This document shows, piece by piece, positions 1-64,000 of a DNA stretch of 64,000 bases. Location of the stretch: assembly GCF_963921235.1 (NCBI RefSeq), contig NC_086097.1, forward strand, positions 31,312,001 through 31,376,000. The letters are read 5' to 3'. Position 1 is the stretch's first letter; every line of letters starts with the position of its first letter. The notes below the pieces were generated by a model, which searched no databases, was not told where the DNA came from, and worked only from the letters and a program-made list of their open reading frames with translations. The DNA is from Mobula hypostoma. Taxonomy: Eukaryota. Position numbers and translations under genes: made by a program.

Positions 1-869
1 TTACTTTCCTGGGATTGCATTAACGCACAGGGTCTGGAAGCAGCAAAATTTCTTCAGTATGTCAAAGATTAGAAACCCACACAACTGTCCATTAGCATGT
101 GCTTGTCCAAAGGGATAACGAAAGTCGGTATAATTATTTACAGCAGCACCGGCTGCAAGGATACAGGCTTTTGTTAAGGCAAAAAGTTCCGACTACTTGA
201 GCAGAACGGGATGGAAAGTAGCTGTACCACCTCAGCCGTTAGATGACGTGCACACACTGCATATCCACTAAAAATATCCTCTATTTCCCTTCCAGTATCA
301 GATGGGAGGAAAAGCAGAAGAAAATTTACATGTGGACTTACATCAAATGACGTTTTACAATTAAAATTTAAATCGCACAAGTTTTTAAGTATAGTTCAGG
401 AATGAATTAATTAAAATTAACTGCGTAGTCTATAGTGCTGGTGGCAATAGAGGCAGAAACTTATCAAAGTTGCTTTGGCCCGAGGGCAGTAGCCAGACTG
501 CCCACAAACAAAAATATACCCCTCGCAGACATTCCCCATGTTTACCCCTACCATGTTCACCATCCCATCTCATGTTTATTGGATCAAACAAGTGTAAAGC
601 CCATACATTTAGAATTATCTGAACAACTACGCTGTTCAAAATAAATATCGCCAGTCAAAAAAGGGTCATATGAATCATATGTATATAAAGCAGGTAAAGT
701 TAAAACTGAAGTTTCCAGTGAAACGTTAAGAAGTTAATCTGGTAATGATTAGCCAAAATTTAGTCGCTGTCAATTTGGTTAAATATAAAATGAAGCTATG
801 TTTAAAAAATATTCAAATTGTATAGGGCAGCTATAGCAATCTTTTTAAAGCACCGTACAATATTATAAA

Positions 870-1240
870 TAAGAGAAAGTCTGCAGATACTGGAAATCCA
901 AAGCAATACACACACACACATACACAAAATGCTGCAGGAACTCAGCAGGTCAGGCACCAGCTATGGAAATGCATAAACAGGCAATATTTCAGGCTGAGAG
1001 CCTTCTCCAGGACTGAGATGGGGGAAAACGGCAGAATAAAAAGGTGGGGGGAGGGGAAGGAGGCTAGTTGGAAACTGATAAGTGAAGCCAGGTGGGTAGG
1101 AAAGGTAAAGGACTGGAGAGGAAGGAATCTGATGGGAGAGGACAGTGGACCATAGGAGAAAGGGAAGGAGAAGGTGTCTGGGGTGGGGGGGGTGATAAAC
1201 AGGTCAGAGTAGAGAATAGGGTTTCGGGGGGGGGGGTGGA
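870..1240 (-). mobile_element. Penelope-like element 3' terminal fragment
   Basis: Same terminus (ACACAAAATGCTG..GGAACTCAGCAGG) and purine-rich tract as the GIY-YIG-bearing copies at 8983, 11585 and 37537. Confidence 0.8.
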
Positions 1241-2219
1241 GGAATATTGCCCAGAAACTTTTGTGGCGCAGCCCAGGAAGTCTCACACAAGTTTTGTCCT
1301 CATTCCCTTTAACAGTTTTAATTCTTTGAAGTTGGAATTACTTTTGGCAATGTTGTAAAACACTCACAATTTTACTCATCTCACACAAGAACAGTAGATA
1401 TTTTCCTTTAACCTAGGTTGCAACGTTTTACAATAGCATTTATTAAGATGGGCGTTAACACTTCTAGAGCTGATCCAGAATACTTTTGAAAACATTTACG
1501 CACGCGTTTTATGTATTCATTACATCATTGTCTTTTGTATTTTAAGCCAATCTAAGTGCAAGGGAAATACTTCCTTCAAGCTCCTACTGGATCAGTTCAA
1601 GGTATATTTAAATCAACATTTCACTCCTCCCCTGCCTCCCATGTCCTGCAGTGCGATTGGAAACCATCAGTCATGGCAGGGCAATGGCTGACACTGGTCT
1701 CGCCAAGTACTCAAAAGGTGCCACTTGGCATGCATCTTGTTGAAACCGTGCCTGACTGCAGCATCTAGCTCACACTTAGATTCTAGTGCCAATTGTTTCT
1801 TTTCGTACACTGAGGTTTCATACATTATCATCCTTTGCATGTTCCTTCTGTCTTTTCCTTTTTAAATTTTGCTCACTTTCGTTGCTTTTTAAAAAAAACA
1901 GGATTCATCTAACTGCTGTTTGCATTTCACATCTACATTGAACAACCACAGGCTACCCTACAGTCTTCTCAAATTTCACGCTACCATTCATGCACACACA
2001 ATCAGGGTGAAAACACACACACCCGTATTTTGGAATTCCTCTTTTTTAAAAAAAGAAACTACGCATGTAAATTACCCAATTGTTCTGTTGCCCGGAAATT
2101 ATATTGGACAGATGGCGGCAAATTTCTGTGGGGAGATAGGGACCCATAATTCCATATGTTTCAAAGTAAAAATCTCTTCAGAAAAAACTTTTTTTAAAAA
2201 AAGATTAGCTATATGTCAC

Positions 2220-2440
2220 AAGTACATCAAAACCGATGTGCTGGGGACCATCCACATGTGTCGCCGTGCTTCACTCTCACTAACCCTAATCATTGGGTCT
2301 TTGGAATGTGGGAGGAAACTGAAGCACGTGGAGGAAACCCACATGGTCACAGGAGAAGGTACAGACTCCTTACAGACAGGGCAGGATTGAATCCTGTTTG
2401 TCAATTGCTAACACTGTAAAGTGTTGTGCTAACCAAGACA
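2220..2440 (-). mobile_element. tRNA-derived V-SINE (HE1-like), degraded
   Basis: V-domain in reverse: TGTGGGAGGAAACTGAAGCACGTGGAGGAAACCCACATGGTCACAGG, followed by a tRNA-like head remnant. Confidence 0.8.
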
Positions 2441-2452
2441 CTGGTTAAAGGT

Positions 2453-3030
2453 AGATTAGATTAGATTATGAGGACACTCAGTCCTCATTTATTGTCATTT
2501 AGAAATGCATGCATTAAAAAATGATACAATGTTCCTCCAGAAGGATATCACAGGAACACAGGACAAACCAAGACTAAAACTGACAAAACCACATAATTAT
2601 AACATATAGTTACAACAGTGCAAAGCAATACCATAATTTGATAAAGAGCAGACCATGGGCACGATAAAAAAAAATCATCTCACGCAGACGGTAGAAGGGA
2701 GAAACTCTCCCTGCCATGAACCCCCAAGCACCGCAAACTTGTTGATGCATTGGAAGCACCCGACCGCAGCCGACACTGAGTCCATCTGAAAACATCTCTG
2801 CCGAGCACTTCGACCCCGCCCCGGCCACCGAGCAACAAGCAAAGCCGAGGACTCGGGGCCTTCCCCTCCGGAGATTCTGGATCACACAGCAGCAGCGGCA
2901 GTGAAACAGGCACTTCAGAAGTTTCACCAGATTTTCCTCCGTGCTCTCACATCTGTCTCCATCAAATCAGGATTGTGCATGGCACCCTACTTGACAGATA
3001 ACAGATATCATTCACCGGAGTGGCCGCTGC
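2453..3030 (-). mobile_element. Non-autonomous retroposon with (TCTAA)n tail, family unassigned
   Basis: (TAGAT)n at the left end; colinear with the copy at 24370-24991 and shares its 3' end with the fragment at 33615-33713. Confidence 0.7.
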
Positions 3031-3875
3031 AAGCCCATTATAGAATGGGATAAAGTTGGTCCTCACTTCAGGTCCTAAATTGGACATTGTGGGCCTACTA
3101 TATTGGCGCCAGAAGCATGGTGAAACTTGTGGACTGACCCCAGTGCATTGGCAGACTGTGTTGGTTGTTGATGGGAACTACACAATTCACTGTATGGTTT
3201 AGCGTACATATGACAAATAAAGCTAACCTTTAAAGTGCCGTCACACAAGAGAGGAAGAGTTCTGGACTTGCTAATGCTTCCACAAGCTGATGCTGCCAGC
3301 TGCAAGAGTCAACACTCCCCAACAACCCTGGCACTGGCATTTCACAATAAATTTGAAAGTAGCTACCAAATGAGATTGAACAGGGAAACTGAGAATTGAG
3401 CTGAACCTCTAAAATCTTAATAAACTAATTTACAGTTACCAATACCGCCCAACTTGTGCAAGAACAAAGTTCAAATCCCCTTTGAAGTTCTGATGATATT
3501 TCTGGTGTCTTAGCTTATGACTGTTTTCCCTCAGTTTGCCTTGCAAAAACCTGTAGTGTTGTAAGTCTCTAATCCAAGGCATTAAGTTTAACCTTTATTA
3601 TAGTTTTTTAATGAACCAAAGTGCTATTCATTAAGGGTTTGTTTGTATTCCGGGGGTTGTGAGTGCTTGAAAGAAAACTGCAACATTCTACTGATAATAA
3701 TTCAGCATTACTCTGTTCAAATTAACAGATAATTGAAATTTTCTTGAGAGGTAAACAGCTTTAAATTATTAGACCGTAAAGTACTTACAAGTAGAATAAA
3801 GAGACATTATTTTGACGATGATGATATTGATATGTCTCAATACTCCTCAAAATATACATTGGAATCGGAAAAATA

Positions 3876-4110
3876 CACTCTGTGGCTAGTTTATTAGACA
3901 AGGAGTATCTGGCACCAATAATCATTCCACAGTCAGTCACTTAGAACACATTTCTTCCCCCATTCTAATGTCTGGTCTGAACATCAATTGAATCTCTTGA
4001 CCATGTCTGCATGCTTTTATGCAATGAGTTGCTGCCACATGATTGGCTGATTAGATATTTGCATTTTCAAGCAGGTGTGCAGGTACAAATGTTAAAGTGG
4101 CCACAGAGTG
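3876..4110 (-). mobile_element. Tc1/mariner internally deleted element
   Basis: Terminal inverted repeats CACTCTGTGGC...GCCACAGAGTG flanked by TA on both sides; interior is the reverse complement of the start of the Tc1 copy at 26414. Confidence 0.85.
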
Positions 4111-4934
4111 TAAATACTCCAATGACTCACAGAAGTTCCCTGAGTATATTTTATCTTTATTTCCCAAATTTTGCGGGCACAAGAATGAACTGCCTTGCAT
4201 ATCTATGGAACCTTTCAAGACAGCAGGAAGTCTCAAAGCAATTTAAAGCCAATTAAGTAATTTTGAAATGCGGTCACAGTTCACACATAGTAAACACACA
4301 CCAGACAATCTACACACAGCACAAAACATGGCACCTTTTATCGTTGTTCCTTGAAAAATGAATACCCAGGACACTAGAGTTAAACATTCCTGATCTTATG
4401 TAATATCCAGCTGAAAACAAATTTCAACTGCAAAACAAATTTCTCAACATATCAGTGATAATAAACCTGATTCTGCTTTAACTGCTCCTTTGATAAAGGG
4501 GCTTGTTCTGTTTTGTTGCAGCTATTGCATGTGTTGTTTTGTTCAGCACTGTGGACACGCTATGTTGGCGACAAAATGTAGGACAACACTTGTGGGCTGC
4601 CCTCAGCACATCCTTAGTTTGTGATGGCTGTTAATGCAAACGCTGTATGTCATTGTATGCTTCCATGTAGATGTGATAAGCGAATCTGAATCTGACAAAG
4701 CAGCACTCAATCAGTATTGTACTGAGATCTAAACAGCATGCTTGGGTTACTGGTGTCACACTAAGACCGGCCACTCCTTTGCCAAGTGAAAAACATTGAG
4801 CCACAGCTGATAACTCAAGGAAACTAAAATTGCTGTTGTTAATAGTGAACAGTGAATAGAAGAACAAAATAAATGGGAGAAATAGGTCACACAGCCCTTC
4901 AAACCTGCTCCAACATTCAGTAAGATAATAAATA

Positions 4935-5094
4935 TGAGAAAGACTGCAGATGCTGGAAATCGAAAGCAACAGACACAAAATGCTGGAGGAACTCAGCAGG
5001 CCGGGCAGCTTCTATGGACATGAATAAACTTCAACTGTTTATTCATTTCCATAGATGCTGCCTGACCTGCTGAGTTCCTCCAGCATTTTGTGTG
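4935..5094. mobile_element. Penelope terminal inverted repeat (hairpin remnant)
   Basis: 4973-5029 pairs with 5037-5093; both arms are the Penelope terminus. Confidence 0.85.
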
Positions 5095-5339
5095 CGGTGA
5101 AGTTAACCTTGGCTTCAGCTCCACTCTGCTGTCTATAATGAAGAGAGCATTCCCTCTGTATGACTGTATTTTTTTTTGCTACATGCACTATGTGCACTGT
5201 GTCTGTCTGTTGGTTCTGTGTTTCACACTTTGGCACCAGAGGAACTCTGTTTCATTTGGCTCTAGACGTGTGTAGCTGAAAGACAATTAAACTTGAACTT
5301 GAACTACTGAGTCAAAACCTTTGAGTTCTTAAACCCTTC

Positions 5340-6676
5340 AGTCATAGAGCACCACAGCACTGAAACAGGCCCTTTCACCTATCTGGTACATACTGAACTC
5401 TTATTCTGCCAAGACCCATCGACCTGCACCAGGATCTTAACAGTCCATACCCTTCCCATCCATGTACTTATCCAAACTTGTCCTAAATGCTGCAATCAAA
5501 GCAATACCCACCACTTCTGCTGGCAGCTTGTTCTACACTCGCACCACCCTCTGAGTGAAGATCCCCCTCAGGTTTCCCTTTCACCCTTAACCCATGTAGT
5601 AGTAGTCTCACCAGACCTCAATGGAAAAGGCCTACCTACATTTAGCCTATCTATACTCTTCATAATTTGGCATACCACTGTCAAATCTCCCCTCAGTCTT
5701 CTACGTTCTAGAGAATAAAGTCCTAACCTATTCAACATAACACAGGTCTTCAACTCCTAGCAAAATTGTTGTAAATTTTCTCTGCACTCTTTCAATCTTA
5801 TTTACATCCTTCCTGTAGGTAGGTGATGAAACTGTACACAATACTCCAACTTGGGCCTCACCAACATCTTATATAATTTCAAAAGAACATCTCAACTCCT
5901 GTACTCAGTACATTTATTTATGAAGGCCAATGTACCAACAGCTTACTTTATGACCTCATCACCCTGTGATGCCACTTTCACAGAATTATGGATCTGTATT
6001 CTCAGATCCCTCTGTTCTTCCACACTCCTCAGTGCTCTACCATTCACAGTGCAAGATATACCCTGGCTGATCCTCCCAAAGTGCAACACCTCACACTTGT
6101 CTGCATTAAATTCCATTTGCCATTTTTCAGCCCATTTTCCCAGCTAGTCCAGATCCCGCTGCAGTCTTTGATAATCTTCCTCGCTGCCCACTACACCCCC
6201 AATCTTGGTGTCATCTGCAAATCTGCTGATCCAGTTTACAACATCACCATCCAGATCATTGATATAGATAACGAACAACAAAGAACACAGCACCGATCCC
6301 TGCAACACTCCACTAGTCACAGGCCTCCAGTCAGAGAGGCAACCATCTACTACCACTTTCTCATTTCTCCCACAAAGTCAATGTCTAATCCAATCTTGAA
6401 TAGCAAGTGATTGAACCTTCTTGACCAACCTCCCATGTGGAACCTTGTCAAAGGCCTTGCTAAAGTCTATGTAGGGAACATCCACTGCCTTGCTTTCATC
6501 AACTTTCCTGTTAACATCCTCGAAAAATGTTATAAGATTAGTTAGCTTACCATGCACAAACTCATATTGACTATCCCTAATGAGTGCCTGTCCATCCAAA
6601 TAGCCAGTCCCTTAGAATACCTTCCAACAACTTTGCCATCGCTGCTGTCAGGCTCATTGACCTATAATTTCCTGGC
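5340..6676 (-). mobile_element. CR1 LINE, 5'-truncated and degraded (RT and 3' UTR)
   Basis: ORF pieces DFSKAFDKVPH, SGVLQGSVL, FADDTK and LYSLERRRLRGDL. Confidence 0.93.
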
Positions 6677-7264
6677 AGCTTACACATACGACCAAGCATT
6701 TGGGAGAAGGTTTAGATGGACTTCTGTAAGACTGTAGGCATCTCCTGTCATATGGGAACTCAGTTTGCAGCAATATCTGAATGGCTGTGTTAAACACCAT
6801 GGTTTAACCACACATTGACCCCGGTGAGGCCTAAGTAATATTTAAATACTATATATTTTCAAGTAGTCATATTTCCAACTCGGGTACTGTTCAGGCTATG
6901 AAGAGTTCTCAGGAATGGAGCAACAAAGAGTCTGTTGGAGGAACCCAGTGGGTTAAGCAGCATCTGTGGGAGGAAAGGAAAGAATCACCATGTTTTGGGT
7001 CAAGTCCCTTCCTAACGAAGGATTTCAATTTGAAGCGTTGATAAATTAAAGAATAGCCTTATCTGTCATATTACCAAGCTGCCCTCTCCTTTCCTCCCAC
7101 AGATGCCACTTCCCATGAACAGTTGGGGAGATACTGTATGTTTCAGTAAGATCTCATTCTTCTAAACTTCATCAAATATAGACCCAATCTCAACCATGCC
7201 TTTTATAATATTGCTTTCAGCCCAAGAAATGAAACAGTGAACCTCCTCTAAACTGCCCTAATGA

Positions 7265-7750
7265 CAGTACATCTATGGCTAGAATACACTTGGAGTATTG
7301 TGTTCAGGTCTAATTGCCTCATTATAGGAAGGGTGTGGAAGCTTGAGGGGGTACAGAGGACATTTACCAGGATGCTGCCTGGATTAGAGATTGTGTCTTA
7401 TGAGAAAAGGATGAATGAATTAGTGCAGTTTTCTTTGGAGCAAAACAGGAAATTTGATAGAGGTGTATAAGATGACAAGAGTCATGGCAGCAATGGGAAT
7501 ACAAGGGGCATAATTTTAAGAAGATTGGGGGAAGCTATAGGGTAGATGTCCAAGGTAGTTTTTCTCCCCCAGGAATGATGGTAAAAGCAGATACATTATG
7601 AACATTTAAGAGACTCAGACTCTTACAGGATGTTGGAAATATGGAGGCATATGGGAAGAAGGAAGGATTAGATTGATCTCAGCATTGTTAAAAGCTTGGC
7701 ACAACAGCATGGGCCAATGGACCTTTACTGTGCTGTACTGTTCTATGTTC
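7265..7750 (+). mobile_element. CR1 3' fragment, degraded
   Basis: LEGVQRTFTRMLPGLE peptide; TGTTCTATGTT tail. Confidence 0.85.
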
Positions 7751-8384
7751 CTTCTTTCATAGTGCAAGCTCAGAATCAAACAGACAAAAGCTGGACTTTA
7801 TCAGCGAACTGGTTGCAAAGATTCTATCAGAGTTCATGAAGCTCACGATAGAAATTACTTCTGACAGCATTTGTCTTTGCATCCATTTGGCTGTTCATAC
7901 TCTCCACAGTCATCTTCATTAAATTCCCACCTGACTGTGGGCACATCTTGAGATGTGGTGAAAGCGGAGAAAAATCAGCAAAGGGGTGCAAACAGTTTCA
8001 ACACCAGAGCACATTACTCTGAAGCTCATGAGCAAAACCAGCACTTTGCTAAAGCTATGTCAGAGCCAACTCCATAATCACCCAGCCGGGTAAACTGAAT
8101 CTTTAATCACAGTGAAGTAACCCATCCTGACTACAATTTTGGAACACTGATTCCGCTCAGCAATTAAGTCTCCATCTTCTTGCTTTCCAACCTATAAAAC
8201 TGAAGGCTGTAATAGGCTTCTCAACTGGAGGCTGCAAAGCTGCCAAATCCCAGGTCAACGAGATTAAAGATCATAAGAAAAAGGCACTGGCATACACTTC
8301 GCAGCTGTAATTCTTAAATCCCGTGTAGTAGCATCTATTTTATGTATTTTCTGAACAGCTGTTCTTCCTACAACTACTGAAACA

Positions 8385-8790
8385 ACGTATATCCCATTCA
8401 GTCCATCGAGTCTGCACTGCCACTCCATCATGGCTGATTTAATTTCCCCTCTCAACCCCATTCTCCTGCCTTCTCCCTGTAACCTTTAATGCCATTATTA
8501 ATCAAGAATCTATCAACTTCCACTTCACAAATACCCAATGACTTGGCCTCCATATTGTCTGTGGCAATGAATTCCACAGATTCACCATCCTGTGGCTAAA
8601 GAAATTCCTCCTCACCTCTGTTCCAAAGAGACGTCCTTGCGTTCCGAGGTTGTGCCCTCCAGACCTAGACTCTTCCACGAGAAAACATCCACTCCATGTC
8701 CACTCTAGCTATGCTTTTCAATATTTGGTAAGTTTCATTGACTCAACTGCAAGTTAACCTTTAAGGAATCCTGCATGAGAACTCCCAACT
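8385..8790 (-). mobile_element. CR1 3' fragment
   Basis: GAATTCCACAGATTCACCA motif (reverse of VVNLWNS) and CR1 3' UTR. Confidence 0.85.
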
Positions 8791-8982
8791 TGCTTTACAG
8801 CATAGTGCACATGGGATGATATCTCAACAGTCGTCCCACTCATCAGAGGTACACATGCCAAGGGAAGGCGAAGGCATTGGGAGGAATGAAAAAACAGTAC
8901 AGTCAAAGAGACATGTTCACTAAAAAACAGAGAGGCTTAGGGTGGCAACTGAAGTGAGTGGCCTGGATAGTGGAAGAGAGGG

Positions 8983-9543
8983 TTGCCAGGCATGACACAA
9001 TTCAATTCCACTTCCCCTTCCGACATGTCAGTTCAAGGTCTCCTCTTCTGCCATGATGAGGCCAAGCTCAAGTTGGAGGAGCAACACCTCATATTCCATC
9101 TGGGCAGCCTCCATCCTAACAGCATAAACATTAATTTCTCTTTAATTTCTCCCCCTCCCTTTTTTCCTCCCATTCTGGTTCCCCTCTCATCCCTTTTCTT
9201 CTCCTCACCTGCCTATCACTTCTCTCTGGTTCACCTCCTGCTTCTCTTACTCTACTGCCCACTCCTATCAGATTCCTCCTTCTTTAGTCCTTTGCCTTTT
9301 CCACCTCTTACTTCACCCTCCCTTCCTCTTCCACCTGGTCTCACCCATCATCTGACAGCTTGCACTCCCTCCCCTCACCCCACTTTCTTGTTCTGCCTTC
9401 CACCCCCACTCCTTTCCGGTCCTAATGGAAGATCTCGGCCTGTAACATTGACTGTTTGTTCCACTCCTGACCTGCTGAGTTCCTCCAGTATTTGGTGTGT
9501 GTTGCTCAAGAGCTCCAGCATCTAGAGAATCTCTTGTGTTTGT
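8983..9543 (+). mobile_element. Penelope-like element: GIY-YIG C-terminus and 3' region
   Basis: FNSTSPSDMSVQGLLFCHDEAKLKLEEQHLIFHLGSLHPNSININFS, pyrimidine tract, Penelope terminus. Confidence 0.9.
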
Positions 9544-9844
9544 GAAACAACTGGAACAGAGTTAGAGGTGAGAGGGGGTCAACTTCAAAGGAGATGTGCA
9601 GGTAAGTTTTCTTTTATAGAGAGAGCGAAGGATGTCTGGAATGCACTGCCAAGGATGGTGTAGAAGTAGATAAAATAGAGGCATTTAAGAAGCTTTTAGA
9701 CAGGCGTTTGTTCTGGGAATAGAGGGATACAGACATCGTTTAGGCAGAAGGGATTAGTTATGCGTTTAATTACTAGTCTACTTGGTTCAGTACAACACTG
9801 TGGGCTGAACGGCCTATTACTGTGATCTACTAGTAGTGAATAAG

Positions 9845-10140
9845 AAAGTGCAGAGATGTTGGAGCACCCATCATCAGGGAGCCCCAACATCCACAACACG
9901 CTCTCTTCTCCTTGCTGCCATCAGGAAGGAGGTACAGGAGCCTCTGGGCTCACATCATCAAATTCAGAAACAGTTATTACCTCTCAACCATCAGGTTCTG
10001 GAACCAGAGGGGATAACTTCACTTGCCCTATCACTAAACTGTTCTCACAACCTATGAACTCACTTTCAAGGACTCTCCATCTCATGTTCACAATATTTAT
10101 TGCTTATTTATTATTATTATTCCTTTCCTTTTGTATTAGA
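9845..10140 (+). mobile_element. Rex1/Babar-like LINE 3' remnant
   Basis: CTGCCATCAGGAAGGAGGTACAGGAGCCT encodes LPSGRRYRSL, a typical Rex1/Babar C-terminal motif. Confidence 0.7.
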
Positions 10141-10199
10141 TAACTTGGCCCACGCATTTCCTTGGAACTTACCCCACTAACCTTACATGCATGCCCTAT

Positions 10200-10730
10200 G
10201 GTTGGAATTGGAATTTGTTTACTATTGTCATATGTACTGAGATATGGTGAAAAGCTTACCTTGCATACCATTCTGACACAGTGCACTAAGATGGTACAAG
10301 GTAAAATAGTAACAACACAGTATATAATTTAACAGCTACAGAGAAAGGACAGCACAGGTAAACAATAAGGTACAAGCTCATTCCAAGGTAGGTTGTGAGA
10401 GTAAGAGACCATCTTATACAAAGGAAACATTTTACAGTCTTATATAAAAGCAGAATCCTTGAGCCCAGTGGTACGTACTTTCAGGCTTTTGCATCTTCTG
10501 CCCAATGGAAGAACAGAAAAGAGAGAATGCCTATAGTGGGTAGGGTCTTTGATTATGCTGGGTGCTTTATTGGGGCAGTGAGGAGTATAGACAGAGACCA
10601 TGAAGGGAAGGCTGGTTTCTGTGATGTGCTGAGCTATGTCCAGAGCTTTCTGTAGTTCCCTGCAATCACATGCAGAGCAGTTGCCATGTGAAACACAATT
10701 TGAATCCAGGTAAGATGCTTTCTATGGCAT
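10200..10730 (-). mobile_element. Rex1/Babar-like LINE 3' remnant
   Basis: Tail GGAATTGGAATTTGTTTACTATTGTCA; colinear with the copy at about 27355-27785. Confidence 0.6.
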
Positions 10731-11584
10731 TAACTTTCAAACCCTAGGAAAAAGAAATTGGCGGTCTGTTGTATCTATACACCTCATATTCTTATATAAA
10801 CCTCCATCAAGACTCTTCCCCCCCGCCCCCCAACCTCCACTGCTCCGGAGTAAACAAGCCAAGTTTGCCTTCAGGCACTTTCTCTCTGATCCATCTTGCT
10901 GTATCCTTTGATAACCATCCTCCCTATCCACATGCCAACTTTCATGCTCTCTGATCATCAGGATTTGTATTGGTGGCACTGAAATTGTTTTGTAAGTGGG
11001 TAACTTGCAAAATACTTGCATGAGAGTTTTGGCTACGTAGATAGAAGTGGGTGACATGCATGGATAGGACCACAAGCTCAGCTCCAAGTCAAACAGGGGC
11101 CAGGCCATAGCCGATAATAGGTAAGTTCAAGCAGTCTGATATTAACCTCACCCTATTTTCATTTGCAGGAAGTCTGTTGATTGTAATCAGGAACCCTGGG
11201 CCCCAGTCATTACCTGTTCCCAACGGATCATATTGCACCTAAACATTCAATGGCATGAAGCCAGGAGCTCTCTATAGCTCTCTGAACCAAAACGGGTGTA
11301 AAGGAGCTTTTGTTCAAATGGAACTGCTTGGATACAAGAAGCACATTTAAGTAGGTAACCCTTAAGTTTAAGTGTGGCTCACATCTCACAAATTGTTACT
11401 TCAAGGAGACTAAAGACAAAATCCTGCAATGCGGTTCAGTACAGAAAGAGTAACACACTATTAGAGGTGCTTTCTTTCAGGTGAGGTTAAACTTTGCCCA
11501 TATAGTTTTCTTAGCTATACATTAAAAAAAACCACCACAGGATCAGAGGGATCAGCCGCACTCTCCTAGCTCAATATTCAACCC

Positions 11585-12610
11585 CAAACAGAGAAAATCT
11601 GCAGATGCTAGAAATTCAAGCAATATACACAAAATGCTGGAGGAACTCAGCAGGCCAAGCTGCATCTAGGAAAAGAGTACAGTTCACGTTTTGGGCCAAA
11701 ACCCTTTGCCAAGACTGGAGAAAAAAGCTGAGGAGTAGGTTTAAAAGGTGGGGAGAGGGCAGAGACCATCAGTTTCCACAAGGTGATAGTTGAAACCTGA
11801 AGGGGGAAGGATGAAGTAAAGAGCTGGGAAGTTGATTGGTGAAAGAGATAGAAGCCCATGGAAGAAAAAAAAGGTGGGAAGAGCACCAGAAGGAGTCGAT
11901 GGGGTGGGGGCAGGGGTGGCAAGGAGATAAGGTGAGAGAGGGAAAAGGGGAAGGGAAATGGTGAAGGGGGGTGGGTGGGGAGCATCACCAGAAGTTTGAG
12001 AAATCGATGTTCATGCTATCAGGTTGGAGGCGACCCAAACAGAAATCAAGGTGTTGTTCCTCCAACCCAAGTGTGGCCTCATCACGACAGTGGGGGAGGC
12101 TGTGGATGGACATATCAGAATGGGAATGGGAAGTGGAATTAAAATGGGTGGCCACCGGGAGATCCTGCTTTTTCTGGCAGATGGAGCGTAGATGCTCGGC
12201 GAAGTGGTCTCCCAATCTATGTTGGGTCTCACTGATATATAGGAGGCCACACCGAGAGCACCGGACAGTATATGATCCCAATAGACTCGCAGGTGAAATG
12301 TCGCCTCACCTGGAAGGACTGTTTAGGGTCCTGAATGGTAGCAAGGCGTAGAGGCAGGTATAGCACTTGTTTCACTTGCAAGGATATCGCTTTCACCAAT
12401 CAACTTCCCAGCTCCTTACTTCATCCTTCCCCCTCCTGGTTTCACCTATCACCTTGTGTTTCTCTCTTCCCCTTCCCCCCACCTTTTAAATCTACTCCTC
12501 AGCTTTTTTTTCGCCATCCTGCCTAAGGGTTTCGGCCTGAACCGTCAACTGTACTCTTTTCCTAGATGTTGCCTGGCCTGCTGAGTTCCTCCAGCATTTT
12601 GTGTGTGTTA
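11585..12610 (-). mobile_element. Penelope-like element with GIY-YIG ORF remnant, inverted terminal segment and 15-bp TSD
   Basis: ORF 11985-12281 YTVRCSRCGLLYISET...PVATHFNSTSHS...EEQHL; 11625-11845 is inverted at 12390-12609; TSD CTCAATATTCAACCC at 11570-11584 and 12611-12625. Confidence 0.93.
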
Positions 12611-12759
12611 CTCAATATTCAACCCTCTAAATTACTTCATCTACTGTAAAGCATTCTGGATACCTAACTGGGACAGAAAAAGCAATACAAAAATGCAGGT
12701 GTATTTTTCAGAATGTGCATGCTGTTTTCTATTTCAAGTCAGGGACCAAAGCGCAAAGC

Positions 12760-12763
<4 letters not shown>

Positions 12764-12791
<28 letters not shown>
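12764..12791. repeat. (AC)n microsatellite
   Basis: Uninterrupted AC run. Confidence 0.95.
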
Positions 12792-12795
<4 letters not shown>

Positions 12796-13320
12796 TCTGC
12801 CCAAACCATCGTGTATTTATTCCTCTCCATACATGCTGCCTGACCTGCTTGAGTTCCTCCAGCATTTTGTGAGCATTGCTCTGGACTTCCAGCATCTGCA
12901 GAAATTCAGTTGTTTACAATAGTAACAAAACTGGCTATATGCCAGTTTATTTCCTTCTCCAAACCCAGAGCTGCCTCATGTATTCCCAGCATTTCCTGTT
13001 TTCATTTCGGATTTCTGGCATTTATAAATTCCATTTCTACTGCTATAAAAAAGTTGCATGTTTTGGTTTGAGAAGGTGGTGGAGGTAGATTTTTTTGGGT
13101 GGGTGGGGTGGAAATCAGAAGGAGGTGGTTCTCAACAAGGAGGAAAATGCTTTAGATACTCTGCATTAGAATACAGCTCAGAGCTTTCACCAGAACAATG
13201 ATAGCCCAGGGATAATTCACCGTGCAATAGAGAATAAAGTCAGATCTGTGAAGTCTGAGAACAATTACATCAAAATGCAGAGTAGCGCCGTTGCTGAGGG
13301 GCACAGTAGAGATGAAAGAT

Positions 13321-13645
13321 TTTAAAGATTAGCTTTATTGGTCACATGTATATCGAGACAGAGTGAAATGTGTCATTTGTGGCAACGACCAACACAGACC
13401 AAGGAAGTGCTGGGGGTAGGTAGCCCACAAGTTTCACCCTGCTTTCAGCACCAATATGGCAGCCGCAAAATTTACCAATCCTGACCATACAGGAATGTGG
13501 GAGGAAATCAGGGCACCTGGAGGAAACACATGCAGTCACAGGGAGGACATACAATTCCTTACAGACAGCAGCAGGAACTTAACCCAAATCGGTAACTTCT
13601 GGCACTGTAAAATGTTATGCTAACTACTATGCTACCGTGCCGTCC
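13321..13645 (-). mobile_element. Near full-length tRNA-derived V-SINE
   Basis: Minus-strand head GGACGGCACGGTAGCATAGTAGTTAGC (A-box-like), GGGTTAAGTTCC (B-box-like), V-domain, AATAAAGCTAATCTTT tail. Confidence 0.85.
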
Positions 13646-14294
13646 TGCAGTAAAGATGAACACTTTAATGTATTTGCTCAAATGTATTTTGCAGCAAATT
13701 AACAAGTTTTCCAAAACATGCAATAAACTCCTCTGATCCTTAAAGGGCACTAAGGCAAAAATTACTTTGCACAGAGTGTGCATGGGCTGAGAGATTCTGA
13801 TGTTTGCAATGGTTCCGCATCTTTGTAGATGGGCCTTTACCTCTCAAACTACATGCATGACATCCTGCATATCCTCTTCCAGCCTTCTGTCAGAAGCACA
13901 AACAGGCGCTGCAAGATATAAATCTCTTATTGATCAAGTGTGACATGCTGCAGATGGACCCATACAGGGCATTGTGATTCATGCTGCTGTTCCGCTATGT
14001 GAAAGTTTAATAAGGGGTCTAAATAAAGGACCATTGTACAGATGGTTCCTGGCAAGAGCACGGATGTTATTCCTGGTCGTCCAGTTCCTCAATGCCATCA
14101 GGAAACAATACCCCACCCCCACCATCCTGTCCACCGCCTCTCCCTCCAACAGCCTCCATTATCGAGGCTGCCACAAGAAACATTTAGATTGGAATCATTT
14201 TTTTTTATCACTGCTATGACTTGGAATTTTTTGTGGCAGCAGCACAGAACAAAGACAAAAAAGTAAATAAATTGCAAAAGTAAATAAATAAAAC

Positions 14295-14832
14295 AGAACA
14301 GTACAGTACAGGCCCTTCAGCCCACAATGGTATGTCTACCTTTTAAACTACTCCAAGATCAATCTAACCCTTCCCTCCCACAGTCCTCCATTTTTTATAC
14401 ATCCATGCGCCTATCAAATACTCTTAAATATCCCTAATGTATCTGCCTTTACACCACACCAGAAGTGCATGCCACACACCCACCATTCTCTGTGTAAAAA
14501 AACCTACCACTAACACCCCCATTCCCACGTACTTTCTTCCAATCAACATAAAAATATGCCCCCTCATATCAGTCATTCCCACCCTTGGAAAAGGTTTCTG
14601 GCTGTCCACTCTATCTATGCCTCTTATCTTAAAAATCTCTATCAAGTCACCTCTCAGCCTCCTTTGCCTCAAAGAGAAAAGCTCGAGCTCACTCAACTTA
14701 TCCCCACCAGATCTGCTCTCTAATCCAGGTAGCATTCTAGTAAATCTCTTCTGCACCCTGTCTAAAGATTCCACATCTTTCCTATAATGAGACACCCAAA
14801 ACTGAACACAATATTCCAAGTGTGGTCTAACC
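14295..14832 (-). mobile_element. CR1 3' fragment
   Basis: VRPHLEYCVQFW...RRLRGDLIE in ORF 14424-14981. Confidence 0.92.
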
Positions 14833-15299
14833 TGCAAAACAAAGGAATAACAAGGCAGCATTGGGATGCAATGCAGAATTCCCACCACTTCAGGATGAAA
14901 GACATGTATTTTTTTAAAAAGACTGCACCATTGCCTGCTAATTAAACCAAACACAGTCAACCAGCTCCCCCCCCATCTCATTCAATTCCCACAGCCATTA
15001 TGCCGATAAATCACTTTTATCATTTTAGCCGCCGTCACACACTGACATCATTCCACTGTAACCAAAAATAAAAGTTCTTTGTCAGATGCGTCAGTGAGAG
15101 AATGATAGAACGCAAGAATGCAAATGCCCAGTGTGGTGCCACACAAAACAGCTGTGACCAGAACTCACCCTCCACTTCTGTCATTGCTTGCAAGCTACGT
15201 AATCTGTTCAGTCACGTGGATAAATCACACAGACCTCCATGAAGTGGGGGTTGATCCATGAAGGATTTTGTTTAATCTGAGCAAAACAGGCATGAAAGA

Positions 15300-15625
15300 G
15301 GAACTGTGAATGACAGGGACTGGAAATCTGGAGCAAAGCACAAAATACTGCAGGAACTCAATGTTTCAAGCTGAGTCCATTCATCAGGACTGGAAAGGAA
15401 GAGACGAGAATAACAGTATAAAGAATGGGGGGGGTGGAGAGAGATGGAGCAAGAGCTGGTGGGTGACAAGAGGATCCAGGTGAGGTGGGGAGGTGGCAAC
15501 AGTGAGAATGATAGGAGGGGCTAGGAAGTGATGTGGAAGTGATAAATGGCTGAAGAAGATAGGATCCGCTGGGAGGGAACAGTAAACCATGGCATAAAGG
15601 GAAGGAGGTGAGGGGGGAACCAGAG
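15300..15625 (-). mobile_element. Penelope 3' fragment
   Basis: Penelope terminus, hammerhead-core remnant (TCATCAGGAC at 15381-15390), purine tract. Confidence 0.75.
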
Positions 15626-16099
15626 GATTCAATTTCCTCACAGTGAAAATTCTCAGCTTGCAGTGGTACTGCAAGGATTGCTGCTAGTGCCCCAGTTACT
15701 CACAATCACTCACAAGATGAGCTAATGGTCCACAAAAATGGATGAAGATTCCTGGCTCTACAGTAGTATGCGTTCAATTCCCACCACTGTTACAATCCCA
15801 ACAGGATATGCAATATATTCTCTGTAGCTGTAACACTTTATCTGCATTTTGTTATTGTTTTCCCTTGTACTACCTCAATACACTGTGTTGCGAAGAAATG
15901 ATCTGTATCAGCAGTATGCAAGTCAAATTATCCACTGTACCTTAGTAGATGTGACAATAGCAAAACAATTTACCAATCTATCTCATTTTGCCACAGGAGG
16001 CCAAATAATAGATTTCCAAGTTTGCAAATGATACAAAACTAGATTTTGAGTACCAAAGAAGCTGAACAAGAGTACAGGGACATGGCAGATGCAGTATAA

Positions 16100-16700
16100 T
16101 GCGCAGAAATAATGTACAAAACAAGAGTATTTAAGCATTGGTAGGTTAGATATTACTGATGTTCAAAACGGTCACTGAAAACTAATATACAAGGAAGCTA
16201 GCAATTAGGATGACAAAAGATGTGTTGGACTTTATTATGAAGGATTTGAGTACAGGAGTAAAGATGTCTTACTGCAATTATACAGGGTCTCGACAAGACA
16301 GCACCTGGCACGAGGTAACACAAAATGCTGGAGGAACTCAGGCCAAACTACATCTGTGGAAAGGAACAAACAGTTGATGTTTTGAACCAAGGCCCTTCAT
16401 CAGGACTTCATTTTGGAAGGATATGAATACAGAAGGAAAAATTTAGCTATTTATTGAAAACGCAGCGTAGAACAGGCCCTTCGAGTTGCACTGCCCAGCA
16501 ATCCTGATTTAATCCTAGCCTAATCACACAACAATTTAAAATGATGAATTAACTACTAATCATTGCGTTTTTGGACTGTGGGAGGAAATCAGAGCACCCG
16601 TAGGAAACCCACACGGTCACAGGTAGAACATCCAAACTCCTTACAGGCAGAATATTGTGTAAAATTTTAGTCTCCTTGTCTAAACAGCATTATACTTCAA
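16100..16700. mobile_element. Old CR1 fragment (+) interrupted by a Penelope terminus (about 16315-16410) and a V-SINE (about 16450-16650)
   Basis: CR1 RPHLE/YCV coding is split around the inserts; Penelope and V-domain motifs are visible. Confidence 0.7.
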
Positions 16701-17014
16701 TATGAATCCTAGTTTAACTTGTTCACGTGCAAAAGGCTCTCATGTGTTAGTCCAGCTCACTAGGATATTGAACGAGAGACTTTGAGAGGGCAGAATTTGT
16801 TAAATACATTCAAAAGTTTTTTGAGACAATACTCAACTTCACTCAGAGGGTGGTGAAAGTGTGGAACGAGCTGCCGGTGTAAGTGTTGAATGGGGGTTCA
16901 TTCGTAACATTGAAGATAAGTTTGGATAAGTACATGGATGGAGAGGTATGGAGGTCTATAGTCCAGGTACAGACAGATGGGACTAGGCAGAATAATGATT
17001 CGGCATGGACTATA

Positions 17015-17752
17015 TGACAGAATATAGTATTAACGGTAAGACTCTTGGCAGTGTGGAGGATCAGAGGGATCTTGGAGTCCGAGTCCATAGGACACTCAAG
17101 GCTGCTGCGCAGGTTGACTCTGGTTAAGAAAGCACATGTGCATTGGCCTTCATCAATCATGAGATTGAGTTTAGGAGCCGAGAGGTAATGTTGCAGCTAC
17201 GTCGGACCCTGGTCAGACCCCACTTGGAGTACTGTGCTCAGTTCTGGTCGCCTCACTATAGGAAGGACGTGGAAACCATAGAAAGGGTGCAGAGGAGATT
17301 TACAAGGATGTTGCCTGGATTGGGGAGCATGCGTTATGAGAGCAGATTGAGTGAGCTCAGCCTTTTCTCCTTGGAGCGACAGAGGATGAGAGGTGACCTG
17401 ATAGAGGTGTACAAGATGTTGAGAAGCATTGATCGTGTGGATAGTCAGAGGCTTTTTCCCAGGGCTGAAATGGCTAGCACAAGAGGGCACAGTATTAAGG
17501 TGCTGGGGAGTAGATACAGAGGAGATATCAGGGGTAAGTTGTTTTTTTTACTCAGAGAGTGGTGAGTGCGTGGAATGGGCTGCCAGCGACGGTGTGGAAG
17601 CGGATACAATAGGGTCTTTTAAGAGACTCCTGGGCAGGTATATGGAGCTCAGAAAAATAGAGGGCTATGGCTAACCCTAAGTAATTTCTCAGGCAAGGAC
17701 ATGTTCGGCACAGCTTTGTGGGCCGAAGGGCCTGTATTGTACTGTAGGTTTT
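17015..17752 (+). mobile_element. CR1 3' fragment; its tail resumes at 18582-18601
   Basis: ORF 17143-17565 LVRPHLEYCAQFWSPHYRKD; the TTTCTATG tail is split by the young CR1 insertion. Confidence 0.92.
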
Positions 17753-18581
17753 ACATAGAAAATAGGAAACATAGAAAATAGGTGCAGGAGTAGGCCATTC
17801 GGCCCTTCGAGCCTGCACCGCCATTTATTATGATCATGGCTGATCATCCAACTCAGAACCCCGCCCCAGCCTTCCCCCCATACCCCCTGACCCCCATAGC
17901 CACAAGGGCCATATCTAACTCCCTCTTAAATATAGCCAATGAACTGACCTCAACTGTTTCCTGTGGCAGAGAATTCCACAGATTCACCACACTCTGTGTG
18001 AAGAAGTTTTTCCTAATCTCGGTCCTAAAAGGCTTCCCCTTTATCCTCAAACTGTGGCCCCTCGTTCTGGACTTCCCCAACATCGGGAACAATCTTCCTG
18101 CATCTAGCCTCTCCAATCCCTTTAGGATTTTATACGTTTCAATCAGATCCCCCCTCAATCTTCTAAATTCCAATGAGTACAAGCCCAGTTCATCCAGTCT
18201 TTCTTCATATGAAAGTCCTGCCATCCCAGGAATCAATCTGGTGAACCTTCTTTGTACTCCCTCTATGGCAAGGATGTCTTTCCTCAGATTAGGGGACCAA
18301 AACTGCACACAATACTCCAGGTGTGGTCTCACCAAGGCCTTGTACAACTGCAGTAGTACCTCCCTGCTCCTGTACTCGAATCCTCTCGCTATAAATGCCA
18401 GCATACCATTCGCCTTTTTCACCGCCTGCTGTACCTGCATGCCCACTTTCAATGACTGGTGTATAATGACACCCAGGTCTCATTGCACCTCCCCTTTTCC
18501 TAATCGGCCACCATTCAGATAATAATCTGTTTTCCTATTTTTGCCACCAAAGTGGATAACTTCACATTTATCCACATTAAA
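17753..18581 (-). mobile_element. Young CR1, 5'-truncated
   Basis: ORF 17853-18452 is the CR1 ORF2 C-terminus; near-identical to 50392-51217; short flanking repeat GTTTT. Confidence 0.95.
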
Positions 18582-18606
18582 GTTTTCTATGTTTCTATGT
18601 TACAGT

Positions 18607-18786
18607 GGGGTGCATGGGAGGGGTAGCACCTCTAGATGGGGGGCTTGTCACACACCTTGGAATGTCTCGTCATCTATTGGTCCCCACCGACGCCCAGCTC
18701 TCACCTGTGGCTCCTCATAGCTGTTTGCATGCGACAGTGGCCACATCGGGCAACAGCTTCGACAAGCCAGCTAAACCAGGTGAGGG
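18607..18786 (+). ncRNA. Candidate HDV-like self-cleaving ribozyme at the RTE 5' end (P1 decayed)
   Basis: P1 GGGGTG 18607; P2 CTCTCACCTG 18698-18707 with CAGGTGAGGG 18777-18786; P3 GGC/GCC; L3 begins TCC; P1.1 GG 18748-18749; P4 GCTT/AAGC; catalytic-C candidate 18771 in GCTAAA. Confidence 0.65.
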
Positions 18787-20470
18787 TAGCCAACGGGTCT
18801 GAAACCCTTGGTGAGATAAGAATTTGCTCATCCCAGCATGCGAAGACTACTTCGGTGGATCGGGCGGAGGAAACCCTGGGGGTTCAACAGCTGAGAAGGC
18901 GTTGCAGCAGCGCATTGTGGAGTGTGCAGGGCACGGCAGAGCACTTAGACGCAGTCATCCAATGCAGCCAAGGAAGTTGCCAGAAGTAACGATTCTTCAT
19001 GCCACTGGATCCTGACTTCTGAGGCCGAGTGGGATCATCTCTGTGCAAGGCTTTTCCACTTCAATATCTTTCACACACTGGTTACATTGTGCGATGTTCA
19101 TCTCCCAACTTTCAATTCCAACCAGTCTTCTACAAGTCCTACGGCGATGGGGGAGTGGCGAAGCAACAGGTGGAGGTGACCACTGGGAGTTGTAGTCACA
19201 AACCCGCACGTAGGCTGCCTTTGGACAAGTGGTCGTTCTTCTCTGTACTCAGGGCAGCAGAGGGGTCCGGCAGCACCAATGGCGACTGAGCAGCCCTTTT
19301 CAGGACAGCACTGCTCACCCTTTGATAGGGAGGGGCCTAGAAAAGGTGGTTAATCATTGCCTGCCCTACAGACAGATAACTGGCCAGCTTGCTGCGGCTG
19401 GCAGTTCATCCGCCAATGCAGTTACACTCAAAAGAGAAGAAAGAAACTTCTGTTAGGATCATGGAATGTCCGCACACTCATAGACAGAGAGAACTCAGCA
19501 AGACCCCAAAGAAGAACAGCCCTTGTTGCCAAGGAACTTTCATGCTACAACATCGACATCTCAGTCTTAAGTGAAACCAGGCTTGCGGAGGAAGGATCCC
19601 TGACTGAAACCACCAGTGGCTACACTTTCTTTTGGAAAGGAAAAGCGCAAGATGAAGAGAGGATTCACGGAGTTGGATTTGCAGTCAAGTCCAGCTTCCT
19701 GAAACAACTCTCCGACCTGCCCGTGGGAATCAACGAAAGGCTTAGGGGGCTACATCTGCCCCTCAGCCACAAACGTCACGCAACAGTCATCAGCGCTTAT
19801 GCCCCCACCATGACCAGCAAATACGAGACCACTGAACAGTTCTACGCCGACCTTAGCTCTGTTCTGGGCTCAGTCCCTGTCAACGACAAACTAATCATGC
19901 TCGGTGACTTCAATGCCTGAGTAGGCTGCCACCATAGTCGCTGGGAAGGGGTTCTAGGCAAACATGGTATTGGAGATATGAACAGCAACGGCCTCTTGCT
20001 CCTTAGCAAATGTGCAGAATACAACCTCCTCATCACAAACACAGTGTTCAGGCTGGCGAACAAGTACAAGACAATATGGATGCACCCAAGATCCAAACAT
20101 TGGCACATGATCGACTACATTATATTACGTCGCCGAGACATCCGGGATGTCCTCATCACCAGAGCCATGCGAGGAACGGAGGGCTGGACTGACCATAGGC
20201 TTGTCCGCACCACAGTGAAGCTACATATTGCTCCCCACCATCCCAAGCACCCTAAGTTCATCAGAACAGCTTTTAACATCACCAGACTCCAAGAGCCACT
20301 GTATCTTCGCAAGTTCCAGACCACCCTTGATGAGAAGCTGTCTGCCAAAGGGCCACTAACTGGTGGGCCAACCCAGAAGTGGAATCAGTTTAGAGAGATG
20401 GTGACAGAGACAACAAAATCAGTTCTCGGCCCCAAGAACCGGAACCACCAAGATTGGTTTGACAGTGCCT

Positions 20471-21051
20471 CCTTTCAACACATGATAGCTTTCTCAACTT
20501 TACTGGCTAGGAGAACTATTCGATTGTACTGGAAGGATCCCAATCCACCTACTGTTTTTTTTTTTTGGCTCTTCTCCATTATGTCTTGTTTAAGTTTGGA
20601 GAAAATAAGGAGTCGGACGTTTGATACATCTTTTAAATTTGAGCAAACTTGGCGACCTTTTATTCAATATTTTCATATGATCTAATTCTTTTTACTATTC
20701 CAGTTAATTTTTTTTTCCGCGAAGTTTTAGATTTGATCAGAAGGATTTTCCCTTTTTTTTTTAAACTGTATCCTCAAAATGGACTGCCCAGTCCCTTTTT
20801 TTTGTTTTGGGTTAGTTTAGTGGGGTTTTTTTTCCTCAATAACAGGAACTCTTGAGTCTTTTTTTCTATGAACTGTTAAGAGGAAAAGTGGTTCTCTTGT
20901 CTCTTTATATTAGCTTAATACTATATATGATTTTGACAGTGTATATTCCTTTCTCTGTTTGTACTGTTATTGATATATGTATTTGAGATAACCTCTCCTC
21001 TGGTTTGTATTTATCCTTATTCTTTTAAATCAATAAAAAAAAGATTGAAAG
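20471..21051 (+). mobile_element. L1-clade LINE 3' end inserted into RTE-1
   Basis: IAFSTLLARRTIRLYWKDPNPPT..WL..IMSCLSLEKIR..TWRPFIQYF resembles a fish L1 ORF2 C-terminus; T-rich 3' UTR with AATAAA; flanked by TGACAGTGCCT. Confidence 0.85.
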
Positions 21052-24000
21052 GAGAATGACAGTGCCTTCAAAGATCTCCTGGCCAGGAAGAAAACAGCAT
21101 TCATGGAGTGGCAAAACGACCCAAGCTCCATTCCCAAAAAAGAGCGGTTCAAGTCCCTTCAGGCCCATACCCAACGGGAAATTCGCAAGATGCATGACCT
21201 GTGGTGGGATAGGAAAGCTGAAGAGGTGCAATGCTTCACCGACATCAACAACTCGAAGCTGCTCTTCAACTCCATCAAGATGATCTTCAGCCCCTCAAGA
21301 TCTGGCTCACCTCCACTGTTGTCCGCTAATGGAACCACACTGCTAAAGGACCAAGAGAGCATCCAACACAGATGGAAAGAGCATATCAGCCAGCTCCTGA
21401 ACCGCCCTTCATCGGTCAACCAGTCTGCTCTGGACCAAGTCCCCCAACAGCCTATTCACGAGGAACTAGATGATCCTCCCTCAACAGATGAAGTCAAGAA
21501 GGCTATCATGCAGATGAGCAATGGCAAGGCGCCCGGCAAGGATGGAATACCTGCTGAACTGTACAAGGCACTCAGCAAGGAATCACTTGAGGATTTCCAC
21601 AGCACACTGACTAGCATTTGGGAAGAAGAAGAGATGCCCCCTGACCTAAGAGATGCAACGATAATCGCCCTCTACCAAAATAAAGGTTCAAGGACCCACT
21701 GCGGGAACTACAGAGGCATCTCACTACTTTCCATTGCCGGAAAAATCCTCGCCCGCATCATCCTCAACAGACTGATTCCAACAGTGTCAAAACAGAACGT
21801 TCCTGAGTCGCAATGTGGCTTTCGTCCCGAACACAGCACTGTCAACATGATCTTCGCAGTGAGACAGATACAGGAGAAGTGCCTGGAACAGAACATGACA
21901 TTATATTCTGTCTTCATTGATTTGACGAAGGCATTTGACATGATCAACAGAAATGCGCTGTGGATCCTCAGAAAGCTTGGCTGCCCGCAGAAATTCACTA
22001 CACTCACCCGCCTGCTCCACGATGGCATGACAGGAGAAGTGTTCTCAGATGGTTCCCCATCTGAGACTTTCAACATCTCAAATAGCGTGAAGCAAGGGTG
22101 CGTTCTAGCACCAGTGCTCTTCAACCTCTTCTTCACCCAAGTGCTGAAGCATGCTGTTAAGGACCTAGACCTGGGTACTTACATAAGATATCGCCTAGAT
22201 GAATCAATGTTTGACCTGAGACGCCTTGCTGCAAAGACCAAAACATTGAGGAGGCTCATCACTGAAGCCCTGTTTGCTGATGACTGTGCCCTCATGGCCC
22301 ACCAGCAGAACCACCTGCAGACGATTGTTGACAAGTTCTCCGCAGCCTCAAAGCTGTTCAACCTGACATCAGCCTCGGTAAGACAGAAGTTCTCCTGCAA
22401 CCTGCACCAAACAGTCACCCTCGTCAGCCATGCATCACCATCGACGGCACTGTCCTGAAGAATGTGAAGAGCTTCAAGTATCTAGGAAGCACCATCTCCA
22501 GTGACGGATCCATTGACAAAGAGATCATAGCAAGGATCCAGAAAGCCAGCCAGGCACTCGGGAAACTCCGTGTCAAAGTTCTGGAGCACAAGGACATTCA
22601 GCTTTCAACCAAGCTCAAGGTGTACAAGGCTGTGGTCCTCACCTCTCTCCTGTACGGCTGTGAAACCTGGACCCTGTACTGCAGGCACATCAAACAGCTG
22701 GAGCAGTTTCACATGCACTCTCTGCGGTCAATCATGAGGATTTGATGGCAGGACCGAATCACCAACCAGGAAGTCCTTGACAAAGCTAACAGCATAAGCA
22801 TTGAGGCAAGGATCCTGCAGGCCCAGCTACACTGGACTGGCCATGTAATCCACATGGGTGAAACAAGGATCCCCAGGCAGCTGCTCTACGGTGAGCTTGA
22901 GCATGGCAGTCGCAATCAGGGACGCCCCAAAAAAAGATTCAAAGACAATCTGAAATCGTACATCAAATGGGCAGACCTCCAGCCTCGACAGCTTGAGGAG
23001 TCCGCCGCCAACAGGGCTGCGTGGCACGCCCTAACCAGAAAAGCTGCATCTGACTTTGAGGATGACCGAAATCAGCACCTTGCAGCAGCACGAGACCGAT
23101 GCCACAAAGCTGTGTATGCACCTGTTGTAATAGCCACCATTCCATGTCCAACCTGCAACCACACGTGTGCTTCGGCCTTCGGCCTCCGAAGCCACATGAA
23201 TATCCACAGATGGCTGCACAATATTCAGTCTTCCTCGGACCCTGAGAGACAACCACTACCATGTTATAGTAGATGGCACAAAGGGGATTAGGCAGAAAAC
23301 CAGGCCAGCATGGATTAGATGGGCCAAAGGACCTGCTTCTGTGACTATATCAGTCAACCTTTAGAAAAATAAACAGAGCAGGTGATGAAAGTGTCGACAT
23401 GGGAACACATTGGAACAATAACTAATTCCACAAATTTCAAGGTAGTTATGGAAAAGAATAAGATTGGTTCCCAAGTTAAGGACCTGAACTGGGGGAAGGC
23501 TGACTCCAACAACATAAGAGGGGACATGTGCAAGTAGGATGTGAGCAGATGCTCATGGGCCAAATGACAGCTGATAAGTGGGAGTCAGAAACAGTATGCT
23601 CTGGTTAAATGTGAAAGGCAAGTAGCAAGATCAGGGAACCTCTTAATTCAAAATATTGGTGAAATCAGAAAGTCACTTTGTCCAAGAGACACTTAAACAA
23701 GCAAGGCATGGAAGGATGCCGTGTTAATGCATGCAAATGGATATATCGTGGATGGGAGAAAGGTCCATGTTGCTGTGCCGTCTGACCCAGACTACTAATT
23801 CCTCCAGTATGCCTTCACTGCAGTACTTCAACACCACTGCACAGGGAGTAGAAGCTCACGTGCTCTTTGGCTGGAGCAGTGGAGGCAAGAGCCCATCCTG
23901 ACACCGAAAGGGGAAAAGCTGGGGCAGTAGTGGTGGCTCTTGCAGGGGTGGGCAGGTGTGTTATTGTGATGTTGGAGTCATGTCCTCCTGTCCAGTGGGG

Positions 24001-24369
24001 AGGGAGTTTGGTTTGCTCTGCAAGAAGAATTGCACCACAGGAGGGGGGAGGAGTACAACAAAGCACAAAACATTGAATGTACATGGAGCTGTCCTAACTA
24101 GTTTCCTTATGGAGGTATTGTGATCTTCTTCAGGGGCCTGGAATTAATATTAATATAGAGTGTGGTGAATCTGTGGAATTCATCACCACAGACAGCTGTA
24201 GGGGCCATGCCATTGGCTATATTTAAAGCATAGGTTAATAGGTTCTTGATTAGTTAGGTAAAGGTCATGGAGAGAAGGCAGGAGAATGGGGGTGAGAGGG
24301 ATAATTAATCAGCCATGATGGAATGATGGAGCAGACTCAATGGGCCGAATGGCCTGATTCTGCTCCTAT

Positions 24370-24991
24370 TTAGATTGTGAAGACACACAGTCCTCTTTAT
24401 TGTCACTTAGTAACGCATGCATTAAGAATTGATACAATATTTCCTCCAGTGTGATATCACAAAACACAGGACAGACCAAGACTGAAAAAACTACAAAACC
24501 ACATAATTATAACATATAGTTACAACAGTGCAACAATACCATAACTTGATGAAGAAGTCCATGAGCACAGTAAAAAGTTCAAAGTCTCTCAAATGTCCCA
24601 CATTTCACACAGACGGGAGAAGGAAGAAAAACTCTCCCTGCCATGCCTGACCACAGTCCGACTGAGTCATCTGAAAATGTCGAGCCTCTGATCAGCTCTC
24701 CGACACGGAGTACTGAGCCCCATCTCTGTCCGAACAATTCGACCTCAATCCCGGTCGCCAACAGCAGACAAAGCTGGGGATTTTGAGGCCTTCCCTCCGG
24801 AAGATTCCCGACCGCACAGTAACAACAGCAGCGAACGGGCGTTTCAGAAATTTCTCCAGATGTTCCTCTGTGCTTTCACGTCTGTCTCCATCAAATCAGA
24901 ATTGTCTATGGCCCCTATTTAATGGATACGGTATCATTTTTCACCGGAGAGCTGCGCACGTGCCGCGCACTGCTCTCTCTCCTCCTGCCAT
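24370..24991 (-). mobile_element. Non-autonomous retroposon with TCTAA tail (same family as 2453-3030)
   Basis: Colinear similarity, for example AAAACCACATAATTATAACATATAGTTACAACAGTGCA in both copies. Confidence 0.7.
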
Positions 24992-25529
24992 ATTTCGTAC
25001 GGGCCTTGGCTTTTCACTGAGGTATCTTTCTCTGGTTTTTATTGCCTTCAAGCCTTATGTGCCGAAGATATTTTGGTGTACATCTATGTGTATGCTATGT
25101 TGTGTGCTGTGAGCTGCAGAGGGTAATGGAATTAAGAAACACTGGAATTTCATGTCAGAGAGGAAAAGTCCTATGAACCTTCTATCTCCATTTTATGACC
25201 TCTGCCAGTGATTACTTGAAAATGATGCACTATACCCTTTTGGTACTTAATGGCCAACTCCCTGAAAGTAAAAGGGACACACTGCCCATGTACAATTAAA
25301 TTTTGAGGTGTTTTCTACTTCAACCAATGACCACATAAGTGAATTCTACAAATATGTCACTACCTGGAAGTTACTCTCCAAGAGACTATCCTTACTTGGA
25401 AATCTGTAACATTCCGTCACTGCTGTTGTGTGAAAATTCTGGAATTCTATCATTAATGACATTGTGCGTATACCTGCATTTCAAGGGCTGCAGCAGGTCA
25501 TGAAAACACCTCATCTATACTGCTGGCAT

Positions 25530-25890
25530 AGGACAGGGTCCAGAGAAGGTTCACAATAATGATTCTGGGAATAAAAGGGTTAATGTATGAGAAGCATTTG
25601 ATGGCTCTGGACTTGTACTCACTGGAGTTAGAAGAATAGGGGGGATGGGAAATCTCACTGAAAGCTATCAAATATTGAAAGGTCTAGATAGAGTGGATGT
25701 GGAGAGCATGTTTCCTATAGTGGAGGTATCTAGGACCAGAAGGCACACCCTCAGAATAGAGGGATGTGCATTTAGCCAGAGGGCAGTGAATCTGTAAAAT
25801 GCATTTCCCCAGGTGGCTGTGGAGGCCATGTTGGAATGGTGGACCAGAATTGATGGGCCAAATGGCCTAATTCTACTCCATTGTCTTTGG
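25530..25890 (+). mobile_element. CR1 3' fragment
   Basis: Degraded GLDRVDVESMFP coding and CR1 3' UTR. Confidence 0.8.
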
Positions 25891-26413
25891 CCCTATACCT
25901 GCATCTCAAGCATTGCAGCAGTTCTTGAGGTCTAAGATGGCAGCTCGCCACCTTCTCAGGGTGATAAATACTGACTCAGCCTGTAAAGCCCACATCCTTT
26001 AAATGAATAAACAGCCCTTTAATGAAGTGATTTATCCTGGCTTCTCCTCAATCTCTCATTAACCCCTGTCAGTGCTGTCTTGTTCCATACCCTCTGATTG
26101 CGGGGAGCATGCTGTTTCCATCAGCTCTGACATACCTTGTCACAATGCTATAAGTGCTGTGGTGATGTGCAGGAGGACAAACATCGATCTTACACTGTAC
26201 ACTGAAAGGGGAGAATTATAATGCCTTTTATATTGGCTAGCCTTGCAATCCTTCAAGCAGAGAAGATTAAGTGCTGACCTTACAGAAGTGTTTAATAATT
26301 TTTATTCACTACAGGATATGCACATCATCTGGAAGGCAGCACTTGTGTCAGTCACAAATAGATTCTTCAGCTTGAATGAGGGCATTGTAAAAAAGACATT
26401 TCAGAGTAAGCCA

Positions 26414-26940
26414 CACTTAGTGGCCACTTTTTTTTTAAAAAGGTACACCTGTATTTCACATCCTTAATGCAGATATCTCATCAGCCAATTAAGTGGCAGC
26501 AACTCAATGAATAAAAGCGTGCAAACATGGTCAAGAAGTTTAATTGTTGTTCAGACTAAACATCAGAGTGAGGAAGAAATGTGAACTAAGTGCCGTTGCC
26601 CATGGAATGATTGTTGGTGCCAGATAGGGTGGCTTGAGTATTTCAGAAACTGCTGATCTCCTGGGATTTTCATGCACAACAGTCTCTAAAGTTTACAGGG
26701 AATGGTACCGAAAACAACAAAAAAGACATCCAATGAACGGTAGTTCTGTGGGCAAAATCACCTTGTTAACAGTAGTCACAGGAGAATGACCAGACAGGTT
26801 CAAGCTGACAGAAAAGTGACAGTGATTCAAATAACCATGTGTGACAACAGCAGCGTGCAGAAGAGCATCTCTGAGCACACAACACATAGAACCTTGAAGT
26901 GGATGGGCTACAGCAGCAGAAGACCATGAACATGCACTCA
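26414..26940 (+). mobile_element. Tc1-like transposon 5' half (transposase N-terminal pseudogene)
   Basis: TIR CACTTAGTGGCCACTTT; degraded GMIVGAR.GGLSISETADLLGFS.TTVSKVYREW...KSISEHTTHRTLKWMGYSSRRP (paired HTH region). Confidence 0.88.
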
Positions 26941-28049
26941 GATATTCTGAACTGATTTTTGAACAGACAATGAACAAACCCATGAACATTAACTCACTAA
27001 TTTTGCACAATATGTACACATTTCTTACTCTAATTAATAGTTTTAAATGTATTACACTGTATTTCTTCTGCAAAACAACAAATTTCACAACATATTAGAT
27101 GTAAGTGGTAAATCTGATTCTAATCATTTTTTAGGCATGCTAGTGAGTTAGAGAACAGATGGGGTTTTGTCTAGTTTCATGGCTTCATTACTGGGACCGA
27201 TTTATTGATTGATTTGAATTTAAATACCCCAGCTGCCAAATGGTAATTGTAACACTCAATCAATAGTCCAGCAACTATTACGCTATCATTTTGTTTAATA
27301 TAATTAAAAGGTTAATGGGTCCTTTGGTGGAGCAAAACCAGGAAAAAGATCATTGGTAAAGTTGGTTTATTATTGTCATATGTACCACGGTGCAGTGGGA
27401 AAAACTTGTTTTGCTTACCATCCATACAGATAAATTCATTACAATGGTGCACTGAGATAGTATCAAGGAAAATGATAACAGAGTGCAAAATAATAGTATT
27501 AAAGTTACAGAGAAAGTGAAGTGCAAGAAGATAATAAAGGTACAAGGCCATACAAAGTAGACTGTGATGTCAAGAGTTCATCTTATTGGAGAGAAGAGAA
27601 GAATGTCCTGGGCTGGTGGGGTCTTTGATTATGCTGGCAGCTTTAATGAAACAGTGAGAAATGCAAACCGACCATGGATTCTGTGATGTGCTGAGCTATG
27701 TCCACAAATCTCTCAGCATCTTGTTGTCACAGACACACCAAGCTGTGCTGCAACCAAATAGGATGCCTTTTATGGTGCATCAATTAAAATAAAGCAAAAT
27801 ACTGTGGGCACAAGTGAGTCTGCAGATGCTGGAAATCCAGAGTTAACACATACAAAATGCTGGAGGAAATCAGCAGGCCAGGCAGCATCTTGGAAAAGGA
27901 ATAAAGAGTCAACGTTTTGGGTTGATACCCTTCATCAGGACATCAGAAAATACTGTGGATGTTGGAAGTTTAAATGAAAACACAAAAATGTGTAAACCAG
28001 GGTGTAGACTTGAAACAGAGTTAATAATTGATATAATGCTTATTGATCC

Positions 28050-28500
28050 ATAGACATCAAGTCATCAGCACAGAAACAGGCCCTTTGGGCCAAAGTATCG
28101 ATGCCAGAGTTATTGTCCAACTACACTGACTCCAATGGGTCCACATCCTTCTATGCCTTGCCTACCTAAGTGCCTATTTGAGTATCTCTTAAATATAGTG
28201 CTTGCATCTGATTCCACCAATATCTCTGGCATCACATTCCAGATATCAGCCACTCCCTAAACCCCTTTAAAACTCCTTTCTTTCAATTTAATCCTTAAAT
28301 GCTATTCCATTATGTTCCACTTTACCTGGGAGAAAGACTCTGACTACCTTCCTGATTTGTGCTTCTCAAGATATTATACATTTCTATCAGATTAGTCTTC
28401 TGCCTCCATCACTCCAGGGAAAATAAGCCCTGCCTGTCTAATCACTCCCCACAATTAAGTCCTTCAATCCAGAAAATGTCCTCTGCACTCTCTCCAGTAC
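28050..28500 (-). mobile_element. Old CR1 3' fragment
   Basis: Reverse CR1 3' UTR (CACAGAAACAGGCCCTT) and degraded C-terminal coding. Confidence 0.7.
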
Positions 28501-29585
28501 AGGTGATTGTTTAGGGATGAGACTGTTATCAGTGTTGTCACAGCTCTCTCCCTCAGTCCTCTGCAGGAATGTTTAAAATTATGAGAGGCATAAAACAGTT
28601 GGATAGCAACAGTCTTTTCCCTGGGTGAGAACAGTCCTAATCTGGGGGGCATAGATTTAAGGTGGGAGGGGAAAAATCTGAAAAGGGCCTGAGAAAGATA
28701 AAGATGAGGTCTATTTGTCACATGCACACTAAACCATACAGTGAAATGCATTGTTTCTATCAACACTAACACAGTCCAAGGATGAACAGCCCACAAGCAA
28801 TACCATGCTTCTGGCACCAACAACTCATTAACCCTAACTCGTATGCATGTCTTTGGAAGTTGGGAGGAAATCCATATGCTGGAATATGGGGCAGCAATAA
28901 ATAGGGACAACCAACAATTATAGGGTAAAGCACCTTGAGATTTTGATGAAACAATCGTGATTCAAGGTTTCAACCTGAAACATCGCTGATCCCTCCCCCT
29001 CTATCACAGATGTTGCCCAACTTGCCAAGTTCCTCCAGTACCTTGTGTGATGTCGCTCTTAATCTAGGTCGTATATTACTCCCAACTCTGTGTTGTGGCC
29101 AGTTTTCAGGAACTGACAGGGAAATGTTCTGAATATGTACAAGTGAGAGAAACCTTCAACTATTAAGCCACTCTTTTTTGGGATGAACAGAGTTTTGAGG
29201 TACAGTTTCAAAGACTGGTATATTTTAAAAACAGCAAGCCATGAGAATGAACGAACTGATTTTGTACTGAACTACCCATCCCAAACCCCAAAGTCCAGAG
29301 GTAAATCTAGATGTTAGAAGACTCAGTAGGGAAAAATGATGGCTAAATGCTCAACAAAAGACCATCAGCCCATTTGAAGTCATGGCTTTCCTTAGGAGCT
29401 GAAAGGTACTTTATGAGCTCCCTATCCTTATAGACTATAAGACACAGGAGCAGAATTAAGCCATTCAGCCTATCAAGTCTGCTCCGCCATTCCATCATGG
29501 CCGATTTTTATCCCCCTTAACCCCATTCTATTGTCTTCTCCTTGTAACCTATGATGCCCGGACTAATCAGACTGCGCTTCAAATA

Positions 29586-30338
29586 ACGTGGATTCCAGTT
29601 AATCGGGACACGTCGGAACCAGTACATTTTGCCCCAAATAAGTGGCTGCCCCAATTTGCTGAAGTTTTATGGAAATAGTTAAAAAGGTAAAAAAAAAGAT
29701 AAAGCTACCATTTAACTGAAAAACAAATTCTAAACTTAAATGAAATACAGAACAAATCAGAACACTATCAATACTACTACTGTTCTATAAATCTGCCACA
29801 TTCTTTCAATTTACTTTAAATGCCAAGGCTGCATTCTTTTGATCGACTGTAATTGAACAAAATCAGCGCTGACACCTAGTGCAGATAACAGACTGCCTTC
29901 ATATAATGTAATCTTAATTTTCTTTGCAACATTCAACCTTCAAATGCTTTGTAGTCTAACTTGAAGAAGCAAAATGATTCATCTTCACCCCCAGCCATTT
30001 CTGGCATCTCCAAACCTAAATGCTTGAAACTGCAGCAAGCAAAAAAGTTCTGAATTGTCATACTGCTTGTTTCTCGCCAACTATCAGTCACAACCATCAC
30101 TGCTTTTTGAACACAGACACATACAACTGATGTTATTTAAAATCTGCTCAGTTAAGCATGGTGTAGAGTTTAACAGTGAAACAAGTACACGAGTCTGGCG
30201 CTGGTACTTAGACAAGTCTCCTGTTCCAATTAAGTGACATGGCTTCCTAATATAAACAAAGGAAACCCCAGCTATTTTCTCAATTACATAGCTCTGTGTT
30301 CCAAATAAGCAACTGCCCCAATTAACCAGAAACCACTT
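29586..30338. mobile_element. pogo/Tigger-like non-autonomous DNA transposon inside CR1
   Basis: Imperfect TIRs GTGGATTCCAGTTAATCGGGACA and TGCCCCAATTAACCAGAAACCAC at a TA site; the CR1 continues on both sides. Confidence 0.75.
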
Positions 30339-31554
30339 TATATCCAGTGGCATTGCTTCCAAAGACACAAGATCTGTGGCGCAACGCCACAGATTTGCCA
30401 CCCTCTGGCAACAGAAATTCCTCCTCTCTGCTCTAAATGAACCTCCCTCTATTCTGAGGCTGTGCCTCTGGTCCTAGGCTCTCCCACTATAGGAAACATC
30501 CTCTCAACACCCACTCTATTAAGGCCTTTCAATATTCAAGTACATCCTTGCTTTTATATTCTAGTCCTCTCGAAATGATTGCTAACATTGCATTTCTCAT
30601 CCTTACCACCAACTCAATCTGCAAATTAATTTTTTAGGAATCCAGCATGAGGACTCTGAAGTTCCTTTAGAATTCAAGTTTTTTATTTTCTCCGCTTAGA
30701 AAATAATCTACACTTTTATTCCTTTACCAAAATACATGCCCATGCACTTCCCTACACTATATTCCATTTGCCAATTCTCTGCCCATTCTCCAAATCTAAG
30801 ACCTTCTACAGACTCCCTGCTTCTTCAACACTACCTGCCTGTCCACCTATCTTTGTATCGTCCACAAACTTGGCCAAAAAGCCATTGATTCTGTCTTCCA
30901 AAATACTGACATATAACGTGAAAAGAAACTATCCAAACACAGACCACTGTGGAATACCACTAGTTACCAGCAACCAACCAGAAAAGCCTGTCTTATTCCC
31001 ACTCTTTGCCTTTGGCCAGTCAACCAATCGCCTATCCATTCTTTCCTGCAATACCGTGAACAGGAAAGCAGCCTCATGTACGGCACCTTAGCAAAGGCCT
31101 TCTGAAAATCCAAGTAAACATCTACTGATTCTCCTTTGCCTGTCCTGACTGTTATTTCCTCAGGCAATTCCATCAGATTTGTCAGGCAAGATTTCCCCTT
31201 AAGGAAATCATACTGACTTTGGCCTATTTTATCATGTTTCTCCAAGTACCCAACAACCTTGCCTTTAATAATAGACTCCAACAACTTTCCAACCACTTAA
31301 ATAACTGGCCTATAATTACATTTTTATTGCCTCACTCATTTCTTACAGATTGGAGTGACATTTGCAACTTTCCAGTTCTCTGGAACCATTCCAGAATCTA
31401 GTGATTCTTGGAAGATCATTACTGACGTCTTTACAATCTCTTCAGCTACTTCTTTTACAACCCTCAGGTATGGCTCATCTGGTCAAGATGACTTATCTAC
31501 CTCAGCTTCTCAAGCACTTCCTCTTTAATAACAGCAACTACACTCAATTCTGCC

Positions 31555-31832
31555 CTCAGCAATTCAAGAACAACTTCTTCCCCTCTGCCATCTGATTTCT
31601 AAATAGACATTGAAACCTTGGGCACTAACTCACTTTTTAAATATATTATTTCTGTTTTTAGCCCAATTTTTAATCTATTCAATATACATATACTGTAATT
31701 GATTTACTTATTTAATTATTATTTTTATTTTTTTTTCCTTCTATATTATGTATCACATTGAACTGCTGCTGCAAGTTAACAAATTTCACGACACATGCCG
31801 GTGATAATAAATCTGATTCTGATTCTGATTCT
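31555..31832 (+). mobile_element. Rex1/Babar-like 3' end with (ATTCTG)n tail inside CR1
   Basis: FKNNFFPSAI coding, AATAAA and ATTCTG repeats; similar to 44225-44560. Confidence 0.7.
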
Positions 31833-34414
31833 GCCACTCTTGAATTTCTGGCATATTGCTAGTATCTTGCACAGTGAAGACTGGCGCAAAATACTTAATC
31901 GAATTTGTCTGCCATTTATTTGTCCCGCATTACTACCTCTCCAGCATCATTTTCCAGTGGTCCAATCTCCACTCCAACCTCTCCTTTATTCTTTATATAT
32001 CTGAAATAAAAACACATCTTGTATCCTATTTTAAATTATAGGCTAGTTTACCATCATATTTCACCTTTTCTCTCCTTATGGCTTTTTTTGGTTGCCTTCT
32101 GTTGGTTTTTAAAAGCTTCCCAGTCTCTAACTACCCACTAATTTGTGCTATTTTATATACCCTCTCTTTTGTTTTTACACTGTCTTTGACCTCCCTTGTC
32201 AGCCACAGTTGACTCATCCTCCCTTTAGGATACTTTGTCCTTGGGATGCATCTCTCCTGCACCTTCCAAATTACTCCCAGAAACTCAGCCAATACTGTTC
32301 TACCATCATCCATGCTAGTGTCCCCTTCCAGTCAATGTTAGCCATCTCCCCTCTCATGTGTCTGTAATTCCATTCATTCTACTGTAATACTGATACATCT
32401 GACTAACTTCTCCTTCCCAAATTCTATTATATTACGATCACTGCCTCCCGAAGGTTCCTTCAACTCAAGATCACTAATCAAATCTGGTTTATTACACAAC
32501 ACCCAATCCAGAATTGCCTATCCCCTAGTGGGCTTAACCACAAACTGCTCTAAAAAGCCATCTCGTATCAATTCTACAAATTCCATCTCTAGCGAGCCAG
32601 CACCAAATTGATTTTCCCCAATCTAGCTGCATATTGAAATCCCCCATGACTATCATAACATTGCCCTTCTTACATGCCTTTTCTCTATCCCACTGAAGTT
32701 CGTAGCCCACATCCTGGCTACTGCTCGGAAGCCTACACATAACTCTCATCAGGGCTTTTTACCCTTGTAGTTCCTTAATTCCATCCACAACAAGCCTCTA
32801 TTTTCCGACCCATGTAATTTCTTTTTAAGGATTTGCTTTCATTTTTGACCAAAAAGGCACACCACACCCACTCTACCCACCTACTCATTCATCCTTTTGA
32901 TACAATGCGTATCCTTGAATGTTAAGCTCCCTGCTATGATCTTCTTTCAGTATGACTGGGTGATGTCCACAATGCCATACCTGTCAATCTCTAAATGCTT
33001 TACAAGATCATTGACCTTATTCCATATATTACATGCATTCAAATATAATGCCTTCAGTCCTGTATTCATCACCCTTTTTGACTTTGCCCCCCCGTTAAAC
33101 TTCAACTCATCCCACTGACTGCAATTTTGCCCTATTATCAGCCTTTCCTTCCTCACAGCCTCTGCAGCTACTTGTATACCAACTGCCCCATCCTCAGCCC
33201 TCTCACTCCAGTTCTCATCCTCCTGCCAAATTAGTTAAAACTCTGCCCAACAGCTCTAGCAAAAGCACCCACAAGGATATCGGTGGCCCTCAAGTTCTGT
33301 GTAACCTGCCCATTTTGCATGGATCATGCCTTCTTCAGAAGAAATCCTAATGATTCAAAAATCTGAAACCCTGCCCCCCTGCACAAGTTCCTCAGCCACA
33401 CATTCATCTGCCAAATCATTCTATTCTTACCCTCACTGGCACTTAGCATGGGCAGCAATCCAGGGATTACTATTCAAGAGGTCCTGCTTTTCAGTTTTCC
33501 ACCCAACTCCCTATATTCTCTCTTCAGCATCTCATCTCTTTTCCTACCAACATTGTTGGTACTAATATGTACCATGACTACCAGCTGTTCATCCCCCTTC
33601 AGAATGGTGCGGACCATATTGTACCATATTGTGCGGAAATATTGCATCATTTCTTAATGCATGCATTACTAAATGACAATGAAAGAGGATGCGTGTCTTC
33701 ATAATCTAATCTAACCTGATCCAAGACAGCTCTGACCCTGGCAACACACTATCCAGGTGTCTCTTTCACACTCACAGAATCTCCTGTCTGCTCCTCCAAC
33801 TATGGAATTCTCTATCAATACCGCACTCCTCTTTTCCTCACCTTTCCTTCTGAGGCACAGAGCCAGACTCAATGCAGGGACCTGGTCTCTGTGGCTTCCT
33901 CCTGGCAGGCTGCTCCTACCCAACAGTATCCAAAATGGATACAGGGGTACTCTACACCGCTGCCTCTTCCCTTTACCTTTCCTGATGGTCACCCAGGTAC
34001 CTGTCTCTTGCAACTAAGGAATGATTACCTCCCTGTAGATCCTATCTATCACCTCCTCATTCTCCCATAGGAGCTGAAGGTCATCCAGCTGTAGCTTGAT
34101 GCACTTTGTGCAGATGTTGTTATCAGGGAGACTGAAGGTCCCAGAATTCTCACATCTCACACAAAGAAAATACCAGTAACCCTGGATCCATTCTGAACTC
34201 AATAGCCACTTACTAATAGAAAAAGGAAAAGGAAAAAACTTACGAAAAACTTACTAACTTACTTAGCACCTCCGCCTGTTCTCGACGAAGCCTATTGAGC
34301 GAAAGCCTCACGCACTAACCCTGGCCCATTCACAATGGCCGCTCTACTTACACTTCCACTTCTTTTTATTGGCCCTTGTTAAGTTACTAATAACCCAAGC
34401 AATCTCCTGCTCTG

Positions 34415-36257
34415 CAGACAAGACCTGAAAGGTTTTTCAAAAATTAAAGGGGAAAAGTCAGTCAAAGGTAGATATAGGACCAATACAAAATGACGCTGGA
34501 AATACTGTAATGGGAGATGCAGAGATGGCAGAGGAACTGAAAGCGTATTTTGCATCAGTCTTCACAGTGGAAGACGTCTGTGGTATACCGGCCATTCAAG
34601 AGTGTCAGGGAAGTGAACTTTGTGCAGTGAAAATTAAGACTGAGAAGGTGCTCAGGAAGCTTAATGGTCTGAGGGTGGACAAATCTCCTGGACCTGATGG
34701 AATGCACCCGCAGGTTCTGAAGGAAGTAGCTGGAGAGATTGCGGAGGCATTAACAATGATCTTTCAAGAATTGATAGATTCTGGCATTGTACCAGATGAC
34801 TGGAAAATTGCAATTACTCCGCTATTTAAGAAGGGTGGGAGGCAGCAGAAAGGAAACTATAGACCTGTTAGCGTGACATCAGTGGTTGGGAAGTTGTTGG
34901 AATCGATTGTTAGGGATGAGATTACGGAGTACCTGGAAGCACATGACAAGATAGGCCAAAGCCAGCATGGTTTCCTGAAAGGAAAATCCTGCCTGACAAA
35001 CCTATTACAATTCTTTGAGGAAATTACAAGCAAGGTAGACAAAGTGATGCAGTAGACATGATGTACTTGGATTTTCAGAAGGGCTTGGCAAGGTGCTGCA
35101 CATGAGGCTGCTTAGCAAGATAAGAGCCCATGGAATTACAGGGATGTTACTAGCATGGGTGGAGCATTGGCTGATTGGCAGAAAACAGAGTGGGAATAAA
35201 GAGATCCTATTCTGACTAGCTGCCAGTTACCAGAGGAGTTCCACAGGGGTCGGTGTTGGGACCGCTGCTTTTTACGATGTATGTCAATGATTTGGATTAC
35301 GGTATTAATGGATTTGTAGCTAAGTTTCCCAATGATACAAAGATAGGTGGAGGAGTGCATAGTGTTGAGGAAACAGAGAGCCTGCAGAGAGACTTAAGAT
35401 AGTTTAGGGGAATGGGCAAAGAGGTGGCAAACAAAATACAATGTTGGAAAGTGCATGGTCATGCACTTTGGTGGAAGAAATAAACGGGCAGACTTTTATT
35501 TAGATGGGGAGAGAATTGAAAATGTAGAGATGCGAAGGGACTTGGGAGTCTTTGTGCAAGATATCCTAAAGGTTAACCTCCAGGTTGAGTCGGTTGTGAA
35601 GAAGACGAATGCAAAGTTAGAATTCATCTCTAGAGGTAGAGAATATAAAAGCAGGGATGTGATGTTGAGGTTCTATAAGGCACTCATGACACCCACTTGA
35701 AGTACTGTGTGCAGTTTTGGGCCCCTTATTTTAGAAAGGATATACTGACATTGGAGAGGGTTCAGAGAAGATTCACAAGAATGATTCCAGGAATGAAAGG
35801 GTTACCATATGAGGAACGTCTGGCAACTCTTGGGCTGTATTCCCTGGAGTTCAGGAGAATGAGGGGGGATCTCATAGAAACATTCCGAATGTTAAAAGGC
35901 CTGAACAGATTAGATATGGCAAAGTTATTTCCCATGGTAGGGGATTCTACAACAAGAGGTCACGACTTCAGGATTGAAGGGCGTCCATTTAGAACTGAGA
36001 TGCGGAGAAATTATTTTAGTCAGAGGGTGGTAAATCTGTGGAATTTGTTGTCCCGAGCGGCTGTGGAGGCCAAGCCATTAGGTGTACTTAAGGCAGAGAT
36101 AAATAGGTTCTTGATTAGTCAGGGCATCAAAGGGTATAGGGTAAAGGCAGGGGAGTGGAGATGACTGAAAGAATTGGATCAGCCCATGATTGAATGGCGG
36201 AGCAGACTCAATGGGCCGAATGGCCCACTTCTGCTCCTATATCCTATGGTCTTATGG
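34415..36257 (+). mobile_element. CR1 LINE, 5'-truncated (RT to 3' UTR)
   Basis: ORFs 34510-35055 (KSPGPDG, NYRPVS, SQHGF), 35455-35700 and 35697-36164; tail TATGGTCTTATGG. Confidence 0.95.
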
Positions 36258-37286
36258 AAAACTGGCATGTAAATGTCACAAGGATCTGTCTCCAACACCA
36301 AGTTGGAGACAGTTCTTTGTGGACAAGTAACAACTTTCAGAAGTGCAGATATTGATGCAGTTTAAGAAATAATAATGAAGCCATAAAGAAATAATAAATA
36401 CCAGCAACAGTAAATGTATGCTGGTACTTAACTGTTGATGCACATTTTATTCCACATCCATACTTTAACTCCAACTTTATTTTTTAATCCAATTCTTTAC
36501 TCCCTATAATTGCTGTTCTCTGCAGACTGCCACAGGATCTTCAGGATCTAACAGAGAAGACCATCAAGGTCTCATTCTGGTGTGTCCTCTGAAACATGCC
36601 ACACCACTGCACTCGTACTTTTAAGGTTACTCCCAAAGTTCAATTTCAGCTGAAAATAATTAATACCCTACAACGAGACTCCAAAATTAGCACAAACAAC
36701 TTTACTCACCATAACCCTGAACCTATTCTACAAACTCACTTTCAAGGACTTGTTACAACTCATGTTCTCAGTGATACTTTATATTTGGACAATTTATCTT
36801 GTTTTGCACATTGGTTGTTTGTCAGCCTTCATGTATAATTTTTCATAAATACTACTGTAATTTTTTTTCATAATTGCATGCAAGAAAATTAATCTCAAGG
36901 TATATACATACCTTGATAAGGAATTTTACTTTGAACTTTGTTCTCTGCAGTACTATGGATATGCAGATTGTTCTGAATTCAATACAAACTTATGACACGA
37001 CGAACCTCTGCATGCTAATCTCTAAAGTCAACCTGAAACTGACCAACATGGACACAGCTGCCAATGGAAGCAATATCCACAGTATTTACAGCACTTACCC
37101 CGTAACAACCTGTCATTTAACAATCCGCACAGACCTGTCAGTAAGTACCTGTAGACCTCCACAAAACACATTGAAAGCAAAGCAACTTGAATAAAACACC
37201 ACACAACCAATTTCTGCTTTCACAGAGACTCTTTAAACATGCTCTGTATCACCATTAAATTACCCTTTTCGATTGGCACCACGTGT

Positions 37287-37295
37287 AAAGGATAC
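37287..37295 (-). promoter_or_regulatory. U12-type (minor spliceosome) 5' splice site
   Basis: Minus strand reads exon|GTATCCTTT, the canonical RTATCCTTT consensus, exactly where the BRF1 protein match ends. Confidence 0.93.
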
Positions 37296-37469
37296 GAGGA
37301 GTCCCCTCCGTCCGACAGACCAGATAGAGGCAGGCAGCGACCACATGGCTCATTTTTCGGCCCCGAGTGAGACGCTTGTTGACGGCCATTTTGAAGAAGT
37401 TAAAAGCAGTGTCCAGGCAATGTTGGTTTAACTGGAGCTGGTTGCCCAGGTGATGAATCTGTCGCCGAC
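37296..37469 (-). CDS. BRF1: Internal coding exon of BRF1 (TFIIIB 90-kDa subunit, TFIIB-related factor 1), first cyclin-fold repeat; matches my recollection of human exon 3
   Basis: Manual translation: (G)[57 protein letters not shown](H), nearly identical to vertebrate BRF1 as I recall it. 174 nt, phase 1-1. Acceptor tcattttcttttccaatccAG at 37470-37490; donor GTATCCTTT at 37295-37287. Confidence 0.97.
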
Positions 37470-37536
37470 CTGGATTGGAAAAGAAAATGAGAATAGGACT
37501 TAGGATGCATGCTAATCACATTTCATACATACATCA

Positions 37537-38880
37537 AACACCAGAATTTCTGCAGATGCTGGAAATCTGGAGTAACACATAAAATGCTGGAGGATCTCAG
37601 CAAGTCAGGCAGCATCTATGGAAATGAATAAATGTCAACATTTTGGGCGAGACTGGAAAGGGGAAAGATGCCAGAGTAAAAAGGTGGAGGGAGGGGAGGG
37701 GTAGAGTTAGCTAGAAGATGATAGGTGAAGCCAGGCAGGTAGAAAAGGTAAAGGGCTGGAGAGAAAGGAATCTGATAGGAGAGGAGAGTGGACCATAGGA
37801 GAAAGGGAAGGAGACCCGGGGAGGTGATAGGCAGGTGAGAAGTGGTAAGAGGCCAGAGTGGCAAGGAACAGAAGAGGGGAAGGAAGAAAAATTGATATTC
37901 ATGCCATCAGGTTGGAGGCTACTCAAACGGAATACAAGGTTGTTGCTCCTCCACACTGAAGGTGGCCTCATCATGGCACAAGAGGCTGCCATGAACCAAC
38001 CTGTCAGAACTGGAATAGGAACTGAAATTAAAATGTCCTGCTTTTAGAGAATGGAGCAAAAGTGCTCAACGAAGGAGTCCCCCAATTTATGACAGGTCTC
38101 ACCAATGTAGAAGAGGCTACATCAGGAGCACCGGACACAATAGATGGCCCAAGTTGAGAGGTATTACTTGTGAAGGTTTGGAACATGGACCATTCTACAT
38201 AGCCAACAGAAAGCCAGACACAGCTGGGGCCCATGGCTACCCCTCCAGCCCGGAGAAAGTGCGGGATGAGGACCAATTCTGCCAGATGGAAGAAGGTGGT
38301 AGTGGAGGGGAACTGGTCTTTTTTTTTAATTGAAAAAGAAGCAGAGAGTTTTAAGTTTTTTTGATGGGGGATAGAAGTGTATAGGGTCGGGACATCCATG
38401 GTGAAAATGTGATGGTCAGAGCCAGGGAATTGAAAGTTACTAAGGAGATCAAGAGTAAGGGAAGTGTTGTGCATGTAGATGGAAAAGGATTGAACCAAGG
38501 GTCGAGGTATGAGGACATGAGTTCAGTGGGACAGGAGCAGGCACAGACAACTGGCCTACCTGGAGAGTCAAGTTTGTGGATCTTGGGTAGGAGGTAGAAG
38601 CGAGCAGTGTGCAGTAAGGGAACTTAAGAGTTTGTTGGCAGTGGATGGGAGTTCTCCAGAGCTTAAGGTTAGTGATGACGTCGGAGACAGTTTTCTGATG
38701 GTCCAGAATAGGGTCCTCTTCAAGGAAGGACCCTATGGAGATGTCTGAAAGTTGCTGTCTTGCCTCAGCAAAGAAGAGGTCAGCCTGCCACACTACAACA
38801 GCACCCCATTTGTCCGTGGTTTTGATGGCAAGGTTGGGATTGGTGCAGAGAAAGTGGAGGGCAGTGCTTTCACAGGGGGC
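37537..38880 (-). mobile_element. Penelope-like element with RT and GIY-YIG remnants
   Basis: IFTMDVPTLYTSIPHQ and GVAMG (RT); FRLSSLQPDGMNINFS (endonuclease end); Penelope terminus. Confidence 0.9.
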
Positions 38881-38984
38881 AGGGTTTGAAAAGGACAGTG
38901 GAGTGCTGAAGTCCTCTCACATACATACATCACATGCACAGCAAGGGAACAGGCCATCTGGCCCAAGCTGGTGTATAATCAAAG

Positions 38985-39550
38985 CCCAAACCATGTTTAT
39001 TGTTATATGCAGAAGTACATGTGTGCACAGGTGCAATGAAACACTTGCAGCAGCATCACAGACACATAACGTCAGATAAACAGCGTTCACAAGAAAAACA
39101 TCAAACATAAATTACACACCTTTGTTTACAGAACATTATTAGAACAAAAAAAACTAAGTCCATTTCAATATAACATAGTCAGGGTTCATCATGTTGTTAA
39201 ACTGTAATGATTATTGTTGTGCCAGTTGGCTCAAGAATTGAATGTTTAAAGAGAAGTAGCTGTCCCTGAACCTGGGGACTTCAGGCTTCTGTACCTGCTG
39301 CCCGATGGTAGCTGAGAGAAGATGGCATGGATCAGATGGTGGAGATCTTTGATAATAGATGCTGCCTTCTTGAGGCAGCACCTGCTGTAGATACCACAAA
39401 TGATGGGGTGGGATGTGCCCATGATATATTGGACTGAGTTCACTACTCTCTGAAGCTTCTTGTACTTGCTGTGCAATTGACTTGCTGTACCAGACCATGA
39501 GGCAACCAGTCAGGACACTTTCAACAGAACAGCTATGTAAATCTGTTAGA
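38985..39550 (-). mobile_element. Rex1/Babar-like 3' remnant
   Basis: CSVESVLTGCLMVWY and LKKAASIIKDLHHL..QLPSGSRYRSLK. Confidence 0.8.
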
Positions 39551-40548
39551 GTGCTGGACTGTTGTTTTGTGGCTGTTGTTTGTATTGTTGTGCTGAACAT
39601 TGTGGGCATGCTTTGTTGATGCCAGAAATAGGTGGCGACATATGTGGGCTGCTCCCAGCATATCCTTAGGTTGTGTTAGTTGCTAACACGAACAACACAT
39701 TTCACTGTACATTTCGATGTACGTTTAATAAATAAATGAATCTGGATGGTGGTGGTTGAAGTGGAGGGAGATACAAGAAAAGGAAATCATAGTCTCCAAG
39801 TTCACAAACCACAGGGACATTATCCTATGCAATCTGAGCCACAGGCTTAATCAATTCAAAAATGAAAGCTATCATAGCAACATTAGTGTTGCAGCAATGG
39901 GTCCTCAAATACAACATCATCAATTTAGCAAGTGAACATTGCTGCCTGGCTCCAGGCCAGGCTCTGTATGCATGTATAATTAAAAGAGATGATCCCATGG
40001 GCTCGCAAGTCTGGAACAGGATGAGTCAGTGAAGAGTGGTGGTGGCGGGGTGGAGGACAGGAGAATTGAAAGAAGAAACAAAAGATATTACTGTCTTGCA
40101 GATCCCAGACAAAAGCAGTACAGAGTCCAGATTGTGAGTGTTAAATAAGACAGAGGATGAGTGTGCTTGAGAATGTCCTACAGACATACAGACGATGAGA
40201 CACTTGTCCTGGGAGTCAGGGATGAGTAGTGCGGATGACAAATGCGTGGGCAGTTTTTGTGCTGGACTTCAAAGAAGCTTCCCTAACGACACCTGTTGGC
40301 AACGAGGGAAACGGGTGACTGAGCGCTGAACCCAGACCGATGTCCCATCCTGGCTTTGGCTGACTCATTAATGGGAATGACTCATGCTTCTAGAGACGCA
40401 CTGGAAACCTTTCATGCATTATTGTCAACGTGACTGAATGGGAGTGGGAGACAAGCAGCCCGCCTCAGTTTTGTCCTTTCCATCAACTCCACTCTCCTTT
40501 AAGTCGCAGACACAAATCAAAGAGAAACCCCACCATTTCCACATACAG

Positions 40549-40551
<3 letters not shown>

Positions 40552-40612
<61 letters not shown>

Positions 40613-40722
40613 TGTGAGTGTGAGTGTGTGTGTGAGTGTGAGAGTGTGAGTGTGAGTGTGTGAGTGTGAGTGTGAGTGTGTGAGTGTGAGTGTGAGTGTG
40701 AGAGAGAGAGAGAGAGAGAGAG
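40552..40722. repeat. Compound microsatellite (GT)n-(GAGTGT)n-(GA)n
   Basis: Directly visible, about 170 bp. Confidence 0.98.
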
Positions 40723-42074
40723 AAAAAGGGGTTTGCTTTGCTGTTGCTATCTTGTTCTGCTGAACATGGTGGGCATGCTATTTTGGCGCTGGAATGTGTG
40801 CCGACTGTATTGTTACGTTCAACATTCCAAGCCACTTGTGGGCTGCCCCCAGGGCACCCTTGGGTGTTGGTTGTTAATGCCAGCACACATTTTGCAAATG
40901 TACATTTTTCGATGTACATGAGATAAATAAATCTGTGTCTAATCTGAACTTATTTCCACCAATGTGGAAAGCAGGTTCTGCCTCAGCTCATGCAGCATTC
41001 AAGTCTGAGTTGCAGCCTGGCACTGAACCAGTCTGAACAGTAGGAATAGGTGTGTAAGTGGGCAGCAAAACACAGGGTTCACATTCCACAGCGTTCACCC
41101 ACTAAGTCAAGTACTACTCAAGAGCCAGCGACTACAGTGGGCAGTGGGAAAGTTGCAATGCATCAGCTTAGAGTCAGGAATGTTATACAGGAACCTAACC
41201 ACAGAATTCATCATTGCTCATGATCAAAAATTTACAGGTAAATGGAGAGACTGTATTTCTACCTGTTAATTAGTAAGAAGCAGAAATCAAAACCAAAGCA
41301 AAAATGACCAAGTTAGAGACAATTTTTCCAGTTACAGACCTGTAAATAGAATGTATAAACATTTGAAAATTAAGAAACTCAATGAGGTAAAGTAGAAAAC
41401 AATAACACAAAAGTCACCAGAAACAGCAACACACGTCACTAACACTCCCTGACCTTTGCCAAAGTGAAGTTCAGTTCAACAAGCAGAACAATAATTTTCG
41501 TTTTGAGAGTTTCAGAAGAGTAAAAATATCCCAAAATGCTTCAAAGGAATATTATAGGATGAATTTGGAAATTGAGCCACCGGGTTGTGTTCGGAAAGCT
41601 AATCTGAAATCTGAAGTTAGAGAAATTATATTACTTTACAAGAATCTACGATAGAACCATACACAGAGTGGTTGAACAGGATTTAGGGTGAAGAATTTTG
41701 AATGACCTAAAGTTTAAAAAGAGAACATGAAGTTCTGCCAGGGATGTTCAAAATTCAAAGCAAATTTATTTTTATCAAAGTATGCATATGTTATCATATA
41801 CTAGCCTGAGATTTAATTTCTTGCAGGAATTTACAGGCAAAAGGAAATACAATAGAATATGACAAAGCTATACATAAACAAAAACTCATAAATATCAATG
41901 TGCAAAAGACAAACTGTGCAAATAAAAACAATATCGAGAACCTGAGTTGTAAACAGTCCCTGAAATTGAGTATGTAGATCATAGAATCAGGTTACAGTCG
42001 TGGAGAGTGAAGTTATCCCCATGGGTTTAAAAGCTAGCAACTAATATCAAAGGAAATAATAAAAGATCCACTAT

Positions 42075-42398
42075 TTTTGCGGATAGTCAGAGGCTTTTTC
42101 CCCAGGGCTGAAATGGCTAGCACAAGAGGGCACAGTTTTAAGGTTCTTGGAAGTAGGTACGGAGGAGATATCAGGGGTTTGTATGCAGTGAGTGGTAAGT
42201 GCGTGGAATGGGCTGCCAGTGACAGTGGTGGAAATGGATATGATAGGGTCTTTTAAGAGACTCCTGGACAGGTATATGGAGCTCAGAAAAATAGAGGGCT
42301 ACGGGTAACCTTAGGTAATTGCTCAGGTAAAGACATGTTCAGCACAGCTTTGTGGGCTGAAGGGCCTGTATTGTACTGTAGGTTTTTCTATGTTTCTA
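42075..42398 (+). mobile_element. CR1 3' end (same subfamily as 17015-17752)
   Basis: Close match from GGATAGTCAGAGGCTTTTTCCC through the tail. Confidence 0.92.
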
Positions 42399-43554
42399 AT
42401 GTAGAGGGATGTGGACAGTCGATGATTCAGGTTGTGACCCTTCATCTGGGCTGAAAGAGCAAAGGGGAATGGGAAAGGCAAGAGTGTTTATTGGCAGCTC
42501 ACACTTCACTAACGTGCTGTCTGTACTCAAGTGACATGGAAAGCTCCAATCCTCCCCGTTGCATTTAGATTCAGATCTAGTTATTTATCGAAACATACAG
42601 TGAAATGCATTGTTTGTGTTAATAACCAACACAACACAAGGATGTGCTGGGGGTAGCCTGCAAGTGTCACCACACATTCCAGTGTCAACATAACATGCCT
42701 ACAATGTTTAGCAGAACAACGCAAGCAACAACATAACAGAAACAAAACAACAGCAGCAAAACAAACCCCATTCCTCCCTCCCACACACACCCAGGACAAG
42801 CACTTCTGGGCTTCCTGTCCCGGGCCACACTCGCAGACATCCAGACTGGCCAACTTCAGTCTTCAACTTTGGATATCGATCCCAGGATTCCAATTGTGGG
42901 GTTATGAGCTACAGGCCTCTGATCCCGGGACTCGCTGACGGGGGCAGGTCATCTCTAGACCAGACTCTCTGATATCAGGGGTTCCAATTTCCAGATGTGC
43001 CAATCCATGTAGAGTTTCCAAAACTAACACAATCAGACTGGTGCCTACATCGCTCTATGTCATTATCTCCCTGACTTAGAACATACAATGGGTTGTACAG
43101 CCTCAGTGAGGTTCATTTCTCACACAAGGTTCTCACTTCAAAATCTACAGAAGAGAAAATCCAAGACTTTTTGAAGCCTTCACATCCTGGGAATAGTTTG
43201 TGTGTATTGCTCTTTGAAGAGGAACCAGTACACCAAGTAACTGCCTCCAAACATGGAGGGGCACCATGGAATGCTTCTGAAGTTAGAACTAAGGTCCAGA
43301 CATAAACTGGGTGGAACTAAAGGTAAAGCTCCTTTGGGATTTGGCTACTTAGGCTGCATCCACGTTCCACCTACTGGTGCCAGTTCTGTCCTTAACCGGT
43401 TGTTTATAATATGAAACTTGTTTTGCAGCAGCAGTACAGTGCAAAGATAAAGATTACTGTACTATAAATTACAATAGTGCAAACAATTTCAATAACGAGG
43501 TAGCTCATAAACCATTCTGAAATCTGATGGCCGTGAGAAAGCAGCTTTTTTTAA

Positions 43555-43916
43555 ATTTAGCAATACAGCATGGTAACAGGACCTTCTAGCTTAACAAGCC
43601 CACACCACCCAATTACACCCATGTGACCAATGCACCTAACCCATGTGTGTTTGGAAAAGCAACCAAAGCACCAGATAAAACCTGAGCAGTCACAGGGAGA
43701 ACAGACAACTTCTTTCAGACAGCGGCAGAATTGAACCTGGGTTGCTTGACGAAGGGTCTCGGCCTGAAACGTCGACTGCGCCTCTTCCTATAGATGCTGC
43801 CTGGCCTGCTGCGTTCACCAGTAACTTTGATGTGTGTTGCTTGAATTTCCAGCATCTGCAGAATTCCTGTTGTTTGCTTGTGCTTTAATAGTTTTACATT
43901 AATTGCTACACTACCC
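43555..43916 (-). mobile_element. V-SINE interrupted by a Penelope terminus (+, about 43747-43875)
   Basis: The SINE head is split at TTGCTTG (43742-43748 and 43874-43880). Confidence 0.8.
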
Positions 43917-44039
43917 TGGCTGCTCTAGCTGCTCCTAAATCACTGAAAGTGGCTCTTCAAGCTCCTGTACCACCACCCAGGTGGCAGTAATGAAAAGAGG
44001 TAATGTCCCAGACGGTGAGGGTCCTGAGTGATGGATGCT

Positions 44040-44712
44040 GACTTGATAGAGGTACACAAAATTGTGAGCAGTATAAATAGGGTAAATGCAAGCAGACATT
44101 TTTCCCCCACTGAGGTTGGGTGAGACTAGAACTAGAGGCCATAGGTTAAAGGCTAAAGATGAAATGTTTAAGGGGAACTCCTTCACTCACAGGGTGGTGC
44201 AAGTGTGGAACAAGCCTCCAGAAAGGTGGCATCCATTAAGGACCCCCATCACCCAGGAAACGCCCTCTTCTCACTTTACCGTCAGGGAAGGAGGTACAGA
44301 CTCAGTGATTCAGGAACCGCTTCTTCCTCTCTTCCATCTGATTCCTAAATGGACATTGGACCCATGAACACTACCTAACATTTTTTAATATATTATTTCT
44401 GTATTTATACTATTTTTAATTTAATTATTTAATACATGTACTTACCGAAATTGATTTAATTATTTTCTTTCTATATTATCATGTATTGCATTGTACTGCT
44501 GCCGCTCAGTTAACAAACTTCACAACATATGGCGGTGATACTAAATCCGATCTTGATTTGATTGAAACATTTAAGAGAAGTTTGGATTAATACATGAATG
44601 GTAGAGTATGGTCCAAGTGTGGCTCAACAGGACTAGACAGAATAATAGTTTGGCATGGACTAGATGGGCCAAAGGGCCTGTTTCTGTGCTGTATTTCTCT
44701 ATGATTCTATGT
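44040..44712 (+). mobile_element. CR1 3' fragment with a nested Rex1/Babar-like 3' end (about 44225-44560)
   Basis: GETRTRGHRLK..THRVVQVWN; the CR1 3' UTR resumes near 44560. Confidence 0.75.
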
Positions 44713-45696
44713 ATTTTACCTGAAACTGTTGAATTCTAAATTGTATGCAATTTCACTCTGTATTGCCTTCCACTCACCCTAGCCGGAGATGTGCAAGTGA
44801 GGTCAACTGCTGGCACAGCAACTGTTAACCTTAGTAGTATGAAAGCCAAGGCTTGCAAGCAAACAGCCAGCTGGGTAAAAGTAACTGTAGGATGGGGAGC
44901 AGATGCTTGTGGAACTACGCCTTAAGCAAGCAATCGCTCCTTTCAGAAGAGAAATGAAGATTAGTGTGAAAAAAAATGATGTAAAACAAAACTCTCAGCT
45001 TAAAGCTATGATATTTAATTCATGGGCTTAACACAGAGATCTGCAGTAACTAGGTCACACCAGCTTACTGATTTCTGCTGCCGAATACTTCACTTCACTG
45101 CTCCCCACCTTTACTTGCTGTCTGCTTGGAACAATTCAAGTATATACCACCCAGAACCAGGCCATGGTGCTCCAGGCACTGGGCAAATGTCAAAGATACA
45201 TTGCCCACAAATCACTTTCTAGAACTCTTTACAACTCATCTTCTCAGTATCATATTTTTTATTTGCACAGTTTGTCTTCTTTTGTACATTGGTTGTTTGT
45301 CAGTTTTTGTCTGTTTAAGTATAGTTTTTTCATAAATTCTATTGTATTTTTCTTGTACATCCTTGCAATAAAATGAATCTCAAGGCAGTATATGGTAACA
45401 TGCATGCACTTAAGGACAATTTAAACAACAATAATTCAAGCCATCTTAAAAGCATCTTCCCTCAGGCAGTTAGTCTAATAGAACACAAGATAGTGGAGCA
45501 GAATTTGGCCAATCAGCCCATCGACTCCATCATGTCACTGCACTGCAAACACTTTAAACCACGCTTTTATAATGCTGTTTACTTTGTAATTACATGCTGG
45601 TGTTGATGTGTGAATGCACATTTTATTCCATACCTATACCTCAACCTCAATTTATTTTTGTATAATTATTGAATGCTATTGTTTTTGTTGCATGTT

Positions 45697-47895
45697 AACA
45701 TAAGAACATAAGAATAAGAGCAGGAGTAGGCTATCCGGCCCATCAAGCCTGCCCCGCCATTCAATAAGATCATGGCTGATCTGTCCGTAAACTCAGCTCC
45801 ATCTACCTGCCTTTTTCCCCATAACCCTTAATTCCCTTACTATGTAAAAACCTATCTAACTGTATCTTAAATATATTTAGTGAAGAAGCCTCAACTGCTT
45901 CCCTGGGCAGAGAATTCCACAGATTCACAACTCTCTGGGAAAAACAGTTTCCCCTCATCTCCATCCTAAATCTTCTCCCCTGAATCTTGAGGCAGTGTCC
46001 CCTGGTTCTAGTCTCACCTACCAATGGAAGCAACTTTCCTACTTCTATCTTATCTATCTCTTTCAAAATTTTGTATGTTTCTATAAGATTCCCTCTCGTT
46101 CTTCTGAACTCCAGAGGGTATAGTCCCAGGCGGCTCAATCACTCCTCATAGTTTAACCCCTTCATCCCTGGAATCAACCTGGTGAACCTCCTCTGCACTG
46201 CCTCCAAAGCCAGTATATCCTTCCTCAAGTATGGAGACCAGAACTGCACACAGTACTCCAGGTGCGGCCTTACCAGTACCCTGTATAGTTGCAGCATGAT
46301 CTCCCTGCTCTTGAATTCAATCCCTCGAGCAATGAAGGCCAACATTCTGTTTGCCTTCTTAATAACCTGTTGTACCTGCAAGCCAACCTTTTGCGATTTA
46401 TGCACAAGCACTCCCAAGTCCCTCTGCACAACAGCATGCTGCAATCTTTCACCAGTTAAATAATAATCCACTCTTCTATTATTCCTTTCAAAGTGGATAA
46501 TCTCGCATTTACCAATGTCGGCCCACTCACTTAATCTATCTATATCTCTCTGCAGACTCTCTACATCCCCTGTACAATTTGCTTTTCCACTCAGCTTCAT
46601 GTCATCGGCAAACTTTGCTATGCTACATTCAGTCCCCTCTTTCAAATCAATGTAAATGGTAAACAGCTGCGGGCCCAGCATCAGCCCCTGCGGAACCCCA
46701 CCCACCACTGACTGCCAACCGGAGAAACACCCATTTATACCAATTCTCTGCCAACTCTACCAACTCTATTCATGCATCCCTATCTTATTTATAAGTCTCT
46801 TGTGCGGCACATTATAGAACACCTTCTGGAAATCCAAGTTTACAACACCCACCTATTCCCCTCTCTGGAACTCATGTCCTCAAGGCACTCCAGTAAGTTT
46901 GTCAAACAGGACCTGCTCTTTCTGAATCCATGCTGCATTTGTCTAATGGAACCACTCCTTTCTAATCTTGGTTGGGGCAACTGTAACGAAAATCAATTTC
47001 CCTCGGGATCAATAAAGTATGACTATGACAATGACTATGACTATGACTAAATCAGTGGTTCCGCAACCTCCAGGCCGCGGACTGATACATTGCCGCGAAG
47101 AATGCAATGGTGCAGCAGTAGTCAGAACGTACCCAGCCCATCTTGAAGAAAAAAGCCGAAATAAGTAAGCTAATTAGATAGGTGCCGCCCAGCACGTAAA
47201 TGTCCACCCAGATCAGAGGTGACGCAATCAGCAATTGCCTCCAATCTGGGCCGACATTTACGTGCCGAGCAGTACCTAATTAATTAGCTTGCTTATTTCG
47301 GCTTTTCTCTTAAAGATGTGCTGGGTGCATTCTGGCTACCACTGTACCGCTGCATTCTTCGTGGCAATGTATCGGTCCGTGGCCCAGAGGTTGGGGACCA
47401 CTGTTCTAAATGTTTCGCTATTTCTTCCTTAATGACAGCTACAAGCATTTTCCCAACTACAGATGTTAAGCTAACTGGCCTATAGTTGCCCATCTTTTGC
47501 TTACATCCTTTTTTTAAAAGGTGGCGTGACATTTGCTGTCTTCCAGTCCGCTGGGACCTGCCCAGAGTCTAGAGAGTTTTGATAAATGATTACCAATGCG
47601 TCTACTATAACCTCCACCAATTCCCTCAGCACCCTGGGATGCATCCCATCAGGACCTGGAGACTTATCTGCCTTCAGGTCCTCTAGATTGCTCATCACTA
47701 TCTGTTTAGTGATAGTGATTTTATTGGGGTCCTCACCTCCCATTTCGTGTATACCATCCTTCTTTGGTATGTTAGACATGTCCTCCACCGTGAAGACCTA
47801 CACAAAATAGTTGTTCAATGCCTCAGCCATTTCCTTATCACCCAGTATCAATTTCCCCTTCTCGCCTTCCAAGAGACCTACATTGACTTTAGCCT
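45697..47895 (-). mobile_element. CR1 LINE, 5'-truncated, with nested inserts
   Basis: ORFs 47501-47788, 47293-47532, 46139-46708 (GVPQG, FADD) and 45803-46138. Confidence 0.95.
47053..47403. mobile_element. hAT-like fold-back MITE
   Basis: TIRs CAGTGGTTCCGCAACC and GGTTGGGGACCACTG; 8-bp site TTCTAAAT at 47404-47411 (left copy interrupted); arms complementary over about 170 bp. Confidence 0.88.
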
Positions 47896-49549
47896 TTAGC
47901 ATGCAAGTGGAGACGGTGAATAAAGTCGGTCTTTGATCCTTTGATAATAATACTTCGAACTTTCAACTTCTGAGTATAATCTTGTGGAAAAAACTACTTA
48001 GTGGCTGGAAAGTACTTAGTTATCTGCAACACTGACTGCTATACACAAAAAGTAATTCTCTTTCTGGCATTTACTCAGTGGTTCCAACTATTGGACCCTG
48101 ACTACTTTGCCTTGGATTGATTTCAATAGAATTAAAAGATAAATAGCCATCATCGCAGCGGCCATCATCGGAGTGTACATAGTCAGGAAGGTGATCTTGG
48201 GGCTTTAGCTTTCTGAGGTTTCCGGGAGGAGAGGCTTCAGTCAGAGAAAGCAAAGGAAAGAAAAGCTGAAGTTTTTTTCCTTTATATCTGCTCAGCTAGG
48301 ACAGTAGAAATGCCAGGCAGGATGGCAGGGAGACCTCCAGTGTCGCTGACGACTACAACTGCGAGAAGTGCATCCAGCTGCAGTTTCTAACAAACCACGT
48401 TAAGGAGTTGAGGCTGGAACTCGATGAATTCCGTACCATTCAGGAGGCTGAGGGGGTGAGAGATAGAACACATAGAGAGATAGTTACATCCAAGGTGCAG
48501 GACACAGAACTCCAGACAGAAATCTGGCACATCTGGAAATTGGATCCCCTGATGTGGCCTACAAATCACAATGGGAAATAGCAAATACATGCCAAAAGAG
48601 CACTGTTACAATAGTCATGGGAGGACCGATAGGTAGGTAGACCGGGAAAAATCAGGTTGGTGCTGGATTACAGGAGGGGTTATTTCTGGAGTGTCTATGA
48701 GATGGCTTTTTAGAGCAGCTTGCAGTTGAGCCAACTAGGGAATCAGCTATTTCTGGAAGCAATTTGGAAGGCACAGGATATATACATCACAAAGAGGAAG
48801 TAGTGTTCTAAAGGAAAGATGACACAACTGTAGCAAACAGGAGAAGTCAAAGCCAAAGAGAGGGCATATAATAGAGCAAAAATTAGTGGGAAGTTAGAGG
48901 ATTAGGACGCTTTTAAAAACCAACAGAAAGCAACTAAAAAAGTCATTAAGGAAAAAATGGAATACGAAAATAGCTAGCCAATAATATTAAAGAGGATACC
49001 AAAAGCTTCTTCAGATACATAACGTGTAAAAGAGAGGTGAGGGTGGATATCGGACCACTGGAAAACAATGTTGGAGATGGTAGTAATGGAGGGCAACAAA
49101 ATTGTGGACAAACTGAAGAAGTATTTTGCATCAGCCTTCACTGTGGAAGGCACGAGCAGTATGGTAGAAGTTCCAGATGTCAGGGGCATGATGTGTGTGA
49201 AGTTACCATAACTGGACAGAAGGTCCTTGGGCATAAAGGAAACTATAGGCCAGTTAGTCTGTTAATCTTATCTCAGAGGTTGGGAAGATTGGAGTCAACT
49301 ATTAAGGATGAGGTCTCAGGGTACTTGGAAGCACATGATAATAGGCCATAGTAAGCATGGTTTCCTCAAGGGAAAATCTTGCCTGATAAATCTATTGGAA
49401 TTCTTTGAAGAAATAACAAGCAGGATAGAGAAAGGAGAATCAGTTGTTGTGTATTTGAATTTTCAGAAGGCCTTTAACAAGGTGCTGCACACGAGGCCGC
49501 TTAAGAAGCTACAAGCTCATGGTATTACAGAAGAGATTCTAGCATGGAT

Positions 49550-49809
49550 TCCCTATGCGACTCCCTTGTCTATTTGTCCCCTCCCACTGATCTCCCTCCA
49601 TGTACTTATCCTTGCAAGTGGAACAAGTGCTACACCTGCCCCTACACCACCTCCTAAACTACAATTCAGGGCTTTGTGTTCCTTCTTCCCCTCCCTCCAC
49701 CTCTTTTTTTCTCTAGTCCTGATGAATGGTCTCGGCCCGAAATGTCGACTGTACTCTTTTTCACAGATGCTGACTGGCCTGCTGAGTTCCCCCGCATTCT
49801 GTGTGTGTT
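49550..49809 (+). mobile_element. Penelope fragment with hammerhead motif and 8-bp TSD
   Basis: TSD GCATGGAT at 49542-49549 and 49810-49817; AGTC-CTGATGA-ATGGTCTCGGCCC-GAAA-TGTC-GACT at 49715-49750. Confidence 0.88.
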
Positions 49810-50391
49810 GCATGGATAAAGCAGTGACTGACTGGCACCAGGCAAAGAGTGGGAATAAAGGGAGCCTTTTCTGACTGACTGTCAGTGACTAGTGGTGTTC
49901 CACAGGGGTCTGTGTTGGGGCCAATTCTTTTTTTTGTTATACGCCAATGACTTGGATGATGGAATTGGTGGCTTTGTTGCAAAGTTTGCAGACGATATGA
50001 AGACAGATGAAGGGGCAGGTAGCTCTGAGGAAGTAGAAAAGCTACAGAAGGACTTAGACAGATTAGGAGAATGAGCAAAGAAGGGGCAGGTGGAATACAG
50101 TGTCAGGAAGTGTATGTTCATGCACTTTGGTAGAAGAAATAAAAGGAGAGAAATGGAGAGAAAATACAAAAACCAGAGGCGCAAAGGGATTTCAGGGTCC
50201 TCGCGCAGGATTCCCTAAAGGTTAATTTGCAATTTGAATCTGTGGTAAGGAAGGCAAATGCAATGTTAGTATTCATTTCAAAAGGACTAAAATATAAAAC
50301 TAAGGATGTAATGTTGAAACTTTATAAAGCACTGGTGAGACCTCAGTTAGAATATTGTCAGCAGTTTTGGGCCCCTTATCTCAGAAAGGTT

Positions 50392-52244
50392 AGAAACATA
50401 GAAACATAGAAAATAGGTGCAGGAGTAGGCCATTCGGCCCTTCAAGCCTGCACCGCCATTTATTATGATCATGGCTGATCATCCAACTCAGAACCCTGCA
50501 CCAGCCTTCCCTCCATACCCTCTGATCCCCCTAGCCACAAGGGCCATATCTAACTCCCTCTTAAATATAACCAATGAACTGGCCTCAACTGTTTCCTGTG
50601 GCAGAGAATTCCACAGATTCACCACTCTCTGTGTGAAGAAGTTTTTCCTAATCTCAGTCCTAAAAGGCTTTGCCTTTATCCTCAAACCCTGACCCCTCGT
50701 TCTGGACTTCCCCAACATCGGGAACAATCTTCCTGCATCTGGCCTGTCCAATCCCTTTAGGATTTTATACGTTTCAATCAGATTCCCCCTCAATCTTCTA
50801 AATTCCAACGAGTACAAGCCTAGTTCATCCAGTCTTTCTTCATATGAAAGTCCTGCCATCCCAGGAATCAATCTGGTGAACCTTCTTTGTACTCCCTTTA
50901 TGGCAAGGATGTCTCTCCTCAGATTAGGGGACCAAAACTGCACACAATACTCCAGGTGTGGTCTCACCAAGGCCTTGTACAACTGCAGTAGTACCTCCCT
51001 GCTCCTGTACTCGAATCCTCTCGCTATAAATGCCAGCATACCATTCGCCTTTTTCACCGCCTGCTGTACCTGCATGCCCACTTTCAATGACTGGTGTATA
51101 ATGACACCCAGGTCTCATTGCACCTCCCCTTTTCCTAATCGGCCACCATTCAGATAATAATCTGTTTTCCTATTTTTGCCACCAAAGTGGATAACTTCAC
51201 ATTTATCCACATTAAATTGCATCTGCCATGAATTTGCCCACTCACCCAACCTATCCAAGTCACCCTGCATCCTCTTAGCATCCTCCTCACAGTTAACACT
51301 GCCACCCAGCTTCGTGTCATCCGCAAACTTGGAGATGCTGCATTTAATTCCCTCATCCAAGTCATTAATATATATTGTAAACAACTGGAGTCCCAGCACT
51401 GAGCCTTGCGGTACCCCACTAGTCACTGCCTGCCATTCTGAAAAGGTCCCGTTTATTCCCACTCTTTGCTTCCTGTCTGCTAACCAATTCTCTATCCACA
51501 TCAATACCTTACCCCCAATACCATGTGCTTTAAGTTTACACACTAATCTCCTGTGTGGGACCTTGTCAAAAGCCTTTTGAAAATCCAAATATACCACATC
51601 CACTGGTTCTCCCCTATCCACTCTACTAGTTACATCCTCAAAAAATTCTATGAGATTCCTCAGACATGATTTTCCTTTCACAAATCCATGCTGACTTTGT
51701 CCGATGATTTCACCGCTTTCCAAATGTGCTGTTATCACATCTTTGATAACTGACTCCAGCAGTTTCCCCACCACCGACGTTAGGCTAACCGGTCTATAAT
51801 TCCCCGGTTTCTCTCTCCCTCCTTTTTTAAAAAGTGGAGTTACGTTAGCCACCCTCCAATCCTCAGGAACTAGTCCAGAATCTGATGAGTTTTGAAAAAT
51901 TATCACTAATGCATCCACTATTTCTTGGGCTACTTCCTTAAGCACTCTGGGATGCAGACCATCTGGCCCTGGGGATTTATCTGCCTTTAATCCCTTCAAT
52001 TTACCTAACACCACTACCCTACTAACATGTATTTCACTCAGTTCCTCCATCTCACTGGACCCTCTGTCCCCTACTATTTCTGGAAGATTATTTATGTCCT
52101 CCTTAGTGAAGACAGAACCAAAGTAATTATTCAATTGATCTGCCATGTCCTTGCTCCCCATAATCAATTCACCTGTTTCTGTCTGTAGGGGACCTACATT
52201 TGTCTTTACCAGTCTTTTCCTTTTTACATACCTATAAAAGCTTT
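50392..52244 (-). mobile_element. Young CR1, 5'-truncated; RT frame intact except one stop
   Basis: ORFs 51115-52167 and 50488-51087 are in the same frame, separated by a single TGA; full RT motif set. Confidence 0.96.
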
Positions 52245-52789
52245 AAAAGAGAGCAGGTTGTACTGAGACTGGAGAGGATTCAAAGGAGGTTCATGAAAAT
52301 GATTCCAGGATTGAGTGGCTTGTCATAAGAAGAGCATTTCGTGGCTCTGTGCCTGTATTCACTAGAATTCAGAAGAATGAGGGGTAACCTCATTGAGACC
52401 TATTGAATGGTGAAAGGCTTCGACAGAGTGGATGTGGAGAGGATATTTCCTATGGTGGGAGAGTCTACGACCAGAGGAGACAGCGTCAGAATACAGGGGT
52501 ATGCTTCTAGAATGGAGATGAAGAGGGATTTCTTCGGCCAGAAAGTGTTGTATCTGTGGGATTCTTTGCCACAGGCAGTTGTGGAGAGGCTAAGTCTTTA
52601 TATATATTTAAGACAGAGGTTGATAGATTCTTGACTGGTTAGGGCATGAAGGGATATGCGGAGAAGGCAGGAGATTTGGGCCAAGAGGAAAATTGGATCA
52701 GCCATGATGAAATGGCAGAGCAGACTTGATGGGCCAAATGGCCGAATTCAGCTCCTATATCTTATGGTCTTATAAAAGTTTAGCTTTAT

Positions 52790-53013
52790 TAAAGATTAGC
52801 TTCATTTGTCATATATACAGCACATCAAAACATACAGCGAGATGCACAACTTACTAACCCCAACCTGTACGTCTTTAGAATGTGGGAGGAAACCGAACAC
52901 CCAAAGGGAACCCACACGATCGCTGGGAGAACATACCAACTCCTTACAGACAGCAGCTGGAATTGAACCCAGATCACTAGCACAGTAAAGCATTACGCTG
53001 GCCGCTATACTAC
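52790..53013 (-). mobile_element. V-SINE
   Basis: Minus strand GGTAGTATAGCGGCCAGC...GGGTTCAATTCC (A and B boxes) plus V-domain. Confidence 0.85.
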
Positions 53014-53144
53014 CAGGACATGCAGCAAGTTCAACTGGGCATATTTTGTGTGTATAATCTGTAGCAACTTAAGATACCAACGGTCTGGTAGTTACAGGGG
53101 CAGCTGGGGGATCTGGGTGCAAGTGATGGGAGAAAACAGATTAC

Positions 53145-55435
53145 AAGTTCAAGTTTACTGTCATCTGATTGTACATATATACAACCAAATGAAATGATGT
53201 TCCTCTAGACGACAGTGCACCCAAACAACATACATCACACACAACACATAAACCATTATACCATGAAAAGTTAAAATATAATTCAAAATGCATGTTGTAA
53301 AACACAGAACAGGTAAACAATAAACAATATAGTAAACAGCTTGCACTCCTATTAATGAGATCTTGGTGGTAGGAGGGTATTCATTAGTCTCACAGCCTGA
53401 GGGAAGAAGCTGTTACCCAGGCTACGTCCACACTAGACTGGATAAGTCCATAACCGAAGCGTTTTCTCTTCGTTTTGACCCTCCGTCCACACTGAAATGG
53501 CGCTTTCCTCCCCCGAAAACGGAGTTTTTCTAAAACACTCTCCAGAGTGTTTAAATCTGAAAACGCCGGTTGGCCGTTGTAGTATGTACGGGGTAACCGG
53601 CTAATTTTAAAAACGCTGTCATGACGTGCCGGAACAAATGGTGGCGGCAGCGCGGTATTTCATTGTCTTGAACGCAACCTCCAACACCACAACAACAATA
53701 TCTGACAATAGATGTGTAACAGCCTAATGTAACATTGTATGGAAATACAAGATAACACTGATACAGACATGTTTTATACATTTAACAAGGTGCTTTATTA
53801 ATGTATTGCTTGTGCAAACATTCAATAGATGTAATTGTCATTTTTGCCCAGTAACTCATTTTATTGCACATGTTAAATACAGCAAAATAATACAGAAAGA
53901 CATGGCAAAAGTAAAGGCAAACAAATAAGGTAACGGCAAATTTCACCTTTGTCCAGTAACAAGCCTTATTGCATTTAGTTGTAGCTGTCGTCCCTTTCAT
54001 CAGTGAAGAGACTATGGCTGTAGGAACTGTTGCTGGACAAGCGCACACCAAGTGTTGAAGTCAGTGCCACTGGCCAACCATTTAGGCCAATTACTATTGC
54101 TCTCTTGGGCAACAGAATGATGGTGGCTGTCTTGAAGCCTGGCGAGACAGTGGACTGTTTCAGAGAGATATTAAAGATGTCTGCGACCTCTGTTAGCAGA
54201 CCTGACCAGGTACGTTACCAGGCCTACAGCTTTGCACAAGTTTACCTTGGCTAGGATCCTCCTCACCTTGACTGCAACCAGTCAGGGCACCTGTTCCTCA
54301 GAAAGAGAGGGGGCTATCCTCAATGTCACATCATTGAACTGGTCAAACCCTGTATAAAAAGCATTCAGTCTATCAGGAAAGGAGTCGTCGCTGTTGGTGA
54401 TGCACAGAGTGGACATGTAATCTGTGATGGTTTATATACCTTGCGTCATGCACCGCGTGTCCTTGGCATCACAAAGATGTCTGTAGACTTTCTGTGCACT
54501 TTGCCTTCCTGATGGCATGGGAGGGCACAATTCTTGCTGACAGAGTTGTCCTGTCCCGATCTAAAAGCAGCATCCAGATCCCTAAATATTGCACAAACCT
54601 CTGCAGTCAGCCATGGTCTCTGGTTTTCCCTGGAAGTGTAGTGTTTAATCACAATAATGCCCTCAATGCACTTTCCTGTGTGGCCAGTCACCGATCCCAA
54701 ATATTCATCACGTTGATGTGATGACTGTAGGTAGTCGCCTCCCTGAATATGCTCCTGTCCGTGCTTTCGTAACAGTCCTACAACGCTAAGGTGGCACCTT
54801 CTGGCCGGGTCCTGATCTCTTTGTGAATTGGTTTGACTTGTTTAGCCAGCGGTCTGTACGCAGAGATTAGCAAAGTGGATATGTAGTCTAAACATCCAAG
54901 GTGAGGGCAGGGGATAGCCTTGAAGGCTCCACGAACGTTGATATAAACCAGGTCAGATATATTCCCTTCTCTGGTTGTGAAGTTGACATGCTGGCAGAAT
55001 TTTGGCAGGACTGTTTTTTAGTTGGCATGATTGCAGCCACCAACAACATCTGGATGAGTGGTTTCGAGGTTGCAGATGGCACCGTAGAGTTCCTGCAGCA
55101 CTTCCCTAGCACACAGCACGGGGGGTGGGGGCGTAAACAGCAATAATCACAATGGCAGTGAACTCCCTCAGTAAGTAGAAGGGCCTGCACTTCACCATTC
55201 AAAACCCTTTCTGCAGTGAGCAGTGGGCCATTACTACCGAGGCATTCACATACCAGTTGTTATTGATGTAGATAAACAGTTCTCTTCCACAGGTCTTGCC
55301 AGAGGTTGCAGCATATCTGTCCACCCAATAGGAGATTAGCAAATAGCTCAATTGCCAAGTCTGAAATGGTGTCTTGAAGCCATGTTTTGGGCAGGACAAG
55401 TGTGCAACAGTCCCTCATCTCCTGCTGGTTCAAAC
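53145..55435 (-). mobile_element. Degraded Rex1/Babar-like LINE (endonuclease and RT N-terminal remnants, 3' UTR)
   Basis: Minus strand at 54050-54200 reads DIFNISLKQSTVSPGFKTATIILLPK..PVALTS; NQRPWLT; tail CAAGTTCAAGTT at 53143. Confidence 0.75.
53420..54020 (+). mobile_element. PIF/Harbinger-like element, one end only
   Basis: Begins GGCTACGTCCACACTA, a typical vertebrate Harbinger TIR; second TIR not found, so the right boundary is uncertain. Confidence 0.65.
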
Positions 55436-55832
55436 AGATAGATAGATACCTTATTGATCCCAAAGGGAGTTACAATGTCACAGTAGCATTACAAGTACAC
55501 AGATATACAAGTATACAAATACTAGAAGAGAAGTAAGAAAGAATAAAAAGTTAGTTACCTTAAACAGTTATCTTCAACACAAGAGGGTCACCATTTCCCC
55601 AGCTGTAGGTTGACTCATTATAAAGTCTCATGGCCGAGGGTGAGAACAACCTCATATAGAGCTCCTCAGATCAGTGCAGTTGTCTTTGTCTACTACTGAA
55701 AGTGCTCCCCTGTTCAGCCAAGGTGGCATGCAGAGGGCAAGAAACATTGTCCAGAATTGCCAGGATTTTCCATAGGATCCTTCGTTCTATCACATCACAG
55801 CCAGCCTTTATAATCAGTTTATTGAGCCTGTT

Positions 55833-58800
55833 CTCCTACAAAATCCTACCTTGGCGCTTCACAGTGGCGTAGGAATGATACTGGCTGAACATCAGCGAAG
55901 TACGGCGGAGATTCGTTCTCTGGCAGGTCTAACCTAGCGTGAAGGTGACGTTCTGTCGGCATCAGATTTGGAAGCCCAGAGAGACTGTATGGTGGGGGCA
56001 CGACACCATCTGTCTTATTACTGTGCAAGGCGTGTTGGAGTAGAGTTTCTGAATGGCGTGGAAAGCCCTGTGGCAATGGAGGCCATGTGAAGGCAGCAGG
56101 CTTGAGGAGCTGGAAGCTGCTAGCATGAACTCTGCACATAGGCGGCTCACATAAGATGGTCGCTGCCTTGTTGAGTTTTCTGAGCAACAACAGGGTTGAG
56201 GCAGCTACGTGAGTGTCCGGGCAGCCCTTTTTAGGAATAGCACTGCCCACCCTGGAAGGGGAAGCCACTAGAAAAGGTGGGGTAAAGAAAGCTTGCTCAG
56301 ATTTCACCTGGCTGGCTCACCGCAGCCAACGGGTCTTCACCACTGCGCTAAGAAGTTTAAGAAGATGAAATTGATTGTTGCCACATGGAATGTGCGAACA
56401 ATGCTGGATAACGACTCAAGACCGGAAAGGAGAACTGCTTTGACAGCTAAGGAATTGGCAAGATACAAGATTGATATTGCTGCATGCCAAGAGACAAGGA
56501 TTGAAGGACAAGGTCAGATCCAAGAAAATTCTCATACTTTCTTTTGGATTGGGAAAACCAACGAAAGGAGAGATGCAGGTGTAGCCTTTGCTATTTCCAA
56601 CAAGATTGCTAGTAAATCGCCAACACTTCTGATAGGGATATCTGAAAGGATCATGCAACTACGTGTTCCCATGGGAAAGAATCGTTTCCTGAGTTTGATC
56701 AATGCGTATGCACCAACCATGGCATATTCTGACGAAGACAAGAAGTCCTTCTATCAGGAACTGGCTGAAGTAACTGATAATATCCCTAGGGCAGACAAGT
56801 TGCTCATCTTGGGAGATTTCAATGCCAGGGTAGGCATGAATCACAGTACCTATGAAGGCGTCATTGGCAAATTTGGTCAAGGCAGAAAGAACACCAGTGG
56901 TGACCTTATGCTAAACTTCTGCGTTCAGAAGAAATTGGGTATTACCAACACTTTCTTTTGTCAACCCGAGAAGAACTACTTCACCTGGATGCACCCAAGG
57001 TCAAAGCATCTCTATTTGCTTGACTACGTTGTGATTCGCACAGCAGATATGCCGGAGGTTCTATCGACATAAGGAATGCATGGAGCAGAGTGCTCACTTG
57101 ATCATTACATGGTACGATCACAACTTAGACTTAAACTGCTGCTGCCAAGGCGAAAAACACCCAGTGCAGCACCCAAGAAGTTGGATGTCAACAAGTTGAC
57201 CAGTGAGGAATATCAGAGGAGACTTGTCACAGCATTGACATTATCTCTCCAAGAAGACAAAGACCCTCTCAATGACCCAACCAATACTGAAGAATGCTGG
57301 AAGCAGCTCAAGAAAACCATCCATTCAACTGCAAGTGCGGTGTTTGGTCACCCTAAGAGTAAAACTCCTGATTGGTTTCAAGAACAGAATGATTCAATTC
57401 CAGAACTGTTGGAGATGAAACAAAGGCTTTATATGTGTCACTTGAAAGAGAACTCTGAAAGAAGCAAAGCAGCATTTAAGGCCGTGAAAGCCAAAGTTCA
57501 AAGGGAGATCAGGGCTATGAAGACCAACTGGTGGAATAAGAAAGCAGAAGAACTGCAAACAATGTCAGACAGGAATGACTACCATGGGCTCTTCTCAGGA
57601 CTGAAAGCTACCTATGGTCCAAGAAGCAATACAGTGACCCCAGTAAAAACTGCAAATGGGAGCAATCTATGCATTGACAGGAAAGACATCATTGAGCGAT
57701 GGAAAGAACACTTCTGTAACCTTATAAACCAACAAGGTGCGGCTGACCTCAATGCATGTAAAAGGCTCACAACTAGACTGGTAAGAGAAGAGCGATGTGG
57801 ACTCATCACTATGACAGAACTTAATAAGGCTTTAGAAGATACCAGAAGTGGTAAAGCACCCGGGCAAGACGGCATTCCATCAGATGTACTGAAGCAAGGT
57901 GGTCCTGCTCTGAAGACTGAACTGTTAAACTTATATAATGCTTGTTGGCAGAGTTGATATCTCCCTCAGGACTTCAAAGATGCGCTGATAGTCACCATCT
58001 ACAAGAAGAAAGGCGACTGTAGTGTTTGTGGAAACCACTGAGGAATCTCCCTTCTGTCCACAGCTGGGAAGATTATGGCGAAGATACTGCTCAGCCGGCT
58101 CAAGATCATCTCAGAAGATGTGCTTCCTGAAAGCCAATGTGGCTTTAGGGCTGGAAGAGCAACCACTGACATGATTTTTACTTTGAGGCAACTCCAGGAG
58201 AAGGCGGTAGAACAGCAGCAACCATTGTACATTGTCTTTGTTGATTTCTCAAAAGCATTTGATATGGTGGACAGAGAAACACTCTGGGAAGTGCACAAAA
58301 CTTATGGCTGTCCAGATAGGCTGGTTACGATGATCAAGTTGTTTCATGAGAACATATCTGGCAAAGTATCTATTGGAGGAGATGTCAGCGAAGACTTCAC
58401 CATCAACCACGGGGTAAAACAGGAAGCGTTCCTGCTCCAACTTTGTTTACACTATATCTTGCTGCAGTTTTGGAAATAATGGACCATAATTTGGACAAAG
58501 GTGTGTACATCAGGACTCGCTGAGATGGAAAATTGTTCAACCTGTCAAGACTCAAAGCCTCAACCAAATCAAGAGAGAGATGCGTCAGAGAACTTTTGTA
58601 TTTAGACGACTCAGCCCTGGTTGCTACTGATGTTAATGTGATTCAAGAAATTGTAGACCGCTTCTCATTTGTTGCCGCTCTTTCTGGCCTAAGAATCAAT
58701 GTCTCCAAAACCGAACTTCTGTACCAGTCTCCTCCTCTGTGTAGTCCGAGTGAGACCAAACCACCAGTCATATCGATCAATGGGGTAGTGCTGAAATATT

Positions 58801-59590
58801 CTGACTCTTTCACATACTTAGGAAGTGCTGTGACCAACACCAACTCATCAGATCTGGAAGTTGAGAGGAGAATTCAATCAGCTACAAAAGACTTTGGTGC
58901 TTTGCAGAAGCGACTTTGGTCTTGCCACGACATTAAAATGGCAACCAACGTCAAAGTGTATAACACAGGTGTTTTACCATCTCTGCTTCATTCAACTGAA
59001 ACAATGACATTGTATCGGAAGCACATCAAGAAATTGACCAAGACACAACATGGGCATTTAATCAACACAGGCATTTACACTAAATATTACACATCAAGTG
59101 GCAAGAGAGGGTACCGGATGTGGAGGTGCTCAAACGTGCTGGGACAGTCAGTGTAGAATTGCTCATTACAGCTTCTCAGCTACATTGGACTAGTCATGTC
59201 ACAAGAATGAGCGATGATCGTTTACCCAAAGCTGTTTTCTATGGCGAGCTACGTGAAGGAACGAGGAAGCATGGTGGTCAGAAGCTGCCCTACAAAGACG
59301 TGCTCAAGCACCAGATGAAGAACACTGACATGAATGTCAACCCCTGAGACAGAAGAAGTTGGCACTGCATTGTCAATAAGTCAATCACAGCTATCAAGGA
59401 AAAAAGGTAGAAGGAATATGAAGCAGGTCATGAACGCAGACATTCAGTGCTAGACCAGTCAAATCACAAATGCAACCGATGCGGGAGACAGTGCCAATCC
59501 AGTGCTGGTCTTGTGGCTCATAAACGTGCCTGTAGAGACTAAACTCTCAGCACAGTCAACATCGAAATGGATGGACAGCCGAAGAAGAAG
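55833..59590 (+). mobile_element. RTE-clade LINE (RTE-2, a different family), complete ORF span but inactivated
   Basis: Endonuclease ATWNVRTM, CQETRI, LGDFNARVG; RT QCGFRAGR, DFSKAFD, YLDD; CNRCGRQC..GLVAHKRAC; (GAA)n tail; TSD TGAGCCTGTT at 55823-55832 and 59593-59602; inserted into a Rex1-like remnant. Confidence 0.96.
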
Positions 59591-60949
59591 ACTGAGCCTG
59601 TTGGATCACCCATGTTGATGCCATTGCACACCACTGCATAGAAGAATGTACTGGCAGCAACAGACTGGTAGAACATGTGAAGGAGAGGCCTGCATACTCC
59701 ATAGGACCCCAGAGACAGACACATGTTATCCGTTTATTTTCCTGTGATTGGACGTTAGGGAAGCGCGACCCTGCAGGGATCCACTTTAAGTCTCCCTTTA
59801 ATACCAGATGTGTTTACCGTGCTTCTGCATTCAAGGGCATCACTTCCGACAGCCACTTCCCTGAGGAGCTGTAGTAAGACCATGGAGGTGTTTTATCAGA
59901 GGGAAATAAAGTGTCAAAAGGCATGATGTGATGGCTCTAAGCTGGCATTGATTTAACAGTCTGGATTCAAGATTGTTTATTCTCATACTTCAGAACAAAT
60001 ATAAAGGAGAACAAAACCTCCTTTACATTGTTATCCACACAATAGGTTGTTTGATTGTTACTCTAGATCAATGCAACATTAAAAAAAACAATGAGCATAA
60101 AGAACACAATAAAAACCACAAAAAAAGCACCAGTATAAAACAAAGTACAAGTAACTGTTATATACTGTACAGAGAAACACACAGTCGTGATGAAGGGTCT
60201 CAGCCCAAATGTCGACAGTTTACTCTTTTTCTTAGATGCTACGGCCGTTGAATTCCTCCAGCATTTTGAATGTTTTGCTTTGGATCTCCAGCATCGGCAG
60301 ATTTCATGTTTTTAGTATATTGTACACAGACTGATTCTATGTACGAAAAGTGACACTAGGTGATGTGTATATAGTGGTGGTGCGGTGTGCTAATGGGTGG
60401 AGGTGTGGATCAGCCTGACAGCTTGGCAGAAGGACTGTTTTTGAGTCCAGTGGTCCTGGCTTGGATACTCTGTAGCTTCTTCCCTGATGAAAGTGTGATA
60501 AACAGTCCACTAGCAGGGTGGATGGAATCTTTCATGACGTTACTAGCCCTTTTTCCAGCACCTTTCTCTATCTATATCCCTGATGGTGGGTAGGATGGTG
60601 TCAGTGATGCACTGGGCAATTTTAGCTACCTGTTGTAGAGCCCTCCTGTCCACCTATGTTGTAAACACAGATGAAAATTAGTTCATGCTACTGCAAAAGT
60701 ATTGAGTTAACAGATAGGTGAAACAGTGGTGCAGAGTGAAGATGCCTCACTGGGCTGAATTGTGGCCTTTGGTGCAGTATACACGGACTTTGCACGTTCT
60801 CCACATGATCGTACAATTTCCCCGCGACTCTCTGATTTCCTTTCACGTCCCAAAGATGTTCTGGTTTGGATAAGTGGCTCCTGTACATTGCGAGAGTCAA
60901 ATAACCAACTGGGAGTTATACAGCAGGGAATCAGGCCCTTTGGCTCAAC

Positions 60950-61370
60950 TCTGGAATTTAGAAGAATGAGTGAGAGGTGGGATCTTATTGAAACCTATCG
61001 AAAATTGAAAAGCCTAGATAGAGTGGATGTGGAGAGGATGGTTCCTGCAGTGGGGAATCTAGAACCAGAGGCACAGCCTCAGAATGGAAGGACATCCCTT
61101 TAGAACAGAGATGAGGAGGAATTTCTTTTGGCAGAGAGAGTGGTTAATCTGCTGAATTCACTGCCACAGACAGCTATGAGGCCAAGTCATTGGATATATT
61201 CAAAAGTGGAGATTTGATTGGTTCTTGATTAGTAAGGGCATCAAAGATTACATGGAGAAGGCAGAATGGGGTTAAGAGGGGAAAATACATCAGACATGAT
61301 CAAATGGCAGTGCAGACTCGATGGGTCAAACGAGCTAATTCTGCTTCTATGATTTATGGTCTTATGTTCT
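60950..61370 (+). mobile_element. CR1 3' fragment
   Basis: LEFRRM..DLIETYRKLKSLDRVDVERM; 3' UTR. Confidence 0.85.
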
Positions 61371-62234
61371 TTCTTACGATGGTATTGTAAGAAAGAAGAT
61401 GAGGATGAGAACTCAGGATATCAGCCACAGTCTGATTGCTGTCCACACCACCCACCAGCAGAGCAATCCCATCAGTTACATTCACTGTCATTATCTGCAC
61501 TCTTTGCTTTGCCACTTACCTAGCGCAAGGATCATTTACAGTAGCCAATTAACCTACTAGCATTTTGTTGCCCTCCTTTCACAGTGGTATAAAAGTCTTA
61601 TTTGTTGCTCACCTTGTCAGAGATGAGAAAAATAAATTTAGAAAGACCAGTTTGGAATATGCTGGAGATGCATCAGGTTTATTGTGAAGTTGCGTGCCAG
61701 TGAACATTCAGTTTGGGTTTGTTCCAATAGCAAAGCTGAGTGCACCCTCAAGATATGCAACTGCCGTATTGGCTCTTTGGAACCATCATTGCCTCTTCTA
61801 CCCTTCCTTATAACCTCATTCAACTTGACGAACTAGTTGCTTCACTGGCCCTGACCAACTCCATATTAAAAGCAGATTCAGGGTTTCAACAGAATTGTCA
61901 ACGATTCCTTTTCCTCGACAAATGCTGCTCAATTTGCTGAGCTCCTGGATGAGCAACTGCTTTCATGAGCAGGGATCATTAGATTTCTGAGCCACGTAAA
62001 TAATCTCAGAAATACTGATATGGTAGTTAGCACACAAATATCTTCTGTTCAAGATTCAGCTTGCTGTCTTTCACACCAAGACCATCTTTTATGCAGTAAA
62101 TGCTCCAAATCATGAATAGTGAAACACATACATATTCAATCACACTGTAAATCTGAAATGCTCAAACACATATAATATGAGCACAAAACATTATAAAACA
62201 AATCTTAAACGGATTTTCTGTATCCGTATTTACT

Positions 62235-62475
62235 CGGGAGCCAATCAAGAACCTATCAATCTCTGCCTTAACTACACCCAACAACCTGGCCTCCACAGCT
62301 GCATACAGTAACAAATTCCACAAATTCACCACCCTCTGGCTAGAGAAATTTCTCCGCATCTCTGTTTTAAATGAACGCCCCTCTATCCTGAGGCTGTTCC
62401 CTCTTGTCCTAGACTCCACCACCACGGGAAACATCCTTTCCACATCTACTCTGTCTGGCCTTTCAACATTTGAAA
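62235..62475 (-). mobile_element. CR1 fragment
   Basis: ERMFPVVVESRTRGNSLRIEG..QRVVNLWN. Confidence 0.88.
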
Positions 62476-62479
62476 GGTG

Positions 62480-62615
62480 TGAATAGCTAATTTCTGTGGA
62501 CTGATGAAGTTAAAATAGAACTTGTTTTTTTAAACTTTATGCCTTTGGAAATCAGTGCATCTATTCACAGTAACAGAAATTTTGACCGGGGTGCCCAAAC
62601 TTTTGCATGCCACTG
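62480..62615. mobile_element. Tc1-like terminal remnant
   Basis: GGGGTGCCCAAACTTTTGCATGCCACTG followed by TA. Confidence 0.7.
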
Positions 62616-62619
62616 TACA

Positions 62620-63170
62620 TAAAACCTGAGACCTCACTTTGAGTACCATGTTCAGTTCTGGCCACGTCATTACAGGAAAGCTGTGGATGCTATAGAGAGA
62701 GAGAGCAGAGAAGACTTACAAGGATGTTGCCTAAATTGGAGAGTATGCCTAATGAGGATAGGTTGAGTGACCTTGGCCTTTTCTCCCTGAAGTGACAGAG
62801 GATGAGAGGTCACCTGGTAGAGGTGTATTAGATGACGAGAGGCACTATCGTGTGGATATCCAGGGGCATTTTCCCAGGGCTGAAATGGCTAACACAAGGG
62901 GGCATAGTTTTAAGGTGCTTGGAGGTAGGTATGGGGGGGATGTCGAAGGTAAGTTTTTCATACAGTGGTGGGTATGTGGGCTGCACTGCCAGCAACAGTG
63001 GTAGAGGTGGATACAATAGGGTCTTTTAAGAGACGGTACATGGAGCTTAGAAAAATAAAGGTCTATGCAGTTGGGAAATTCTAGGCCGTTTCTAGAGTCG
63101 GATGCATGGTCGACACAGCATTATGGGCTGAAGGGCCTGTAATGTGCTGCAGATTTCTTTGTTGTATGTT
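62620..63170 (+). mobile_element. CR1 3' fragment
   Basis: Degraded RPHFEY..QFW and FPRAEMANTRGHSFKVLG; 3' UTR. Confidence 0.88.
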
Positions 63171-63399
63171 CAAACATTTATATATTCAGTTCCTTAGAAT
63201 ATCTTCCCATAACTTTCCCACAACTGATGTCAGACTCACTGGCCTATAATTTCCTGATTTACGTTTAGAGCCATTTTTGAACAGCGGAACAGCATTGCCT
63301 ATCCTCCAATCCCCTGGTACTTCTCCTATCGCTAGGAATGACTTAAATGTCTCTGCTAGGGCCACGGCAATGTCTGCATTTGCCTCCCGTAGACTTGGG

Positions 63400-63960
63400 T
63401 AAGTTGTCCGGGTAAATTTCTGTTAAGTTTCCCTTTTTACTTACTATGTCAGGGGTACTTAGTCCAGTTTAAATGGCCATTGTGTGTTCTTCATGCTGGA
63501 TGCTGGAGTCCTGGGAGACCCAGAGTCTCGCAGGGAACTACATCTGTGTGAAGTGCATCCAGCTGCAGCTCATTGAAGTCCATGTTAGGGATGTGGAGCA
63601 GCAGCTGGATGGCCTTTGGCTTGCACAGAAGAGTGAGGAGATCATTGATTGCAGTTACAGGGAAGTAGTCATCCTTGAGTTGCAGGAGGCAGGTAGCTGG
63701 GTGAATGCCAAGAGAAGGAATGGGAAGGTGAATAGCAGTTAGTGCAGAGCACCCCTGTGGCCATTCCACTCAATCAGTATACTGTTTTGGATACTGTTGT
63801 GGGGGTTGACCTCCCAGGTGAATGCCACGGAGACCAGGTTACTGGCACTGAGCATAGGTCCGTGGTGCAGAAGTGAGAGATGGAGAAGAGAGGACTCAAT
63901 AGTCAAGAGGAACAGACAGGAGATCCTGTGGATGTGAACATGACACCCAGATGGTATGTG
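63400..63960 (+). mobile_element. CR1 ORF1 fragment
   Basis: IVCSSCWM..NYICVKCIQLQL zinc finger and coiled coil, homologous to the ORF1 pieces at 34014 and 48310. Confidence 0.82.
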
Positions 63961-64000
63961 TCCATATTTTGTCTTTGGCTTGGTTTTAATTGCATTATAA

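Follow-up and report, generated by a model that had tools for sequence, protein, structure and literature searches.

An RTE-like LINE and its insertion site

The window, by which we mean the whole stretch of 64 kb analysed here, comes from the 3.48-Gb assembly of Mobula hypostoma and carries on its + strand, at positions 18607 to 23260, a copy of an RTE-like LINE. The copy belongs to the lineage called A below, and both its 5' and its 3' end were set by comparison with other copies. That the element starts at G18607, directly after a target-site duplication, had been claimed in an earlier note on this DNA, and this is upheld: the left duplication ATGTTACAGT (18597-18606, +) and its imperfect right mate ATGTTATAGT (23261-23270, +) match at 9 of 10 bases, and the duplication is real though it holds one mismatch in its 10 bp. 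At the other end, homology among the other copies stops at window positions 23256-23262, and the LINE closes with ...CAACCAC, without an A run. It encodes an endonuclease (Pfam PF03372, 19354-20685, +) and, in frame pieces, a reverse transcriptase (Pfam PF00078, 21049-23291, +). The RTE clade is marked by one long reading frame with an N-terminal apurinic-type endonuclease and a reverse transcriptase, by the lack of a large ORF1 and of a poly(A) tail, and by a length of about 3-4 kb, with which this LINE agrees; the homologues of the reverse transcriptase carry no clade names, and the RTE label follows from the domains, the length and the 3' end.

Other copies of the LINE are 4027-4062 bp long. 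The window copy reaches 4654 bp because of about 589 extra bp at 20463-21051 (+), a segment that is absent from three other copies (L005, L015 and L027), in which element positions 1856 and 2446 are joined directly, and that is presumably a later insertion. The same insert breaks the open reading frame of the window copy.

Several further observations concern the coding part and its neighbourhood. Protein relatives of the reverse transcriptase (window 21049-22458) occur at 57-77% identity in opossum, coral, mantis shrimp, characid and puffer fishes, whelk and amphioxus, a patchy spread which would fit horizontal transfer, a process known for RTE/BovB. The WNVRT motif could be located in 7 of 14 long copies. 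In all 7 the endonuclease-reverse transcriptase frame lacks an AUG from the preceding stop up to the endonuclease domain, and in 5 of these 7 it opens only about 100 nt ahead of that domain; the start region concerned lies at element positions ~750-860, which is ~19354-19470 of the window, and in six other copies. The insertion site itself (17128-18534) consists of fragments of other LINE-like repeats, with open reading frames bearing an LEYC.QFWSP motif on both strands. A second RTE-like LINE lies at 55830-59608 (+); its protein is 35-44% identical to that of the first, its 5' UTR is unrelated, and the window copy lacks about 310 bp between 55953 and 55959 as compared with other copies. No HDV fold was found in the 5' region of this second LINE by the descriptor given below, by eye, or by Rfam at E<=1.

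An HDV-like fold at the first base of the element

All the helices and motifs of the HDV-like ribozyme fold that the earlier note had read at the start of the LINE were found in place, and all of them lie on the + strand. The 5' strand of P1, GGGGTG, occupies 18607-18612, with the predicted cleavage just 5' of G18607. It is followed by J1/2 (18613-18697), a peripheral domain in the form of a long hairpin with its own stems (TAGATG/CATCTA), as noted before, which we measure at 85 nt; its folding energy is -33.9 kcal/mol in a copy whose sequence over this region is identical to the family majority. P2 pairs 18698-18707 with 18777-18786 in 10 bp, one G-U among them. For P3, the previously read GGC (18709-18711) with GCC (18740-18742) can be extended to 4 bp, TGGC at 18708-18711 with GCCA at 18740-18743.

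Between the two strands of P3 lies L3, 28 nt long (18712-18739), which consists of UCCUCAUA (in the family majority UCCUCGUA), a hairpin and a final G. It begins with TCC, and its first 8 nt equal the canonical length of L3. The hairpin inside L3 (18720-18738) has a 5-bp stem, GCTGT (18720-18724) with ACAGT (18734-18738), and a loop of 9 nt that includes GCATGC. Downstream of P3 come a remnant of the P1 3' strand, CATC (18744-18747; CACCCC in the majority), the P1.1 nucleotides GG (18748-18749), whose partners are C18713 and C18714 of L3, the J1.1/4 segment GCAA (18750-18753), which is different in lineages B1 and B2, and the P4 hairpin (18754-18769). The J4/2 segment GCUAAAC (18770-18776) contains, within the GCTAAA located at 18770-18775, the candidate for the catalytic cytosine, C18771.

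The window copy is damaged in this core: besides the P1 remnant, the conserved G of L3 has become A at 18717, and two of the five pairs of P4 are broken, so that three remain. Since it bears several disabling changes, the copy is a decayed relic, and from its sequence it is predicted to be inactive.

The majority sequence of the family

The 5' 300 nt of the element were searched in the assembly that holds the window, which gave 3447 first-look candidates; 40 of them were scored and 30 aligned. In the majority sequence of these 30 lineage-A copies, which differ mostly by CpG decay, P1 has 6 bp, GGGGTG/CACCCC. The P1 3' strand had been called decayed in the window, and it is, CA--TC standing against CACCCC through a 2-nt deletion and a C>T change; P1 complementarity, for which a family consensus had been proposed as the check, is restored in the majority. 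CACCCC is present in 21 of the 30 copies and all six P1 pairs in 19. The majority sequence likewise has G at L3 position 6 and a P4 of 5 bp.

In family numbering, P1 pairs 1-6 with 138-143, J1/2 covers 7-91, P2 pairs 92-101 with 173-182, and P3 pairs 102-105 with 134-137. L3 extends over 106-133, P1.1 joins C107 and C108 to G145 and G144, GCAA takes 146-149, P4 takes 150-165 (pairs 150-154/161-165), and GCUAAAC takes 166-172, position 167 being the catalytic-cytosine candidate that corresponds to C18771 of the window. In the majority sequence P1, P2, P3, P1.1 and P4 thus follow one another in the canonical 5'-3' order of a nested double pseudoknot. Judged by its sequence, L3 is best described as a strand of canonical length, UCCUCGUA, with a helix inserted before the 3' strand of P3 and then a G.

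Lineages with a common core

Contigs of four public runs (four organism codes) were aligned on one copy of the element, and the core, as deeper contig cover spanning element positions 89-196, was found to be 5-20 times deeper than J1/2. The majority letters of these contigs restore the G of L3 and the last C of P1 that are missing from the reference copy. The stretch upstream of the element had no contig cover in the four runs, as expected, because that flank is locus-specific. Loose contig ends revealed a sister sequence with the same core and different surroundings, and a pattern made from it matched 348 places in the genome, versus 1 for the reversed control. In this way further lineages with the common core, B1, B2 and D, were recognised in the same genome. 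The B1 set has 32 rows, of which 12 were chosen from 27 B1-type loci for a likeness to their majority of 80% or more and 20 were added to these; the B2 set has 21 rows, one of which, L092, is actually B1; and the D set has 22 rows, lineage D having given 2182 first-look candidates. With a divergence of about 1-2% by eye, D is the youngest lineage.

Between the A and B majority sequences the 91-column core is 89-91% identical, as against 64-67% for J1/2. Only 10 of the 91 core columns differ among A, B1 and B2. Four of them make up two compensatory pairs, P4 pair 151-164, which goes from G-C to C-G, and the closing pair 114-132 of the L3 hairpin, which goes from G-C to A-U in B2. The other six are unpaired, two at L3 positions 4-5, one in the hairpin loop and three in J1.1/4. 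No one-sided change was found in the 58 helical columns of these three majority sequences, and by our own arithmetic the chance that six single changes all fall on unpaired columns is (33/91)^6, about 0.002. Lineage D adds a change from U-G to U-A in P4 and a C at L3 position 4. The start of L3 accordingly reads UCCUCG in A, UCCAAG in B1 and B2 and UCCCCG in D, with positions 1-3 and 6 fixed while 4-5 vary; the two C of P1.1 and the U...G of L3 are therefore present throughout, save that the window copy is without the G. The segment G-C-U-A-A-A-C of J4/2 is identical in the majority sequences of all four lineages. In J1/2 the mid stem is AGAUG/CAUCU for lineage A and GGUGA/UCACC for B1, while B2 and D both have GGUGG/CCACC. 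As for the hairpin that the earlier note had singled out as unusual, a 28-nt L3 with an internal 5-bp hairpin is kept in all four lineages, with one compensatory change from G-C to A-U, and the short L3 customary in the class is found in none of them. The lineages form a natural mutational series, which comprises L3 positions 4-5, J1.1/4, the P4 pair swap and three solutions for J1/2.

Covariation between lineages

Over the alignment of 105 sequences the covariation score is 0.196 versus 0.131 +/- 0.003 in shuffles, and none of 500 shuffles reaches 0.196; with partners slid along the sequence the scores are 0.041-0.076. Paired cells make up 85.7%, as compared with 34-52% when the partners are slid, and amount to 94.7% in P2 and 95.4% in P3. 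Cells changed on both sides number 313 versus 130 in shuffles, and these 313 go back to a few inherited events and not to hundreds. The signal lies in P4, the L3 hairpin and J1/2, which covary between lineages: the J1/2 stem does so at 4 of 5 pairs, and the closing pair of the L3 hairpin is G-C in 64 cells, A-U in 17 and G-U in 17. By this sequence comparison, the compensatory changes demonstrate P4, the L3 hairpin and J1/2 as RNA helices, which is not a demonstration of catalysis.

P1, P2, P3 and P1.1 show no two-sided change between lineages, either in the majority sequences or in the counts from 105 sequences; being invariant, they are without covariation support. The P1 rows of the 105-sequence table are misaligned for B and D, because MAFFT placed there a second 5' unit which those lineages possess, and P1 was counted apart for A, B1 and B2. 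Within lineage A alone (30 copies) the pair counts equal those of shuffles, since the family is too young, and its alignment is therefore uninformative on structure.

Descriptor matches, Rfam and folding energy

After the candidate had been seen, we wrote a strict HDV-type descriptor, which demands G at +1, a 6-bp P1 followed by GG and directly preceded by a Watson-Crick P3 of 3-4 bp, an L3 of 6-30 nt with CC at positions 2-3, a P4 of at least 4 bp, C-[U/G]-A-A in J4/2, and a P2 of at least 6 bp. It has no match in the window on both strands (128 kb) or in 88.8 kb of unrelated flanks, 217 kb in total. On random sequence, generated by a first-order Markov model trained on the family's own 5' 200 nt, it finds 49 start sites in 5.8 Mb, about 8 per Mb. 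In the family, 18 of 22 lineage-D copies pass it. Of the 30 lineage-A copies 8 do so, 7 from the first base of the element and one (L008) from an additional unit upstream.

The earlier note had supposed that standard models would miss the fold, and so they do. Neither the window copy nor the less decayed copy L011 gives a match at E<=10 in Rfam, where window positions 18300-19100 and L011 return chance lncRNA and snoRNA rows only; the whole 64-kb window has no Rfam match at the gathering score, and a genome-wide search with RF00094 gave none. With insertions of this size and a pseudoknot, the Rfam test is a weak one. For a well-preserved copy (L022, positions 1-190), the nested minimum free energy is no better than that of shuffles, with z = 0.19 and 117 of the 200 shuffles folding equally well.

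5' ends of the copies

The earlier note proposed an element beginning exactly at the cleavage site, with no conserved sequence upstream of it in other copies. The latter part stands, for the copies do not extend into a conserved leader and their flanks are unrelated in all four lineages; the exactness does not hold for 15 of the 30 lineage-A copies, which have 3-17 nt upstream of G1. In these 15 the extra nucleotides exactly repeat the element's own first 9 nt (GGGGTGCAT), 5 of them having 9 nt or more of extra, and 23 of the 30 copies start with GGGG. As far as their sequence tells, the extras are templated by the element and not by a longer leader, and we infer that the reverse transcriptase slipped or jumped templates on the G-runs with which the RNA begins. 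The sharpest 5' ends are those of lineage D, where 12 of 21 copies start exactly at G1 with a first unit GGGGTGTAT, 3 continue upstream and most others are short by 1-4 nt. The predicted cleavage position, i.e. the first nucleotide of P1, coincides with the 5' boundary of the copies, an agreement in position only.

In lineages B and D there are two 5' units, the second one fixed. P1 could be formed as well by the second GGGGTG, which lies 9-10 nt downstream, and in 6 of the 18 passing lineage-D copies it is the only one that passes the descriptor. RNAfold predicts a helix between the second unit and the 3' end of J1/2, 8 bp long in B1; for D the pairing was seen by eye. On this model the pairing would free the terminal unit for P1 and close J1/2 beside P1 and P2. 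In the large HDV-like ribozymes treated in excerpts of PMC4908430 such a closure of J1/2 beside P1/P2 accelerates the reaction, and the same layout is predicted for B and D.

Two variants of the P1 3' strand were met in the runs. One of them, in run X8, is very deep: C>G and C>T changes in 5-8 contigs, at depths of ~5600/8200, at sites L020:1641 and 1643 (element positions 140 and 142), together with several linked changes. The C>G would break a P1 pair and counts against the fold; the variant may be an amplified dead subfamily or a satellite. The other, in run X1, was rejected as a family, as it occurs in 6 places only, which are scattered single copies of A, B and D.

Short non-autonomous derivatives

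Eleven of the 30 lineage-A matches (L002, L003, L007, L009, L014, L018, L022, L023, L025, L026 and L028) are short, internally deleted non-autonomous derivatives, as judged over element positions 1-700. The clearest ones (L007, L009, L014, L026 and L028) begin with the 5' ~486 nt, which include the putative ribozyme, go on with an unrelated insert of ~150 nt and an A run, and end in the final ~42 nt of the LINE, while in L018 the 5' 485 nt are joined almost directly to the LINE tail. By eye the insert seemed tRNA-like, a view which was rejected, ARAGORN finding no tRNA in 6 loci and Rfam nothing. A 5' module common to autonomous and short elements points to the ribozyme block as a part of the LINE system required in cis.

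Discussion

From the sequence comparisons above, the first 182 nt of this LINE family probably encode an HDV-like self-cleaving ribozyme, to which we give a probability of roughly three in four. The element would be transcribed, probably, within longer host or read-through transcripts, and its RNA would fold into the nested double pseudoknot of P1, P2, P3, P1.1 and P4. The cytosine of J4/2 (family position 167) would then catalyse scission just 5' of G1, so that the first base of the cleaved RNA would be the first base of the element, and this RNA would serve as the template for target-primed reverse transcription at new sites. The core carries two peripheral additions, namely the structured J1/2 of 85-98 nt and the 5-bp hairpin at the 3' end of L3, the latter making an internal loop (8 x 1) of L3. 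With respect to the class, the topology and the sequence features, as read here, are those of HDV-like ribozymes, and one customary feature, the short L3, is missing. It is not a new class, because HDV-like ribozymes at the 5' ends of LINEs are established. The structured J1/2 domain is likewise known already, and the unusual part is the 5-bp hairpin in L3; a hairpin or insertion in L3 of HDV-like ribozymes was not found in a narrow phrase search of the open-access literature, and the form with such a hairpin is likely to be a new structural variant.

The same region might instead be a structured 5' UTR element which resembles the HDV fold and does not cleave, the 5' end of the copies being due to transcription initiation at G1. 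Such an element could act in translation, as an internal promoter, or as a site to which the protein of the LINE binds. We consider this rather unlikely, and several facts speak for it: the compensatory changes show helices only, while no variation is seen in those core helices by which the pseudoknot is defined; the insertion in L3 sits in the catalytic core; and Rfam is empty. L3 belongs to the catalytic core of HDV as one of the two strands which build the active site. A further point against the ribozyme is the cleavage-site pair of the fold, which is G-C, the corresponding pair of HDV being a G-U wobble. What a non-cleaving element has to explain, however, is a coincidence of a 6-bp P1 at base 1, a 2-bp P1.1 from L3 positions 2-3, UCC...G in L3, C-U-A-A in J4/2 and a 10-bp P2 in the right order, which arises about 8 times per Mb of matched random sequence, and the constancy, across four lineages, of J4/2 and of L3 positions 1-3 and 6 amid unpaired neighbours that do change. 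On the side of the non-cleaving element, 77 nt of L1Tc are promoter and ribozyme both (PMC3383444 and PMC3185411), so that a 5' block can have other roles.

It is considerably less probable that a once-active ribozyme was crippled by the L3 insertion or by the G1-C pair, the fold being a mere inheritance, and that the 5' end now arises by another route. The ragged 5' ends in half of the lineage-A copies and the tight core geometry for which HDV ribozymes are known would agree with such a loss, but none of the four lineages lacks the hairpin, not even the youngest, D, whose 5' ends are the sharpest, and the closing pair of this hairpin went from G-C to A-U instead of decaying. Chance resemblance in a G+C-rich 5' UTR we regard as very improbable indeed. 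The fold was assembled by hand, J1/2 and L3 being allowed generous lengths, and it has no thermodynamic signal; against this, the descriptor finds 49 sites in 5.8 Mb of random sequence and here matches exactly at base 1, and the core is conserved above its surroundings with compensatory changes.

A separate question is whether the L3 hairpin is a new functional peripheral domain of HDV-like ribozymes and not a tolerated passenger, which we think doubtful. The CATG directly after P1 (18613-18616) is exactly complementary to the CATG in the hairpin loop (18728-18731); these are CAUG at family positions 7-10 and 122-125, and 7-10 reads UAUG in B and D, which still pairs via one wobble. Both sites lie in UGCAUG motifs. 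Judged by sequence, this pair could be a tertiary contact or a protein site. A contact between loop and strand would clamp the top of P1 on the core and so add another 'pinch' to that of the J1/2 helix. Two element RNAs could instead dimerise through GCAUGC of the loop, which is palindromic. If the hairpin is functional, the HDV catalytic core allows a wider range of architectures than the descriptors now in use provide for. In any event the family offers a natural and abundant candidate with a helix in L3, in four lineages and thousands of first-look candidates. If it is active, descriptors and covariance models with a fixed L3 are blind to part of the ribozyme family, and vertebrate genomes may hold many more of its members.

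Comparison with known HDV-like ribozymes

In its core the fold matches HDV itself at UCCUCG of L3, GGGCAAC and GCUAA. With the HDV genomic and antigenomic ribozymes and CPEB3 it shares UCCUCG, GG followed by GCAA, C-U-A-A in J4/2 and a G-rich P1. HDV and CPEB3 differ by the G-U wobble at the cleavage site, a J1/2 of few nt and an L3 of 7-8 nt. Among retroelements, HDV-like ribozymes of the drz-Agam-2 type at the 5' ends of RTE elements are said to have been found by Ruminski et al. in 2011. By analogy, the present fold would probably work like the 5' ribozymes of RTE, R2 and L1Tc elements.

The excerpts of PMC3774820 cite RTE among the elements with HDV-like ribozymes and describe the R2 ribozymes, which likewise process the co-transcript to the 5' end of the element, a processing that would be the same here. 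As in our fold, R2 ribozymes have a P1 of 6-7 bp, a P2 of at least 5 bp, a variable P4 and a conserved U...G in L3, and in silkmoths their J1/2 may reach 216-498 nt (PMC3774820). R2 differs in its site-specific insertion in 28S rDNA and in its different endonuclease, and its L3 keeps the canonical size, with only spacing oddities reported in Nasonia (PMC3774820), whereas L3 has 28 nt here. For L1Tc, excerpts of PMC3185411 and PMC3383444 report in Pr77 an HDV-like fold at the start of a LINE mRNA that is common to non-autonomous derivatives, as it is here; it differs in its minimal form of 77 nt, its trypanosome hosts and the dual promoter role shown there.

In PMC4908430 the class is described as cleaving at the first nucleotide of P1, with a P1 of 6-7 bp and a P2 of about 7 bp that extends up to 12 bp in Agam-2 ribozymes, and a large J1/2 is described to form a helix P1.2 which speeds cleavage by uniting P1 and P2. 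A long structured J1/2 is therefore not unusual in the class (excerpts of PMC4908430 and PMC3774820). The Agam-2 ribozymes also stand at the first base of a LINE with endonuclease and reverse transcriptase, and have a 6-bp P1, a structured J1/2 and an extended P2, of 12 bp there (PMC4908430) and 10 bp here. They differ in their mosquito host and in an L3 that is a hairpin loop of 7-8 nt, whereas L3 of the present fold is an internal loop with a 19-nt hairpin, and the present fold has no match to a sequence model in Rfam. By this analogy, with its structured J1/2 and extended P2, the putative ribozyme of the Mobula LINE most resembles the large Agam-2 type.

Follow-up and report, generated by a model that had tools for sequence, protein, structure and literature searches.

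A covarying RNA leader before the largely AUG-less open reading frame of RTE-like retrotransposons, and its possible role in translation initiation

The intergenic (IGR) IRES of dicistroviruses (type IV) is a compact multi-helix RNA placed directly before an AUG-less open reading frame (ORF), and the 3' strand of its H-type pseudoknot abuts the first constrained codon, the identity of which is variable; the leader described below may resemble it in these points. In a 2013 review, the existence of IGR-type IRESs in non-LTR elements was only a matter of speculation, and ORF definitions would then need revisiting (PMC3894237). The same source describes the coupling of ORF1 and ORF2 in SART1, where UAAUG and a downstream RNA structure likewise stand near an unconventional start of the reverse transcriptase (RT) ORF (PMC3894237). 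HDV-like ribozymes have been found in some RTE elements, R2, baggins and L1Tc, and an IRES-like action has been proposed for them (PMC6765202). They are structured, pseudoknotted RNAs at the 5' end of non-LTR elements whose ORFs may be AUG-less. In Perere-3, an RTE-clade element of Schistosoma, twister variants form a conserved fold upstream of the endonuclease (EN)-RT ORF, and their cleavage allowed translation of a downstream reporter (PMC8501958). R2, another single-ORF non-LTR element, is described as having protein-bound RNA modules (a 3' UTR pseudoknot and a 5' RNA), which also place structured RNA near an ORF boundary (PMC12222951, PMC6765202). Lastly, a 70-bp 5' head is conserved across LINE families and phyla, including an RTE, and is shared by RTE-9_CPB, Nimb-17_LMi, I-3_DR and the mollusc 'LP-SINEs' (PMC4758252).

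The locus studied here lies in a window of 64 kb, the whole stretch of DNA that was analysed. A first-pass annotation had flagged 116 nt before the ORF of one retrotransposon copy (RTE-1) as a pseudoknot with hairpins, shared with a second copy (RTE-2), and had proposed that this RNA lets the ORF be translated from a non-AUG start. Comparison of families shows the flagged 116 nt to be the 3' part of a structured RNA leader of about 330 nt found in RTE-like LINEs, with the following features in RTE-1.

19134..19286, + strand: upstream half of the leader, two covarying irregular hairpin domains starting at AAGTCCTACGGCGATGGG
Roughly 19136-19215 and 19217-19285, + strand: the upstream hairpin domains (RNAalifold, 25 sequences), with borders in window coordinates read from the alignment by eye
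19287-19293 with 19311-19317, + strand: stem 1, TGAGCAG with CTGCTCA, 7 bp and a 17-nt loop; 3 of 7 pairs change on both sides
19318..19330, + strand: hairpin H2, CCCT (19318-21) with AGGG (19327-30), loop TTGAT; 3 of 4 pairs change on both sides
19333..19352, + strand: hairpin H4, absent from the first-pass annotation (RNAalifold); 3 of 5 pairs change on both sides
19379..19405, + strand: hairpin H5, the third hairpin of that annotation in extended form; 7 of 9 pairs change on both sides
19391..19422, + strand: putative pseudoknot PK2, also new, H5 loop GCTGC (19391-95) with GCAGT (19418-22)
19406..19417, + strand: spacer from H5 to the PK2 3' strand, 10-15 nt among families
19423..19464, + strand: first stretch with coding constraint, TAC (19423-25) after PK2, a basic stretch and a Trp codon (19462-64)

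Compensatory changes across families show that stem 1, H2, H4 and H5, four nested helices, and the two upstream hairpin domains are all maintained. In a structure-blind MAFFT alignment of 37 representatives, 94.3% of the cells are paired and both-side changes occur in 18 of the 40 pairs, versus 2-7 pairs in controls whose partners were slid by 1-3 columns. The covariation score is 0.285, compared with at most 0.098 in the controls, and none of 500 shuffles reaches it. When only the families of the window's own genome are counted, 7 pairs still change on both sides (0-2 in controls). For the whole leader, 68 pairs were predicted by RNAalifold from 25 sequences, 35 of them with compensatory double changes. 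The families that keep these helices share only 45-56% endonuclease identity, and between them the 67-nt core is 67-80% identical. The single-sequence fold has an MFE of -52.8 kcal/mol and a z of -0.08, no better than shuffles, and support for structure beyond chance comes from comparison only, not from single-sequence stability.

The 37 representatives comprise 7 from the own genome and 30 from metagenome contigs. Those 30 were retrieved with a pattern fixing AGCCCT, CACTGC and TAGAAAAGGTGG, and the invariance of these columns, among them the 3' strand of the pseudoknot proposed in the first-pass annotation and inner pairs of stem 1, is by construction because the search pattern fixed them. 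Many of the aligned sequences are decayed copies, not active elements. An apparent GCTGC/GCAGT covariation in one of them (L078) was left out of the count because a deletion produces it.

The individual helices vary in different ways. In stem 1 the both-side changes are UA/CG/GC, GC/AU and AU/GC, and the four inner pairs, most of whose columns are pattern-fixed, never vary. H2 appears as CCCT/AGGG, CCTC/GAGG, CTCC/GGAG, CCCC/GGGG and CCTT/AAGG. The family form of H4 is GGGCC/GGCCT, which a 1-nt deletion in the window copy leaves with G.U pairs; its both-side changes include GG..CC to CC..GG in RTE-2 and GC to AU in many sequences, and it displays the invariant loop UAGAAAAGGU. This 10-nt loop (TAGAAAAGGT, 19338-19347) is invariant in all three own-genome families, which were found by similarity and not by the pattern. 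H5 pairs 19380-82 and 19384-88 with 19397-19404, leaving G19383 bulged and a loop at 19389-96. When columns were scanned blindly for additional covarying pairs, among them a partner of the variable loop position, only noise came out; the scan did hint that the column of the bulged G19383 may pair in an alternative register of H5.

The pairings that the first-pass annotation listed are all present at their positions, including GCCAGC (19383-88) with GCTGGC (19397-402), and the covariation it claimed is found in stem 1, the CCCT/AGGG hairpin and the third hairpin. Its pseudoknot fared differently. The complementarity of the stem 1 loop (CCTTTTCAGG, 19295-19304) to CCTAGAAAAGG (19336-19346) exists, with one bulged A, but none of its seven pairs covaries, the pair in its middle is not formed in 18 of 36 sequences, and two mismatches occur in one family. 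The loop that would supply the 5' strand varies at only four positions (N-U-U-Y), and CCU (19295-97) and AGG (19302-04) within it could possibly form a 3-bp mini-hairpin.

The conservation might also be ascribed to a DNA-level signal such as an internal promoter or enhancer, to a short conserved peptide or to recent ancestry, with no function of the RNA. LINE 5' UTRs often hold internal promoters, and a peptide-like frame (..EQPF..GPRKGG..) is present in RTE-1 and RTE-2. However, neither a DNA signal nor drift would lead one to expect compensatory double changes in 18 of 40 pairs, and the proteins of these families are far more diverged than the RNA core. The upstream peptide was rejected: within the element, stops close all three frames of RTE-3, and a loop indel of 1 nt puts the peptide out of frame. 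Covariation largely refutes this explanation, and we consider it hardly probable.

As the first-pass annotation had claimed, the second RTE copy of the window carries a homologous element, detected by a covariance model built here at 56198-56340 with 134.9 bits; the model has only these two matches in the 64-kb window. The two 5' UTRs had been called otherwise dissimilar, whereas they align over about 370 nt, with homology continuing upstream for at least another 150 nt. In the upstream half of the leader, homology was also seen between RTE-1 and metagenome copies.

56198..56367, + strand: RTE-2 element, stem 1 at 56218-24 with 56243-49
56250-53 with 56258-61, + strand: RTE-2 H2, followed by the H4 loop (56269-78), H5 (56308-56332) and the PK2 3' strand (56345-49)
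56365-67, + strand: RTE-2 ATG, 7 codons before the EN motif

Relative to its own family, this copy has decayed at A56249, A56267, A56324 and C56348. Similarity search identified three families with the element in the own genome, and exact pattern matching gave 198 matches there, with at least two further families among them, versus one match in the reversed control. In metagenome contigs, 104 stretches with the element were found, representing 84 distinct cores, and an AP-endonuclease domain (Exo_endo_phos) was present in all three downstream ORFs tested. Both window elements encode Exo_endo_phos and RVT_1 (Pfam), and the open reading frames of the window include no ORF1-sized frame in the leader. 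This architecture, a single ORF in which reverse transcriptase follows an N-terminal AP endonuclease, without an ORF1, is that of the RTE clade; the name 'RTE' was taken over from the first-pass annotation, and a protein-cluster look-up gave generic RT clusters only. The leader belongs to widespread, RTE-like single-ORF LINEs with AP endonuclease and reverse transcriptase.

At the 3' end of the leader, the H5 loop and a GCGGT located 10-15 nt downstream may form the H-type pseudoknot PK2, for which the alignment argues less strongly than for the hairpins. PK2 reads GCCGC with GCGGT in the RTE-1 family and ACCGC with GCGGT in most families. Pairing is possible in 95-97% of cells and two of the five pairs change on both sides in the 37-sequence alignment, as ACTGC/GCAGT in one multi-copy family and ATCGC/GCGAT in L107. 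The independent events behind PK2 are few: apart from a multi-copy family and a single copy there is the window copy itself, where both changes are transitions of the CpG type and possibly due to chance. Each varying pair is broken in 1 to 3 of the 36-37 sequences that were scored. At synonymous codon positions GCGGT is conserved, with the T in 35 of 37 sequences and the C also in 35. The spacer measures 12 nt in 14 sequences, 11 in 11, 13 in 7, 10 in 2, 14 in 2 and 15 in one, and since its length varies among families it is not coding-constrained.

From GCGGT on, the alignment shows whole-codon indels and avoidance of stops in the EN frame, and neither is seen before it. Measured from the last base of GCGGT, the Trp codon (19462-64) of the EN motif WNVRT lies a multiple of three away, 33-69 nt, in 36 of 37 sequences; likewise, in 36 of the 37 the 3' strand of PK2 stops on an EN-frame codon boundary, the codon that follows being a candidate first codon. 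Upstream, the TAG-to-PK2 distance modulo 3 is 0, 1 and 2 in 10, 15 and 12 sequences, and the EN frame relative to the element is 0, 1 and 2 in 30, 19 and 22 of 71 copies. Downstream of PK2 there are 3 stops in the EN frame versus 19 and 13 in the other frames; upstream the three frames hold 12, 18 and 16 stops and are open in 25, 20 and 25 of 37 sequences. Coding constraint starts at PK2, about 65 nt 3' of TTG 19357; that the boundary falls exactly behind GCGGT counts, however, as a single inherited observation, for which the prior is one in three. Codons in frame at this boundary are NGC and GGT, then CGA, CAA, AAG or TAC, with no consistent near-cognate start; the codon just 3' of PK2 is TAC 19423 in the window copy and CGA in 19 of 37 sequences. 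A NUG before CGGT was rejected as a start, being in the -1 frame relative to EN, which is open in only 27 of 37 sequences, and the conservation of its T and G is explained because PK2 pairing accounts for both.

An ordinary start codon is mostly lacking. In RTE-1, TAA 19351-53 and TTG 19357-59 lie in the EN frame with no in-frame ATG before the EN motifs, and a normal ATG is likewise missing from the RTE-1 family, as the majority sequences of both RTE-1 and RTE-3 have none in frame; the first-pass annotation had named a normal in-frame ATG in the RTE-1 consensus as a refuting outcome, and this is not what was found. Among 60 distinct copies, just 6 contain an ATG anywhere from the last in-frame stop to EN. 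In one multi-copy family a TAG stands in frame 5 codons ahead of the GCAGT codons. RTE-2 possesses a regular ATG 12 codons downstream of GCGGT but has nonetheless retained the entire structure, and in-frame ATGs occur upstream of or inside the element in L073 and L094 (at -56) and L061 (at -13). The structure is not tied to AUG-less ORFs only, because RTE-2 and some other families have an ATG. From the first-pass annotation, the covarying RNA structure common to divergent RTE families before an AUG-less ORF is supported; the named pseudoknot gains no support from comparison, nor does TTG 19357 as a conserved start, since the frame between the TTG region and EN differs among families and the TTG sits in a stretch that behaves as non-coding.

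Ordinary scanning, or shunting or reinitiation after short upstream ORFs, would require only that the structure tunes efficiency, with each family using its own near-cognate or AUG start, e.g., TTG 19357 in RTE-1, which comes right after the in-frame TAA, the ATG of RTE-2 or an ATG in the H2 loop of some families. An EN frame that stays open far into the region upstream of GCGGT, as in 25 of 37 representatives, the in-frame ATGs upstream of GCGGT in some families and the conserved GCGATGGG of the upstream domain (good start context, 22 of 25 sequences) are in line with this. Against it, the EN frame does not stand out in openness from the other two frames upstream, and close subfamilies with long intact ORFs differ there by 1 nt (distances of 125, 126 and 127). 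The multi-copy family with the in-frame TAG has only 5 codons before the PK2 codons, none of them a good near-cognate, and the upstream ORFs differ in length and frame (33 codons and +1 relative to EN in RTE-1; ATG-TGA in RTE-2). We regard scanning as improbable. Three other routes were considered and rejected. For -1 frameshifting via H5/PK2, a slippery heptamer is missing at the required spacing, and the upstream frame relation differs among families (+1 in RTE-1, -1 in RTE-2, 0 in RTE-3); a +1 antizyme-like frameshift at AGA-TAA (19374-79) before H5 fits RTE-1 alone and is absent in other families; and for splicing of an upstream ATG onto the ORF, TG and not AG precedes CGGT in most families, as judged by eye.

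Because whole-codon changes begin only at GCGGT and an in-frame ATG is mostly missing, we read the leader as an IRES-like device for a non-AUG start, possibly similar to the dicistrovirus IGR IRES, a function that we infer with about an even chance of being correct. The leader would act as an internal ribosome-entry or ribosome-positioning device from which EN-RT translation begins without an AUG. In its most specific version, H5/PK2 would mimic a codon-anticodon helix as pseudoknot I of the dicistrovirus IRES does, the codon just 3' of PK2 would be decoded first, and the upstream helices and the invariant H4 loop would hold the ribosome. Unlike the viral RNA, the leader is longer, has a different helix layout and resides in a cellular retrotransposon, one family of which has a downstream ATG, and it is known here from sequence only. 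No Rfam family matches the leader, including all IRES and ribozyme models, and the negative results with the cripavirus-IRES model and all others mean that there is no detectable homology to viral IRESs. A search for a tRNA or tmRNA fold in 18500-19600 with ARAGORN gave 0 genes, and no description of the leader was found in the literature examined. It is conceivable, though doubtful, that cellular retrotransposons in this genome and in many metagenome contigs possess a factor-sparing, methionine-independent IRES in which the H5-loop pseudoknot sets the EN-RT frame, which would make it an equivalent of the dicistrovirus IRES outside viruses, though of unrelated fold.

The folded leader could also be a platform to which host factors or the EN-RT protein of the element itself bind, serving RNP assembly, cis-preference or the handling of the RNA 5' end late in target-primed reverse transcription, with the AUG-less start as a separate matter. 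Covariation shows selection at the RNA level and leaves its purpose unspecified, RTE-2 keeps the fold despite its ATG, and a protein contact of the sequence-specific kind would be expected to look like the invariant 10-nt loop. Engineered RTE-1_MD templates carry cognate 5' and 3' UTRs, and changes in the UTRs altered efficiency (PMC13708176). The platform leaves unexplained both why coding constraint starts exactly at the PK2 3' strand and how the AUG-less ORF is translated; the two roles are not exclusive. Taken by itself we find a platform unlikely, yet a serious candidate.

The first-pass annotation had suggested that the ORF is possibly translated from an uncapped, ribozyme-cleaved RNA. 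A self-cleaving ribozyme (HDV-like, twister-like or new) could combine RNA processing with promotion of translation, as proposed for R2 and L1Tc, and the described HDV-like and Perere-3 twister cases are precedents in related elements. In HDV ribozymes, which are nested double pseudoknots, the 5' strand of P2 is separated from the 3' strand of P1 by a P3 hairpin and L3, and the order of stem 1, its loop and the downstream strand superficially recalls HDV P1/P2. But the place of P3/L3 holds only 9-11 nt (AGGACAGCA in RTE-1), the would-be P2 is the pseudoknot with no covarying pair, and the leader is without the P3/L3/P1.1 core and any sign of cleavage. The conserved twister L4 (GUCCCAAGC) and L1/L2 motifs, as given in Table 1 of the source (PMC8501958), are absent from the alignment. 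Ribozyme models gave no match at E <=10 on 19100-19500 and 56000-56400, none at E <=1 on 16 related loci and, for the window as a whole, none at the gathering score. Unlike the copies of ribozyme-terminated elements, the genomic copies here continue straight through the element. In at least 10 of 29 loci, similarity to RTE-1 sets in at 18598-18608, about 680 nt farther upstream; RTE-2 and RTE-3 copies likewise continue upstream, those of RTE-3 from upstream monomers. The element does not occupy the 5' end of the retrotransposon, and we hold a ribozyme to be very improbable.

The leader also differs from other known cases. The Perere-3 twister variants lie at the 5' end next to target-site duplications (PMC8501958), whereas the present element is hundreds of nucleotides inside. 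The 70-bp LINE head, compared by description only, is at the very 5' end and taken as a promoter (PMC4758252). The R2 modules belong to another clade and have another fold. As for SART1, the present elements have no ORF1; the upstream open frame of RTE-2 overlaps its ATG as ATGA, but conservation of this overlap does not extend across the families, which also differ in their upstream frames.

The leader offers a concrete covarying candidate for AUG-less LINE starts, spanning many families and sources, and PK2 at the coding boundary is a defined pairing that can be broken and restored in reporters. If the IRES-like reading is true, it would add a new class of eukaryotic cap- and AUG-independent start signal, and the annotation of RTE ORFs would change. 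It would also bear on RNA-based gene-insertion tools, which already carry RTE UTRs (PMC13708176). Even if its role is RNP assembly, the ~330-nt fold is an RNA family uncatalogued in Rfam with hundreds of copies. TATA-like motifs and tandem monomers upstream of the leader suggest ordinary capped transcripts, in which case an IRES would not be strictly needed.

The window, from the eukaryotic genome of Mobula hypostoma (3.48 Gb), contains two LINE copies, RTE-1 and RTE-2, each with a single ORF in which, by Pfam, an AP-endonuclease (EN) domain precedes a reverse transcriptase. The structured element was absent from all four further RVT_1 fragments in the window.

Features of the window
Near 19450: start of EN in RTE-1, which is interrupted at 20464-21051 by a 588-bp insertion
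56198-56340: RTE-2 element homologous to the RTE-1 stretch
Near 56380: start of EN in RTE-2
34429-35055, + strand: reverse-transcriptase ORF fragment of another retroelement (Pfam RVT_1)
46139-46756, - strand: reverse-transcriptase ORF fragment of another retroelement (Pfam RVT_1)
49266-49874, + strand: reverse-transcriptase ORF fragment of another retroelement (Pfam RVT_1)
51115-52242, - strand: reverse-transcriptase ORF fragment of another retroelement (Pfam RVT_1)

DNA searches of the same genome were employed to collect related leaders. RTE-1 gave 40 scored matches among 326 candidates, and the RTE-2 query recovered its own family (18 loci) together with RTE-3, a third family that is 68-75% identical. 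A pattern of three conserved blocks retrieved 104 metagenome-contig stretches, representing 84 distinct 170-nt cores, and an AP-endonuclease domain was present in all three downstream metagenome ORFs tested. A shorter pattern had 198 exact matches in the M. hypostoma genome, including at least two additional families, versus 1 for the reversed control. Where the EN proteins of two families share 45-56% identity (100 residues), their 67-nt RNA cores share 67-80%. For covariation, 7 copies from this genome and 30 metagenome copies, the latter thinned to at most 93% likeness, were aligned by MAFFT without structural guidance before pairs were counted. Since the metagenome pattern held AGCCCT, CACTGC and TAGAAAAGGTGG constant, 30 of the 37 rows could show no variation in those columns.

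All pairings listed in the first-pass annotation were found in RTE-1 at their positions. Folded alone, RTE-1 reaches -52.8 kcal/mol, no better than dinucleotide shuffles (z = -0.08), so any support has to rest on comparison. Across the 37 sequences, 94.3% of cells hold a standard pair, versus 36.9-56.4% when partners are slid by 1-3 columns, and 18 of 40 pairs changed on both sides, versus 2-7 in the slid controls. The covariation score of 0.285 (at most 0.098 slid) was reached by none of 500 shuffles. The three M. hypostoma families taken separately agree with the full set, with 7 both-sided pair changes versus 0-2 slid. Both-sided changes were seen in 3/7 pairs of stem 1 (19287-93/19311-17), 3/4 of the CCCT/AGGG hairpin H2 and 7/9 of the third annotated hairpin, here lengthened to nine pairs with one bulged G and called H5. 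They also occur in 3/5 pairs of a previously unlisted hairpin, H4 (GGGCC/GGCCT), whose 10-nt loop, UAGAAAAGGU, is invariant. Set beside these counts, a DNA-level function for the element, or no function at all, is very improbable.

The annotated pseudoknot between the stem-1 loop (CCUUUUC) and the H4 loop (GAAAAGG) found no comparative support, with 0/7 pairs covarying. At its middle position any base may face a constant A, and 18 of 36 sequences have no pair there; a family with CCUCUCU would have two mismatches, U/C facing G is the sole change tolerated, and the proposed AGG/CCU extension clashes with two invariant H4 pairs. Variation in the stem-1 loop is confined to four positions, N-U-U-Y, for which a putative local CCU-N4-AGG mini-hairpin would account equally well. 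Because the 3' partner is invariant, a short, interrupted contact between the two loops may still form.

A different putative pseudoknot, PK2, would join the loop of H5, which reads ACCGC in most families and GCTGC (19391-95) in the window RTE-1, to a complementary GCGGT (GCAGT, 19418-22) 10-15 nt downstream. In the 37 sequences 95-97% of its cells pair, and 2/5 pairs show both-sided changes. ACUGC/GCAGU characterizes a family of a dozen copies, and AUCGC/GCGAU occurs in one copy (L107). The T19393/A19420 pair of the window copy may be due to chance, both bases being CpG-type transitions in a decaying copy. GCGGT stays conserved even where its codons could change synonymously (T 35/37, C 35/37).

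Between the end of GCGGT and the Trp codon of the EN motif WNVRT lie 33-69 nt, a number divisible by three in all but one of the 37 sequences. Ahead of GCGGT, the 10-15-nt spacer includes every residue class modulo three, the spacing between the H4 loop and PK2 falls in classes 0/1/2 in 10/15/12 sequences, and the EN frame relative to the element is 0/1/2 in 30/19/22 of 71 copies. Upstream of GCGGT the EN frame shows no shortage of stops relative to the other two (12, 18 and 16 per frame), but downstream it does (3, 19 and 13). In one multi-copy family an in-frame TAG stands five codons ahead of the GCAGU codons. In the window RTE-1, as first annotated, TAA (19351-53) and TTG (19357) lie in the EN frame and no in-frame ATG precedes the EN motifs. 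In the interval that runs from the last in-frame stop to EN, only 6 of 60 distinct copies, three of them RTE-2, carry an in-frame ATG. The majority sequences of RTE-1 (29 copies) and RTE-3 (12 copies) have none there, the RTE-1 result being contrary to the finding that the first-pass annotation would have counted against its proposal of non-AUG initiation. Codon spacing, frame, stop and ATG counts thus indicate that protein coding starts at the 3' strand of PK2 or no more than a few nucleotides from it. That point has neither an AUG nor a consistent near-cognate codon; near-cognate starts specific to each family, reached by scanning or shunting, are improbable.

Comparison of the copies shows a covarying multi-helix leader with an AUG-less coding boundary at its 3' end. 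We give even chances to a translation-start role, in which the leader would recruit or position ribosomes for a non-AUG start. Its closest working analogue is the dicistrovirus intergenic (IGR) IRES, whose pseudoknot I imitates the helix between tRNA and mRNA and positions a codon other than AUG in the A site, according to published accounts (PMC3894237; PMC4132737). By analogy, H5 and PK2 would stand in for pseudoknot I, with ribosome binding falling to the upstream helices and invariant loop; this IGR-like version is somewhat unlikely. Against both readings, Rfam IRES models gave no similarity to viral IRESs, independent PK2 events are few, the material consists of decayed copies, in-frame ATGs lie farther upstream in some families, and promoter-like features suggest capped RNAs. 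RTE-2 also retains the fold despite an ATG 12 codons after GCGGU. Alternatively, the leader would serve, as in R2, for protein binding or RNP assembly, a reading that is likewise somewhat unlikely.

No description of the fold, or of any RTE IRES, was found in the full-text literature searched, with Repbase/Dfam annotations, patents and subscription journals outside its scope and an earlier description possible. One review speculates that non-LTR elements may contain IRESs of the IGR type (PMC3894237). HDV-like ribozymes with proposed IRES-like action are described in some RTEs (PMC6765202), and Perere-3 carries twister variants at its 5' end (PMC8501958). A ribozyme is nonetheless highly unlikely here: no Rfam match appeared at any threshold tried, with HDV-like, twister, hammerhead and IRES models included. 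ARAGORN found nothing. A 70-bp 5' head that mollusc SINEs have in common with RTE-9_CPB and two Nimb LINEs (PMC4758252) may be comparable with the leader.

RTE-1, RTE-2 and metagenome copies are homologous further upstream, to ~19134. For 25 sequences, RNAalifold predicted two additional hairpin domains there and, over the whole leader, 68 pairs, 35 with compensatory changes; the flagged element belongs to a larger structure and is not terminal. At least 10 of the 29 loci show RTE-1 similarity from 18598-18608 onward, ~680 nt ahead of stem 1, and RTE-2 copies likewise continue upstream. RTE-3 carries variable numbers of ~51-bp tandem monomers directly upstream of the element (L049:1043-1509; L050-L060), which recall the promoter monomers found in certain LINE 5' UTRs. 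In metagenome loci (e.g. L113, L129, L161), a TATA-like CCACT(N)TAAT is conserved ~90-110 nt upstream of AAGTCCTGCGGCGATGGG, with more conserved sequence upstream of the structured domain; this region may be a promoter or transcription start. An ATG in good start context (GCGATGGG, 19147-19149) lies within an upstream-domain helix and is conserved in 22 of 25 aligned leaders, opening frames of 10 codons in the window and ~26-31 in metagenome copies.

The AT- and T-rich insertion of the window RTE-1 copy is absent from most of the other 29 RTE-1 loci, whose similarity resumes at ~21052. A second copy 5.5 Mb away (L002, G000:C1:25769223-25769423) is 99% identical over the 201-nt query and has the same private 1-nt deletion at 19350, suggesting a duplicated segment or very recent sister insertion. 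The window RTE-2 copy lacks, at 55830-55959, ~300 bp present in most other RTE-2 copies between segments matching 55830-55953 and 55959 onward. Long open frames occupy opposite strands of one stretch at 17794-18522 (+) and 17853-18479 (-); the + frame, which was scanned, has no Pfam match. The C-terminal part of the RTE-1 ORF (22746-23291) ends in a zinc-finger-like CxxC...HxxxH motif, CPTCNHTCASAFGLRSHMNIH, and a similar motif occurs in metagenome locus L092.
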